Shown: piece by piece, positions 1 through 64,000 of the stretch
Layout of the letters: each line of letters begins with the position of its first letter
How positions within the stretch are numbered: position 1 is the first letter of the stretch
Origin: Geosiphon pyriformis uo1
Taxonomy: Eukaryota; Fungi; Glomeromycota
Assembly: GCA_016748015.1 (NCBI GenBank)
Contig: JAAOMT010000697.1
Coordinates: forward strand, 1,073,152 to 1,137,151
DNA length: 64,000 nt
Reading direction: 5' to 3'
Notes under the pieces: model-generated
The model's database searches: none
Told to the model about the DNA's origin: nothing
The model's input: the letters and a program-made list of their open reading frames with translations, nothing else
Program-made: the position numbers and the translations under genes

Positions 1-66
1 ACTTAAAATCAGTTCATTCAGTAAAGATAAAACTTTGCTCTAAACTATTCATTTCATTTCTCTTAG

Positions 67-1309
67 GTGCTGGTGAATCTGGCAAATCTACCATTCTAAA
101 ACAAATGAAATTGATCCATGACGGTGGATATTCACCCGAAGAACGAGAGTCATTCAAAGAAATAATTTTCTCAAACACTGTTCAATCCATGAGAGTCATC
201 TTAGATGCAATGGACAATATGAGTCTTTCATTAAGAAATGAAAGTAACCAGCGTTATGCAAATATTATAATGAATTTGCCCAATCAAATTGAAGGTGACA
301 ATCTACCTCCTGATGTGTCGACTGCCATCAAATGTTTATGGGCTGATCAAGCTGTACAGGATTGTTTTAGGCGTTCAAGAGAATATCAACTGAATGATTC
401 GGCAAAATAGTAAGTTTTCTCAAAGTTTTATTTTTAACTTATTATTACTATTACTATTACTATTATCATTATGTTTATTATGTTTAACAAAATAATCTAA
501 TGCTTTCCCCTTTCTATCTTCTTTCTCTTTCTAATTATATTCGATTCTCTTTCTTTTTAGTTATTTTGACTCCATAGATAGGATAGCTAGGCCAGAATAC
601 CTTCCAACTGACCAAGATGTACTGAGATCTCGTGTAAAAACTACTGGTATCACTGAAACAACATTCTTAATCGGAGAATTGACCTATAGAATGTTTGATG
701 TTGGTGGACAACGATCTGAACGTAAAAAGTGGATTCATTGCTTTGAAAATGTAACTGCCATCGTATTTTTGGTTGCTATTTCAGAATACGATCAACTTTT
801 ATTAGAAGATGAGACAGTGGTATGTATACTTTACCATCACCATCATCATCATCATCATCATCATCATCACCATCACCATCACTACCACCTATTGTTGTTC
901 TATCTCTTTTTTTTATCCATAAAATCTCTAAATTTTTCTTAATTCTTTTTTTCAACCTCTTGATTAGAATCGTATGCAAGAAGCTTTAACATTATTCGAT
1001 TCAATCTGCAATTCACGATGGTTCGTGAAAACATCAATCATATTATTCTTGAATAAGATTGATCGTTTCAAGGAGAAACTTCAAATCTCTCCGATGGAGA
1101 AATATTTTCCCGATTTTGAAGGTGGAAGTAATTATGAGGCCGCATGCGAATACATACTGAATCGATTTGTCGCCCTTAATCAATCCGATGTGAAACAAAT
1201 TTATACACACTTCACTTGTGCCACCGATACTCAACAGATCAAATTCGTAATGGCTGCCGTCAATGATATTATTATTCAAACGAATTTAAGAGACTGTGGG
1301 CTACTATAA
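67..1309 (+). CDS. GPA1: Heterotrimeric G protein alpha subunit, fungal group I (Gi-like); 5' end lies outside the window. Exons 67-409, 561-819, 968-1309
   Basis: Spliced translation gives GAGESGKST (P-loop), [31 protein letters not shown] and C-terminal LRDCGLL. All introns are GT-AG and keep frame. Confidence 0.96.
834..886. repeat. (CAT/CAC)n microsatellite in a G-alpha intron
   Basis: Seen directly; explains the spurious poly-His and poly-Asp ORFs. Confidence 0.95.
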
Positions 1310-2499
1310 AATAAATCGGGGGAAAAAAAAATCAACTTTCAAAACTCATTTTTGCAATGTATTGGCAAAATGATTCACACAATAACTCTTACTATCATCT
1401 TCATCTTCATTGTCATGAATAGCATCATTAACATCAACATTAACTTTTAAATATCCTTATGTAAACCTAATTATTAAGCAAAAAATTTTGGATTTGGATT
1501 CTCTATCCCATTATACCATCCAAGTCAAGTCTGTATGTAAAGCAAATAATTCTCCTATAAGCCTAAAGTTATTTTAATAGCTTAGTTGTTCTTTTCTAAA
1601 ACAGCAACAACATATTTGTTTTACTCAGTTTCTCCCATTTTTCTTTCCTACTTCTAAAATTTCCTTGAGTTTCGTTGGCTATTAAACCGCGTTTTTCATC
1701 CCCCAAATCAACTTGTTCTCCCATCATCGAAAAATGAATTTTTATAATCTTTATTTTTCTATTTTCCCATTTCCTCATGTTCTCATTTGACATCGGGATT
1801 TCACCAGGATTGATTATGTTTCTCTCTTTATATATATAGATATTATGTATAATCTTCAATCACGACTTCCCGTTTTTTCTTATCATAGACTTTTCCTTAA
1901 TTAAAAATGTCTGATGAGTTCGTGAAAAACAACTGGGGCTAAACTTTTTGAATCAAAAAGCCACCAATCTACCCAATATTTTCGTTTTGTTAAATTCCTT
2001 TTTTCATCTATATAGTATAAATCCCCCACTCGTCATTGCATGCACAAAATCTATAATAGTTAATAGTATTATCTTCATAATCAATATTATCCTTTATAAA
2101 CATGTTACCATACCATCAACCATCATAATCATCATCATCATTGAAAATGTTTACATTGAAGCCACGCGAGTTTGGCTTTCATCTCAATAATACAATTTAT
2201 TTTATTGATTTCATTGGTATCTCGATGGTTTGGAAAAATATAGAGCACTCGAGTTGATTTTAGGTTACTATTTATTGTCTGGTGGATTTTTTTGTTGACA
2301 GTCGGCGAGTCGTTTGTTTTGGTTTTGCTGTTGTGGTATTGGAATTTTGAATTATTTTCTTATATAATATATATTCTTTGCAAGTTTAAAAGGCCGAAAA
2401 AATGTGATCAAGATTGATGCTGATGTTTTGAATTGGGAAAATTTGAAAATAATTAAATCAAAACATCTAGTTCGTTGAATCGAGTCTTTCAAATTATTA

Positions 2500-5400
2500 T
2501 ATAGCATTTAATTTGAATTTATTTATTCATAGTAATGGTTTTTCAACAAAATTTATTTATTTTTAACATTGTATTTATTAAAATATAATTAAAAATTTAT
2601 CAATAAAAAACAAAATTTTATTATTACAATTTTGTAATAGTTTAACATTAATTTTCTTTTGAAATTTGAATTTTATTTTATTTATTTTACTTTATTTTAT
2701 TTTATTTTATTTTATTTTATGTTTTATTTAATCTTTTAAATCTTTTTTTTTTTAATTTTGAAACTCATATTTTTATTATTTTGTTTTTTTTTAAATCATG
2801 ATTCAAGTTTTGGTTTATAAAAAAAAGCATAATATTAAATATTAATAATAGATATTGAAAATGAGTAGTTTATTTTATTTTTAAATTTTGTTATATTTTT
2901 TGTATTTTTTTTTAGAAAAATAAATTTATTAATTAATTTATATTTTTTTAAATTAATTGATTTTAGATTTATTAATTGATTAATTGATTAAATAATTCAT
3001 AATTATATTTATTTATTAAAAAATTTACAATTTCTTAAATTATTTAAACCAATTTTTATATATATATTAAAATATTGTTATTTTTATTATTAATCTGAAA
3101 TTTGAAAAAAATAGTTTTTAATAATTTAAATTCAAATAATTTGTGTTTTAATATTTTATAATATTATTAATAATTAAAAAAAATTTTTACTTAATTTTAT
3201 ATTTAATTTAATTTGTTTTTACAAATTTTAAGAATAAATAATAATAATAATAATAAATATTTACCAACTTTTTTTTTTATATTTGAAATTTTTTTGAAAA
3301 AAAGTTTTATTATATTATTTTTTAGTTTTTTAATATTTTATAAAGTATTAACTTCTTTATTTAAATACTAATAGTTATTAATAATAATAATATAAATAAA
3401 AAAAAGTTTGTAAAAACTATTATATATATAATTTTATTAAAAACAATTATTTTTCTAAATAATTTTTTGTTTATAAGCAACAAAATAGCTATGTTTAATG
3501 TTTTTAAATAATATAAAAACTAATTCTAAATATGAATTAAAAAAATTTGTAATAATTAATATTGAATTTAATATTAATCATAAAAATAATTTTTTTTAAT
3601 TATATTTATTTTAATAAAATTAATTATATTATAACAGATTTAAGTTTATTTAATAGATAATAATTAAATTATGATTTTTTTCTTTTTTTTAGAAAATATT
3701 TAATGAATTTTTTTTTGTGTAAAATAATAAAAAAAGTAAATTTGCATAAATACAAAATAAATATTTAGTTTATTAATAAAATTAATAAACAATAACAGAA
3801 TTTAGACTTAATTATGTATTTTATAATTAAAATATTTATTAACAATATAATTTAAATTAGCAATTATTATATAATAACACAAAATATTACTAAATAATTT
3901 TTTATTATCAATATTTTTATTAAAAATAAAAAAACTATTATTATTTTTTATTAATTTTAAAATTAAATTTATTAATATAGTTAAATTAAACAAATTATAT
4001 TAATATTTAGATATTTTATTTTTTATAAAAAATTTAAATATTTTTAATTTAAAGAAAACAGATTTAAATATATATAAAAAATAATTTTAAATAAGCAATT
4101 TATATATTTAATTACAGTAATTTTGTTTGTTAAATATTCCACATAATTTAGTTTTATTAATAATAAAATATTGATAAAATAAAATAAATTGGTTTATAAA
4201 TGTTTTGAATTAAAGATTAATCTATTAAAAATATTATAATTAAAGCTATTTATCATTTTATATTGTATAATATTAAGTTTTTTAATTAAATTTAGTTAAT
4301 TATTTTTTGATGAGTATAATAAATTTGTTTAAAAAAATTGAGATTATTATAAAAAATATTAACAATTTTTTTTAATTATATTGTAAATATATTAGTTTTG
4401 TTTATATTAAGTAAATTTGGTTTTTATAAACTGGTTAAACATTTTAAAAAACTGAAATTATTTTTATAAATTATTTAAAAAATAAAAATAACTGTGTAAT
4501 TAACTAAAAAAAATTTTTTAAAAAAAACAAAAATTTATATTTTAAATAATTTAAGATTGTTGTTTTTTTTTATTAATTTTAAATATTAATATATATATAA
4601 TAAATTTAATTATAATATTTATTTCTATTAATATATATAATTTTATATAATTGTTTTTGGTATTAGTAACTAACTAGTTTTCTATAATTTTAATATTTTA
4701 ACAATTTTTATTAATAGTTTTATAAGAAATTTTGTTTTTTTTATAATTAATAATATTATTGTATTTTTAAGAACATAAATCATAATATAAAAGTTAAAAT
4801 ATATAATATAATATTATTTATTTTGATTAAACTTATTATCATAATTTTGGTTTTAAAATATATTTTAATAAATAATTTAATTGTTATTTATATATATGAA
4901 TTTGGTAAATAGTTAATTATATCTGATTTTTAATATTAATATTAAATAAAAAAATACAAAATTAATATTATTATTTAAAATAAAATATTATTAATAAATT
5001 AAACCAAAGTTAAAAATTATTTTACTATTTTAAACAATAAAATAACAAATTATATGACTAATAAAATTTTAAAATATTTTTTTTATAAACATAATAACAT
5101 AACTTTTTTTAATAATATTTGATATTTTGTATATAATATTTATAATATATTTTGTTATATTTAATAAAAATTAAAGTTTGAAAAAAAATTTTGGATATAA
5201 GTTTTATAAATACCAAAAAATACAATATAAATTATATAAGTGTTGTTTATATTAAGTATAATATTTTAAAATTATTAAATTATAATTTATATAAAAAAAA
5301 TTTTAGTTTAATATAAAAAATTGTTTCTAATTATGCTGTTATATAGTATTATTAATTTGGTTTAATTACTTAAAATTTTAAAATTTTGTAAAATTTTTGT

Positions 5401-6004
5401 GTTTTATTTTTTTAAAATAAGTTTTGTTATTTTTTTTAGTAAAAAATTGTATGTTGCTTTGACAAAAAACTTTGTATTTAAGTTTTAATTTAATAATATT
5501 TGTAAAATTTTTGGATCTGCAAAATTAAATAATTTTAAGATAATAAAATTTGTTTGTTATTTACTTTATTTTAATAAAAAAAAGTATAATTACTTAAAGC
5601 AAAACTACATGTTACTTTTAAAAAAACAATATATTATCTATAAAAAATATTTTTAAATATTTTTAAAAATAATAATAATAATATATTATGTAGTTTTAAT
5701 CTTTTTAAATTAAATTTATTTATGTTTAAATATTTATATTATGCTAAGTTTTATAATTAAATTAGGTTTTTTTATATTTTATTAATTATTATTTAATATA
5801 TAATAAATTAATTATTTTTGTTAATATTATATAATATAATTTTAATTAATTTAAATAAAAACTTATAAATTATAATTATTTATAAAATTTTTAAATTTTA
5901 TATTATAGTTAATAATTAAATTACATTTTGTTAAAATATTATAAAAATAAAAATAAAATTGTTTTAAATTTATTAATTAAATTATTTTAAAAAAATTTAA
6001 TTTT
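2500..6004. other. Extremely AT-rich tract, probably decayed transposable-element sequence
   Basis: Very low GC, almost no CpG, no credible ORF; texture resembles the recognisable relics elsewhere in the window. Confidence 0.55.
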
Positions 6005-6016
6005 ATAATAATATTT

Positions 6017-9000
6017 TCCAGATTTCATAAGCTAGAATTGCTGATATCTAAATTGGTCAAGGCCTCATGTTCGGTTTCCAGTAATGATTTTGTTTCTTTG
6101 CTCAAGGTATAGAACAGACTCAATTCTACTGGTGCATTGACAGTAAAGTCCCTTTTACTTTTAGGTTTTAATTTTGATGTCATTCACTCTGCACTGGTCA
6201 AAGCAAAAAAGTTGTACTGCTCTTCTAAATTGTTGGAATCCAAACGTGCTGAGGAATCATCTATTAAGCAAGCCATTAATAAAAAAATGGAGAGTTTTGA
6301 GCTGGACAAAGACCATACCATCAAGAGTGTGTTAGAGTGTTCTTTCCACAAAGTGGTCTTAGATTATCTTGTTATGGGGGATAAGTTAATTTTGGAACCT
6401 GATTTGGTCAAGCCTAAGGTGGATAAGATCATGGAAGAGTGGACCAGAAAACACAGGGTGGTATTTGACATTTCCAATAATTGGGCCTGCCAATATTAGC
6501 CTCTAAATTACATGTTCAATGGTGCTTTTTCTGGGGTTATGTGTCCTATTGGTTTTGATAAGATGTCTGCCATTGTCAAGGAGCTTCCTGATGGGAAAGC
6601 TGCTGGACTTTCTGGCATCTCTAATGAATTGTGGAAACAATATGACAAGTCAGTTTTGGATATGCTTCTGGTGCTTTTGAACTTTTGTTTGGTTGGTGAA
6701 TCAGTTCTTGGACCTTGGAGGAAAGCTTGGGTCTCAATGATCCTGAAACCTTATGAATAAGAGAGAGTTCTCATGAACACCTGTCCTATTGTTTTGATCG
6801 AAATGGCCCACAAGATTTTTTCTAAGGTTCTTTCAGATAGAATTTCTTCAGCTTGCAGTATGTTTAATGTTCTTCATGGGAACAATTTTTCTGTTCTAAA
6901 AAATACGGTTTTTTGCTAATTTTGTTTTGAAAAAAGTGGTTTTAGATAAACAGTTTGCATATTTGGTGTCTGCTGTACTCTTTCCGATTGTCTGCTACAG
7001 GATGCAGTTCAGTTATGTTCCTTTAAGTGTGTGCAATAAGTGGGATGCCATGATTTACAAAGACTTGAAGTCTAAGACTGGCCTTCCATTCGACTTTTCC
7101 AATGATACACTCCATTATCTCTCTTTGTATAGTTTGAGAACTTTCGAACAAATTCAGGCTGAAAGCAAATTGGCTTCTGTTGGGTTATTGGGTCGCTTAT
7201 TCTTTCACAGGTCTCATGACCTTTAGGTTCTCAATTGGCATCCCCATCATCCTTTGCAATTTCCAGTTTGTATTAAGGTCTGTCCTATAAACAATTTTTT
7301 GGCTGGGGTGGCCCATATCCTTTTTGGATGTGATTTGTCTCTTGGTGGTTTTTTTCTTAGCACTTTTCGTTTTTGTGGTGGTTCTCCTATGTCTCTTGTT
7401 CTTGGTAAGCATTGCTTTTCCAAGTATGTTTTCTTACTCTGCCACTATAGTGTTGCTTTCATGGAGCAGTTACGTAACTGGGCCAGTGCTGTTTTTAGTT
7501 AGAATATCTTCAAGTACTAGAAAAGACTGGACTCCTATAGTCCAGTTCCTCTTTGGTTTGATCTCTTTGTACAATTTCTTGGTAGTGTTGTTTCTTCTTC
7601 TTCTGTTTGTCTTCTCTCCATGGATGGTCATGCTCTTTCTGATGTTCTTCAATCACACAATTTTGGTGTTGTTTGTGATGCTTTGCTAAACACTAATGCT
7701 GATGTTAGTCTTTCTGTGTATATGAATAGGTCTCTAAGTGGTTTGGGTACTGTTAGTATGAAGGCTGGTGCTGCTGCTTTTTTCAAGGACATTCATTTGG
7801 TTTTGGATGTAAGAGTTTCTGACATGGTTTCCTTAATGCTGGTAAAATTACAGGCTATTGCTTTGGCACTTGAGTGTATTCCTCTTTTTTGTTCAATTGA
7901 CTTATTCTTAGACAGCCAAGTGGCTTTGAATGCATATGAGTCTGAGTCTTTGTTAATTTGTCCTGATTTTAGGAATCAGTGCTGGATCAAGCATTGCCAC
8001 ATTACTGATGTTATTTGGAATAAGAATTTGAATATAAATTGGGTCAAAATTAAGAGTCATTCAGGTGTCTCAAGCAATGAGCAAGCTGATGCACTTGCTA
8101 AGGTGGCAGCTTCTTCTTCTTGGTGGCTACCTTATAGAATTGGTGAGCATTTTTTAAGAGATGGTGGTTCTGTGGTTTCTGGTAATTTGAGACACTTTGT
8201 TTGTGATGTTTTTTGGTCTGTTAACCAAATGCGTTGAAAGGTTGGCTCTGGTTCTCAAGTTGTGATTGGTGGTTTACGTGGTAATATTGATTGGTCCAAA
8301 TCTTCTTTGGTGTGACACTCCGATTTCCACATGGCTGTTGGTTCTACTAGTGCACAAATGGTTGGCCTTCGGACTTACTTTATGAAGGCTTTGCATCACC
8401 AACTCCCTGTGGTTATGTATAAGCATCTGTATGATAGACATTATCCCAGCATGGTGTGTTTATTCTGTGGTAATGTTAAGATTTCTGATCACATCTTTTT
8501 TTGCTCCTTTGATGCTGCTGGTTGTTCTCGTTTGATGAATACTTTTGCAGTGACTTGGAAAACCTGTTCTGGTTTATCTTATTCCTCTTCTTGTGTTTCG
8601 CAGTTGTTGTCTACTTGCGCATTTGACATTGCAACTGGTGCAGCTTTGTACAAGGGTTTTGTTTTCAGAGATTGGTATCAGGAATCTGTTTCCACTTTTA
8701 AGAACCCTAAGGTGGTGGCTACTAATATAGTGAACTTTGTGTGTGATTTTTGTATTGCATTCTGGGATGATATTTGGCTGGTCTATGTAAAACACCATGC
8801 TGTTATGGAGAGGAACGGGCTGATTTTACATGATGACTCCATTCCTGTCTCTGTTTCTGGTTTTTCTGAGTGTTTTTTGTCTGGTATTGTTAGATTGTTG
8901 GGAGTTGCTAAAGCGTTTGGCATTGGTTTCGGGTTTTGTAAGTCCTATTTGTTTTTCTCTGGTACTTGTAACAAGGTTTTGGTTCATATAGGTGTCTAGT

Positions 9001-9131
9001 GTAGTCTTGACTGGTTTGAGTGGCTGGTCACGTGTAGTAAGAGCATGATTTGTGCCTAGTTTAGATCATTTGAATGATGTATTGCACTAAGTAGTGTTTG
9101 GACTTCACTCATTAAACGTTAATAAAAAAAA
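6017..9131 (+). mobile_element. 5'-truncated, degenerate non-LTR retrotransposon (LINE) ORF2: RT N-terminal region, RNase H, C-terminal Cys/His finger, 3' UTR and A/TAA tail
   Basis: LPDGKAAGLSGISNELWK (RT N-terminal); RNase H motifs VYMNRSL (from VYTDGS), KLQAIALAL, FLDSQ, WVKIKSHSGVSSNEQADALAK; CLFCGNVKISDHIFFC; many stops. Candidate target-site duplication ATAATAATATTT at 6005-6016 and 9132-9143. Confidence 0.9.
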
Positions 9132-9377
9132 ATAATAATATTTATTTATAAGTATTAATTATGATTATTTTATTTATATTATTAAAAATTAATTATAAAA
9201 ATATATATATATAATTCAATTTTTTTATTAATTGCTATTTTTATGTTATAAAAATTTTATATATATTTAAAACCAGTTTTTATATTATTAAAATTTTTTT
9301 ATTAATATACTTAAAATTCAAAAAATTATTTAATATTTATTTTAAATTTAAAAATACTTTTTATTTTTTTTTATTTT

Positions 9378-11650
9378 ATGATTATAACTAAAACAAAGAG
9401 TAAAAAAAAATTTATAATTACAACCAAAGCAAAGAGTAAAAAAACTATAACTGATATTTTTTTTTGGTATCTTATAAAGTTTTAATCAGAAAAGTTTTCT
9501 CTGTTGTAAAACCAGTTAAACAGAATGTCTTAGAAATTTTTTTTTTAACTAATAATAGTAAAAAGCTGCTTTTAGTGATTATTAAAGCATTTTTTTTATT
9601 TTTGGCTGGTTTTTTATTAGTTAAAATTCTTTTAAAAAAACACACATGAATTAATTCTAGTGTTGTCTCTACTTTTACTAAAAATCCAAAAGTTTTTAAA
9701 AGTAAGCCAATTAACAAACTAGTTTTCTTAACTATTGTTATTATATTTGGTATTATTAATATTACTTCTTTAAAAATAACCAGAAAGACCAAAAATTTCA
9801 AAAAACAAAAGTATTTACTTACTTCTACTATTATTATATTAAACTTTTTTGTAATTTTAGATAAAATTTCTATTATATTATTTGGCATATTATTTAAAAT
9901 AAGCCAAGATCAATTACTGGCTGTGTTGTCAAATGTAATTTTTTTTAGCAAATTATTATTAATTTTAGAAACAAAACAACAGTTTTTTGTTGAATTATTT
10001 GTTATTAAAAACTGGACTGATTAAATGTAAACTAAATCATTTTTTTTGCTGATTTTTAATACTGTTATTAGTGATGCTTGAGAAACTATCTTTAATTATC
10101 AAAAATTTGCTAAGTAAATAATCTTTACTCTGTTGTTTAGTATTATTTTCAAGATTAAAGTGGCTTATATTAAGACTGTTTTTCAGTTTGTACATGGTTT
10201 TTTGAATACAAAATCAGTATCAAAAGACAATATAAAACTTTTTTGCATAGAATTTGTTTCTTAAAAGTTTTTGAAAGCTGTATTTCTGGTTGAACTTACA
10301 AACTTTGTTTGTTTAACTACTCTTAAAATTGCCAAATCTTTGGTAATTTCTGAATCTGGTTTTTTTTGCTACTATTGCACTGCATGATATGTCTTTAAAT
10401 GTATTTGCTATTAACATAAAAACAATACTTAGTGTGTTTAACAAGATTGCCAATGTTGTATTAAAGTCTGTTAATGTTTGACAATACATAATTTTTTATT
10501 TTAAAAAACTGAATACTGCTATGTCTATTCTAAATTATTGGTTAGTTTTGATAAACAAAAATAGTATTAAAATTTTTTAATTAATTAATTAAAATAAGAC
10601 TATTTTGTTTTAAAATTGGTTTAAAACCAAGTTAATCAACTTTTTTTCTGGTTGTACAATTTTAAAATCAGTAATATGATTTTGCAGATTGGTAATTAGT
10701 TTTGTTTTATTTTTTGTTTTCCTAATTTTAATTATTATTTATGATTTGTGCTGATTATATTTGGTTTTTAAGTAGATTTTAATACTGCAATAGTTAAAAT
10801 TAGTACATTAAAAAAGTGCTGTATATGGTAAAAAATTTTTGGCTGTTAATACTGTTTTTGGTATTAGAAAATAAGTTATCTGGCTATAAATTGTAAAGTG
10901 TTTTCATCTTTTTTTTCCAAAGTTCTTAAGATATTTATATCTTATTTTGTAAACTTTAAGTCTTATGTCAAGACTTTTGCTCCTGTTTGTTTTTCTGAAT
11001 TTTTTCTTTTGGCTGTTTTTGTTTTTCCTTCTATAGTTACTAATAATTCTTTAGTTTCTTTTTGATTGGCCTTTTTGAAATTTAATTTGACCAAATTAAC
11101 TATTTTGGTTAAATCTATTGTTAAAGTCTATTGGTTTTTTAATAATTGTATTTGAATAATTTATTATAAATAATTTTGTTTCAAGCAGCATCTTTAGTTT
11201 TAAAATCAATGAGCTTATAATATATCTGAATATTTTTAACAAGATTGTTAATAAATTAAAAAAAAGATGGTTTTATTAAAAAAAAATATTGTATAAAGAA
11301 TGTTAACATGTTTGATAGTTTAATATATTAAGCTATTGTGAATAATAAAATGTTTTCTAATTTAATATTACTTTAGATTTATAAATCTGTTAATATTAAA
11401 ACTAATTTCTTAAAAACAACTAAATAGATTGGATTAATATTTTATAATATTACTTTGTTTGATATAATTTAAAAAATATTTTCTTTGATTAAGTTTTTTT
11501 TTATAATATTAACATAATATAATCTAAACTAGTTTGAATAACTAGTTATATATAAAAAGTATGTAAACTATATTTAGCACTGAAATACTTAATTTGTTTT
11601 TAACTTTTAAGTAGTGATTGAATCTTATTTATTAAATATATAATAATAAA
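9378..11650 (+). mobile_element. Hypermutated ORF1/gag-like retroelement, copy A
   Basis: Aligns by eye with copies B and C. 10853-10894 reads C-FW-Y-*KIS-Y-LAIN-C, a CX2CX4HX4C knuckle after reverting single transitions. Ends in a LINE-like 3' UTR and (TAA)n. Confidence 0.75.
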
Positions 11651-13592
11651 AAGTTATTTTTAATGACTTTTAAAGTATTTTTTTCATTTTTAATTAGCAA
11701 TTTTTCTCTAATTAGTTTTTTTTAAAAACATATTTGAATTAATTTTAGTATTGTTTCTATTTTCTTTAAAAGCCTAAAAGTATTTAACAATAAACCAATT
11801 AAAAAGCTGATTTTTTCTGTCATTATTATTAACATTATTATTATCTTTTTGTAAATGGCCAAAAAAACCAAAAATTCAAAAAATAGCAATAATTACTAAT
11901 ATTTGCTATTATTATATCAAATTTTTTGGTAATTTTAAATAAAATTTTGAATAAAATCTTCTTAGTAGCAACCAGCTTTCTTTTTAATGTAAATAATAAC
12001 AACAATAACATGTTTTTTATAATAATTTAAGATTAATTATTAACTGTATTGTTAAATATAGTATCTTTTAACAAATTATTACCAATTTTAAAAACAAAAC
12101 AACTTATTAAGTTACTTGATTTTAAGAATTGAACTGATCAAATAGAAACTAAATTAACTTCATTTTTTTTGTTTTTAATATTGTTTTTAGTAATATCTAA
12201 AAAACAATTTTAGTTGTCAAAAGTTTTTTAAATAAATAATCTCTATTCTGATATTTGGTTTTATTTTTAAGATTAAGTTGGTTTTAAATAATTTTTTGTT
12301 TTATCTGTTGTCTGATTTTATTGAGTTTAAGTTAGTTTTTAAAGACAATATTAAATTGTTTTATGTAAATTTTGCTTTTAAAACTTCTTTAGTTGTTGCT
12401 ATCAAAGTTTTTATTAATGATTTTTTTTAACTATATTTAATATTGTAAAATCTTTTGTAGTAATATCTGGCTCTTTTTTTTTATGTCTGTAGTACTTTGT
12501 AATATTTTAATTAATATATTTTCTAATAATATTAAAAATATTATTGGTATTTTTAATGTTGTTACTTCTATTAAATTAAAGCTTATTGGTTTATGGAAAT
12601 ATGTTGTTATTAATTTAAGAACTTTTTTTTTGCTTCTGTTGTTCTTAGTAACTAGTTTGTACTAATAAAAAAAGACAATATTTAAATTTTTTTTTTAATT
12701 AAAAAGAGATTATTACTTTAAAAAATTTTTTTAAGACCAAATTAGTTAATTTTTTCTTTAGCTGTACTGTTTTTAAAATTAATAATATAATTTTTCAAAT
12801 TGATGACCATATTTGTTTTATTTCTTGTTTTTTAAATTTTTATTATTATTAATATTTTGTTGTTGTTACTTTTGAGTCTTTTATATTATTTGTTATTAAT
12901 AATAAAACTTATATTATGACTTTTGCCTTTTTAATTCTTTTTTTTGCTGTTTTTTTGGTTGTTTTTGCTGCTAATTTTGCTATTAAATTTAGGTTAAACT
13001 TATTAGAATTTCAAATCTCAAACTTAATTGTTTTAATAAAATTTATTGTTAAATCTATTGGTTTTTTAGTTGCTTTAATAACTTTTTTATATTTAAAAAT
13101 ATGCATAAAAAACACAAAGTTAAAAAAAATTTGCTTATTATGCTTAATGTTTTCCAAAACTTTGTTTTTTTTTTGGCTAATATGTTTAAAAACTTTGTTT
13201 GTCTTAAAATTAAAATTAAATTTAATAACATAAATAATAATAATTTAAGTATTGCCAAAACATATTCTTTGAGTAAAAAAAATATAATCATATAATTACT
13301 TTATAATAAATATGTAGTTTTGGTGTTAAAAATAATATTAAAAAAATTAAATTGTTTTTAAATAAGTTTATTTTTGATTTTAGAAATTTAAATAGTATTA
13401 TTAAGAAACTTAATAAGCAAAGTTTATTTTTAGCTTTTTTTAATTTAGTTTAGTTAGTGTTTTGACTAATTTAAGTGGTTAGTCACATGTAAAAAATACA
13501 TAATTAATATTTAATTTAAGTTACTTAGTTTGATATATTATATTAAATGGTTTTTAAATACACTTTATTAAAATATAATAATAATAATAAAA
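11651..13592 (+). mobile_element. Hypermutated ORF1-like retroelement, copy B (5'-truncated, zinc-knuckle region deleted)
   Basis: Colinear with copy A from about 9560. 3' motif ttgactaatttaagtggttagtcacatgta at about 13461-13490, then a (TAA)n tail. Confidence 0.72.
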
Positions 13593-15329
13593 ATTAGTTT
13601 TTTATTAATATAAATTTTTTTTTAAAAAATATGGTTGTTTTTGGTTTTTTATTTAAAAAAATTTATTGAAAACTTATTTTTAATTAGTAAAAAATAGTTT
13701 GTTTTATCTAAATATAATTTAATTAAAAATTAAAAATTACAAAATAAAAAATATTATAAATTAAATATAATTTATATACTTTTATATATAATTAATTATT
13801 TAAATTTACATTAAAATATTTATTAACATTTTTTTATAAATATATTTACAAAAATAGTTTGTTTTTTTATAATATTATATATTAATTAATAACAATTTTA
13901 TTTGATAAATTATTTATTTTATTATTATTTTATGAGTGAAACCCAAATATTTTATTATTATATAAATTTTTTTTAGATAATTATGTTAATTTTATAATAA
14001 TTTAAATATAAAAAACTAAATTAATAAAATAATTTATATTAAACATAACAAATAATTTGAAAATAATTTTAATTAAATTAATAAAAATGCTTTTATAAAT
14101 AAAAACCAAATAATTTAAACTTTAATACTTGTAATAATACTAATATTTAAAAATATTTTTAAAGTGTTAATTTTAATTATAACAGCATTAAAATAATTTT
14201 AAAACTTAAAAATAATGATAATATATATATTATTTTTTAAAATACATATTATTTATTAATTTTAATATATATATTAATTCATATAGAGTAAATTGTTTAA
14301 ATATACATAATATTAATAAAAATTTTTATAAAAAAGTTTTAATACAATTTACATAATTATTTGTATTTTGATTTTATCAAATTTATTTAAATAAAATATA
14401 ACTTTAAATATTAAATCAAATCATCTAATTGAATGTTTGCTTATAGTTAATCAATACAAAATTTTAAAATGATTGAAATTGTCTAAATTTATTAACTATA
14501 TGTTTCTATTATAATACTTTATTAATGTTATGTATCTGATAATTAGGATATATTACAAGCTTCATAAAAAAATCTTATTTAGCATTTATAAGACTGTGTG
14601 ATTCTAAGAGGTTATTTTTAGTTATAGGCTCAAGATTCAATGATAAGGTTTTTAAAATAAAAGGGCATTAGAATTTTGCCAAATCACCCTTTGTTGATAG
14701 AAGATTAAACCCAAAATCGAATCGAGTTCAAAAAGGAAGAACCTTGAAGAGTGCTAACTACTAATGATTTTTGATGATTAATATCAAATAAAAGTCTAAA
14801 GATAAATCAGTAATGATAAAGAATGTCAATTGCATCAAAAGCCACAGTTTTGATATCATTGCCTCTTTAAATTCTCGCTGATTCGCCAAATGTTGCGACA
14901 AAAGCTATGAACTGGATAAAGCTGATTGAATTTTTCATTATTCGACGAGTTTTCTTTTCGGCCTGACTTTTTTTCATCTCCCGAAAATGATGTCAGAATA
15001 TTAATTATATATAATGTTAAATTTATACATGATTTTGTTGTATCTGTGACGTCAGTTATCTTCTATTTACCCAGTTCTTTGATTCAAGTAACCATTAATA
15101 TCAGTTTCTTGATGCTTTAATCATAGTCAAATCTATAGGAAACTATTTCAAAAGAATTTGTGCTTTATATATTAAAAGAGTGTTCACACAACGGATAATA
15201 TGATAGATAAAGAGAACAATCCTGTAATTGACTTTGTCCAAATCGATCCATGTCCATCCAATATTGTACACGAAGAAAGTTTGCTCCAGCCTAAACATTC
15301 CTTCCATTTTCTATCCAGGATATTAAAAA

Positions 15330-16157
15330 TCAATTTTTTTCAATGGCCGGATCAAACTTTTTGGCCGTATCGATATTCTTATTATGTCGATCAATAACTT
15401 CGGCACGATACACCTCAGCCACATCATCCCCCACAAATCTTTTTAAATTACGATAAACTCGTCTTGCCTGTTCATGTTCTGCAGAATTTATTTGTTGTGG
15501 CCTAACAATGGTCATGGAACGAAGTTTATGCAATGTGGCATACATGTGATATCGACGCAGCAATTCCATCGCCTTATCAATCTCTTCGGGTGTGACGATA
15601 GGTGTTGTTTCCTGTTCGTTGATAAGTTCTTCCGGGTCTTGTTCGTGTGCTGTTAGCGGGGATTCAAGTTGTTCAGTGTGATCCGGTTCTGGACTGTTTC
15701 GTGTCGATTCTAGGGTGTCTGCATTATTATTGTGATTGTTATTTTGATGATTGAGTGAATTTTGTGGAACGTTTCTTGGGGAAGGTGATGACGCGTTATT
15801 GTGATTCCTTTTAGGCCTAGTGGTAGAATATGGTGCGGAAGTTGCTCGGGTGAAGTAATTATGTCGTAGATTTTTAGAACGAGGCGATTGTCTAACACGA
15901 CGCGTTTCTGCTATTGGCATCTCATTCTTATTGCTTCCAGCCGCAAATTCGTCTTCTTCCTCTTCTTCCCCCTCAATACCATCTTCGCTTTGATTATTAG
16001 CATCAGACAAGTTTTCTTCTTGATAAGACCCCTCTTCCTCCATGCCATCCTCTCCCTCTACTTCATACTCACTTTCTTCTTTAATTTCAATTTCTCCTTG
16101 ATTTACTTTAGTTTCTTCACTATTATCGATGCCGTTTTTTAATTTTATAACATTCAT
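15330..16157 (-). CDS. Hypothetical protein, 275 aa: acidic, disordered N-terminus and helical C-terminal region
   Basis: Long ATG-initiated ORF with gene-like GC and retained CpG; no family recognised. Confidence 0.75.
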   Translation of the reverse strand: MNVIKLKNGIDNSEETKVNQGEIEIKEESEYEVEGEDGMEEEGSYQEENLSDANNQSEDGIEGEEEEEDEFAAGSNKNEMPIAETRRVRQSPRSKNLRHNYFTRATSAPYSTTRPKRNHNNASSPSPRNVPQNSLNHQNNNHNNNADTLESTRNSPEPDHTEQLESPLTAHEQDPEELINEQETTPIVTPEEIDKAMELLRRYHMYATLHKLRSMTIVRPQQINSAEHEQARRVYRNLKRFVGDDVAEVYRAEVIDRHNKNIDTAKKFDPAIEKN

Positions 16158-16365
16158 AATTGGTTGACCACGGACCGAAATTCACTTTTCTAAAAGGTCA
16201 TTAATCGATTTTAAGAAACTGAAAGATCATTCTTATTCATGTATTGTCTCTCTTTTACCCAATGAAAAATAACTCTGGGTGATACTAAAGGTTACAATGG
16301 ACGCAGTTAATATCCTTAAAATTGGAATGAAGTTGAGTAAATTAAAATAAAATATTTAGATAATA

Positions 16366-16447
16366 TGAGGAGGGTGGGATTCGAACCCACGCCTCCGAAG
16401 AGACCACGGCCTTAACGTGGCGCCTTAGACCGCTCGGCCACCTCCCC
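16366..16447 (-). tRNA. tRNA-Leu (anticodon AAG)
   Basis: Minus strand: GGGGAGG/CCTCCTC acceptor stem, TGGCCGAGCGGTCTAAGG D arm, CCACG-TTAAGGC-CGTGG anticodon arm, long variable arm, GTGGG-TTCGAAT-CCCAC T arm. Confidence 0.98.
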
Positions 16448-16622
16448 ATTTCTAACTAAGGGGACGCAAATTTTTTGTTTACTAATTCAACCATATTCCC
16501 GGTTGAGTAATGACGCGCCACGACAAATATGGTTATTTGATTTTGCGATTGTGAATTAAAATTCTTTGATCTAATAGACCTTTCCTTTGAACAGAACGCT
16601 TACAAATATCTCAAAACGAGCC

Positions 16623-17082
16623 ATGCACCCAACGCTAGCGCCTCACCAACATGGAGGTAAGCTACTCTTCAACATGTTACTATATTAGTCACAAAAATAC
16701 GTGTTTTTAAAAATTCATTTCATAGCAACCTGTGTTGAAATCATTCGACGCTTTGAGGAGTGTCATCAAATCGGTTTCTTTCATCGCATTTTTGGTGGAT
16801 GTAATAGCCTCAAGCTTGAATTGAACGATTGTCTTAGTGCAGAGGTAAAATAATTTGGGGTTCCAATGATAGGTACAATTTTCTTTCCCAAACTTGGTTT
16901 CGACTATATACACAATCTTTATTAGAAAAATCAATTCCAGCAGAGATTTTTATATATACTGAAATCCAAGTATTTATCTAAATTTCAAGTTTGAACAGAG
17001 ACGGCGACATAATGCCAAAATTGCCAGAGAGAAACGAAAAAAGTTTGAGGAACTATGGAAAGAATTGGAAACGGATAAGTAA
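16623..17082 (+). CDS. CMC2: Twin-CX9C COX assembly mitochondrial protein, 81 aa; exons 16623-16656, 16726-16844, 16990-17082 (absent from the ORF track)
   Basis: MHPTLAPHQHGATCVEIIRRFEECHQIGFFHRIFGGCNSLKLELNDCLSAEFEQRRRHNAK...; MHP-x-L start, two CX9C motifs, GT-AG introns. Confidence 0.9.
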
Positions 17083-17660
17083 CATAGGAATCTTTATTAT
17101 CATGATGGATTATTATACCTGAAGCTTTCCGAAAACGAATAACATTCAAAGTTCTGACCTTTGCTTGCTTAACTTTATCCTACAAAATCGTGGCTTTAAT
17201 AGAGTAGCCTAAAAATAGCAAAAATGCTTCCAAGATCAATAGGCCAATCGGCTCTCAGGAGACATGCTTTACAATTTCCAATTATCATAGCCCCCCTCTA
17301 TTTTAGTAAAATCTTGGGTCATGAAATTCTCGAATCCTTCACAGAAATAAAATATCAAGTGAATTTGGAATTTTCGATTGATTCTTCAATAAATACTGCT
17401 CAGGTCATTGATTTGATGAGAATATATTTATCGTCTATGACCAAATTTTTGACGTTAAAATATCAAGAAATTTCTCAATTCACACTCCACTAAATAATAT
17501 GGTCCACAAGGATGATAAAACTCCAACTGATTTATTGAAATCGTTCATGGAAAACCAAAACACCAAAAAAGACATCAAACTAAAGCTTCATACGTGCTCC
17601 CGTTTAGCATTGCGTCAGATCAATGAAGCTTCATGGTGATACTCCTAAATTGAAGGCGAA

Positions 17661-18265
17661 TTAGGAGTAATATAATTCAAGATTCATACCATCGTGAATT
17701 TCGTCTTCAAAGTTGAAGATTGGTTTGTATAGAAAATAAATTAGTTAATAAAGGTTAAATTTTGAGTGCAGACTTACAAAAAAAAAAAAAAGGAAAAGGA
17801 AAAGGTATAATTACAATCATCCAATGTGATGTGATCCTTATATATGGTATACCTAGATTTTATCATAATCAAATTTATGAAAGAAACGTCAGAAAGGTTT
17901 AATAAGAGTATAACCCAGATTATAAAAGGTAAACATCAATCCCAGGAAGAAAATAAAAACGGTATAGCCCTTCTAGTGATTATTTGACATACCATTTCTT
18001 GAGAATAATCTTTTGAGGATTCGTACCAGTCTGTGCTGCAATCAATTTTTTCAAATCACCAACCGTGTCCTCTGGACTAGGAAAAACAAGTGAGTTTGCG
18101 TTATATTTGTGATTAACTTTTCTGCTTTAACACAATTTAACCAAGTAGATTTTCAAATTATTTGCTTTTCGAGTCTTGGGAAATAGAAAAATTAAATTTC
18201 GGTTTTTACCTGCATTTGACACGAACTTTTTTACCCAAACGATCGTTACAAACTATCTCAATCAT
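17661..18265 (-). CDS. HUB1: Ubiquitin-like protein Hub1/UBL5, 73 aa; exons 18265-18210, 18076-17993, 17852-17815, 17704-17661 (absent from the ORF track)
   Basis: [73 protein letters not shown], with the diagnostic C-terminal di-tyrosine. Confidence 0.97.
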
Positions 18266-19160
18266 TAGGTCTCAAGTTCAAAAAACAGTGAAGGGAAGGG
18301 AAGGGAAGGGAAGGGTATAAAAGGAAGTTTGAACAAAAGTGGGAGTCAATTTAGCAAATGTTGAAACTTTTACGCATCTGACATGGCTTTATGTTTAACC
18401 GAAATTGTGGCACAGTTTGAGTTGACAAAATGATTGGCAAGTCAAAATTTCATTTTTTCAAGTAATTATTTTTAATATTATTAACTTTTATAAACAAATA
18501 AATTTTTAAATTAATAAAATTTATTCTTAAAAAATAATTTAGATAAAAAATTGAATAATAATTTTTCAACTGCGTGTTAAAAATGCAATTAAATTAATTG
18601 ATAAAACAAAAAAATTTTTTAAATTTTTATAATATTTTTCAATTATATTATTAACTTTTAGATATATTATTAAATTTTTTTACTTTTATCAAATTTTACA
18701 ATATTTTAATGTAATTTTTTTTATTAATTAACATTTATATATATACAATTATTTTTATTAAAAGATTTTTTTATTTTTAATAATAAAAATACTGGTTTTT
18801 AAATTTTACTATTAATATTTTTTGTCTGTATTAGTACAAATTACGCCGCATATTTGACGTGACTTAGGCTTTTTCTATACACGATCAGCCATTCTTGATT
18901 ATATTTTTGTAATATACTTTTTTAATTTAATTATGTTTTTTTAAATATATTTAAATAAATTTTTAATATATAAAAAATTTTATATTTGAATTAAAATAAT
19001 TAAAGTAAAAATAAATAAATAAATCAAATTATAAAAAATAAATCAAAAAATTATAATTAATTTTCAATAATAATAATAATAATTTAATATATTATTAAAA
19101 AGTTATTAAAAAGTTATTAAAAAAATAATTTATTTGGTATTATAATTTTTTTTCTAATTA

Positions 19161-19195
<35 letters not shown>

Positions 19196-19504
19196 ATATA
19201 TATTTTTCTTAATAATTGCCTGTTTTTGTATAAAAATTAATATATATTGTAAGATTACACAAACATAAATTAATTAAAATATTTTGACTAAAATTATTTT
19301 TGGTTACGTGAAATAATAATTAAGAGTCAATATTAAGCATATGTAGAACTAATATTTCGATGGGAATAAAGCTTTTATTTTGACACAAATAACATTAATT
19401 AGGAAACGCTTTATAGTTAATAGACTCTCAGACTCAAAAATAAAGGTAAGCTTCTTTTTTTAAAAAAAAAAGAAATGAATATCATAAATAAGGAATTGAT
19501 TCCT

Positions 19505-21203
19505 TCCTCATCTATTTTTACAGTTAAATATAAATTAAATAAATTAATAATATTATTAAAGTGCTAACTGATTTCATTTAATCAGAACTTGAATTTATCG
19601 ATTTTGTACATACTGTGCATTTAATATTATTACCAATAAAACGCTAAATCCAACTCTGAAAAACGTTTTTATATTAAAAAAAAATCTCAATAATTGTATA
19701 AAAATAAATGAAAAGCTTATTATTTGTAGAAAATGTAAGTTTTGAGATTAATTGGCTTCTATATCTTGTTGTATCTCGGGTAGTATCTTGGGTCTCTTCG
19801 GAATTAAGTCTTTTTTCACGTACAAGTTCGTTTAAGTTGCAATTATCATGAACGGCAATAAATTTTTCTTGAAGTTCTTCTGCAGTATCACGGCAATATA
19901 GATTCTGATCCCAATTATTTTCAATCATTTCGTGAATACATAGATATGTATGCTTATTGATTATCAGGCGCTTTCCCTGAACTATGTCTAATTGAATGTA
20001 CATACTATTTTCAACATCATTCCATGGTCTTTCTCATGAAATAATTTTCCAGGAAATGATGGCAAAACTATAAATATCGCTAGATTTGGTATGCTTGGAA
20101 TTAGATGACAAGTTACAAATTTCGGGGGCGCTAGACATAGAACAACACCATAAATTTTGCCAGACTATGGAGCGTTCAAGATCAGAAATGATAACTCTCA
20201 AGTGTGTTGTTTTCAAAACAAGGATATTTTCAGGATGTAAGTCCCAATGCACCAGTTTTAAATCATGTATAATCCTTAGGCCACTAGCAATTTGAAAAAA
20301 CCATTTCCCAAGTAAAAGTATCATCATTCACTTTGAGAAAAGCTCTGAGGTCCCCGTGTTCCGCAAATGGTAAAACCATAATAAATTCATTGGTTTTAAC
20401 ATCTTTGGTTATTCCATAGTATTCAAGTATATATATTTTGCAAGAGACACTTCTAAGATGCACAATAAACTATTTCAATGCATTTTTTAGTATAAGGGAA
20501 GAAATAGTTATAACAAAAATCACATAGATTTCTTTAAAGGAAATACCTCATCTGAATTAATATAGTTTATATATTTGCTACCTGTAAGACATTTTAAAGC
20601 AACTTTCTTAAACCCAGTTCGTTCATATTTTTGATTTTTCTTATGCCAAAATAGAATTCTGTCTCTATCCCATCTACTTTCTTTAACAATACAAAATCTT
20701 CTCATTCCCACCTTATCTAAAAATTCAATATCATCGGGAGATTTCAGAAATGTACTGTGTACTATTTATATATATATCAATATTTTTATTTCTACTAACC
20801 CATGCTTCCCCAGTCTTTAAAAATCGTGATGATTCACAAGAGTGACACCAAAGTAATCTGTGATGGCATTTCTGGACATTTCAGCAAGCGTGTAAAGATA
20901 TAATCACAAAATGGAATTCGGGCAAGCCAACTTCAAAGATATTATCACTTTCGTCCATTTCATCAGTATCACGTTCGTCAATATATTCATTTCTTTAGTA
21001 TCACGTTCATCGGGAGATCTACTGATGATGATTATACCCAAGTTGCCAGATTTAAGACATTTGAATTCATCTGAAAGCTGGTTAAAGAAAGCTTCCAAAT
21101 CTAAAAATTCACCCTTTTGAATTATAAATATCGAATTTGAAATTGCAAAAATTAGACGCTCCAGTTCATATTTATCATCATTCTCAAGGGCATTCAAATG
21201 CAT
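19505..21203 (-). pseudogene. Kinase-only paralog of the Sel1-kinase gene, frameshifted and lacking the Sel1 array
   Basis: Fragments GEFLDLEAFFNQLSDEFKC, KVALKCL..INSDE, VHWDLHPENIL, APEIC, SDIYSFAII and RDTAEELQ match the 30845 gene. The same intron is retained after NSDE; multiple frameshifts. Confidence 0.92.
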
Positions 21204-22475
21204 ATTCTAATTCTAAGGTTTCAGATGGTCTTTAATATCAATGATAATTTTTTAGTAACAAAAAGTTTATAATAATTTCCGTTAGCTCTAGATAAAATTA
21301 ATTTAATTAAAATAAATTATTTAGAAACTGCTTTATGAATTTTTGTTTTAAAAAAAATATTAATACTCGATATTACCTTGATTATGTGAATATAGGTTGA
21401 GTTAGGTAAAATCTATTTACAAAAGTTAATCACTGTAAGTCTTTGGATGAATTTTTTTTTGATTTAAAATCTAGTATAAAAATTTGATGTATTCAGGATT
21501 ACCTTTTTTATAAAGAATAAAAAACATTTTGGCTCTAATGAAACAACAATCAGTAAAAATTTATTCAAATAAATAAATAAATAAATAGATTATATTATTA
21601 TAACTTATAATGTAATTTTCATCAAGTTTATTAAATATTCAAGTTCTTAATATGGATAAAGTCTGAGAATGATTCGTTTCTGCTACCTCTTTTGTGATCT
21701 CTTATCTTGTCAGTGAAAACTCTGGAATTATAAAAAAGCTAAAATTTAAAATGAGAAAAGACGGAGGATTAAATGATTTTATAAAAAGAAGTTATTACAA
21801 AAATAAAATTTTATTAATACTGAAAATTATATTAAAAGATTCAGAACAAAATTTTCATAAATATATAAAAAAAAAAAAAACATTAAATATTATTTGTTTT
21901 AAAATAACCACTTCTTTTTTTTTAATTGATATGTGATATGTGATATATTTAAATAAATTATTAGAATAGACTAATTTATTTTTTATTTTTAAGTAAAATT
22001 TATCATATTGAAAATAATTTTTGTTCAAAATCATTTTAATTTCATAATTTCATATTATCTTATTAAAATTCTTTAAATTTAGGATAAAAATCTAACTAGA
22101 TATTTGAGAAATAAAGAGTTCAAAAAATTTTTATTATTGTTTATTAATAGTTTCAAAAAAAAGAGATGAAAATTAAATTTTGTAAAAAAGTTAATTTAGG
22201 GACAGTTCAATTTTGTAAAAGTTAATTTAAGGACAATTTTTTTACCACTAAAGTTTTCTCCTCACATTTTTCAAATTCAGTTTAGAACGATCTACGAAAA
22301 TTAGGTCCCGACCTATTACTTTGAAATTATTATCAACACACGACCATCTTTAAATTAAAAAGCGTCCCCAACAACATTTGATGAAAAAGATTCGTATAAA
22401 TATTTTGATTAAAACTTATTTTATTTGATCAAAAAATAAATACCAAAAAATTTCTTACCAATTTTCAGATCGAAT

Positions 22476-22478
<3 letters not shown>

Positions 22479-22524
<46 letters not shown>
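22479..22524. repeat. Poly(T) tract
   Basis: Seen directly. Confidence 0.95.
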
Positions 22525-22529
<5 letters not shown>

Positions 22530-22780
22530 TTGTTTAGTATTTTAATTTAAAAAATAAATATTTTTGATATTGATTTTGAAAAAAAATAAATTATTATTAT
22601 TATTATTATTATTTATACATAATGAAAATTGCTTTAATTTTCCAAATTAAATTTCAATTTCAGGTAACATATCATTTTACAATAGATATGACGTAAAGTA
22701 TACATTTTTTTTTTTTTTTCAAGCTATTTAAAATTATAGATTGAAAAATTATAATAGCTTAGAAAATTGATCATCTCGTG

Positions 22781-22920
22781 ATAATAATAATAACAATAAT
22801 AATAATAATAATAACAATAATAATAATAATAATAACAACAATAATAATAATAATAATAACAATAATAATAATAATAACAACAACAATAATAATAATAATA
22901 ATAATAATAATGATAATAAC
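22781..22920. repeat. (AAT/AAC)n microsatellite
   Basis: Seen directly; lies downstream of the 23053-24091 gene. Confidence 0.95.
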
Positions 22921-23052
22921 CAATTCACTTTATGAGGGTAATAAATGAATGGATGAAATGGAAATTTTTTTTCAAGATATATTTACAATGATATGTACGC
23001 TATTTATATTTCAAAGATTAATGTTGAGATTCAAAATCAAAAACTTCAATAA

Positions 23053-24091
23053 TCAAACATGGACTTGACTTTGAAAAGTAGCCGTGACAGATTTTCTACG
23101 AGCTCTGGCTAATTCTTGTTCTTCTAAACTTCGTCTTGGACCTTCATCTCGTAACTGTTTCATAGTTCCCGTGGACGCACGTTTATTTGAGATTTTTGAT
23201 TTGCCACGAAACAATGAGCCAAAGAAACTTCTACGATGATTACGAGAGATTGGCTCGTCATCAATATATTCTAAATCGGCTAACAAGGGATTATCAATCT
23301 CATCGTCGTCAATATCCCAGTGGTCGTCAAAAGATGTGGGAAGTGATGAGTCGTTAACTGATTCAGGAATGTCAAATGAATTTATCTGCTATAAGAACAA
23401 GATTGAAAAATTAGAATTTAAATTAACAACTAATAATCTATCAAATTATATGAATGTATGAGCAAAAATTCTAAAAGCTTACAAAATCTTTATTAAAAAT
23501 TGGTTCTTCCATAATTTTATCCCATGAGTCAAATGATGAGGTAAATTTTTTTATTATCATTGAATCGTTTTCTGTTTGAGGTGTTTCATTTTCCGTCTCA
23601 TCCAAAGTTTTCATTTCCACTTTATCCAAATAGGCAAATATTTCTTGTTCCAAGTCAGGATCAAGTCTGCTTCGTCGTTTAACAATATGATCAAGTTTAG
23701 GCTGTTGAGAATATTCCTTCCATTCAGGCTGATCCAAAATAAAGAAAGAAGGTTCACAAAAATCTTTTTCTTCTTCTTCTTGAAAATATTGGGTCCATTT
23801 ATGATCAAGTTCATGTTGATTAAATTGGGTTGAAATGAACTCGATCAATCCTGTAATAATTTCTCGTGGATCGTGAGCGTTGTCAATCGGATGCTCTTGA
23901 GTAAAATTAGATTTTTGATCTGTAAAGAAAGACTGATTTTGATAGTTTCCAAAACCCGTGAAATTGAACTGGCTAAGTGTGATGGGTTGATAACCAACAA
24001 ATGGTAGTTCATCTTCTGTTTCAAGTAACGAAACAGAGGAGAAATAAGGACGAGGGAAAACTTCAAATTGTGGTGAAAGAACAATAGACAT
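23053..24091 (-). CDS. Hypothetical acidic protein, about 314 aa; exons 24091-23483 and 23388-23053
   Basis: Two ORFs joined in frame by a GTAAGC...TAG intron; no family recognised. Confidence 0.75.
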
Positions 24092-24689
24092 TGCGATCGT
24101 AAGATTATGATATATATAAATATATATATATATTTTTTTTTAAAGATTGAAAATTATTTTATTTTGAGAGAATGTGAGAGAGTAAAAAATTTAAAGAATT
24201 TTTTTCATTAGAAAGGACAAAATAAACGTAAAAATAAACGTAAAACTTAAGTAAAAAGTTTTATTAAGAAAAAGAGGGTTCTTGAAAACGTAGAAACAGA
24301 TCCATAATAACAAGAATAATATCCCCAATGACAAAGTTAATATACAACATGCATTTTGTAACTAACACAAGAATAAAGTTTAAGCATATCGATACACACA
24401 TGTCGTGCAAAGTATTACCCGTTTCACCAATATCTATATCAGGATTGTCATCTTTTACGAAAAAGAAAAATAATGAGCCAGATATTAATTTTTAATTAAA
24501 TGGGATTATTTTTTTAAAATAAGATTTATCTTGTTTTTTTTTAACAATTTAAATCTGAAAGACTTTTAAATAGTTTTGTTGAACGATCGATGCAACAGAA
24601 GCAATAAAACTTTTTAATTTAGAATTCTAATTTTTCGGTTTAGAAATTTAAAATTCCAAAAATCTGTGAAATTGAAAATAAACAATTTT

Positions 24690-24724
<35 letters not shown>

Positions 24725-24726
24725 GA
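24690..24726. repeat. (GAAA)n microsatellite
   Basis: Seen directly. Confidence 0.9.
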
Positions 24727-25019
24727 AAGAAAGGGATATTATATTTAACATTAGGGATTTTTATCAAAAGTTTTTTCTAGTGACACACTCTATAATTTTA
24801 GTCACACAATCCAATCTAGTATGGTAAGATTTTTGTAGTACCACTTACTAAACATGTAATTATCCATTAAGAATTTTAGTAACCATAATTTGCGTTTTTT
24901 TTCTTATTTTAGGGGATGAAAAAGGTGAAGAAACTTCATTTTAACAAGTTTTTTTTCCTAAAAGTTTCAGGTACAAATTAAAATGAAGATACATATTTGA
25001 AACGATTCGTTGATGAAAC

Positions 25020-25020
<1 letters not shown>

Positions 25021-25055
<35 letters not shown>

Positions 25056-25119
25056 GTATTAGTATTATTATTATTATTATTATTATTAGTATTAGTATTA
25101 TTATTATTATTATTATTAT
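25021..25119. repeat. (TAT)n with TAG variants
   Basis: Seen directly. Confidence 0.9.
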
Positions 25120-25550
25120 TTAATATACTTTTATAAGGAAAAAATTGTAAAAGTTATTCAAAAAGAGTTTTTTTTTTTTTTGAATAATCTAGAGTACTAC
25201 ATGTATATATAATATTTTTGATTGGTTATTCTCCCCAAATTTGACCTCATGCATTCATGCATAATTAATTATTTTTCACTAAAAAAAAAAAATAGATTCG
25301 AGTAATTAAAAAAATTTTATCCCCAAATTATAACATAAATAATTTTTTGTTATTGTGTGTATATGTTTATAAATCAAAATAGAAAAATATTTTGATCATG
25401 ATTATAATTTATCAAAAATCTATCAACGTTTAATCTTTTTATTTTTCTCCCGATTTCCCCCCCCCCCCCAAATAAAAATCTTTATATTTTTTTATTTTTT
25501 TATTAAACAGACCATACGTCCTCATCATCATCTTTTAAAAACTTTCAAGG

Positions 25551-26950
25551 ATGGGTCATAAAAATCTTTTAAAGAATTTCCATTTTAGATTAGAATATAT
25601 TCGAAATTCAAGATCTTGTAACCACCAACACCAACACCAACACCAACACCAACACCAACACCAACACAACCACAACCACAACCACAACTACCACCACAAA
25701 AATTTTTATATTTTTTATTTCAAATATATTTTTATTAGTAGTATAATTTTTTTATTTTTATTTTTATTTTTATTTTACCACGTTACAATTTCAAATATTT
25801 TTCAAGAGATTCATAAACTGAATGAGCAACCTATATCAAAAAAATCAAATTTTCAAATTTTAACAGTTAATAACACGGAACTTGTTCGATTCAATACCTC
25901 GACAAATATTATATCAATACCAAAAATTGAGAAAAAAAATTTAACTAAAAGAATATTTATAAAGGCGGACAGATTTCTAGTATCTGATCCAGAAATATTA
26001 AAATTTCTTAAAGCGATGGCTGGCTATGCAAGAAAAGCATATTGTAGAAGAGCTGATATTGGATATATAAAAGAAAAACAATTTAATGGTAATAAAGTTC
26101 AATTACAGGCACGTATTAATCTAAAAGTTCAAATGTTGAAATTGAAAGTTTACAAAAAAAAATATATATATTTTTTTTCCACAGCTGGTTTAACACGAAA
26201 TCCGGATAATCCAAACAACATCATCGTCTATATAAAAGGCGCACAACTTAGAAATTCTCTCCACTATTATCGTCGAAATTTTTGTCTATATACGCTTTAC
26301 AGCGAACAAGATTCAGGACTCGTTAATCAGATTTGGTATAGAAATTTTAAAAAAAAGGAGAATTCTTTGTTGAATATGATTAAAAATTTTATAAAGGATA
26401 AAGATTCTTATTCGATTGACTTTACCGGACACGGTCTGGGTGGTGGTGAGTTTTTAATTTTAAAAAAATGTTGATTTTGAAAGTTTGAAATTTTTTTTTT
26501 TTTTTTTTGATTTGAATTGTGTAAACTATTTATTGAAATTATAAAATCTATTTCAGTCCACGTAATGTTTTTAGCATTAGCCTACCGAAAATTATACCCA
26601 AAAGTTCAAATAAGAGTAGTCACATTCGGTACACCCCGTCCGGGTGATCAAGATTTTGCAAATTATTTTTCAACCCAAATTCCGAAACTCTTTCGAGTCA
26701 CAAATTATGATGATTTTGCACCACATCTTCCTCCAGCGAGTGTAAGAAAATATCGACATCCCCATACAGAGTATTGGATTTCCCAATATAGAAAATGTGA
26801 TAACTGTGATGAGGATTTGCCACCACTTGTAAAATGTTTAAAACGTCCGAGAAAAGCATGGAATCTTCGATTCGACTATGTGGAAGAGAATCCTGTGAGT
26901 ATTAAATTTTAGAAAATCAGAAATTTTTTTTGATTTGAAACTATTTAAAT

Positions 26951-26985
<35 letters not shown>

Positions 26986-27151
26986 TTAGGATTGTAATGC
27001 AGGAAAATACAATTTATATGATAAAAGACCTAAATGGGTTCATATTGGTCCATATTTCGGAGTGACGATGAATTGTGATTATTATGTCGACCCTTCATGG
27101 TTAACACGAAAACACTATAACCAGAGACAAATATCTGAAGCTTTTAACTGA
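25551..27151 (+). CDS. Lipase class 3-like protein with N-terminal HQ repeat and transmembrane anchor; nucleophile Ser replaced by Gly. Exons 25551-26088, 26185-26445, 26557-26894, 26990-27151
   Basis: YARKAYC, IIVYIKG, FTGHGLGG, VTFGTPRPGDQDFANY, RVTNYDDFAPHLPP, HPHTEYW, HIGPYFG; GT-AG introns. Confidence 0.88.
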
Positions 27152-27487
27152 AAAACTTAATCAAAATGTAGTCTTGGCAATATTTTTGAAATTCTGATTA
27201 CTAATATTTTTAAATAAAAGATGTGTCTTGAAAGAATGCGATAAAAAGAAACTCACGACTAGTTATTATCTTTGATAAATATTTTATCTAAAATTTGAAT
27301 TTTATCTCTATTTTATGAATGTTTTTATATTTTCAAATAATGTAAAAATTGATATAGGATATAAAAACTTGGAACATTGTGATCTTTTAAAATCAATAAT
27401 TAAATTAGTGAAAAAGCAAATAAAATAATTTCAAGTGGGATCTTAATGCATATACTGTATATGTATTTTATTGGAATTTCCCTAATC

Positions 27488-27660
27488 TCTGATAATCTGA
27501 TTTTCATTATCAGAATAATAATAATAATAATAAATTCTTCATTCGGAAGAAAGATTCATTTCTGATAATCTGATTTTTCGTTATCAGAATAATATTTTAA
27601 TAATAATAATAATAATAAAAATAAAAATAAAAATAAATTCTTCATTCGGAAGAAAGATTC
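27488..27660. repeat. Tandem duplication (27488-27557 and 27561-27660), each unit with inverted GATA boxes
   Basis: TCTGATAA..TTATCAGA and TTCTTC-ATTCG-GAAGAA-AGATTC are each present twice. Confidence 0.85.
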
Positions 27661-27775
27661 TTACTTATAAAATACTTTTACATTCATAAATATTACTTAA
27701 ATTCAAAAAATCATTTTTCATTATATGAAAATAAAGTTATTTCTTCAAATCCTTTAAATTTGATTAAAAAAAAAG

Positions 27776-28744
27776 ATGTCAAAATTCAAAACGTTTCAAT
27801 ATCAATTCAGATATTTGTATTATTTTGGCTCTTTAAAATTTTTACTATTATTAACATTTATTCTTAATATAATTTTCTACTTAGTGAAAGCTTCACCATT
27901 GAATAATTCTCAATATAAAGAGTTTCCTAATTTTAATGAAAACCTTGATTCCTTTAGTGAAATAAATTTTTCCAATAATCCTATTATTAATATTTTTCAG
28001 GAAAAAAATAATGATTACATTTCACAAATATCTTTTGACAAAGAATATTATAGCTCAGGTAAACCATTAAAAAAGAACTAATTAATTCTCTTTATCTTTA
28101 GAAGATAAAAAAATTTTTTTTTTTTTTTTGACTTTTCATTCGAAATCTTTTTCAGAGTCTAGCAATCGTGAAATCAATGATAATTTTCTAACACAGAACT
28201 TCAATGATGATGATGATGATGATGGTAATTTGTCTCAATTAATTCTAAAACCAATTCAACTTGTCGCATCACAGTTAGTACCAGTAAGTAAACCCGAGTT
28301 AGACGATCTTGGTAAATATGCTAAAATAGCAAAAGAAGCTTTTTGTTACCGAAAACAGATCATGTTTCGGAAAAAGGGAATATGGCGTAAGTTATATTTA
28401 GAATTTTTTACCATTATTATGATATATATGATTATTATAACCAAAAAAATTTTTATATAATTTTTTTTTTTTTCAAACAGAAAGACTACATATTTCAAAT
28501 AATGAACTAATAATAAGTTTTGGAGGAAATGAGGATGAACTTTCAGATGATCTTGAAGCTTCAAATAATGATAATATGGTTGGCTTTCCAGACCCAAAAA
28601 TTCTTTCTGGAGCAAAAATAAGCAAAAGATTTTATAATAATTATCTACTTTGGAGTGATAAATATTATTCTAGTGTTTCTAATTTTATAAATAACACCAA
28701 TTTACCAAAGATTACAATTACCGGATTTGGTTCTGGAGGAGGTA

Positions 28745-28781
<37 letters not shown>

Positions 28782-29329
28782 GTAAAAAAATCTTTTAATT
28801 TTAAAATATTTTACTAAATTTCTAATTTTTTATTTTATTTTATTTTATCCAAGTTTATGCACAATTACTTGCACTCAGTTTAAAACTTGATTTAAACTCT
28901 AAAAGGATTTCTTGGCCATTAGTAATTACATTCGGTCAACCTCGAATTGGTAACAAAGAATTCGCAAATCTTGTAGAACATAAAACAACTCCTTATCGTG
29001 TTATCAATCAACATGATGATATTCCTCGTGAACCAAAAGGTGATTATGTACATGGCGGTTTGGAAATATGGTGTAGCGGTGTTGAAGGACCTGTTTTCTA
29101 TTGTCCTTTAAGAAGAAAAGATGGAATAATTATTGGTGAAAATGAGGTGAATTAAAAATTTTGAAATTTAAAAATAATGAAATCAAAAAAATTTCATTCA
29201 ATTAATTAAATTATTTTTATTGTCATACAGAACTGTAATAATAGAGAAAACTCGGACACATCTGATGCACATTCTGGAAATTATTTTTTTCATAATAATT
29301 TAATTGTTAATTTTTATTGTGTTTCTTAA
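27776..29329 (+). CDS. Second lipase class 3-like protein with probable signal peptide; nucleophile Ser replaced by Gly. Exons 27776-28058, 28156-28386, 28481-28741, 28854-29146, 29231-29329
   Basis: YAKIAKEAFC, LIISFGG, ITGFGSGG, ITFGQPRIGNKEFAN, RVINQHDDIPREP, YVHGGLEIW, AHSGNYF; intron positions shared with the upstream lipase. Confidence 0.87.
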
Positions 29330-30844
29330 TTGAATTAATTTCTGTTTATGTTTATATATATATATATTAAAACAGGAATTTATTTATTTTTTTTCCTATG
29401 GTTTTCATTTAAAGTGAAAAATTTTTTTTTTTTTTTTTCAGTTATGATAAAAGCTTTAAATTAGGAATTTTTTTTATCAATATAAATAATTTTAAAATAC
29501 GATTTATTGCAAATAATTTTACATTTTAATAATTAATTATTATAATCAATATTTATTATATAATAATAAATTTATAAAAAAATATATATATATATATAAA
29601 TTTCATTCTCTAAATATTTTTAAAAATTTAAAAATTTAATTACTATCTATTAAATCAATTAAATTTTAATTATTGTCAATTAATTCAAATTAAATTTTTA
29701 TTTTTAATAAAATTTTTAAGTAAAAAATTTACAATTATTAAAAATGTTTACAGTTTAAAAATAAAATTCTATTATAAAAGTTTTTTTTGTAATAAATATA
29801 TATATATATATTTTTATTAATTTCATCTAGTATTGTTCTTAATTTATTTATCTATTTTCTTTAAAAGTAAAAAATAAATAAATAAATAAATTCAAATTTT
29901 GATAATTTTTAACTAATTTTAATTAAATTATATATATATATCTTAATAATTCAATTTTAAAAATAGTTGATTTTTTTTTAAATCCTAATAATTCTAATTA
30001 TAACATAATTATTAATTATTTCATCGATAAAGATTTCAGAAATATTGATTCAATAAATTTTTTAAACAAAAAATAATTGTGTTTGTTTTTCAGTAAAAAT
30101 TAATACATAAATGAATTTATTAATTTCTAAAACACTCGTCAAATAATTTTTTTTATAAATTTTTGAAATTATGTCTGTTTCTAAATTTTTATCAATAGAC
30201 TAAAAAAATTTCATGATTTTTTTTACAAGTGTGAAACGTGTTTTTGAGAAATACCTTTAAAATACAACAAAAACAATTTTTTGATTTTATGAAAATTTGT
30301 CTTCATTTGATAAAGTGATTGATTTAGAACTGATAATGTAAAGTTAAAAAGGATAAAACAGATGATAATCAAATATCTTAGATTCTTCATTGAAACTAAT
30401 TGTTGGAGTTCAAGGAAAAAGGTAGATATGAAAGCAGAGGCTTGAAATAAATTAATTGTCAAAATCAAAGATAAAAATTTAATCAAGTGAGAACCTTAAT
30501 TCTTGTACTTTTTCTGGATTTGGTATTAAAAATACAATTTTTGGAAGCGGCTATGGGGTTTAGATAAGACAATCTGCTGAGAAATTTATCAATGAGCTAT
30601 TGAAACCAATCAACTCGTTGTAAAAAAAACTCCCCAATCAAAGTGTTAGGTTTTCATTTAGCATTCTTACGCCAAACGATCTCTATCTGTTTAAGCAAGC
30701 CTCTATTTTCAGAACTTTTTACCGTTTCAGATTTCTTCAAGGCCTAGCCTTTTCGGGAATGTGATTATAGATTGAAATCCTTATTTATTAACAAAGACGA
30801 ACTCTTTAAAAATCTTTCTTTACCCACACAAAAATATTCAAATC

Positions 30845-33800
30845 ATGTCTTTAACTTCATCAATTGAAAACACAGTTTCACCCCTCGGTTTGCTTGAAGG
30901 AGCATTGATTGTCATAAAAGAAAATTTGCCCATTTTCTCAGCTAGTAAATATTCAAAAGTTGCTAACTTGATGAAAATATATCTTGAGCACAATCAGAAA
31001 ACACCTAAAGACTTATTCAATTACTTGAATAATAGAAGTTCAAAGCATTCGATAGACCATATTTTACTCGGCTTTTTTTTAGAACATGGGATTGGAACTA
31101 TTCCTAATTTAAGAAAAGCATTTCTAGAATTTCAGAAAGGAGCGAATGCAAAAGATTCTCTTGGCCAATTCTTCTTAGGACGTTGTTATGATAATGGAAT
31201 TGGTACTTTGCAAGATCGAAGAAAAGCATTTGAACTCTATTCAAAAGCTGCAGAGGCGGGTGATATAAATGCACAATTCAATCTTGGATTGCGTTATGAA
31301 AATGGATTGGAAACGACGAAAAATGAAGAAAAAGCATTTGAACTCTATTCAAAAGCTACAGAGGCGGGACATTTAGATGCACAATACCATCTTGCGTGGT
31401 GTTATGATTATGGATTGGGAACGACGGAAAATTCAGAAAAAGCATTTGAACTCTATTCAAAAGCTGCAGAGGCGGGAAATTTAGATGCAAAATATCATCT
31501 TGCATGGTGTTATGATAATGGAGAAGGAACGACAATAAATTCAGAAAAAGAATTTGAACTTTATTTAAAAGCTGTAGAGGCTGGAGATGCTGATGGAGAA
31601 GGAACGACGAAAAATTCAGACAAAGTATTTGAACTCTATTCAAAAGCTGCACAATACAATCTTGCACTTTGTTATGCTAATGGAGAAGGAACGACGAAAA
31701 ATGAAGAAAAAGCATTTGAACTTTTTTCAAAAGCTACAGAGGCGGGACATTTAGATGCACAATACCATCTTGCATTGTGTTATGATAATGGATTGAGAAC
31801 GACGAAAAATTCAGAAAAAGCATTTGAACTCTATTCAAAAGCTGCAGAGGCGGGATTTTTAGATGCACAATATCATCTTGCATGGTGTTATGATAATGGA
31901 GAAGGAACGACAAAAAATTCAGAAAAAGCATTTGAACTCTACTCAAAAGCTGCAGAGGCGGGATTTTTAGATGCACAATACAATCTTGCACTTTGTTATG
32001 CTAAAGGAGAAGGAACAACGAAAAATTCAGAAAAAGCATTTGAACTCTATTCAAAAGCTGCAGAGGCGGGAAATTTAGATGCACAATTCAATCTCGCAGT
32101 TTGTTATGATAATGGAGAAGGAACGACAAAAAATTCAGAAACAGCATTCGAACTCTATTCAAAAGCTGCAGAGGCGGGACATGTAAATACACAATACCAT
32201 CTTGCATGTTGTTATGATAATGGAGAAGGAACGACAAAAAATTCAGAAAAAGCATTTGAACTCTACTCAAAAGCTACAGAGGCGGGACATGTAGTTGCAC
32301 AATGCAATCTTGCATGGTGTTATGAAAATGGATTGGGAACGACGAAAAATTCAGAAAAAGCATTTGAACTTTATTTAAAAGCTATAGAGGCCGGAGATGC
32401 TGATGGAGAAGGAACGACGAAAAATTCAGAAAAAGCATTTGAACTCTATTCAAAAGCTGCACAATACAATCTTGCACTTTGTTATGCTAATGGAGAAGGA
32501 ACGACGAAAAATGAAGAAAAAGCATTTGAACTCTATTCAAAAGCTACAGAGGCGGGACATTTAGATGCACAATACCATCTTGCATGGTGTTATGATAATG
32601 GATTGGGAACGACGAAAAATGAAGAAAAAGCATTTGAACTCTATTCAAAAGCTGCAGAGGCGGGACATGTAAATGCACAATATCATCTTGCATGGTGTTA
32701 TGATAATGGAGAAGGAACGACAAAAAATTCAGAAAAAGCATTTGAACTCTATTCAAAAGCTACAGAGGCGGGACATTTAGATGCACAATACAATCTTGCA
32801 CTTTGTTATGCTAAAGGAGAAGGAACAACGAAAAATTCAGAAAAAGCATTTGAACTCTATTCAAAAGCTGCAGAGGCGGGAAATTTAGATGCACAATTCA
32901 ATCTCGCAGTTTGTTATGATAATGGAGAAGGAACGACAAAAAATTCAGAAAAAGCATTCGAACTCTATTCAAAAACTGCAGAGGCGGGACATTCAGATGG
33001 ACAATACAATCTGGCAGTTTGTTATGATATTGGAAGGGGAACGACAAAAAATCCAGAAAAAGCATTTGAACTCTATTCAGAAGCAGCAGAGGCAGGAAGT
33101 TTACTTGGACAAATCGCTCTTAGAGATTATTATCGATTGGAAGATCCGGAAAAAGTGGGAAATCCTAGCACACAAACAAGTATTGAAACGTACTGTCGAA
33201 ATGGATGGGAAATAGTGAAAAATCTGGAAGAAACGTTTCAATTCTTTTTAAAAACAGCAGAGGCGGGAAATCAAAATGCACAATATAACCTTGGATGGTG
33301 TTATCAAAGTGGATGGGGAACCACAAAAAACCTAGAAAAAGCCTTTGAACTCTATTTAAAAGCAGCAGGAGCAAATAACTTATGTTTTCAAAGTGATTTT
33401 CCTGATTTGAATGTCCATGACCTTACTTTAGTGGATCAAAACAATCTGGAATATAACCTTTTACGATTTCAAAATCAGGGCTTTATATATTCAGATGATT
33501 TCAACGGAGAATTTTTAGATTTTGAAGCTTTCTTTGACCAGCTTTCAGATGAATTCAAATGTTTTAAATGTGGCAACTTGGGTATAATCATCATTAATAG
33601 ATCTATTATATGTCCATTTTGTGACACTGATAAAAGTGATGATATCATTAAAGGAGGGTTGCCGAAATGTCTAGAATGCGATAGAACATTAAAAGATCCA
33701 CTTTGGTGTCAATCTTGTGAATATCCACGATTATTAAACATTCGTGGAATATGGAGTAGCGGAAATAATAATGTTGATCATTATATACGATATACACAGT

Positions 33801-35081
33801 GGAAGTCTGAAAACTGCAGAGCATGTCTAGAATGGATTTCACCCGATGAGATTGAATTTTTGAATAAAGTGGGAGAGGGAGGATTTGGCGTTGTTAAAAA
33901 AGGTAGTTGGGAGAGAGGCAGAATTCTATTTTGGGAAATGAAAACTCAAAAGTATGAACGAACTGGGGTTACAAAGGTTGCTTTGAAGTATCTTAAAGAT
34001 AGTCAGAATATAAAATTTATTAATTCAGATGAGGTATTTCCTTTTAAGAAATTTATGTGATTTTTATTGTTCTAATTTCTTTTTCTAACACTAGAAAATC
34101 ATTGAAATAGTTTCTTGCGCATCTTAAAAGTGCCTCTTGCAAATACATCCTTGAATGCTATGGAATAACCAAAGATGTTACAACCGATGAATTTGTTATG
34201 GTATTACCATTTGCGGAACACGGGGACCTCAGAGCTTTTCTCATGTTGAACAAAGATATTCTTAATTGGGACATGTTTCTTCGTATTCTTTTTCAAATCG
34301 CTGGTGGCCTAAGATTTATACATGACTCAAAACTGGTTCATGGGGACTTGCATCCTGGAAATATCCTTGCTTTGAAAACAACACCCTTAAAAGTTGTCAT
34401 TTCTGATCTTGGACTCTGTCGTCCTGCGGATGACACTCCACAGTCTGGAAAAATTTATGGTGTTCTTGAGTATCTTGCGCCAGAAATTTGCAAAGGTGGT
34501 TCTCATACTAAGTATAGCGATATATACAGCTTTGCTATCATTTCATGTGAAATTATATCGGGAGAAAGACCTTATAATAATATAGATCCTATTCACGTGC
34601 TACTTGATGTGATTAAGGGAAAGCGTCCTACAATCAAGAAACATACACCTCAATGTATTCAGGAAATAATTGAAAAAAATTGGCAATATGATCCGTCTTG
34701 TCGTGATAGTGCTGAAGAACTTCAACAAAGAGTTATTGCTGCTCGCGATAATTGTCATTTAAATGAACTCGTCCGTGAGAAAAGACTTAGTTCTGAAGAC
34801 ATAAAAGGTGCTCAACATGATGCAACAAGATATAAAAGTCAATTAATCTCAAACTTTACATGTTCAATGAGTGGTAAGACTTTCATTTATCATATTTAAT
34901 GTTTAAGAATTTTTCTGATTTAAGCGTCTTTTTTCCAGATCTGGATTGTTCTACTAGCATTAGTCATACGAATAAAGACACACTTGACCAAATCAGTAAG
35001 CACTTTCAATTTATTTTAAAAATGATATTAATTGTTTTTTATCAATATTTAACTATAAAATGGTTTGAAATAGATGAATAA
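30845..35081 (+). CDS. Protein with about 20 Sel1-like repeats, a Cys-rich linker and a tyrosine-kinase-like kinase; exons 30845-34033, 34111-34873, 34939-34995, 35074-35081
   Basis: 36-aa repeats AQYxLAxCYxNGEGTTKNSEKAFELYSKAAEAG; CFKC/CPFC/CLEC/CQSC; GEGGFGVV, VALK, HGDLHPGN, DLG, YLAPE, SDIYSF; in-frame GT-AG introns. Confidence 0.93.
31180..33370 (+). repeat. 108-bp coding tandem repeat array (Sel1) containing an 810-bp higher-order duplication
   Basis: Recurrent aaaagcatttgaactctattcaaaagctgcagaggcggga. The aberrant unit gctgatggagaagga occurs at about 31589 and about 32399. Confidence 0.95.
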
Positions 35082-35238
35082 TTTGAACGAAGAATTGGTT
35101 GTTTATAAAAATTATTATATATGGTTTTATTAGTAAAGGCAATTTAAAACGCATTTATTTAATTCAGGATTTTGTGGGTTGAGAATATTTTAGGCAAAAA
35201 ATTTTGGACTCAATGTCTTAGCTTAGACTTTGTTTTGC

Positions 35239-35347
35239 TAGATAGTGTCATCTTGATTGGCTTGGATGGCTGGCCACATGTAGAAAGTGCATGAGCTGCG
35301 TTTATTGTAGAACATGTATAAGTTTTGTGTGTACATAGATAGTGTCA
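35239..35347 (+). mobile_element. Short fragment of the LINE-type 3' end
   Basis: tcttgattggcttggatggctggccacatgtag resembles tcttgactggtttgagtggctggtcacgtgtag at about 9006-9038; bracketed by the direct repeat TAGATAGTGTCA. Confidence 0.65.
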
Positions 35348-37176
35348 GTTTTTCTGAAAAAAATTTTCGTTTTTGATGAAATTAGTTATATAAATAAATT
35401 TTATGAATAATATCAAAAAATTCTTTACTCTAAAAAGAATCTAATAGTAATTTTTTGGTTATGAAAATAAAATAAAAAAGTTATATATTTATTTTTGATA
35501 ATGTCATAATAATTAGTTGACTGCTAAAAGGTTTTATTAAACAATATTATTGAATTAAAAATTCTTATCCGGATTTAATGCGTGTTGGTGCAATAATTTG
35601 TTTTTTTATTATAAAATTTATATGTAAAACTTGAAATATTCTCATAAAATCAGTTTAACTCAAATTTTGAATAGTTTGTAAAATCTTTAACCTAATTTTT
35701 TTAATCTTTTTTTAACTATTGCAAATTAAAAGTTTCTAAAACTGTAAACAAATAAAGTTTCAACAAAAATAAAAATAAAAAAAGTCAAGAATAAAAGTAA
35801 ATATAAATATATATTAAAGAATAAAGTAAAAAATTATATTAATATATATTATAGGTCATATTATAAATAGAAAAGATATATGATTATCTAATTTAAAAAT
35901 AACATAATTGTATAATTAAGAAATAAAAATAAATGAACTGTAAAATAAAATATTAATAAAATAATTAAAAAAATTACTTTAGAATAATATATATTTTTAA
36001 TTTGTTAGATTCTTAAAAATTTAACAATTTATGATTAAGATATTTTTCCCAAACCTATAGATTTAAAAATAGATTTATAAATATAATAGAGTTTTTTTTT
36101 GGATTTTAGATTCTTTTCATTTAAAATTATAACTTTTTTTTGTTATATTAAAATTAAAATTAAAAAATTTATATTTTTTTTGGTGTTATATTTTTTTCAA
36201 ACTATTTTAACAACAATCATATGTTATTTTTAATTTAAAATTTTTTTAACTCTAAAATTCAATATTTTATTATATATTTTATCAATATAATAATTATGTA
36301 AATAAATACCTTAAACATTTTCCCAATTATAAAATTAAACTATAAAAGCAAATAAATATGAAATTCTTCTTGGTTTTTATTATTTAATTTAAAATTATGT
36401 TAGTTAATCTTTGATTATTTAATATTTAATTATTCAATAGTTATTTCAACTCAAAGTTTCAAAATCTTTTATATAAAGACAAGAACTCACAGGAAAAATA
36501 GCAGAATTTATTAATTTCAACAAAAATTATACATAATACTGTGATAATCTTAAACAAGAATGATTTGCTGTAAAACTTCAAAGTCTTAAGGCTTAAAAAA
36601 TTATAAATTTTGAATTAGCCTTTAATTTTGACTGAATCACATTTTATGGATTCATCTCTTCATATTTCAGTACTTAGATATTAATACACTGGTGAAAATT
36701 ACATTATAGGTTTCAATATACTCAATTTCTTTGAGTAAATTTTACTGATTTTTTAAATATCTCTACTCAATAAAGTAATGCTGAATGCATCAAATTTTAT
36801 AATGGATTTAAAGCGTTTATACTTCAAAAATATATAACTTCAAGGCAAAGATATACAGGAATTAATTTTTGTAATTTAGATTTTATCTAACATATTCAAA
36901 TATCAACCGATATAAAATTTTAAACAAAATATTTGCCAAGTGAAATACAAAGATGATAATTTTGAAAATTTTAATTTAATGTGAATATCAAGGTAATATC
37001 GAGGTTTGGAATTTTCTTTAAAACAAAATCATGGGAATAACTAATTAATTAAATTGGTTTATCGACTCGCTGTAAACTTTATGCAAAGGAAATGTTATTA
37101 AATTTGTTATTACTGAACTGGCTAGACCATCTGTAATGTTAGGATTAGATTATACATTTAGAAAATTTATCATATT

Positions 37177-37510
37177 CAGCCTTTTTACGCCTTTTGCACT
37201 TTTACCCGTTTAAGCAATGTAAATGAGGGAATGAAATGGGCGTCTATTTTCAGCGTTTCAGATTTCTTTAAGGTCTAGCCTTTTCGGGAATGTGATTATA
37301 GGTTAAAAAAGAACCATCTGCAATCTTGGGAACTAGATTGTAGATTTAGGAAATTTATCAGTGAGCTATTGACAATAACAGCCTTTTTACGCCTTTGGAT
37401 TCCAAAAAATCTTTACCCGTTTAAACAATGTACGAAATAGGCGTCTATTTTCAGAACTTTCTAGCGTTTCAAGGTCAAGGCTTTTCGGGAATTTGATTAT
37501 AGGTTAAAAT
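37177..37510 (+). promoter_or_regulatory. Tandemly duplicated upstream segment (about 200-bp period), homologous to the upstream region of the 30845 gene
   Basis: cagcctttttacgccttt, tttacccgtttaa, gcgtctattttcag and cttttcgggaatntgattataggttaaaa each occur twice; related motifs at 30580-30790. Regulatory role is inferred from position only. Confidence 0.6.
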
Positions 37511-37596
37511 CCTTATTTATTAGCAAGATTAAATACTTCTTTACCCATCCAAAATATTGGAGGTTTAATAATTCATTTGTGTTGCTACAAAAAATC

Positions 37597-39633
37597 ATGT
37601 CTTCAACTTCATCAATTGAAAACGCAACTTCATCCTTCGAATGGCTTGAAGGAGCATTAATTGTCATCAAAGAAAATTTGGCCATTTTTTCAGCTAGTGA
37701 ATATTCAAAAGTTGCTGACTTGGTGAAAAAATATGTTGAGTGCAATCAGAAAAAACCTGAAGACTTCTTCAATTGCTTAAATAATAAAAGTTCAAAGCGT
37801 TCGATAGACTATATCTTGCTCGGCTTTTCTTTAGAACATGGGATTGGAACTATTCCTAATTTAAAAAGAGCATTTTTAGAATTTCGAAAAGCAGCGAATG
37901 CAGACAACTCTTTTGGACAATTCTTCTTAGGACGTTGCTATTATAATGGAATCGGTACTAAACAAGATCGAGAAAAAGCATTTGAACTTTATTTAAAAGC
38001 GGCAGAGGCGGGAGATTCAGATGCTGAATATAGCCTTGCAGTTTGTTATGATAATGGAGAAGGAACAATGAAAAATTCTGAAAAAGCATTCGAACTTTAT
38101 TCAAAAGCAGCAGAGGCGGGACATACAATGGCACAACTCAATCTTGCACTTTGTTATTTATATGGAAGGGGGACAACAAAAAATTCTGAAAAAGCATTTC
38201 AACTTTATTCAAAAGCAGCAGAGGCGGGACATACAACGGCACAATTTAATCTTGCACTTTGTCATGCTAATGGAAAAGGAACAACGAAAAATTCAGAAAA
38301 AGCATTTCAACTTTATTCAAAAGCAACAGAGGCGGGACATACACTGGCACAATACAATCTTGCAGTTTGTTATGATAATGGAGAAGGAACAACAAAAAAT
38401 TCTGAAAAAGCATTTCAACTTTATTTAAAAGCAGCAGAGGCGGGACATACAACGGCACAATACAATCTTGCAAATTGTTATTTAAATGGAGAAGGAACAA
38501 CAAAAAATTCAGAAAAAGCATTTGAACGGTTTTCAAAAGCAGCAGAGGCAGGACATACAAAAGCACAATTAAATCTTGCAGCTTGTTATCTTAATGGAGA
38601 AGGAACGAAGAAAAATTCTGAAAAAGCATTTCAACTTTATTCAAAAGCAGCAAAGGCGGGAAACACAACGGCACAATACAATCTTGCACTTTTTTATCGA
38701 AATGGATGGGGAATAAGAAAAAATTTAGAAAAAGCATTTGAACTTTTTTCAAAAGCAGCGGGGGCGGGAGATTTAAATGCACAATTTAATCTCGCAGCTT
38801 GTTATCAGAATGGAGAAGGAACAACAAAAAATTCAGAAAAAGCATTTGAACTTTATTCCAAAGCAGCAAAGGCGGGAGATTTAAAAGCACAATTAAATCT
38901 TGCAGCTTGTTATGCTAATGGAGAAGGAACGACTAAAAATTCAGAAAAAGTATTTGAACTTTATTCCAAAGCAGCAAAGGCGGGAGATTTAAATGCACAA
39001 TTCAATCTTGCCCTTTGTTATGTCAATGGAATAGGAACGACGAAAAATTTAGCAAAAGCCTTTGAACTTTTTTCAAAAGCAGCAGAGGCGGGACATACAA
39101 TAGCACAATACAATCTTGCAGTTTGTTATGCTAGTGGAAGGGGAACAACGAAAAATTCAGAAAAAGCCTTTGAACTTTATTCAAAAGCAGCAGAGGCGGG
39201 ACATACACTGGCACAACACGATCTTGCACTTTGTTATTTAGATGGAGAAGGAACAACAAAAAATTCAGAAAAAGCATTTGAACTTTTTTCAAAAGCAGCA
39301 GAGGCAGGACATAAAACGGCACAATTCAATCTCGCAGCTTTTTATGCTAATGGAGAAGGAACGACGAAAAATTTAGAAAAAGCATTTGAACTTTTTTCAA
39401 AAGCAGCGGGGGCGGGAGATGTAAATGCACAATACTATCTTGCAAATTGTTATGCTAATGGAGAAGGAACGACGAAAAATTTAGAAAAAGCATTCAAACT
39501 TTATTCAAAAGCAGCAGAGGCGGGACATACACTGGCACTACACGATCTTGCACTTTGTTATTTATATGGAAGGGGAACAACAAAAAATGAGAAAAAAGCA
39601 TTCGAAATGGATGGAAAACTGCGAAAAATCTAG
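37597..39633 (+). CDS. Sel1-repeat-only paralog (about 17 repeats, 678 aa from the ATG), truncated before the linker and kinase
   Basis: N-terminus MSSTSSIENATS is paralogous to MSLTSSIENTVS; uninterrupted ORF ending in a frameshifted tail (EMDGKLRKI). Confidence 0.88.
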   Translation: MSSTSSIENATSSFEWLEGALIVIKENLAIFSASEYSKVADLVKKYVECNQKKPEDFFNCLNNKSSKRSIDYILLGFSLEHGIGTIPNLKRAFLEFRKAANADNSFGQFFLGRCYYNGIGTKQDREKAFELYLKAAEAGDSDAEYSLAVCYDNGEGTMKNSEKAFELYSKAAEAGHTMAQLNLALCYLYGRGTTKNSEKAFQLYSKAAEAGHTTAQFNLALCHANGKGTTKNSEKAFQLYSKATEAGHTLAQYNLAVCYDNGEGTTKNSEKAFQLYLKAAEAGHTTAQYNLANCYLNGEGTTKNSEKAFERFSKAAEAGHTKAQLNLAACYLNGEGTKKNSEKAFQLYSKAAKAGNTTAQYNLALFYRNGWGIRKNLEKAFELFSKAAGAGDLNAQFNLAACYQNGEGTTKNSEKAFELYSKAAKAGDLKAQLNLAACYANGEGTTKNSEKVFELYSKAAKAGDLNAQFNLALCYVNGIGTTKNLAKAFELFSKAAEAGHTIAQYNLAVCYASGRGTTKNSEKAFELYSKAAEAGHTLAQHDLALCYLDGEGTTKNSEKAFELFSKAAEAGHKTAQFNLAAFYANGEGTTKNLEKAFELFSKAAGAGDVNAQYYLANCYANGEGTTKNLEKAFKLYSKAAEAGHTLALHDLALCYLYGRGTTKNEKKAFEMDGKLRKI

Positions 39634-41902
39634 ATTGAATACATAAATACACAAATTCCAAATCTGATCAGATAAAAAAGAAAAATAATTAGTGATAAGC
39701 AAAGGAAGATTGAACTTTGAACATGTGATTTTAAGTAAAGTAGTTTATTATAGAATGAAAATTAATTCAATTGGTTTATACAATTGATATGAGAGGTGAT
39801 TTTATAACGTGTTTTTGGTGGAATATGGTATAAAGATTGAAACAAAAAATAATACTTGACGCCATTTTCTCTATTCCCAGCTTGCTATCTGTTATTCCAT
39901 TAGGTCAACCACGAAAAAGTGATAAATCGTTACAATAAAAATCCCAGCGTTTACCACATTAAAAATAGAGAATTGCAATGTTGGTTAAGTAGTTTAGCAC
40001 ATTTTGGGTTTATTTAGAAATTACGTTTGGAAATTATTCATATTGTCATTTATTTTTACAACAAAGAGTAGATCAGTTAAAAACTTTCTTTAGGCAAGTA
40101 TTACATTAATTTTTTTAAAATCTTTCTATATAATTTTGTTTCAAATTTTAAGAAATTCAATAAAGGTAACAATGTAATTTTTGAAAAATGTGAATTAAAT
40201 TTATAAATATTGATAATTCATAATACCAAATAAATAATATTAAATTAAATTAAGTTAGATTAAATTAAATTAATGTATATATATATATATATCAATATTT
40301 TAATTTTAATTTTTTTGACAATAAATTATTTTTCTTGAAAAGTTATATTTTAAAATTTAGTAAAAAAAATTTAAAGAAATAAATGATTTTTTAATTTATG
40401 TATTTTATTATTCCAAAAAAAATTGATAAAATCTTTGTATATTATAAATTTTGAAAAAATATCTCTTTTCAAGTACCTTTTACCAATTTATTTCGTTTAT
40501 CAAGATAATTTCAAAGTTCTTAAATAAAACCATAAAAAGGCTGCTTGATTTTTATGTAATGTAATATGCTGTATTTTTTTGATTAATACAGCCTTTAATG
40601 TAGAATTATTCTAATTAGTAAAGTTTTCATGGTAACGAGATCATTTGTGGATTTATGTGAACATATCCATTGCCAACATTTTCTCTTAGTCGTTATCATT
40701 TTGTTTTAAAGGGTTGGGGAATGGATAAATTAATTCGTTAAAACAGTTGACCAGTTCTTCTGTTGTGAATACATTCTTGATCTATTTCAATCAAATAAGG
40801 GTAAATAATCTTAGTCCTCATATAGCTAAACAAATATGTGCTCTTCAATTTCAGAAAGATTTTTAAAAACCGTTTTCTTATCAAAACAAATCGAATGTAC
40901 ATGGTAAATCTTGTCAAACCGAAAATAGATAATCGATCAACTGTAATAATTTTTTTTCCTAATCCGAAAAATTATTTTGAAATATCCAAAAAAAAAATTA
41001 TTTATTTGAAATAAAAGTTTATTTTATTTAGTATTTTTAAACCATTATTTTGCAATTATAGGAAACTTTATATAAAAAGAAAAACTTCACCCGTTGTACT
41101 CACAAAAAAAAACATAATTTTCTTTACACTTGCTTAAAAAATAAGATTTTGTCCAGGCAACACTTTCTAATATTATATTAATAAGTTAATTTGGCATAGA
41201 AGAATCTACAGTACATAAAATTTTGAAAAGAAAAATAAATTCTCAACAACAATTTAAGCTTCACACCAAATAGATGAATAGGTTTAAAATTGTAATATTT
41301 TATAAAAGCGTAAATTTTATAGTAAAGCCCAAAATGCATCAATCAGATCACTTTTTAAAGTCAAACAACAATTAAAAAAATCATTCAAAAATATATGTAA
41401 TACAATTAAAACAAATTTTGTATTTTTTATAACTTTAAACTAAACATTAATATTATAATCTTGTTCTGGTTTAAAAAAGTAATTATTATTTTTTGTTTTA
41501 ATAAAACAAAAATTTTTATTGCTTAAAATTCTTATTAAGATATTACTATTATATTGGTTTTAATTTCAAATTTAAATGTGTAATAATTTAGACTAACTTT
41601 TTTTGTTTCTACAAAACCTTTTATTGATATTAGGTAAACTAACATACATTCAATTAGTCAAACAAAAAGAATTGGCAATTCCTACAACAAATATGTATGT
41701 TGGCCATAACACTATAAATATCTGGGGAAAAGCGGTAATTGACACTAGAACCTTGTAAATGTGACCAAATCCATAGAAACATAACAAAATTCACAAAATC
41801 AAAATATAATATCAATGCTATTATTTTTGGATCTATAATTTACTTATTAATTTCTACAAATCTATAACACTAATAAACTAATTTTAATTAATCAATTTAA
41901 TT

Positions 41903-41986
41903 AAAAAAAATTTTCCTATGACAAAGTGAGGTCCTATCACTATAAACATGGATTATGCTGTTTTAACACGTGACCAGCTACTCAGA
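41903..41986 (-). mobile_element. Short fragment carrying the LINE 3' motif
   Basis: Minus strand gagtagctggtcacgtgt matches gagtggctggtcacgtgt at about 9018-9035. Confidence 0.45.
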
Positions 41987-42261
41987 AAAATTTTTTAGTT
42001 ATCTGAGATTTTCTTTATTTTCCAAAAACAAAAGTTACTTTTCAATAAACTAAACAATTAAAAAATATTTCTTCAGTTCAATAAAATTTTAATCCTCAAA
42101 TTCATTTGCAAATATTGAATTTCAAAAATGTATGTTTTAATTTTTTATTTGATCACTTGTCAATCACATATTAGTATAAAGACTGCAGATTGAAATATCA
42201 ATATTTGAAAAAGCTTTTTATATCTTATCAATGGCACTTTAGCAATTCTTTCCCACTTTAT

Positions 42262-42740
42262 TATAATTGTTTTTGGAAAAGCACCTAATATAAAAACTTT
42301 TCATGCTAATTCGCAAATTTTAGCAGCAGCAAGATCACACAATATTTTGTTATAACACTCTCTATTAATTAGGTTAAAAGGGAAAACAATGCAATTATCT
42401 TTGCTAAACATAATATTTCATCTAATATTTTTGATTTAATTCTCAAGTAAGAGTTTTTATTTGCTTCAAAATATTTTGGATAAAATAAATTCATATGTTT
42501 TATTTCTTCCACAAATACTATATACAGTGGTAAGATTTCTCTTAATAAATATGGAGTACTTACCATTTAAAATTACTTATTACTGTTGACAAGCTTATTC
42601 TAAAAAACATTATTGATCATCTTGAAGACTATTTAATTGAACACCATACAAAAAAGCTAGAAGAAAATTTCGTTACTTTGCAGAAAACTTCAATTATGTA
42701 TGATTTTTTTAAAAAGTTGCAAAAATTTTGCTCTGTAATA
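42262..42740 (+). pseudogene. BTB/POZ(-BACK) gene relic
   Basis: Translated fragments GKAPNIKTFHANSQILAAARS, VKRENNAIIFAKHNISSNIFDLIL, YSGKISL and IDHLEDYLIEH match the Glomeromycota BTB pattern; stops and frameshifts. Confidence 0.75.
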
Positions 42741-44025
42741 GCATTTTAGGGGCAACAAAAGTTATAAATATATAAATTAAATTATTATTATTACAAATTT
42801 TAATGTACAAGAATTAGCAAAGGATAGTATATATATTTTTATGAGGTCCAAAAATTATCCATAGAATAAGTTAATAATAATATTTTATATGTAATCTTAA
42901 TTATATCAATAAAAAATGTTTAAAAAAGAATAAATTGTATTCAAAAAAAATAATTATTAATTTTTTGAAGAACTTGAATTAAATCTTGATAAATTACATA
43001 TTTAATATTTTAAAATATTTAAATAAATATAAGAAAGGTTTTAATTTATATTTTAAATATTATAATATAATAATATAATAAAATTTAATTAAAATATAAT
43101 CACTTATAAAAAAGAATTAATCAAGATAATAATTAGTAATCAGTTTTATTTTTTGAATTTTTTATTATTTGTGCCAAATTAAAATTAAAATTAAAATTAA
43201 TTGTTTTTTATATAACAACAGTTTTAAAAAGCAATATTTTTATTAAAAAGCTTGATTTAATTTAAAATAAAAATGTTATTTATAAACTTTAATTATAAAA
43301 TCAAAACAGAAAAGTTAAAACCAATTTCTTTTAAAATTATATTGTTTTTCATATTAAACATATAGAATCAAATTAAGATATTAATATAATTAATAAGTTT
43401 ATCTTTTTTTAAATTAAGTTAACATTAAAATTAATTAAGTTTAAACGAAATTATGTTTAGAAATTCTTGATAAAATCTAATTAATGGAATCAACAATCAG
43501 ACTCATGAATTAATTTATCATTTATAATTTTATAAAAATATATAAATTTTTTTATTTCATAATGGTAAATTGGAATTGAAAGAAAAAAATTAATTTGAGA
43601 AAAAGAGTAACGAAAAGAAGTAGCAACAATATTTATAAAAAAATTGTTGCAGAATATTAATAAAACTCTTTAAATAGGTATTTTTACATGAAAATATTTA
43701 AAATTATACTTTTTAGTTCGATAAATTAGATATTGTTAGATTAAGTCAACAAATAAACAATAAAATATCAAACTCAAAAATAATCACAATAAACAGAGAG
43801 AATATTGTTTTTTTTTTAAGTGTAAATAGAACACTATATAATTAATATAATTTATCAATTAAGAGTTATTTAAAATATATCTTTTATGAAAAAATCAATA
43901 AACTAATAAAAATTAAGATTATTAGAGTTTATTATTATTATTATCACAAATAAAAATAATAGATAACGATTAGATCATTTGATTTATAAAACTTCATATA
44001 TTTTTTATTCTTTTTTAACTTTGTT

Positions 44026-44600
<575 letters not shown>

Positions 44601-47600
44601 TATAATATATTAATTAATATAATTAAATATTATAAATTGGAATACAATTGTAAATAATTTAATATTTTGTGTAATAATATAGATTAAAAAGATATTATTT
44701 TTTAAATAGTTATTATAATTAATTTTAATAACTTTTTAAATATTTAATTGTTAATACAATATAAAAAAATAAGTAAGTTAATAATATTTAGAATAAAAAT
44801 AAATAATAATATATAAATATAAATTGATTTAATATAAATTAATAATAATAATATTTTGTTTATTTTTTTAATTACTTTTATACTGTTTATTAATATAATT
44901 TTTATTGCTATATTTCTTTCTAATCTTTATTTTTTATATTTATTAATTAATTTATTAATTACAGTTGCTGTATAATTTCATTAAATTTTTTTCTATCAAT
45001 TTTATTAATATTTGACAAATACTCTTATAAAATTTATTTATAGTAATAAAAATTAGTTTTATAACTATTATATTAATTAGATAAAATATAAATTAAATTT
45101 TTAATTATTTTATTAACTATTTTATTATTATTTGAAAAGTTGTGATAAAGTTTTTTTAAAATATAAATTAGCATATATTATAATAATTAAAAAAATTTTA
45201 TTTAAAATATTTTCTTAACAGAGTAAATATAGGTTGTAATCATGTATTTTTAAATTATTTTTTTTGATTTTTTTGTTTTCTAATATGTATATAAATAGAG
45301 ATAAAATATTAAATATGAATAAATTAAAATTAAAAAAGAGCTTTTTTAAATCATATATTTAAAAAATAAATAATTACTTAAAAGCAGAGTTTCTATTTAT
45401 ATTGTTGTTTTTTTATGTTAATAAATCACAAAATACTATTTATAAAATATTAATAGCAACAACACAATAATAATAATAATAATAATAACTAATTTAAAAT
45501 TATTGTAAATTATGAAAAATTACATTTTAAAATTCTAAATAAAATTAATATAAGAATTAGAAAACATTTAAAAATTGAGATATAATTCAGATTTTTAAAG
45601 ATTAAAAAACTTTTATCTATTAAAATAAAATATCTTTAATATTATGCTTTAATAATAGATATTTTATTAATAAAATTATTTTTTGTTAATTGATTTTTTT
45701 GCCTAATACTAAAACAGAAAAGTTTTATTATTAGCTGATTTTTATTTTTTATTTTGTTTGTTCTTAAAACTAATTTTGAATGTTTTAATTAAAAACTTTA
45801 TATCATATATTATTCAATTAAAAGTATTTATAATACCAATTAATTTCTGCTGATTATCAATAATATTTCATAATAATGAAATTAAAGATTAATGAAACTT
45901 AATATATATTCTTTTAATATAAATTTAATACTATTTATTTTAAAACTTTAGACTGTATTCGTAAAAAAAAATGAAAAAAATAAAAAAAATAAAAAACTTT
46001 ATTTTTTGAAATATATTTTAAATTACAAATAATATTAGATCAAAATTTAGATTTAAATTTAAAAAAAAATTAAAAAACTAAAATATCATAAAAAGTTTTA
46101 TTTATGTATTAACCAAAACAATATAATATACTTGTTTTATAAATTAAATATTATTGATTAATTAAACCAAAATATTTTGAATATTTAAAAATTCTTCTAA
46201 ATAAATAAAGTATTTTCACATTTTATAAATCAAAGTTTCAATTTACATTATTAATAATAAATTATACTTATTATAATTATACTTAATTTTAGTCTTTTTT
46301 TATTGCTAATTAAAGTTTAACTCTAATTCCTATTTCGCAAGATAATAAAAATAAAGTTATTTTTTTTATTCATTTTAACGATTATTATACTTAATATCTT
46401 ATTAATTACTCTGCTAAAATTTATTTAGCCTATATTGTTTACTTTTTGCATAAATAAATTAAATATTTTTTGATTATATTTTAACAATTACTAGTATAAA
46501 ATATAAACTTTTTTTCAAATTTACATATATAAATTTTGTTATTTTAAGTTTGTATTTTTTTATTTATCATGTTTTAAATTTTAAATTAGTGATAAATTAG
46601 AGATATTTGATTGTCATGTTAATTTAAGTAATAATAATTTTTTTCTTAGTTAGTTATTATATTAATCTTAAATATTCAGTTGTAGTATTAAAAAATGTTT
46701 GAATATAATAAAAAAAATGGGTTTATTTAATTTAAAAGACTGATAATTATAATATAAGTTCAAATAACTGATTATATTCAAATAAAACATGAATTGCATT
46801 TATTATAAAATGTTTTGATTTTAAATATGTAAATAATAATATGATTATATTTATAAAAGCATTAAAATATATATATAAAATAAAGTAATTAATAACATAA
46901 TTTTACTTTTGATTATTAATTAGCAATAATAATTTAAGAATTAAAATTAAATTTTTTAAGTAATGAATTAAAAATAAGTAAAAACATTATTTATTTTTAA
47001 AAAAAAGTATACAAGCGATTTAAACAACAATAATAATTATAAAAATATTTACAAATTATATTATCAAAGAATTATTTTATACAATTTATTAAAATTTATA
47101 TTCATGTTTTATTTAACAATTTACTTTTTTGGCAATTTACTAAATGTAATTTATAATTCTTATCAGCATTTAAATAATGGTTTTAATAGATGATCTTTTG
47201 TGTAATATCAGAAGTTGTATAAAAAAAAATTCTTATTTAAATTATTAGAAAGAGGTTTAATTAAAGTAAAAGAATTTACAAATGTCCATTATTTAATTTT
47301 TATTTTTCGAAATTCACAAATATGATTAAATAACATGATAACAAACTAAAAATGAATTCAAACTTTAATTAAAGAGATTAAATACAAAATTTGTTATCAA
47401 ATATTATTCAAACAATTACCATATGGTATAAATTTAACAATCGATTATTTAGAAAAACAATATATCAATATATTTAAATTTTTAATTTTTTTAGTATTAG
47501 CCATTTATATTTTCTTTAAAAACCCAATTTTTTGAAATAAAATTTATTTTGAATTAAAGATTTGTCAACTAAAACATAAAAATTGTACTTTGTTAAAATC

Positions 47601-48730
47601 TTATATTAAAAAATTACTTTTCTTTAAATTTTTTTTCATTATAATTTATTAAATTTCTGAATTTTCTTAACTATCGACAAATAAATTTATTTTTAATTAA
47701 AACCTATAAAATAGCATTCCTTAATATATATCAATTATCTTAAATAAATTTAGGTTCAAATAATTTTGCCTAATATATTTATTTGCTTAAAAAACAGGAA
47801 AAAATAATGTTGAAAATCAAATTTAACTTTAAATTTTCATAGATAGATTCGAAAAGAATATGAAAAGGGATGAGTTGGTTATACCGAAAATCAAGGCAAG
47901 AAGTATAAAGTTGGAATTAGTCTCAAGGGAAAAAGAATTCAAGAATAACAACTGGTCTTTAGAAATATTCGCTGATTCTCAAAATTACAGAAAAAAAGTT
48001 GATTCTCACAATGCTTTTCGAATCTCTTATAAATCTGACTTTAATTAAAATTCACTGAAACATATTAAAATTGTTGAGATTATTACTATTATTATTATTA
48101 CTATCGGTCAATTGATTTTTCTTTTTTTAATTTTTTTCATTAACTTTTGATGATTTTCGTTTGTTGGTTTAGAAGCATGCTGATTAGGAGATTTAGAGCA
48201 GTGCAGTCAAATGGCTGGCAATTTTAAGATAAATTCGTCAAGATGGAGTTTGTGGATTGACTTAGCCATGGTTTAATTCCATTATCAGGTTCCCTTTTCT
48301 TTCTAAATGGTATATCAGGGCGATATTTATCAATATCGCTTCGTAGCCTATCTTTTTGGAATTCTCTTGTAGACCATAAAGACTCTTGAGAAAAGGTTGC
48401 GCGTTGATTGAATACCCGGTTCAATGACTTCCTGACTTCCTTTATTAAATAGAAGTTACCGCCACTTCGATAGTTCCTAGCTTTGTTTCTATTCTAGTCT
48501 CCCACGGCTTATTAATATTATTAAAATGCCAGTCTCCACCGCGGGTTTCTCGAGTCCCAATCACTCTCAGGACTTAATCAGCCCTGGGCTTATGTTTATT
48601 TTCTAGGGTAAATTTTCATTCCAGTCATCACGACTAAAGTTATAATTGAATTTTGTTCCCCATTTCATGTTAAGCTACATAAGAAGGGTTATTTTGAATA
48701 AGTTATCCCTTTTATTAGAGGAGGAGGAAT

Positions 48731-48930
48731 AAATGGCATCTTCCAAACGCGTGAAATGAGGATTTTTTCATAATGTGTTAAGAAGATCTCAAACGCGTGA
48801 AATGAGAATCTTCCTGATGCGTTTGTTTATAGTTTTAGTAACACATGAAATGGATCTTCTTGACACGGTTAAGAAGATCCCAAAGCAAACGCGTTTGTTT
48901 AACGCGTTAAGAAGATCCCAAAACAAACCG
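48731..48930. repeat. Cluster of short direct and inverted repeats with four ACGCGT
   Basis: ACGCGT at 48747, 48793, 48889 and 48902; GTTAAGAAGATC three times; inverted repeat GGATCTTCTT/AAGAAGATCC at 48852-48880. Confidence 0.85.
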
Positions 48931-49521
48931 AATTTATAAAAACAGACCCTCACCCATCAAAATTTTTAAAATATTTTTGGCAATTCCATGCGTTCTTCAT
49001 CTTGACGAGAACCAAGTGATCCATCGTTGAAAGTTTTACTATATTTTCCTTTAATTTATAATTCTAAATTTATAAACCTTCTCTTTAATTAATTTCACAT
49101 TAATAACCTATTAAACATAAACTCCCGAAACCCCACTTAGTTCTGTTGAAAAAGGTAATCAATTTGAAACTCGGGTTTTAAAATAGATTAAATATGAATA
49201 TTTGGTTACAGAAAATAAGGTAAATGTTGAGTTGCATATATCTGAAGGTACGCTGCCATGAGGTTATATAATAATTGAAAATAGAAAGCTCATTATGGCC
49301 ACTAAAAAATTAGTAGCCTGTTAATTTTTTGGTGAATGTTTTTTTCTTTATTTGTAAAGCTGAAAAGGTTATAATGAATCGATACATTAAACTTGGTGAA
49401 TATTATATAGAATAAATAATGCAATTTGCCACTGTAATATTTATCGTGATAATAATGATAATATTTATTAATAGTGTAGTGTTATTGTGTTTTTTTAACT
49501 CTGTTTGATTTTTATTATTAG

Positions 49522-50022
49522 TTTGAATGTTTTTATTAAATCCAACTGTGTTCACTGATGCAATGGGCAAAAATCAAAAAATCCCAGAAATTAATTATAT
49601 CATAAAGATGTTGGCACCTATTCTGGATATTGTTTTTGCTGATGTTGCAAAAAAAATTTGTCTCTATTGGTAGGTGTGAATTAATTTTATTTAATTTTTC
49701 CTAATTTTACTAACTTAAATAATTTAAATTATTTTTTAGGGGCGAAATGGTATCGAAAGCAACATCGGCGGGCTGCAGCAACGACGTCGAGTTGAGCCAT
49801 TCGGAGTGTGCTCGGGCTAGCACTCCCAGTAAAGCTGTGAGGGATGGCAGCAAATGCCTTCACTCCAATCAATGCGTCCTCAATAAATACTTGAAAAAAA
49901 ACATTTTGATAGATGAAGCTGAGAATCTGGTAATTTTTGGATTCCAGTTTACCGCCTTATTGCTTGATGACGGGCTCTATTTTGGCTTTCAAGGGGATGA
50001 TTTTCATTTTCGACTCAAATGA
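49522..50022 (+). pseudogene. Probable relic of a spliced gene of unknown family
   Basis: Exon-like KIPEINYIIKMLAPILDIVFADV, intron GTAGG...TTTTAG, then WGEMVSKA..VELSHSECAR..LLDDGLYFGF; disrupted upstream. Confidence 0.45.
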
Positions 50023-53000
50023 AGTGTTGCTTATATATTAAATAAAATCAAAATATTTTTGAGTAATTGAAGCTGCTTTTTATTTTATTTTATCTAAAGT
50101 AAAGTTTTTTGCTTTCAAGTACTTATGACTACTGCACATCTAAAGAAAAAAATTAGTTGTGTTTTAAATATTAATTTTGAAGAAATTAATAAACTATGTC
50201 ATTAATCTTTTCATACTTTTATAAATAATGGTTTCAAATTTCAATGATGTGATATTGATCTGACCATATACTTTGGTTTTTAGATTATTTTCATGGATTC
50301 AATTAAAAGCAAATTATTATATGTATTATATTTGATAATATTTATTACAAATACATCAGATTTTTTGGCTTTTTTGTGATTTTTTCCAAACATTCATTGT
50401 ATTATTTGTAAGAACTTTTGTTACCAATTTATTATTTTTTATTCTTATTCTGAATCTTTTAAGAAAAAAACTTCTTTATTATTGCTTTTTTTATTCTTAT
50501 ATTTTTATTTTTTTGTTATCACTGCTGCTATTATTATTATTATTGTTGTTATTACTGCTGCTATCATTAGTTTAATCAACTTTTAACAACTTTTAACAAC
50601 TTTTGATTAAAATTTTATGAGGAAAAAATTAATAAATTGACTGTTCAGATTTTAACAATATAATATATATGTATATATTCATATATTTTTTACAATAAAG
50701 TTGGTAAAAATAAAAGACTTCTTATAATTATTACTATATTTTCTCTGTACTATACAAAATAATCAACAAGTTAATCTTTATTTAAAATATAAAAAATCGT
50801 GTAATTATCTCTTTTTCAACATAAATATTATTTTAAAAATCTCTAACAACAACAGAATTAATATAAAAGTCAAATTAAGCAAGTAAAACTTGGGCTTTGG
50901 TTTTTTTGGCAGTTTGTTTATTTTTTCCAAAAACCATAACTTTTAAGGCTTCAAATAAAGCTTGCTTTGTTCATTGTTTTTGATAAGAAGAGAATTTTAA
51001 TTTTTTAAAAAATTTAATAGCAGTAAAATGCTCCAATATAGGTTTTTCGTTTATTTAACATATTTTTATAAAGTTGTTATAAAAAAAAAGTTTTAAAAAA
51101 AGAGATTATAACATTATAATGCATAAAATAAATGAAAAAAGCACAATTACATATTATGTTATTTTGATCATAAACTAATCTAAATATTCTAATTAATAAT
51201 TGAATAAATTATGATTGTTATGCTATATTGTTCAGTTTTTTTAAAATTAAAAACTAACTTTTAATATAAACTAAAAAAGTTTTTAATTAAATTATAAAGT
51301 TTATGATTTTTCAATTATGTATTTTATGTATTATATTAATGTATGTAAATTAAGTTTTTTGAAGAATTTACCAATTAAATTTGTCCAATTCACAATACTA
51401 ATATGTTTTTAAAAATTAAATAAAAGTTTTATTGTCATATATTTTATATTAAAAAGAAACTTGAATAATTAATAAAATTTGGTTAATATTATTCTTAAAA
51501 TCAAATTCAATTATTAGTTTAATTACTTTTATAAAAATTTTATTAGTAATTTAAAAGTCTTTCAAAGTTTTGGCTTGAATTTTCAAATAACAATACATCT
51601 TATTTACAGACTCTAAATTTAAATTCTCAATAAATATAATAAAATTATAATCTTCAAAAACAAAATTAATTAGGTATTTTAATAAAGTTTTATATAGTAT
51701 TATTAAAGATTTATTCAAATTTTTAGCATTATATTTTAGTTTTGTGAATTTTGAATTTGGTATGTTTTTATAAATTTGGTTATTTGTAAAGATTATTATA
51801 ATCCTAGTATTAATTAGCATTTTTCTACTAATATTTATAAAATTATGCCCAATATACATATTTGTTGTAAAAGTTATTTATTCTTTTTGGCTGAATATTT
51901 GAATAATAGAGATAATAAATTAGATATAATTTATAATTATAAAAAAGATTTAATGTTGGTTCAACATAAAAATTACTTAATATTAAAAATAAGCAATAGA
52001 AAAATTGATGCTTTAGAAAAAATTCTCAAAAAACAACAATAAAAATTTTTTGTCACATTTTAAAAGAAAATTATTTGCTTATAATATATTACTCAAAATA
52101 TTTGTAAATACGTATTTAAAATAATAAATGAAAACAAAGCACAAACTCGTTTGTTTTGTCAAAATAATTGTATATTGTTAAGCTGTTTAAAAATATTTTT
52201 TTTCTAATAATAAAGTTAGTGTAAAATTAGTTAGTTGTTTTATCATTGAAAATAAAATTTCTTTGTGTCAAAATTAATTAACTGTTTATAATACATTGTA
52301 AAAGTAATCGCTTATTATGACAGCATTATTATAAATAAAAAAAAACTCAAAATTTTTATATTTTACTTTTAATAATTGGTTTTTGTTCCTATTTTTTTTT
52401 CTTTGAATTCAAGTTTTTCAAACTTTAAGAAGGCCAATTTTTGAAAGGCCAATTTAATTCATTAGTTTTTAACAATAATTTAAATAATTAACAAGATCTG
52501 AGATTACTATTATTTGAATATTATACTAGATTGAAAATTTATGTTTTTACTTACTTGAAAAAATGTAATTTTTACAGTTAGCAATATTTTTTATGCGTAA
52601 AATTCTTTTTCTTTATCTTATAAAAATTAAACATAACAAAATTAGAACTTTGTTTAAATCTTAAATTACAATAGCATATTTGTAAAAAATATAATTATTT
52701 TTATATTTTACTTAGTCTTTTGCAAGTATTTTTTAAATGTTATATTTCGAAATAAAGCAACTTATATTGAATTTGAGCTTGTTTTTAAAATTTAAATGCT
52801 TTAATATTAATAATATATATAATAAATATAAAAAATATAAAATCTTAAAAATATTGTATAAAACCAAAATTTTTGCCCAATTTCTTTAGAATGTTTTAAA
52901 AAGTTGTAATAAATTATTGATAAAAGTTAGATAAAGATTTGTGTTTGAAATGTTATTTAAAGTTGCAGTCTTAATCTTAAAAAATAGTTATAAATTTTAA

Positions 53001-55279
53001 AAATTTATAGAAATTATTAAAAAATTTATGTTATAAGTAAAACATTTAAAAAAAACTTATAATAATTTTATTCAAAAATAGTGTATTTTGCAATTTAATA
53101 GTTTTAATTATAATAAAATATTTTAATTTTTTCCAAAAAAATTATTACAAAAATTATAGCAAATTGCTTAATAAAATCTTTTATAATATATTTATTAGTA
53201 ATAACTAATACATAAATGACTTAATAAGTTTTTAAAATACTTTTTAATTATTTTATTGATAATAAGATTTCTTTTTAAATTTTATTAATAAAAAAACATA
53301 TATTAAAAAATTCAATTACAAAAATTTTATAATTATAATTAAATAAAAAGCAGAAATATAAATATATATAAACTTATTACAAAAATAAATTAAAAACATA
53401 TTATTTATGTATTTAAATTAAATAAAATAACAGCAATAATAAAGAAAAAATAATTCAAATATAATTACAACATATATTAAAAGTCTAAGTAAAATATAAT
53501 AAATATTATTATATTTGTTTTTATTTATTTATTTAAATTACTTGATATATTATTTATAATTAATGTTATTTTTTTTAGAATTCAATTAAACTAAACTAAA
53601 TTAAACTTTAAAGTTTATAAACTTGGTTGAATTTAATAAAATTAAAAAAAAAATATATTTTGTATTATTTATTTATTAATTATTACTTTGTTTAATTATT
53701 ATAATCAATTAAAAAAATATATATAAAATTATATATATATAATAACTTTATTCTTCAACTTACCAAAATAAATTTATTGTATGTTATTAAAAATTTAAAA
53801 TTTAAAATAATAAAATTTAATAATTCAAATAGTTCAAATATTAATATTTTTGATAAACATAATTTTCAAAATAAGATATAAAACTATTTTAATAAATTTA
53901 AGTAAACAAAAAAAACAGTTAAATATACAAACTTAAAATATATATGTAAATTATTTTTTTGTAAAACTATAAACACTATTAAATTTTTATAGTATTATTT
54001 AAAAGCTTTTTATAAAATAATATATGTTACAATAAAAAAATATCATAAAAAAAAGCAAATTATTAAAAATATTTGGACAAGTAAAATTGCTATTTTTTTG
54101 TTCTTAAAAATATTTTAATACAATTTTTGATTTTTGTTATTAATTTAATAATAAAAAATATATTGAAAAAAATTATAAGCTTTGATTAATCTTATAAAAC
54201 ATAGATAAAACTTATAATTTAATTAACTAATATTATTTGTTAACAAGTTTAATTAAAATTAAAATATGTAAAAAATTAATAATAAACTTTAATTCAATAA
54301 ACAATTAAATTTAACATAATAGTTTGAATTAAAGCAAGATTTTTTTACTACTTTTGTGATAAGTTTTCTATAACTTTTTTTATATAAGATTAAAAGACAT
54401 AAATAATTATGCAAATATAAAATAAATTCTAAATTTGTTATTAAGTTTAACAGAATTAAAGCACAAATTAGTTTAATATTATACTTAACTACTAGATTAT
54501 TTATAAATAATATAATTTAAATTGGTAATAATTAAACTACTACTTAATGTATTTTAGATATTATTAATGTATTTTTAAGATTAATAATATTTTAATTAAC
54601 AAAATAAAACAGTAGTTATTTCTATTAATTAAAAGATTTAAATTGCTTTTATTATATATTAATAAGTCTCTAATCTTAATTGCAAAAAATAAATCTTATA
54701 GATATTTCGATATTTTTTTGTCTATTAATAAATTTTTCAAATTTAATTTAGTTAAAATACATATAGATATTAAATTTTTCGAATATTGTATTAAAAAATA
54801 TTTATAATAAGCAATTTTATTATTTAATATTAGTAATATTATATTATATTATTAATTACAGATCTTAATTCAATCATATTTTTAAATATATATGTAATAA
54901 TAGAATATATTCATAAAAAAAACAATTAAAATCTAAGATGTTTTTGTTTAAAAGTTTTTTTTACTAAGTCTTTTTACCACCTATTTTTTTATAATTTAAA
55001 GTTTTTTACATAGATATAAGTTAAAAAAATTCGTTTTTTTTGGTTTTTTTTCAAATATTATCTTAAGTTGTTTTTTTAATTATAAATCTTTAGATTTTCA
55101 AGTTTATCTTATTTATTAATATATTTTGTTAAATTAAATATTAATCTTAAAAATAATTTTTAGTTAATATTATGCATATTTTTTAAAATTTAAATTTGTT
55201 TTTTACAAATTTTTTATTAAATGCTTTTTAATTTATTTCTAGTATTTTAATATTAATTATTTTAGATACTTTTATATTT

Positions 55280-57410
55280 TATAATATATTTTTTGATAAA
55301 AATTGCTATAGTTTTTGTAAAATACTTATTGAATTTATATATTTTTAGATTTTAAAAAAAAAATTTTATTATAAAAATAACTAGACAAAATATTTCAAAA
55401 CTATTTTTTTTAAGTATTAATAATAAAAAACTGTTTTTAAAGGCTTTTAAAGCATTTTTTTATTTTTATTAGTAGTTTTTTTAGTTAAAGTTCTTTTAAA
55501 AAAACATATTAAGATTAATTTTAGTATTGTTTCTATTTTTTTAAAAATTCCAAAGTTTTTAATAATAAATTAATTAACAAATTGGTTTTATTATTATTAT
55601 TATTATTATTACTATTAATATATTAAACTTTTTTATAATTTTAAATTCAAATTTTAAATAAAATTTTATTAGTAGTAATTGGCTTTTTTTTAATATAAAT
55701 AATAACAATAATAACATATTTTTTGAAATAAACCAAAATTAATTACTAATTATATTACTAAATATAATGTTTTTTGGCAAATTATTATAAAATAAAATAT
55801 ATTTTTAAATGTGTTTTTAATTAATTAGTCTATTAGCTTATTTAATTTTAAAAATTAAATTGACTAAATAAAAACTAAATTAATTTTTTTTTGTTTTTTG
55901 GTGTTGTTTCTAATAATACTTGAAAAACAATTTTTATTTATTAAAAATTTTTAAGTAATTTTTACTTTAATATCTGGTATTCTGTTTAATATTAAATTAG
56001 CTCTTATTAAGTTTTTGTTTAATTTGCTATTTGGTTTTGTTGAATTTAAATTAGTTTTAAAAAACAATATTAGATTCTTTTATATAAATTTTGTTTTTAA
56101 ACCTTTTTTAGTTATTGTTATTAAAATTTTTATTAAGAGTTTTTTTAATTATACTTAAGATTATTAAATTTTTTGTAGTAATTTTTGTTTTTTTTTTACT
56201 TGTATTGTTTTTTATAATATTTTTTTTAACATATTTGTTAATGATATTAAAAATGCTTTTAGTGTTTTTAATATTATTATTTTAATTAAGTTAAAGTTTG
56301 TTAATTTATAATATATACTATTATTTATTTTAAAAATTTTTTTTTGCTGTTGCTGCTTTTATTAACTAGTTTATACTAATTAAAAAAACAATATTTGAAT
56401 TTTTTTTCTGTTTATTTAAAAAAAAATTAATACTTTAAAAAACACTTTCAAGACCAAATTAATGATTTTTTTTGGTTATACTGCTTTTAAAATTAGTAAT
56501 TTGATTTTTTAAATTGGTAATTATATGTGTTTTTTTTTGGTTTTTTTAACTTTTATTATTGTTAATGTTTTGTTATTGTAATTTTTAAAATTTTAGAAAT
56601 TTTGAATTCAATTGTTTAAAACTGGTATTTTGTACAAGTATTATATTTAAATATTAATATTGTTATAAGTATCAGAGTTTAAATTATTTATTTTTAAATT
56701 ACAAAGTATATTTACTTTTTCTTTTTAAATTTTTTTTTAAGTTTGTTGATACTTTAAAACTTTTAATTCATTTTTTGTTAATACAATATTATATGTTAAT
56801 ATTTTTACTTTTTTGGTTGCTTTTGTTATTTGTTCTGTATTTAATTTTTAACTGGTTTTTTTGAAATCTTAAGTTTTTAATTTGACTGTTTTAATTAAGT
56901 TTGTTGTTAACTAATTAGTTTTTTAGTTATTTTGGTTATTATTTTGTTAAATACTTCTTCTGTTTTGCATAAAAAGCTTAAAAATATAATTGTTATCCAA
57001 AATAAGATGTCTACTTTTGATAAATTATTAAATAAAGTTAGCAAAAAATTAGTTAAGATTAAAACTAAAGTTGGTATTGAAATTGAATATATAGATAATT
57101 ATAGTTTTAATAATACTTTTGATAAAAATACTTATACTTGATAATTTTTTGGAAGCTACAATCAGTTAATATTAAGTCAAATATGAATAAAACTGCTAAA
57201 TAGATGAGTAATAATATTATTAATAGTAGTATATTGGTTGCAGTTATGCAAAAAATAACTTGTCAAGATAGGTTTTCTTTCATAGACTTAATATAAATTA
57301 GTTTAGATTGGGCTCATGTTTGGTTACATGTGAACTATGTTTAGTTTTTGTCACTTAGTTTGACTCTTTGTATTAGATAGTAGTTGGGCTACACATTAAA
57401 TAAAAAAAAA
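55280..57410 (+). mobile_element. Hypermutated ORF1-like retroelement, copy C
   Basis: Colinear with copies A and B; degenerate knuckle C-YK-Y-QSLN-Y-LFLN-Y at about 56662; 3' motif tggttacatgtg followed by poly(A). Confidence 0.72.
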
Positions 57411-57626
57411 TTATTCTACAATATTTTATTTATAATATATTAAAGTCTAATTTATTATAATAAAAAACGATTTTTATTTAATGTTAAAATATAGAACTAA
57501 CAAATATACTTTAATAAATACATTAAGAAATTATACTGATAAATCAAAAATCTGAAACATCATTAACACAAACCAAACATTTATTAGGCCATATCTTCCC
57601 AAACCATAACAAACACACCAAACAGC

Positions 57627-59915
57627 ATGACGAGCATTGAAGATATTAAACATGAATTAGAATACGTAAAGACCCAGTATAGGAGATGCATAGAGAAGTT
57701 GGAGGAGTTTAAGGAAGGTAAGGAGAGAAATAAGTTAAGTGAATTAAAGAAGAAGTTGAGAGGAAAAAAGTGAACAAACACTAATGAAAAAGAGGCATGG
57801 ATAGAAGAAAAAGAAGATCTGGAAAAGCAAAAAGAAAAGCTGGAGATAGAGAAGAACAAGTAGATAGAGAAGATACAAAAATGGGGAGAAAAATTATGTA
57901 CAACAACAGATGATACAGATAACGATTTTGTAATATGGTTTTTTTTTATTATGAGTTTGTTGCTTAGGTGTTGGGGTGGTAGAGTAGTACGTACTAAGTA
58001 GAGTAGTCAGCATACATAGAGTAGAGTTTATGACAACTAACGATGTTTCTTTTTTTTGCTATTTGTGTCTTATTCTTTTCTCTTTTGCATAATGCACTTT
58101 TTGAACGACTGCGTTCACATATCTCCAACCTGTACTGCTTTTTCCTTCCATTCAATATATGTTTTTTGGTTCATGTTTGTGCATCTCTGTTATTGATTGA
58201 TAGCTGATTAACAAGTGTTTATTTCTCTTTTTCATCTCTTATTTTCTGTTTATGGGAATGTTTTCAATGTTGAATAACTTGTGAACTTATTGCTCTCCTC
58301 TGTATTCATGTATGCCTGTTTCATTCCATCAACTGAGTCTATGCTTCAGGTATGTCATTTTCTTCTTTTTACCTTTGTAGGATAAAGTAATAGTGTTTTC
58401 TGATATTATGATCAATGATTCTTTTTAGACATTCTTGTGTCAATGCTCTAATTCCATTTTATTTTAAACTTTGCATCCTATCTATACTGCTTTTCTCGCT
58501 GTCATTTTTTTAACTTGTGCCTTATTATCATCATTTCATTCCCAAGAATCTAAAGACACAGTTGCCTACCTGCAATCAGTGATATTACAACTTGAGACAG
58601 GCAAATCAAAAAATTCTTCCTCTGTGTACAGATATATAATACAAAATGACTGGATAAAAATGTGAAGGATGAAGAATGAGATACAGACACTATCACAAAT
58701 TGGTGCCCGAACATTTGAAAAATTATCTTCTATTAACAGATTAGATGAAGTAAAAGAACACCAGCCATTTTGCAAAAATGTTGTGGATGAAACAGTACAA
58801 TGTTTGGGGTTGAAAAATTTACTTGTACTTGGAGATAACAGTAATAGAAAAGAAGATAAAATTTATGCTGATATCATAATTGGTTTAAATCAATACTATA
58901 GTCAATTGACAAATAATCCACCTGATTTATCAAAGAGATTAGGTTGGAAAGTCAAAAATGATATAACCAATCAGACAAAAGCAAGAATAGGGAAAGGACA
59001 GGTAGTAAAGTATACCAGTATATACCTTACAGCAAATGATCCTTTAACACCAGTCTTCTATGGATGTTTAACTGACAGAAACCATTGGCAATTTATGAAA
59101 GTCACCATAAATGAAGCCTGAAACAAATTGGCAATGGAAGAAAGTAAACAGCATATATGGAATATTCAAACGGCTTCACTTATCGCTGGCTTAATCAATC
59201 ATTATTATAATGAATACTTGTTAAAAGCATCTAGCAAAAAAAAAGATTCTCCAAATAATGATAAGGCTTATATGTCTCTTAAGTTATCATTAACTCCTGA
59301 AAGTCTCATGGCTTCTTTCATCAAAAAAGCTTTTCTTATTAAATTAGACTCTGGAAATGATATTCATGTACAAATTATATCTCACTTCGGAACTAGAAAA
59401 GAGAATCTAGTATTTTTGGTACAACTACAGGATTATGGAATAAAGGAGACTGTTCTGAAGATAATTAATTCCCATATCTGTATATTAAACTTATCATATT
59501 AATCAACTAATTTTTTTTAATTGAAGATTGAGGTCCACAAAAACTCTGAATTTTCTCAAATCTATCAAGAAATATCAGCATTGCATGCACTAAGCAATTT
59601 TTTTGTGTTCCCAAAATTCTCTTTGAAGGCCATACAATGGGAAAATTCTAGACAATAATAACAAACTTTGTGGAACAACCTCTGAAATCTTGAATATCCG
59701 ATAATGGTGATATAAATGATTACACACTTTTTCAAATCATTCTGGACTTATGGTTGTGTCTAAAACAGATTCACTCCAATTGTTATGCACATGGAGATAT
59801 TGCTATCTGGAATATTATACAAAGAAATGAACATTTCTATTTTATTGATTTTGGCTTGGCAAATATGCTGCAACTTCAATTCAATTCATGTCAAGCAATT
59901 ATTCAACATTGAAAT
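57627..59915 (+). pseudogene. Crinkler-like pseudogene: coiled coil, restriction-endonuclease-like domain, kinase
   Basis: MTSIEDIKHELEYVK coiled coil with in-frame stops; YADII..WKVK..GQVVKY..YGCLTD..WQFMK; kinase motifs HGDIAIWNII and FIDFGLA at about 59790-59862; several TGA/TAG stops. Confidence 0.7.
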
Positions 59916-60349
59916 GTGTCAAATTATTGCAATTATCAAGTTTGAAAGGAAAATGTCATTGTTAGAGTTAATAGATAAATTGGAGGGAGGGCTGAAACAA
60001 TTTGTTGCAACTGTTGAGGATGCAAGTAGATGGAAAATAACTGATGAAGAGAAATGGTTAGAAAAGTTTGGTGCTAAAGTTCAACAATTTCATAAAGAAG
60101 ATTATTACTTGCCTGAAGATATAACAAAAAACATTATATTTCAAAAACATAATATATAATAGGGCTAAGGCCAATTTACTTTAATCATTTAATAATAAAC
60201 AGATTTAAATATTAATTTTTTGCTTGTAAACTATTTTTTGCATAATATAATATAAGTAAAATTTAGTTAACAATTAAAAATATTCAAGATTAACAATAAT
60301 TAAAATACATGAATGCAATATTTTTTATAATAACAAAAACAGTATATTC

Positions 60350-61150
60350 TTTTTTTTTATGTTTTAATAAAATATAGTTTAATACAATATTATATTAAAA
60401 TATTTTAAATTAAACATAATTTATACTTTATTTACATATAATTAACCAGCCAAGCTAGTTAAAACTAAACTATATTAAATTTAAAAAACAAAATTTACTT
60501 AATATAATTATTTTTTATATAATTAATAACCAAATCAACTAATTATATAACTGTTTTATTTGTATTTAACATGATAGTAAGAACTTAAAGTTTTTAAAAT
60601 ATCATGATTTTAACAAAATATTTCTTATTAACAAGAAAATTTGAATTATTATTAAAAATATTATAATTTACTTTAAAATAATAATTTTTTTATTTTATTT
60701 TAATTAACAAAGCCAACTTAGCCAATATAACTTCAAAAAAGTTAACTTTAACCTAATTATAAAATTAATAAAAATAATAAAAAAACTAAAAAAAGAACAA
60801 TTTTTATATAAAACTTTTATTAGCAAAATAAATTATAAAAATCTTAAAATTAATCACGAAATTTAATAAAAACTTAAAAAAAAATAAGATATTTTATAAT
60901 TTACAAACAAATAATTTAAATTTTAATATTTAAAATAGCATTAATAATTAAAGATTTTTATAAATATAATTTTTTTTAAGATATTAGTTTTAATAATAGT
61001 ATTATCTAATTTAGATTAAAAGCCAAAAGTAATAATAACATATTTTAACTAATAAATAAAATAAATATAATTATATATTTAAAAAACAACACAATTAGAT
61101 AAATAATTTACCAATTTGGCTTTAAATATTATTTTAAAATAAAAAAAATC
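60350..61150 (-). mobile_element. 3' half of an ORF1-like element, copy E
   Basis: Minus strand ttaactttttgaagttatattggctaagttggctttg and ttaactagcttggctggttaattatatgta, then poly(A), matching the 3' half of copies A-C. Confidence 0.55.
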
Positions 61151-61902
61151 TGAATACTGTTTTTTTTATTAATAATAATTTTTTTTATAATATTTAACAA
61201 ATAAGATTCAATTTTTATTTAATACAATATAGTAAATTAAACATAATTTATGCTTTTGCTATATATAATTAATTATTTACGCCAATTAAATCTATACTAT
61301 ATATCTATTTTAATTAAAATTTTATTATCATAACTTGAAAAAAATAAGTTGTATATATATAAGCTATTATATTATTAAAAATATAATATTTTCATGTAAA
61401 AAATTACAACATATATTATAAAACTTAGTATTAAAATTATGTAAAAAACTATATTATCAAAATTAATTAAATAAATATCAACTGATAATAAAGAAGTAAA
61501 AAACTAATAATCAATTTAAGTATAATTAAATAATAATATAGTCTAATTAAAAATTTAAATTAAATATAATTTTTTTTTGCAAATTAAAAAACTTATAAAA
61601 ATAAAAAAATAACATATATAATTTAATAAAAACAGATTTTATTATGTTTCTAATTATATTAAGCTACTTAAATTATTAACTTAAAATAATAATATATTAA
61701 ACTAAATTAATTAATTTAATATATAATAATTAATATAATTAAAACAATATTAATATAATATATAGATTTTATATAATTTAATTATATATATAGTCTTTTT
61801 GTAAATATTAATTTTATATTAAACCAATTTTTTATTATAAATTTATTGTAAATAATAAGTTATTTTTTTTTTCTTCTTTTTTTTAAATCTTTTTTTTATT
61901 TA

Positions 61903-62184
61903 NNNNNNNNNNNNNNNNNNNNNNNNNNNNNNNNNNNNNNNNNNNNNNNNNNNNNNNNNNNNNNNNNNNNNNNNNNNNNNNNNNNNNNNNNNNNNNNNNN
62001 NNNNNNNNNNNNNNNNNNNNNNNNNNNNNNNNNNNNNNNNNNNNNNNNNNNNNNNNNNNNNNNNNNNNNNNNNNNNNNNNNNNNNNNNNNNNNNNNNNNN
62101 NNNNNNNNNNNNNNNNNNNNNNNNNNNNNNNNNNNNNNNNNNNNNNNNNNNNNNNNNNNNNNNNNNNNNNNNNNNNNNNNNNNN
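61903..62184. other. Assembly gap (282 N)
   Basis: Run of N. Confidence 1.
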
Positions 62185-62189
62185 AACCA

Positions 62190-62922
62190 ATTTTAATACT
62201 TAAAATATAAAATATGTTGTATAATAATTGTTAATATTATTTTAGATATTAAAATTCAAATTAATTGGCTATAAGTTACACAATATTTTTATTTTTTCTT
62301 TAAAGTCTTAATATTAACAAAATAAAATTCAAAAATTTTAAAAACAATTACAGACTCAGATAAAATTTTATAAAACTTTTATTTTATTAATTTTTTTATT
62401 ATTATTGTTTTTTGGTCATTTTTGTTGTTACTTTTGAAATCTAAATTGATAGTATTGATTTTACTTATTAAATTTATTGTTAAGTTTATTGGTATTTTAA
62501 TTGTTTTAATAACTAAATTATTTGATATTTTTTCTATTTTGTAAAAAAAATTAATATTTTTGAAAATAAAATAAATAAATTGTATATAAAAATTAATAAG
62601 CTAAAAACCAAGTATAATATTAAAAATAATATAAATATGAATATTTTTGGTAATATTGTTAATCAGAAAATATTTATTAATATAATAATTTTTTGAAAGT
62701 TTTAAGTTCTTAATATAAAGTTTAATATAAATAATACTGCCAATTATAAAAGTAAAATAGTCAAAAATAATTGTACTTTGGTTGTTTTATATATAAAATG
62801 TTTTTAGATTAGGTTTTTTTTAAAATCAATAGATTTATGTTTGGTTATATATAGAAATACCAAAATTATATTATATTAGATAATTATTAAATTTTACATA
62901 TTAAATAAATAATAATAATAAA
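62190..62922 (+). mobile_element. 3' half of an ORF1-like element, copy D
   Basis: tttgaaatctaaattgat..ttattaaatttattgttaagtttattggt matches 13010-13070; ends with tttggttatatatag and a (TAA)n tail like copy C. Confidence 0.55.
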
Positions 62923-64000
62923 TTAATTTAAGTTTAAGTTAAATATTATTATTTAAATAAAAAACAACATAAATAAAAAAGGTATTAATTAGTCAATTAG
63001 ATATTTATATTATAAATAATATAATAAAAAAATTAAAAAATACAAGAAAAATATTAAAAATACCAAAAATAAATAAAAAATAAAAATAGTAAGATATTCT
63101 ATATTTTAAAAATAGATAAATAGATAAATAGTAATAAAACATTGAAAAAAACGTTTAATAATTAAATAATTAAAGACTTAAAAACTTTTTTTATTTTTAA
63201 GTCAATACATATTTATTCTAAATAAATTAATTATCTAAGTTTATAAATTCAAGTCATTTTTGTTGAAATTTGACATTTTAAAATATTGTTAATTAATAAC
63301 AAATACCAAAATATAACAATAATTTATTATTTTGAATTGATAATTTTTAATTATGGCTATGTTATTTTTTTTGTTTTGTTGTTAAATTAACTTATTAAAA
63401 TAAATAGTGTTAAAATTATAATAGTAAAAATAATTTGATAAAAGATACATATTAAAAGCATAAAATTAATATATTAAAATTCAATAACTACCAAAATAAA
63501 TCTGTTAGAAGAAGCAAAAAAATAATTATTAAAAGCAATATTATAATTTAATCTGTTTTTATACAAAAAACTACCAGAAAATCTTCAGATTTGCAAAATC
63601 TTTAAATATATTGTTCTATGTAATAATACCAAATTATAAAAGTTTACTTAAAAAATTAAGTTGTTATAATTTATTAATTGGTAAATTTTGTGAATTAAGT
63701 TTGTTTGATATTTTAGTTATTTAGGTTTTTGTTTTTATTAGAATTAAGTTTAAAAGTGAAACTCAAAAAACATTTATATAATAAATTATACATTTCAAAT
63801 ATAAGATTGTTGATAGTTTTAAAAATATTATATTTGTGGTGTTTAACTGATATGATAAGTTAATTTTCAATTAATTGACGATTAATCTATAACTGCTCAG
63901 AAAAAAAATTCCATAGATGTTTTTTTAGCACAAATTTTTTACAAACTATTATATACAAATTCACATTTAATAAATACATAAAAAGAGTCTTTAAGATAGC

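What the first reader, a model, noticed from the sequence alone, without database searches (positions are those of the whole stretch)
30845..39633. Sel1-kinase with near-identical repeats and position-restricted hypervariability: candidate diversifying non-self receptor
Seen: across about 37 repeats in two paralogs the scaffold (GTTKNSEKAFELYSKAAEAG) is almost invariant even at DNA level. Variation concentrates at the three residues before AQ and at repeat positions 3, 4, 7, 10, 11 and 13 (Y/F/L/H; N/H/D/Y/S; L/W/V/A/N/C; D/A/L/E/Q/V/R; N/K/Y/S/D). The spacing i, i+1, i+4, i+7/8 maps to one face of helix A. The two paralogs use different residue sets (HLD-AQYH-W versus HTx-AQxN-A/N). Known: fungal NLRs such as HET-E use internally conserved WD40/TPR/ANK repeats with hypervariable binding residues, and Sel1 and kinase families are expanded in Glomeromycota. 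Inference: a NOD-less receptor in which a shuffled Sel1 code is wired directly to a kinase.
Basis: partly seen in the sequence, partly recalled or inferred. Interest (0 to 1): 0.85.

Follow-up and report, generated by a model that had tools for sequence, protein, structure and literature searches.

The report
Variable-groove Sel1 repeat kinase pair
Two neighbouring genes of the fungus Geosiphon pyriformis carry long runs of similar protein repeats that change faster than silent DNA only on their binding face, as fungal immune receptors do; one is joined to a kinase, the other has lost it, and what they bind is unknown.

Summary
Observation largely confirmed, with corrections. Gene 1 (30845-~34.9 kb) is N-cap + 18 Sel1 units + four-CxxC linker + intact-looking non-RD TKL kinase. 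Gene 2 has 16 units and ends in a frame-shifted deletion: no kinase. The scaffold is conserved, not invariant (87% aa, 90% nt). The assembly is Geosiphon pyriformis, with 150 or more related places. The variable sites are the generic TPR groove positions, so their location alone is unsurprising. New here: with sites fixed from this window, 291 units of other loci give omega 1.58 (scaffold 0.43), above all neutral simulations with recombination. A parallel family in Diversispora epigaea (56 proteins, own scaffold) varies at the same sites (omega 1.37). Only positions -1, 7, 10 and 3 are robust. A 3%-diverged twin of gene 2 differs by exactly seven units and shows no mutational hot spot. No NACHT or NB-ARC match was found in the genome. 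Best reading: cytosolic sensor kinases diversified by repeat shuffling and selection; not NLRs; non-self role, ligand, expression and isolate polymorphism unshown. The scan noted this family before on other contigs. New variant of a known kind; interest 0.6.

The parts
30845..34033 (+). Gene 1, exon 1 (1063 codons, open): N-cap, Sel1 array, CxxC linker, kinase N-lobe
30845..31153 (+). Gene 1 N-terminal cap (about 103 aa, ends in a degenerate Sel1 unit); no signal peptide or TM helix by hydropathy
31154..33376 (+). Gene 1 Sel1 array: 18 well-formed 36-aa units, two half-units, one degenerate stretch before the last unit
31552..32992 (+). Recent internal duplication at offset 810 nt (about 31552-32182 and 32362-32992, 97% identical), each copy with a half-unit (31586, 32396); 8 of 11 differing codons use, in both copies, codons found in other units of the gene
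33377..33850 (+). Linker with four CxxC motifs (33560, 33611, 33668, 33707) and the W-x-S-G-N motif; no Pfam family; Mucoromycota clusters only
33851..34033 (+). Kinase N-lobe: GxGxFG at 33872, VALK at 33977
34034..34110 (+). Intron 1 (77 nt, GT..AG, phase 0); paralog proteins read across the same point
   Evidence: no RNA support available
34111..34873 (+). Gene 1, exon 2: TKL kinase C-lobe, HGDLHPGN (non-RD) at 34339, DLG at 34405, APE at 34477; a probable second intron follows (34874-34938)
37597..39633 (+). Gene 2: open frame of 678 aa, N-cap (75% identical to gene 1) + 16 Sel1 units, no linker or kinase
37906..39600 (+). Gene 2 Sel1 array; a twin on another contig (L019) lacks exactly 756 nt = 7 units of it
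39601..39633 (+). Out-of-frame junction to a 33-nt remnant of the degenerate penultimate unit (matches 33195-33228 of gene 1), then stop
19680..21200 (-). Third, broken family member: linker and kinase with frameshifts, no Sel1 array upstream in the window

Best explanation
Gene 1 encodes a cytosolic one-chain sensor kinase: a Sel1 (TPR-like) superhelix whose concave groove is lined by positions -1, 3, 4, 7, 10 and 11 of each unit, a Cys-rich linker, and a tyrosine-kinase-like kinase. It belongs to a birth-and-death family of 100 or more copies. Unequal crossing-over and short gene conversions keep the scaffold alike within a species and reshuffle units, and selection favours new groove residues, so each gene presents a different binding surface. 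Shown: architecture, shuffling, in-register change of unit number between duplicates, excess of replacement at groove sites in two species, no mutational hot spot. Inferred: the groove binds a protein or peptide; binding switches on the kinase or brings it to its substrate; the selecting agent is non-self (bacterial or plant partners, parasites, or another individual of the fungus). Gene 2 is a kinase-less derivative: a decoy or adaptor, or a young pseudogene.
For: Out-of-sample test on 291 unique units from 33 other arrays, sites fixed from the window: first and second codon positions at the nine sites are 1.64 times (95% site bootstrap 1.03-2.79, between arrays) and 2.06 times (1.39-3.12, within arrays) as diverse as fourfold scaffold sites, 3.1 times for transversions. 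ML omega is 1.58 against 0.43 for the scaffold, LRT 59.6, and 1.74 with its own silent rate. Thirty neutral simulations with and without recombination gave 0.78-1.18. Fifteen more bracket the tree-free, variable-site-tree and scaffold-tree statistics, all below the observed values. Diversispora replicate: same variable positions (Spearman 0.80), omega 1.37 against 0.24, LRT 10.3. Fourfold sites between the variable codons are not elevated (0.05-0.21), and the 3%-diverged twin differs at 3/80 variable against 24/230 scaffold codons. Mosaic units: site incompatibility rises with distance, p = 0.03 and 0.002. 262 distinct nine-site combinations in 331 units. Model matches solved Sel1 solenoids (TM 0.78-0.81). 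The positions map onto TPR 34, 1, 2, 5, 6, 9, 12, 13, the known concave ligand face (PMC1261162; register by consensus alignment). Kinase motifs intact, kinase omega 0.35-0.46, non-RD loop. No NACHT or NB-ARC match in the genome.
Against: No ligand, no RNA evidence, no second isolate. Omega is moderate and depends on the tree (0.95 on a tree from the variable sites, 3.15 on one from the scaffold). Only -1, 7, 10 and 3 exceed the silent rate in both species. The Diversispora tree-free interval touches 1 (0.98-3.16). Many copies are broken, and non-repeat domains have omega 0.35-0.63, so constraint is weak. Variable groove positions are a general TPR feature. The non-RD loop is not shared by most Diversispora members (41 HRDL + 13 HRDI, 16 others). 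Models ignore multi-nucleotide mutation and biased conversion.
Confidence: 0.55

Rival explanations
1. Diversified binding of the fungus's own proteins: paralogs diverge after duplication to dock different endogenous partners or substrates (ordinary signalling), with no non-self role.
For: Groove hypervariability is the rule for TPR-like families that bind many different ligands (PMC1261162). Omega is only about 1.5. Kinase and Sel1 expansions are general in Glomeromycotina (PMC8647823, PMC9453076).
Against: Constant reshuffling of unit number and order, and high gene death, would destroy fixed endogenous contacts. The same regime in fungi is so far tied mainly to NLR-type receptors (PMC4986451, PMC13449251).
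Confidence: 0.2
2. Relaxed or neutral turnover: a repeat-rich, transposon-like multigene family in which exposed groove sites are simply unconstrained and conversion scrambles them.
For: Many pseudogenes. Sel1 and kinase genes of Rhizophagus lie in methylated non-core regions (PMC8647823). Scaffold omega 0.43. Positions 4, 11, 13, -2 and -3 are near omega 1.
Against: Observed statistics exceed all 45 neutral simulations. Sites -1, 7 and 10 run at 2-2.8 times the silent rate in two species. Exposed helix-B positions stay conserved. No local rise in silent change.
Confidence: 0.15
3. Weapon or effector rather than receptor: the Sel1 groove aims the kinase at proteins of a partner or endobacterium, as bacterial Sel1-repeat proteins act on hosts.
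For: Nearest solved structures are bacterial Sel1 proteins such as Legionella LceB and LpnE. Helicobacter Sel1-like genes are under positive selection (PMC1941758). Geosiphon houses cyanobacteria (own knowledge).
Against: No signal peptide or TM segment by hydropathy. Structural likeness reflects the fold only. The family also exists in Diversispora, so it is not specific to the Nostoc symbiosis.
Confidence: 0.08
4. Assembly artefact: the arrays, the 810-nt duplication or the truncation were produced by short-read mis-assembly of many similar repeats.
For: Near-identical repeats are hard to assemble from short reads (PMC13449251 says long reads are needed). No laid contig spans the array.
Against: Exact 105-172-nt contigs at single-copy depth (65-86) cover the first half-unit junction and the unique parts. 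The truncation of gene 2 recurs in an independent twin. The site pattern recurs in 33 other arrays and in another species.
Confidence: 0.02

Closest known systems
Fungal NLRs with high internal conservation (HET-E/HET-D WD40; Podospora TPR and ANK NLRs; PMC4986451, PMC13449251)
   Same: Near-identical repeats, repeat gain, loss and shuffling, a few hypervariable positions under diversifying selection on the concave face, rapid gene turnover.
   Different: No NACHT or NB-ARC domain; the repeat type is Sel1; repeats are N-terminal and the output domain is a C-terminal TKL kinase; internal identity is lower (mean 73-78% aa); no allorecognition or cell-death function shown.
Glomeromycotina Sel1 and tyrosine-kinase-like expansions (PMC8647823, PMC9453076; kinase-Sel1 proteins listed as MLKL-like in PMC8778642)
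   Same: Same domains, same lineage, high copy number. Both domain orders occur among the hits.
   Different: Those papers count domains. In the papers I could search, none reports species-wide homogenised scaffolds, groove-restricted positive selection or a receptor role. This subfamily has Sel1 first, then a CxxC linker, then the kinase.
[quoted passage not shown]
   Same: Shuffled repeats, diversifying selection on the concave face, birth and death, some with kinases.
   Different: There each repeat is its own exon; here the whole array lies in one exon and is shuffled by in-register recombination. The LRR-kinases there showed no shuffling.
Helicobacter Sel1-like repeat (Hcp/slr) proteins (PMC1941758)
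   Same: Sel1 fold with positively selected surface residues.
   Different: Secreted bacterial proteins with diverged repeats and no kinase.
Non-RD receptor kinases of plant immunity (FLS2, EFR, XA21; PMC3411088)
   Same: Repeat solenoid sensor plus kinase with Gly or Cys before the catalytic Asp.
   Different: Those are transmembrane LRR receptors; this has no TM segment. Most Diversispora relatives keep RD.

Membership tests
Sel1-like repeat (PF08238) | 36-aa two-helix units matching the Pfam model | tested here: met
   663 and 569 bits, 17 and 16 stretches
Sel1-like repeat (PF08238) | Alpha-alpha solenoid like solved Sel1 proteins | tested here: met
   AF2 model pLDDT 76.8 (one of five models good); Foldseek TM 0.78-0.81 to 8SXQ and 6OK3
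TKL protein kinase (PF07714), gene 1 | Gly loop, VAIK Lys, catalytic HxD..N, DFG-like, APE | tested here: met
   GEGGFG, VALK, HGDLHPGN, DLG, APE
TKL protein kinase (PF07714), gene 1 | Catalytic activity | not testable with these tools
   Needs an assay
Sel1-kinase fusion, gene 2 | Kinase domain in the same gene | tested here: not met
   Out-of-frame junction and stop; tblastn finds no linker or kinase downstream
Fungal NLR | Central NACHT or NB-ARC (STAND) domain | tested here: not met
   None in either protein; none found in the genome at E <= 0.001 (introns and divergence may hide some)
Fungal NLR | N-terminal effector domain, C-terminal repeats | tested here: not met
   Repeats first, kinase last
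HIC hypervariable repeat sensors (works-like comparison) | At least 85% identity over at least 100 aa inside the protein (PMC4986451) | tested here: inconclusive
   Gene 1 meets it (97% at offset 270, 87% at offset 36); gene 2 reaches 82%. Both pass a 0.7 mean identity, close to but not the same measure as the T-REKS threshold in PMC13449251
HIC hypervariable repeat sensors (works-like comparison) | A few positions under positive selection | tested here: met
   omega 1.58 and 1.37 in two species; sites -1, 7, 10, 3
HIC hypervariable repeat sensors (works-like comparison) | Those positions lie on the concave binding face | tested here: met
   One helical face; equal to TPR positions 2, 5, 9, 12 by consensus register.
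HIC hypervariable repeat sensors (works-like comparison) | Repeat shuffling and change of repeat number | tested here: met
   Mosaic units, 810-nt duplication, 7-unit indel between twins; these are paralogs, not alleles
HIC hypervariable repeat sensors (works-like comparison) | Repeat-length polymorphism between isolates | tested here: inconclusive
   Only short Logan contigs of two samples; none spans the array
HIC hypervariable repeat sensors (works-like comparison) | Demonstrated non-self recognition | not testable with these tools
   No ligand or phenotype data

The most novel reading that the evidence does not exclude
Glomeromycota, in which this search found no NLR nucleotide-binding domains (Geosiphon), use NOD-less Sel1-kinases as their main variable non-self receptor repertoire: a recombining Sel1 groove wired directly to a kinase, expanded separately in Geosiphon and Diversispora, with kinase-less copies as decoys or adaptors, used to screen bacterial, plant or conspecific partners in a shared cytoplasm.
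Probability: 0.35. Interest if true: 0.85.

Novelty: new variant of a known kind. Interest (0 to 1): 0.6.

Why it matters
Why mycorrhizal fungi carry thousands of Sel1 and kinase domains is unexplained, and how these coenocytic symbionts tell partner from parasite or self from non-self is open. Published surveys found no NLRs in the early-branching fungi they sampled (PMC4986451; Glomeromycota not among them). A family with the evolutionary signature of fungal immune receptors, in two distant Glomeromycota, gives a concrete candidate and names the residues (-1, 3, 7, 10) to test. If the ligands prove endogenous, it remains a good example of concerted evolution in repeat proteins.

Tried and rejected
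1) Kinase in both paralogs: rejected. 2) CpG or regional hypermutation as the cause: rejected; CpG raises silent scaffold sites, not the variable codons, interleaved fourfold sites are low, and the twin shows no enrichment. 3) Programmed DNA diversification: no support for the same reasons; no donor cassettes seen near the genes. 4) Selection keeping gene 2 open after kinase loss: inconclusive; about 15 of 18 scaffold replacements fall on the twin, but so do most silent changes, so the twin simply mutated more. 5) Fits on alternative trees failed twice for numerical reasons and one simulation run crashed; repeated correctly. 6) The window-only omega (2.4) is circular, because the sites were picked there; not relied on. 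7) Expression: no RNA run on record; the run guessed as RNA is probably DNA and shows no splice joint. 8) One origin of the Sel1-kinase fusion in Geosiphon and Diversispora: each is a well-supported clade, their joining has SH-aLRT 89 on a quick tree with long branches; undecided. 11) The primary non-RD paper was not retrieved by DOI; a review is cited instead.
Full report
What is there. The region holds two tandem paralogs on the + strand. Gene 1 starts at 30845. Exon 1 (to 34033) encodes a cap of about 103 aa, 18 well-formed 36-aa Sel1 units with two half-units and one degenerate stretch, a linker with four CxxC motifs, and the kinase N-lobe. A 77-nt GT-AG intron (34034-34110) precedes the C-lobe exon, and predicted paralog proteins read across the same point. 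The kinase is of the TKL type with GEGGFG, VALK, HGDLHPGN, DLG and APE. Gene 2 (37597-39633) has the same cap (75% identity) and 16 units. It then jumps out of frame into a 33-nt remnant of the penultimate degenerate unit and stops; no linker or kinase follows. So the kinase fusion holds for gene 1 only. Hydropathy shows no signal peptide or membrane helix.

Source. The closest proteins are Geosiphon pyriformis Sel1-kinases at 37-79% identity for the best twenty, and their contig lengths (65084, 44669, 52272, 340428, 639497) equal those of contigs in this assembly. The family is large: 150 places match the cap (only 150 of 1067 candidates were scored), 154 the linker region, and many carry stops. 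Repeat number ranges from a few to at least 26 among the loci I hold.

The observation. In 28 complete internal units, entropy peaks at -1, 7, 10, -2, 13, 3, -3, 4 and 11. These nine positions hold 62% of residue differences. The scaffold is conserved but not invariant: 87% aa, 90% nt, silent differences 13-20%. The same profile holds in 291 unique units of 33 other arrays (Spearman 0.74), where position 19 also varies and 11 varies less. Helix-A entropy points to one face (p about 0.001). An AlphaFold model of 8.5 units matches solved Sel1 solenoids. Aligning the consensus to the TPR consensus puts -3, -2, -1, 3, 4, 7, 10, 11 on TPR positions 34, 1, 2, 5, 6, 9, 12, 13. Positions 2, 5, 9, 12, 13, 33 and 34 are the most variable in all TPRs and line the concave ligand face (PMC1261162). 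The location therefore supports a binding role but is not special to this gene.

Is it selection? I fixed the nine sites from the window and tested other loci. Tree-free, first and second codon positions at those sites are 1.64 (1.03-2.79) times as diverse as fourfold scaffold sites between arrays, 2.06 (1.39-3.12) within arrays, and about 3.1 times for transversions. A codon model gives omega 1.58 against 0.43, LRT 59.6; 1.74 with a separate silent rate; 1.49 with AT-rich equilibrium frequencies. The estimate depends on the tree (0.95 if built from the variable sites, 3.15 from the scaffold), so I calibrated by simulation. Neutral sites with or without segment shuffling gave 0.78-1.18 on the all-site tree (30 runs), and 0.55-0.83, 1.14-1.53 and a tree-free ratio of 0.91-1.31 against the observed 0.95, 3.15 and 1.65 (15 runs). 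Per site, -1, 7 and 10 run at about 2.5 times the silent rate, 3 at 1.6, while 4 and 11 do not exceed it. Cap, linker and kinase lobes have omega 0.63, 0.61, 0.46 and 0.35: purifying but loose.

Independent replicate. Diversispora epigaea has at least 56 proteins with the order Sel1, CxxC, kinase. Their scaffold differs from that of Geosiphon, yet the variable positions agree (Spearman 0.80), except that 13 is fixed and 11 varies more. On 93 units of DNA, omega is 1.37 against 0.24 (LRT 10.3), again led by -1, 10, 3 and 7; the tree-free ratio is 1.71 (0.98-3.16). Two Rhizophagus proteins have the same domain order. Each species' kinases form their own clade; one common origin is neither shown nor excluded.

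How diversity is made. Units are mosaics: incompatibility between sites rises with distance (p = 0.03 and 0.002). Gene 1 holds a 97%-identical block duplicated at offset 810 nt, and most differing codons are alleles present in neighbouring units, as short conversions would leave. Gene 2 has a twin on another contig, 3% diverged in flanks and coding sequence, with the same truncated end but exactly 756 nt (seven units) fewer. Between the twins, 3 of 80 variable codons and 24 of 230 scaffold codons differ, so the variable codons are not mutational hot spots; fourfold sites lying between them are not elevated either. The diversity is thus ordinary mutation plus recombination, filtered by selection. 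331 units show 262 distinct nine-site combinations.

Mechanism. The best-supported reading is a cytosolic sensor kinase whose groove binds a protein or peptide and whose kinase passes the signal on or modifies the bound target. Binding, activation and the non-self nature of the ligand are inferences from the evolutionary regime, which in fungi is known mainly from NLRs with high internal conservation (PMC4986451, PMC13449251). Two side observations fit but do not prove it. Searches of the genome for NACHT and NB-ARC gave no match, though introns or divergence could hide some. The Geosiphon kinases are non-RD, a trait of plant pattern receptors (PMC3411088), but most Diversispora members are RD. 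Rivals are endogenous partner diversification (0.2), neutral turnover (0.15), an effector role (0.08) and assembly error (0.02).

Limits. No RNA run is on record and only short contigs of two samples could be laid; they confirm unique parts and the first half-unit junction at single-copy depth but span no array. The spliced protein was searched exon by exon and not joined. Literature search covered open papers only.

Comparison and verdict. It is a Sel1-repeat TKL kinase of the known Glomeromycotina expansions (PMC8647823, PMC9453076, PMC8778642). It is not an NLR, since the defining STAND domain is absent, but it evolves like one. I found no paper describing this regime for Sel1-kinases. The scan's earlier notes on other contigs of this genome reached the same reading; my tests were made independently and add the second species, the twin control, the kinase-less state of gene 2 and the NACHT/NB-ARC blank. 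New variant of a known kind; interest 0.6.

Noticed in passing
window 19680-21200 (-): Broken linker-plus-kinase copy of the same family, with frameshifts and no Sel1 array upstream.
   Followed up: partly
L019 (G000:C534, about 63.2-66.5 kb, -): Pseudogene twin of gene 2 with the same truncation; its changes are mostly G>A and C>T and fall mainly on the twin, as if it lay in a more mutable (perhaps methylated) region.
   Followed up: yes
P0018 (Geosiphon, 1315 aa): Family member with about 550 extra residues after the kinase; an earlier scan note calls such a tail MACPF-like. Not tested.
   Followed up: no
P0023 (Geosiphon): Kinase-first protein whose kinase lies in another clade but whose Sel1 units share the Geosiphon scaffold: repeats seem to be homogenised or exchanged across different kinase families.
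   Followed up: partly
whole genome G000: No match to Pfam NACHT or NB-ARC at E <= 0.001.
   Followed up: partly
window 30700-30845 and 37240-37597: The upstream non-coding stretch is shared by both genes and many paralogs (about 79-87%), and part of it occurs twice before gene 2; a likely common promoter.
   Followed up: no
window 25551-26474 (+): ORF with a weak Lipase_3 match (just above the cut-off); an earlier scan note describes two tandem lipases here.
   Followed up: no
window 7620-8237 (+): RNase H match, probably part of a decayed retroelement (about 6.1-9.0 kb, higher GC).
   Followed up: no
window 44025-44596: Long TTA microsatellite (190 copies) that produces three spurious ORFs.
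   Followed up: no
window 15330-16157 (-): 275-aa ORF with only a weak Spore_III_AA-like (P-loop ATPase family) match below the cut-off.
   Followed up: no
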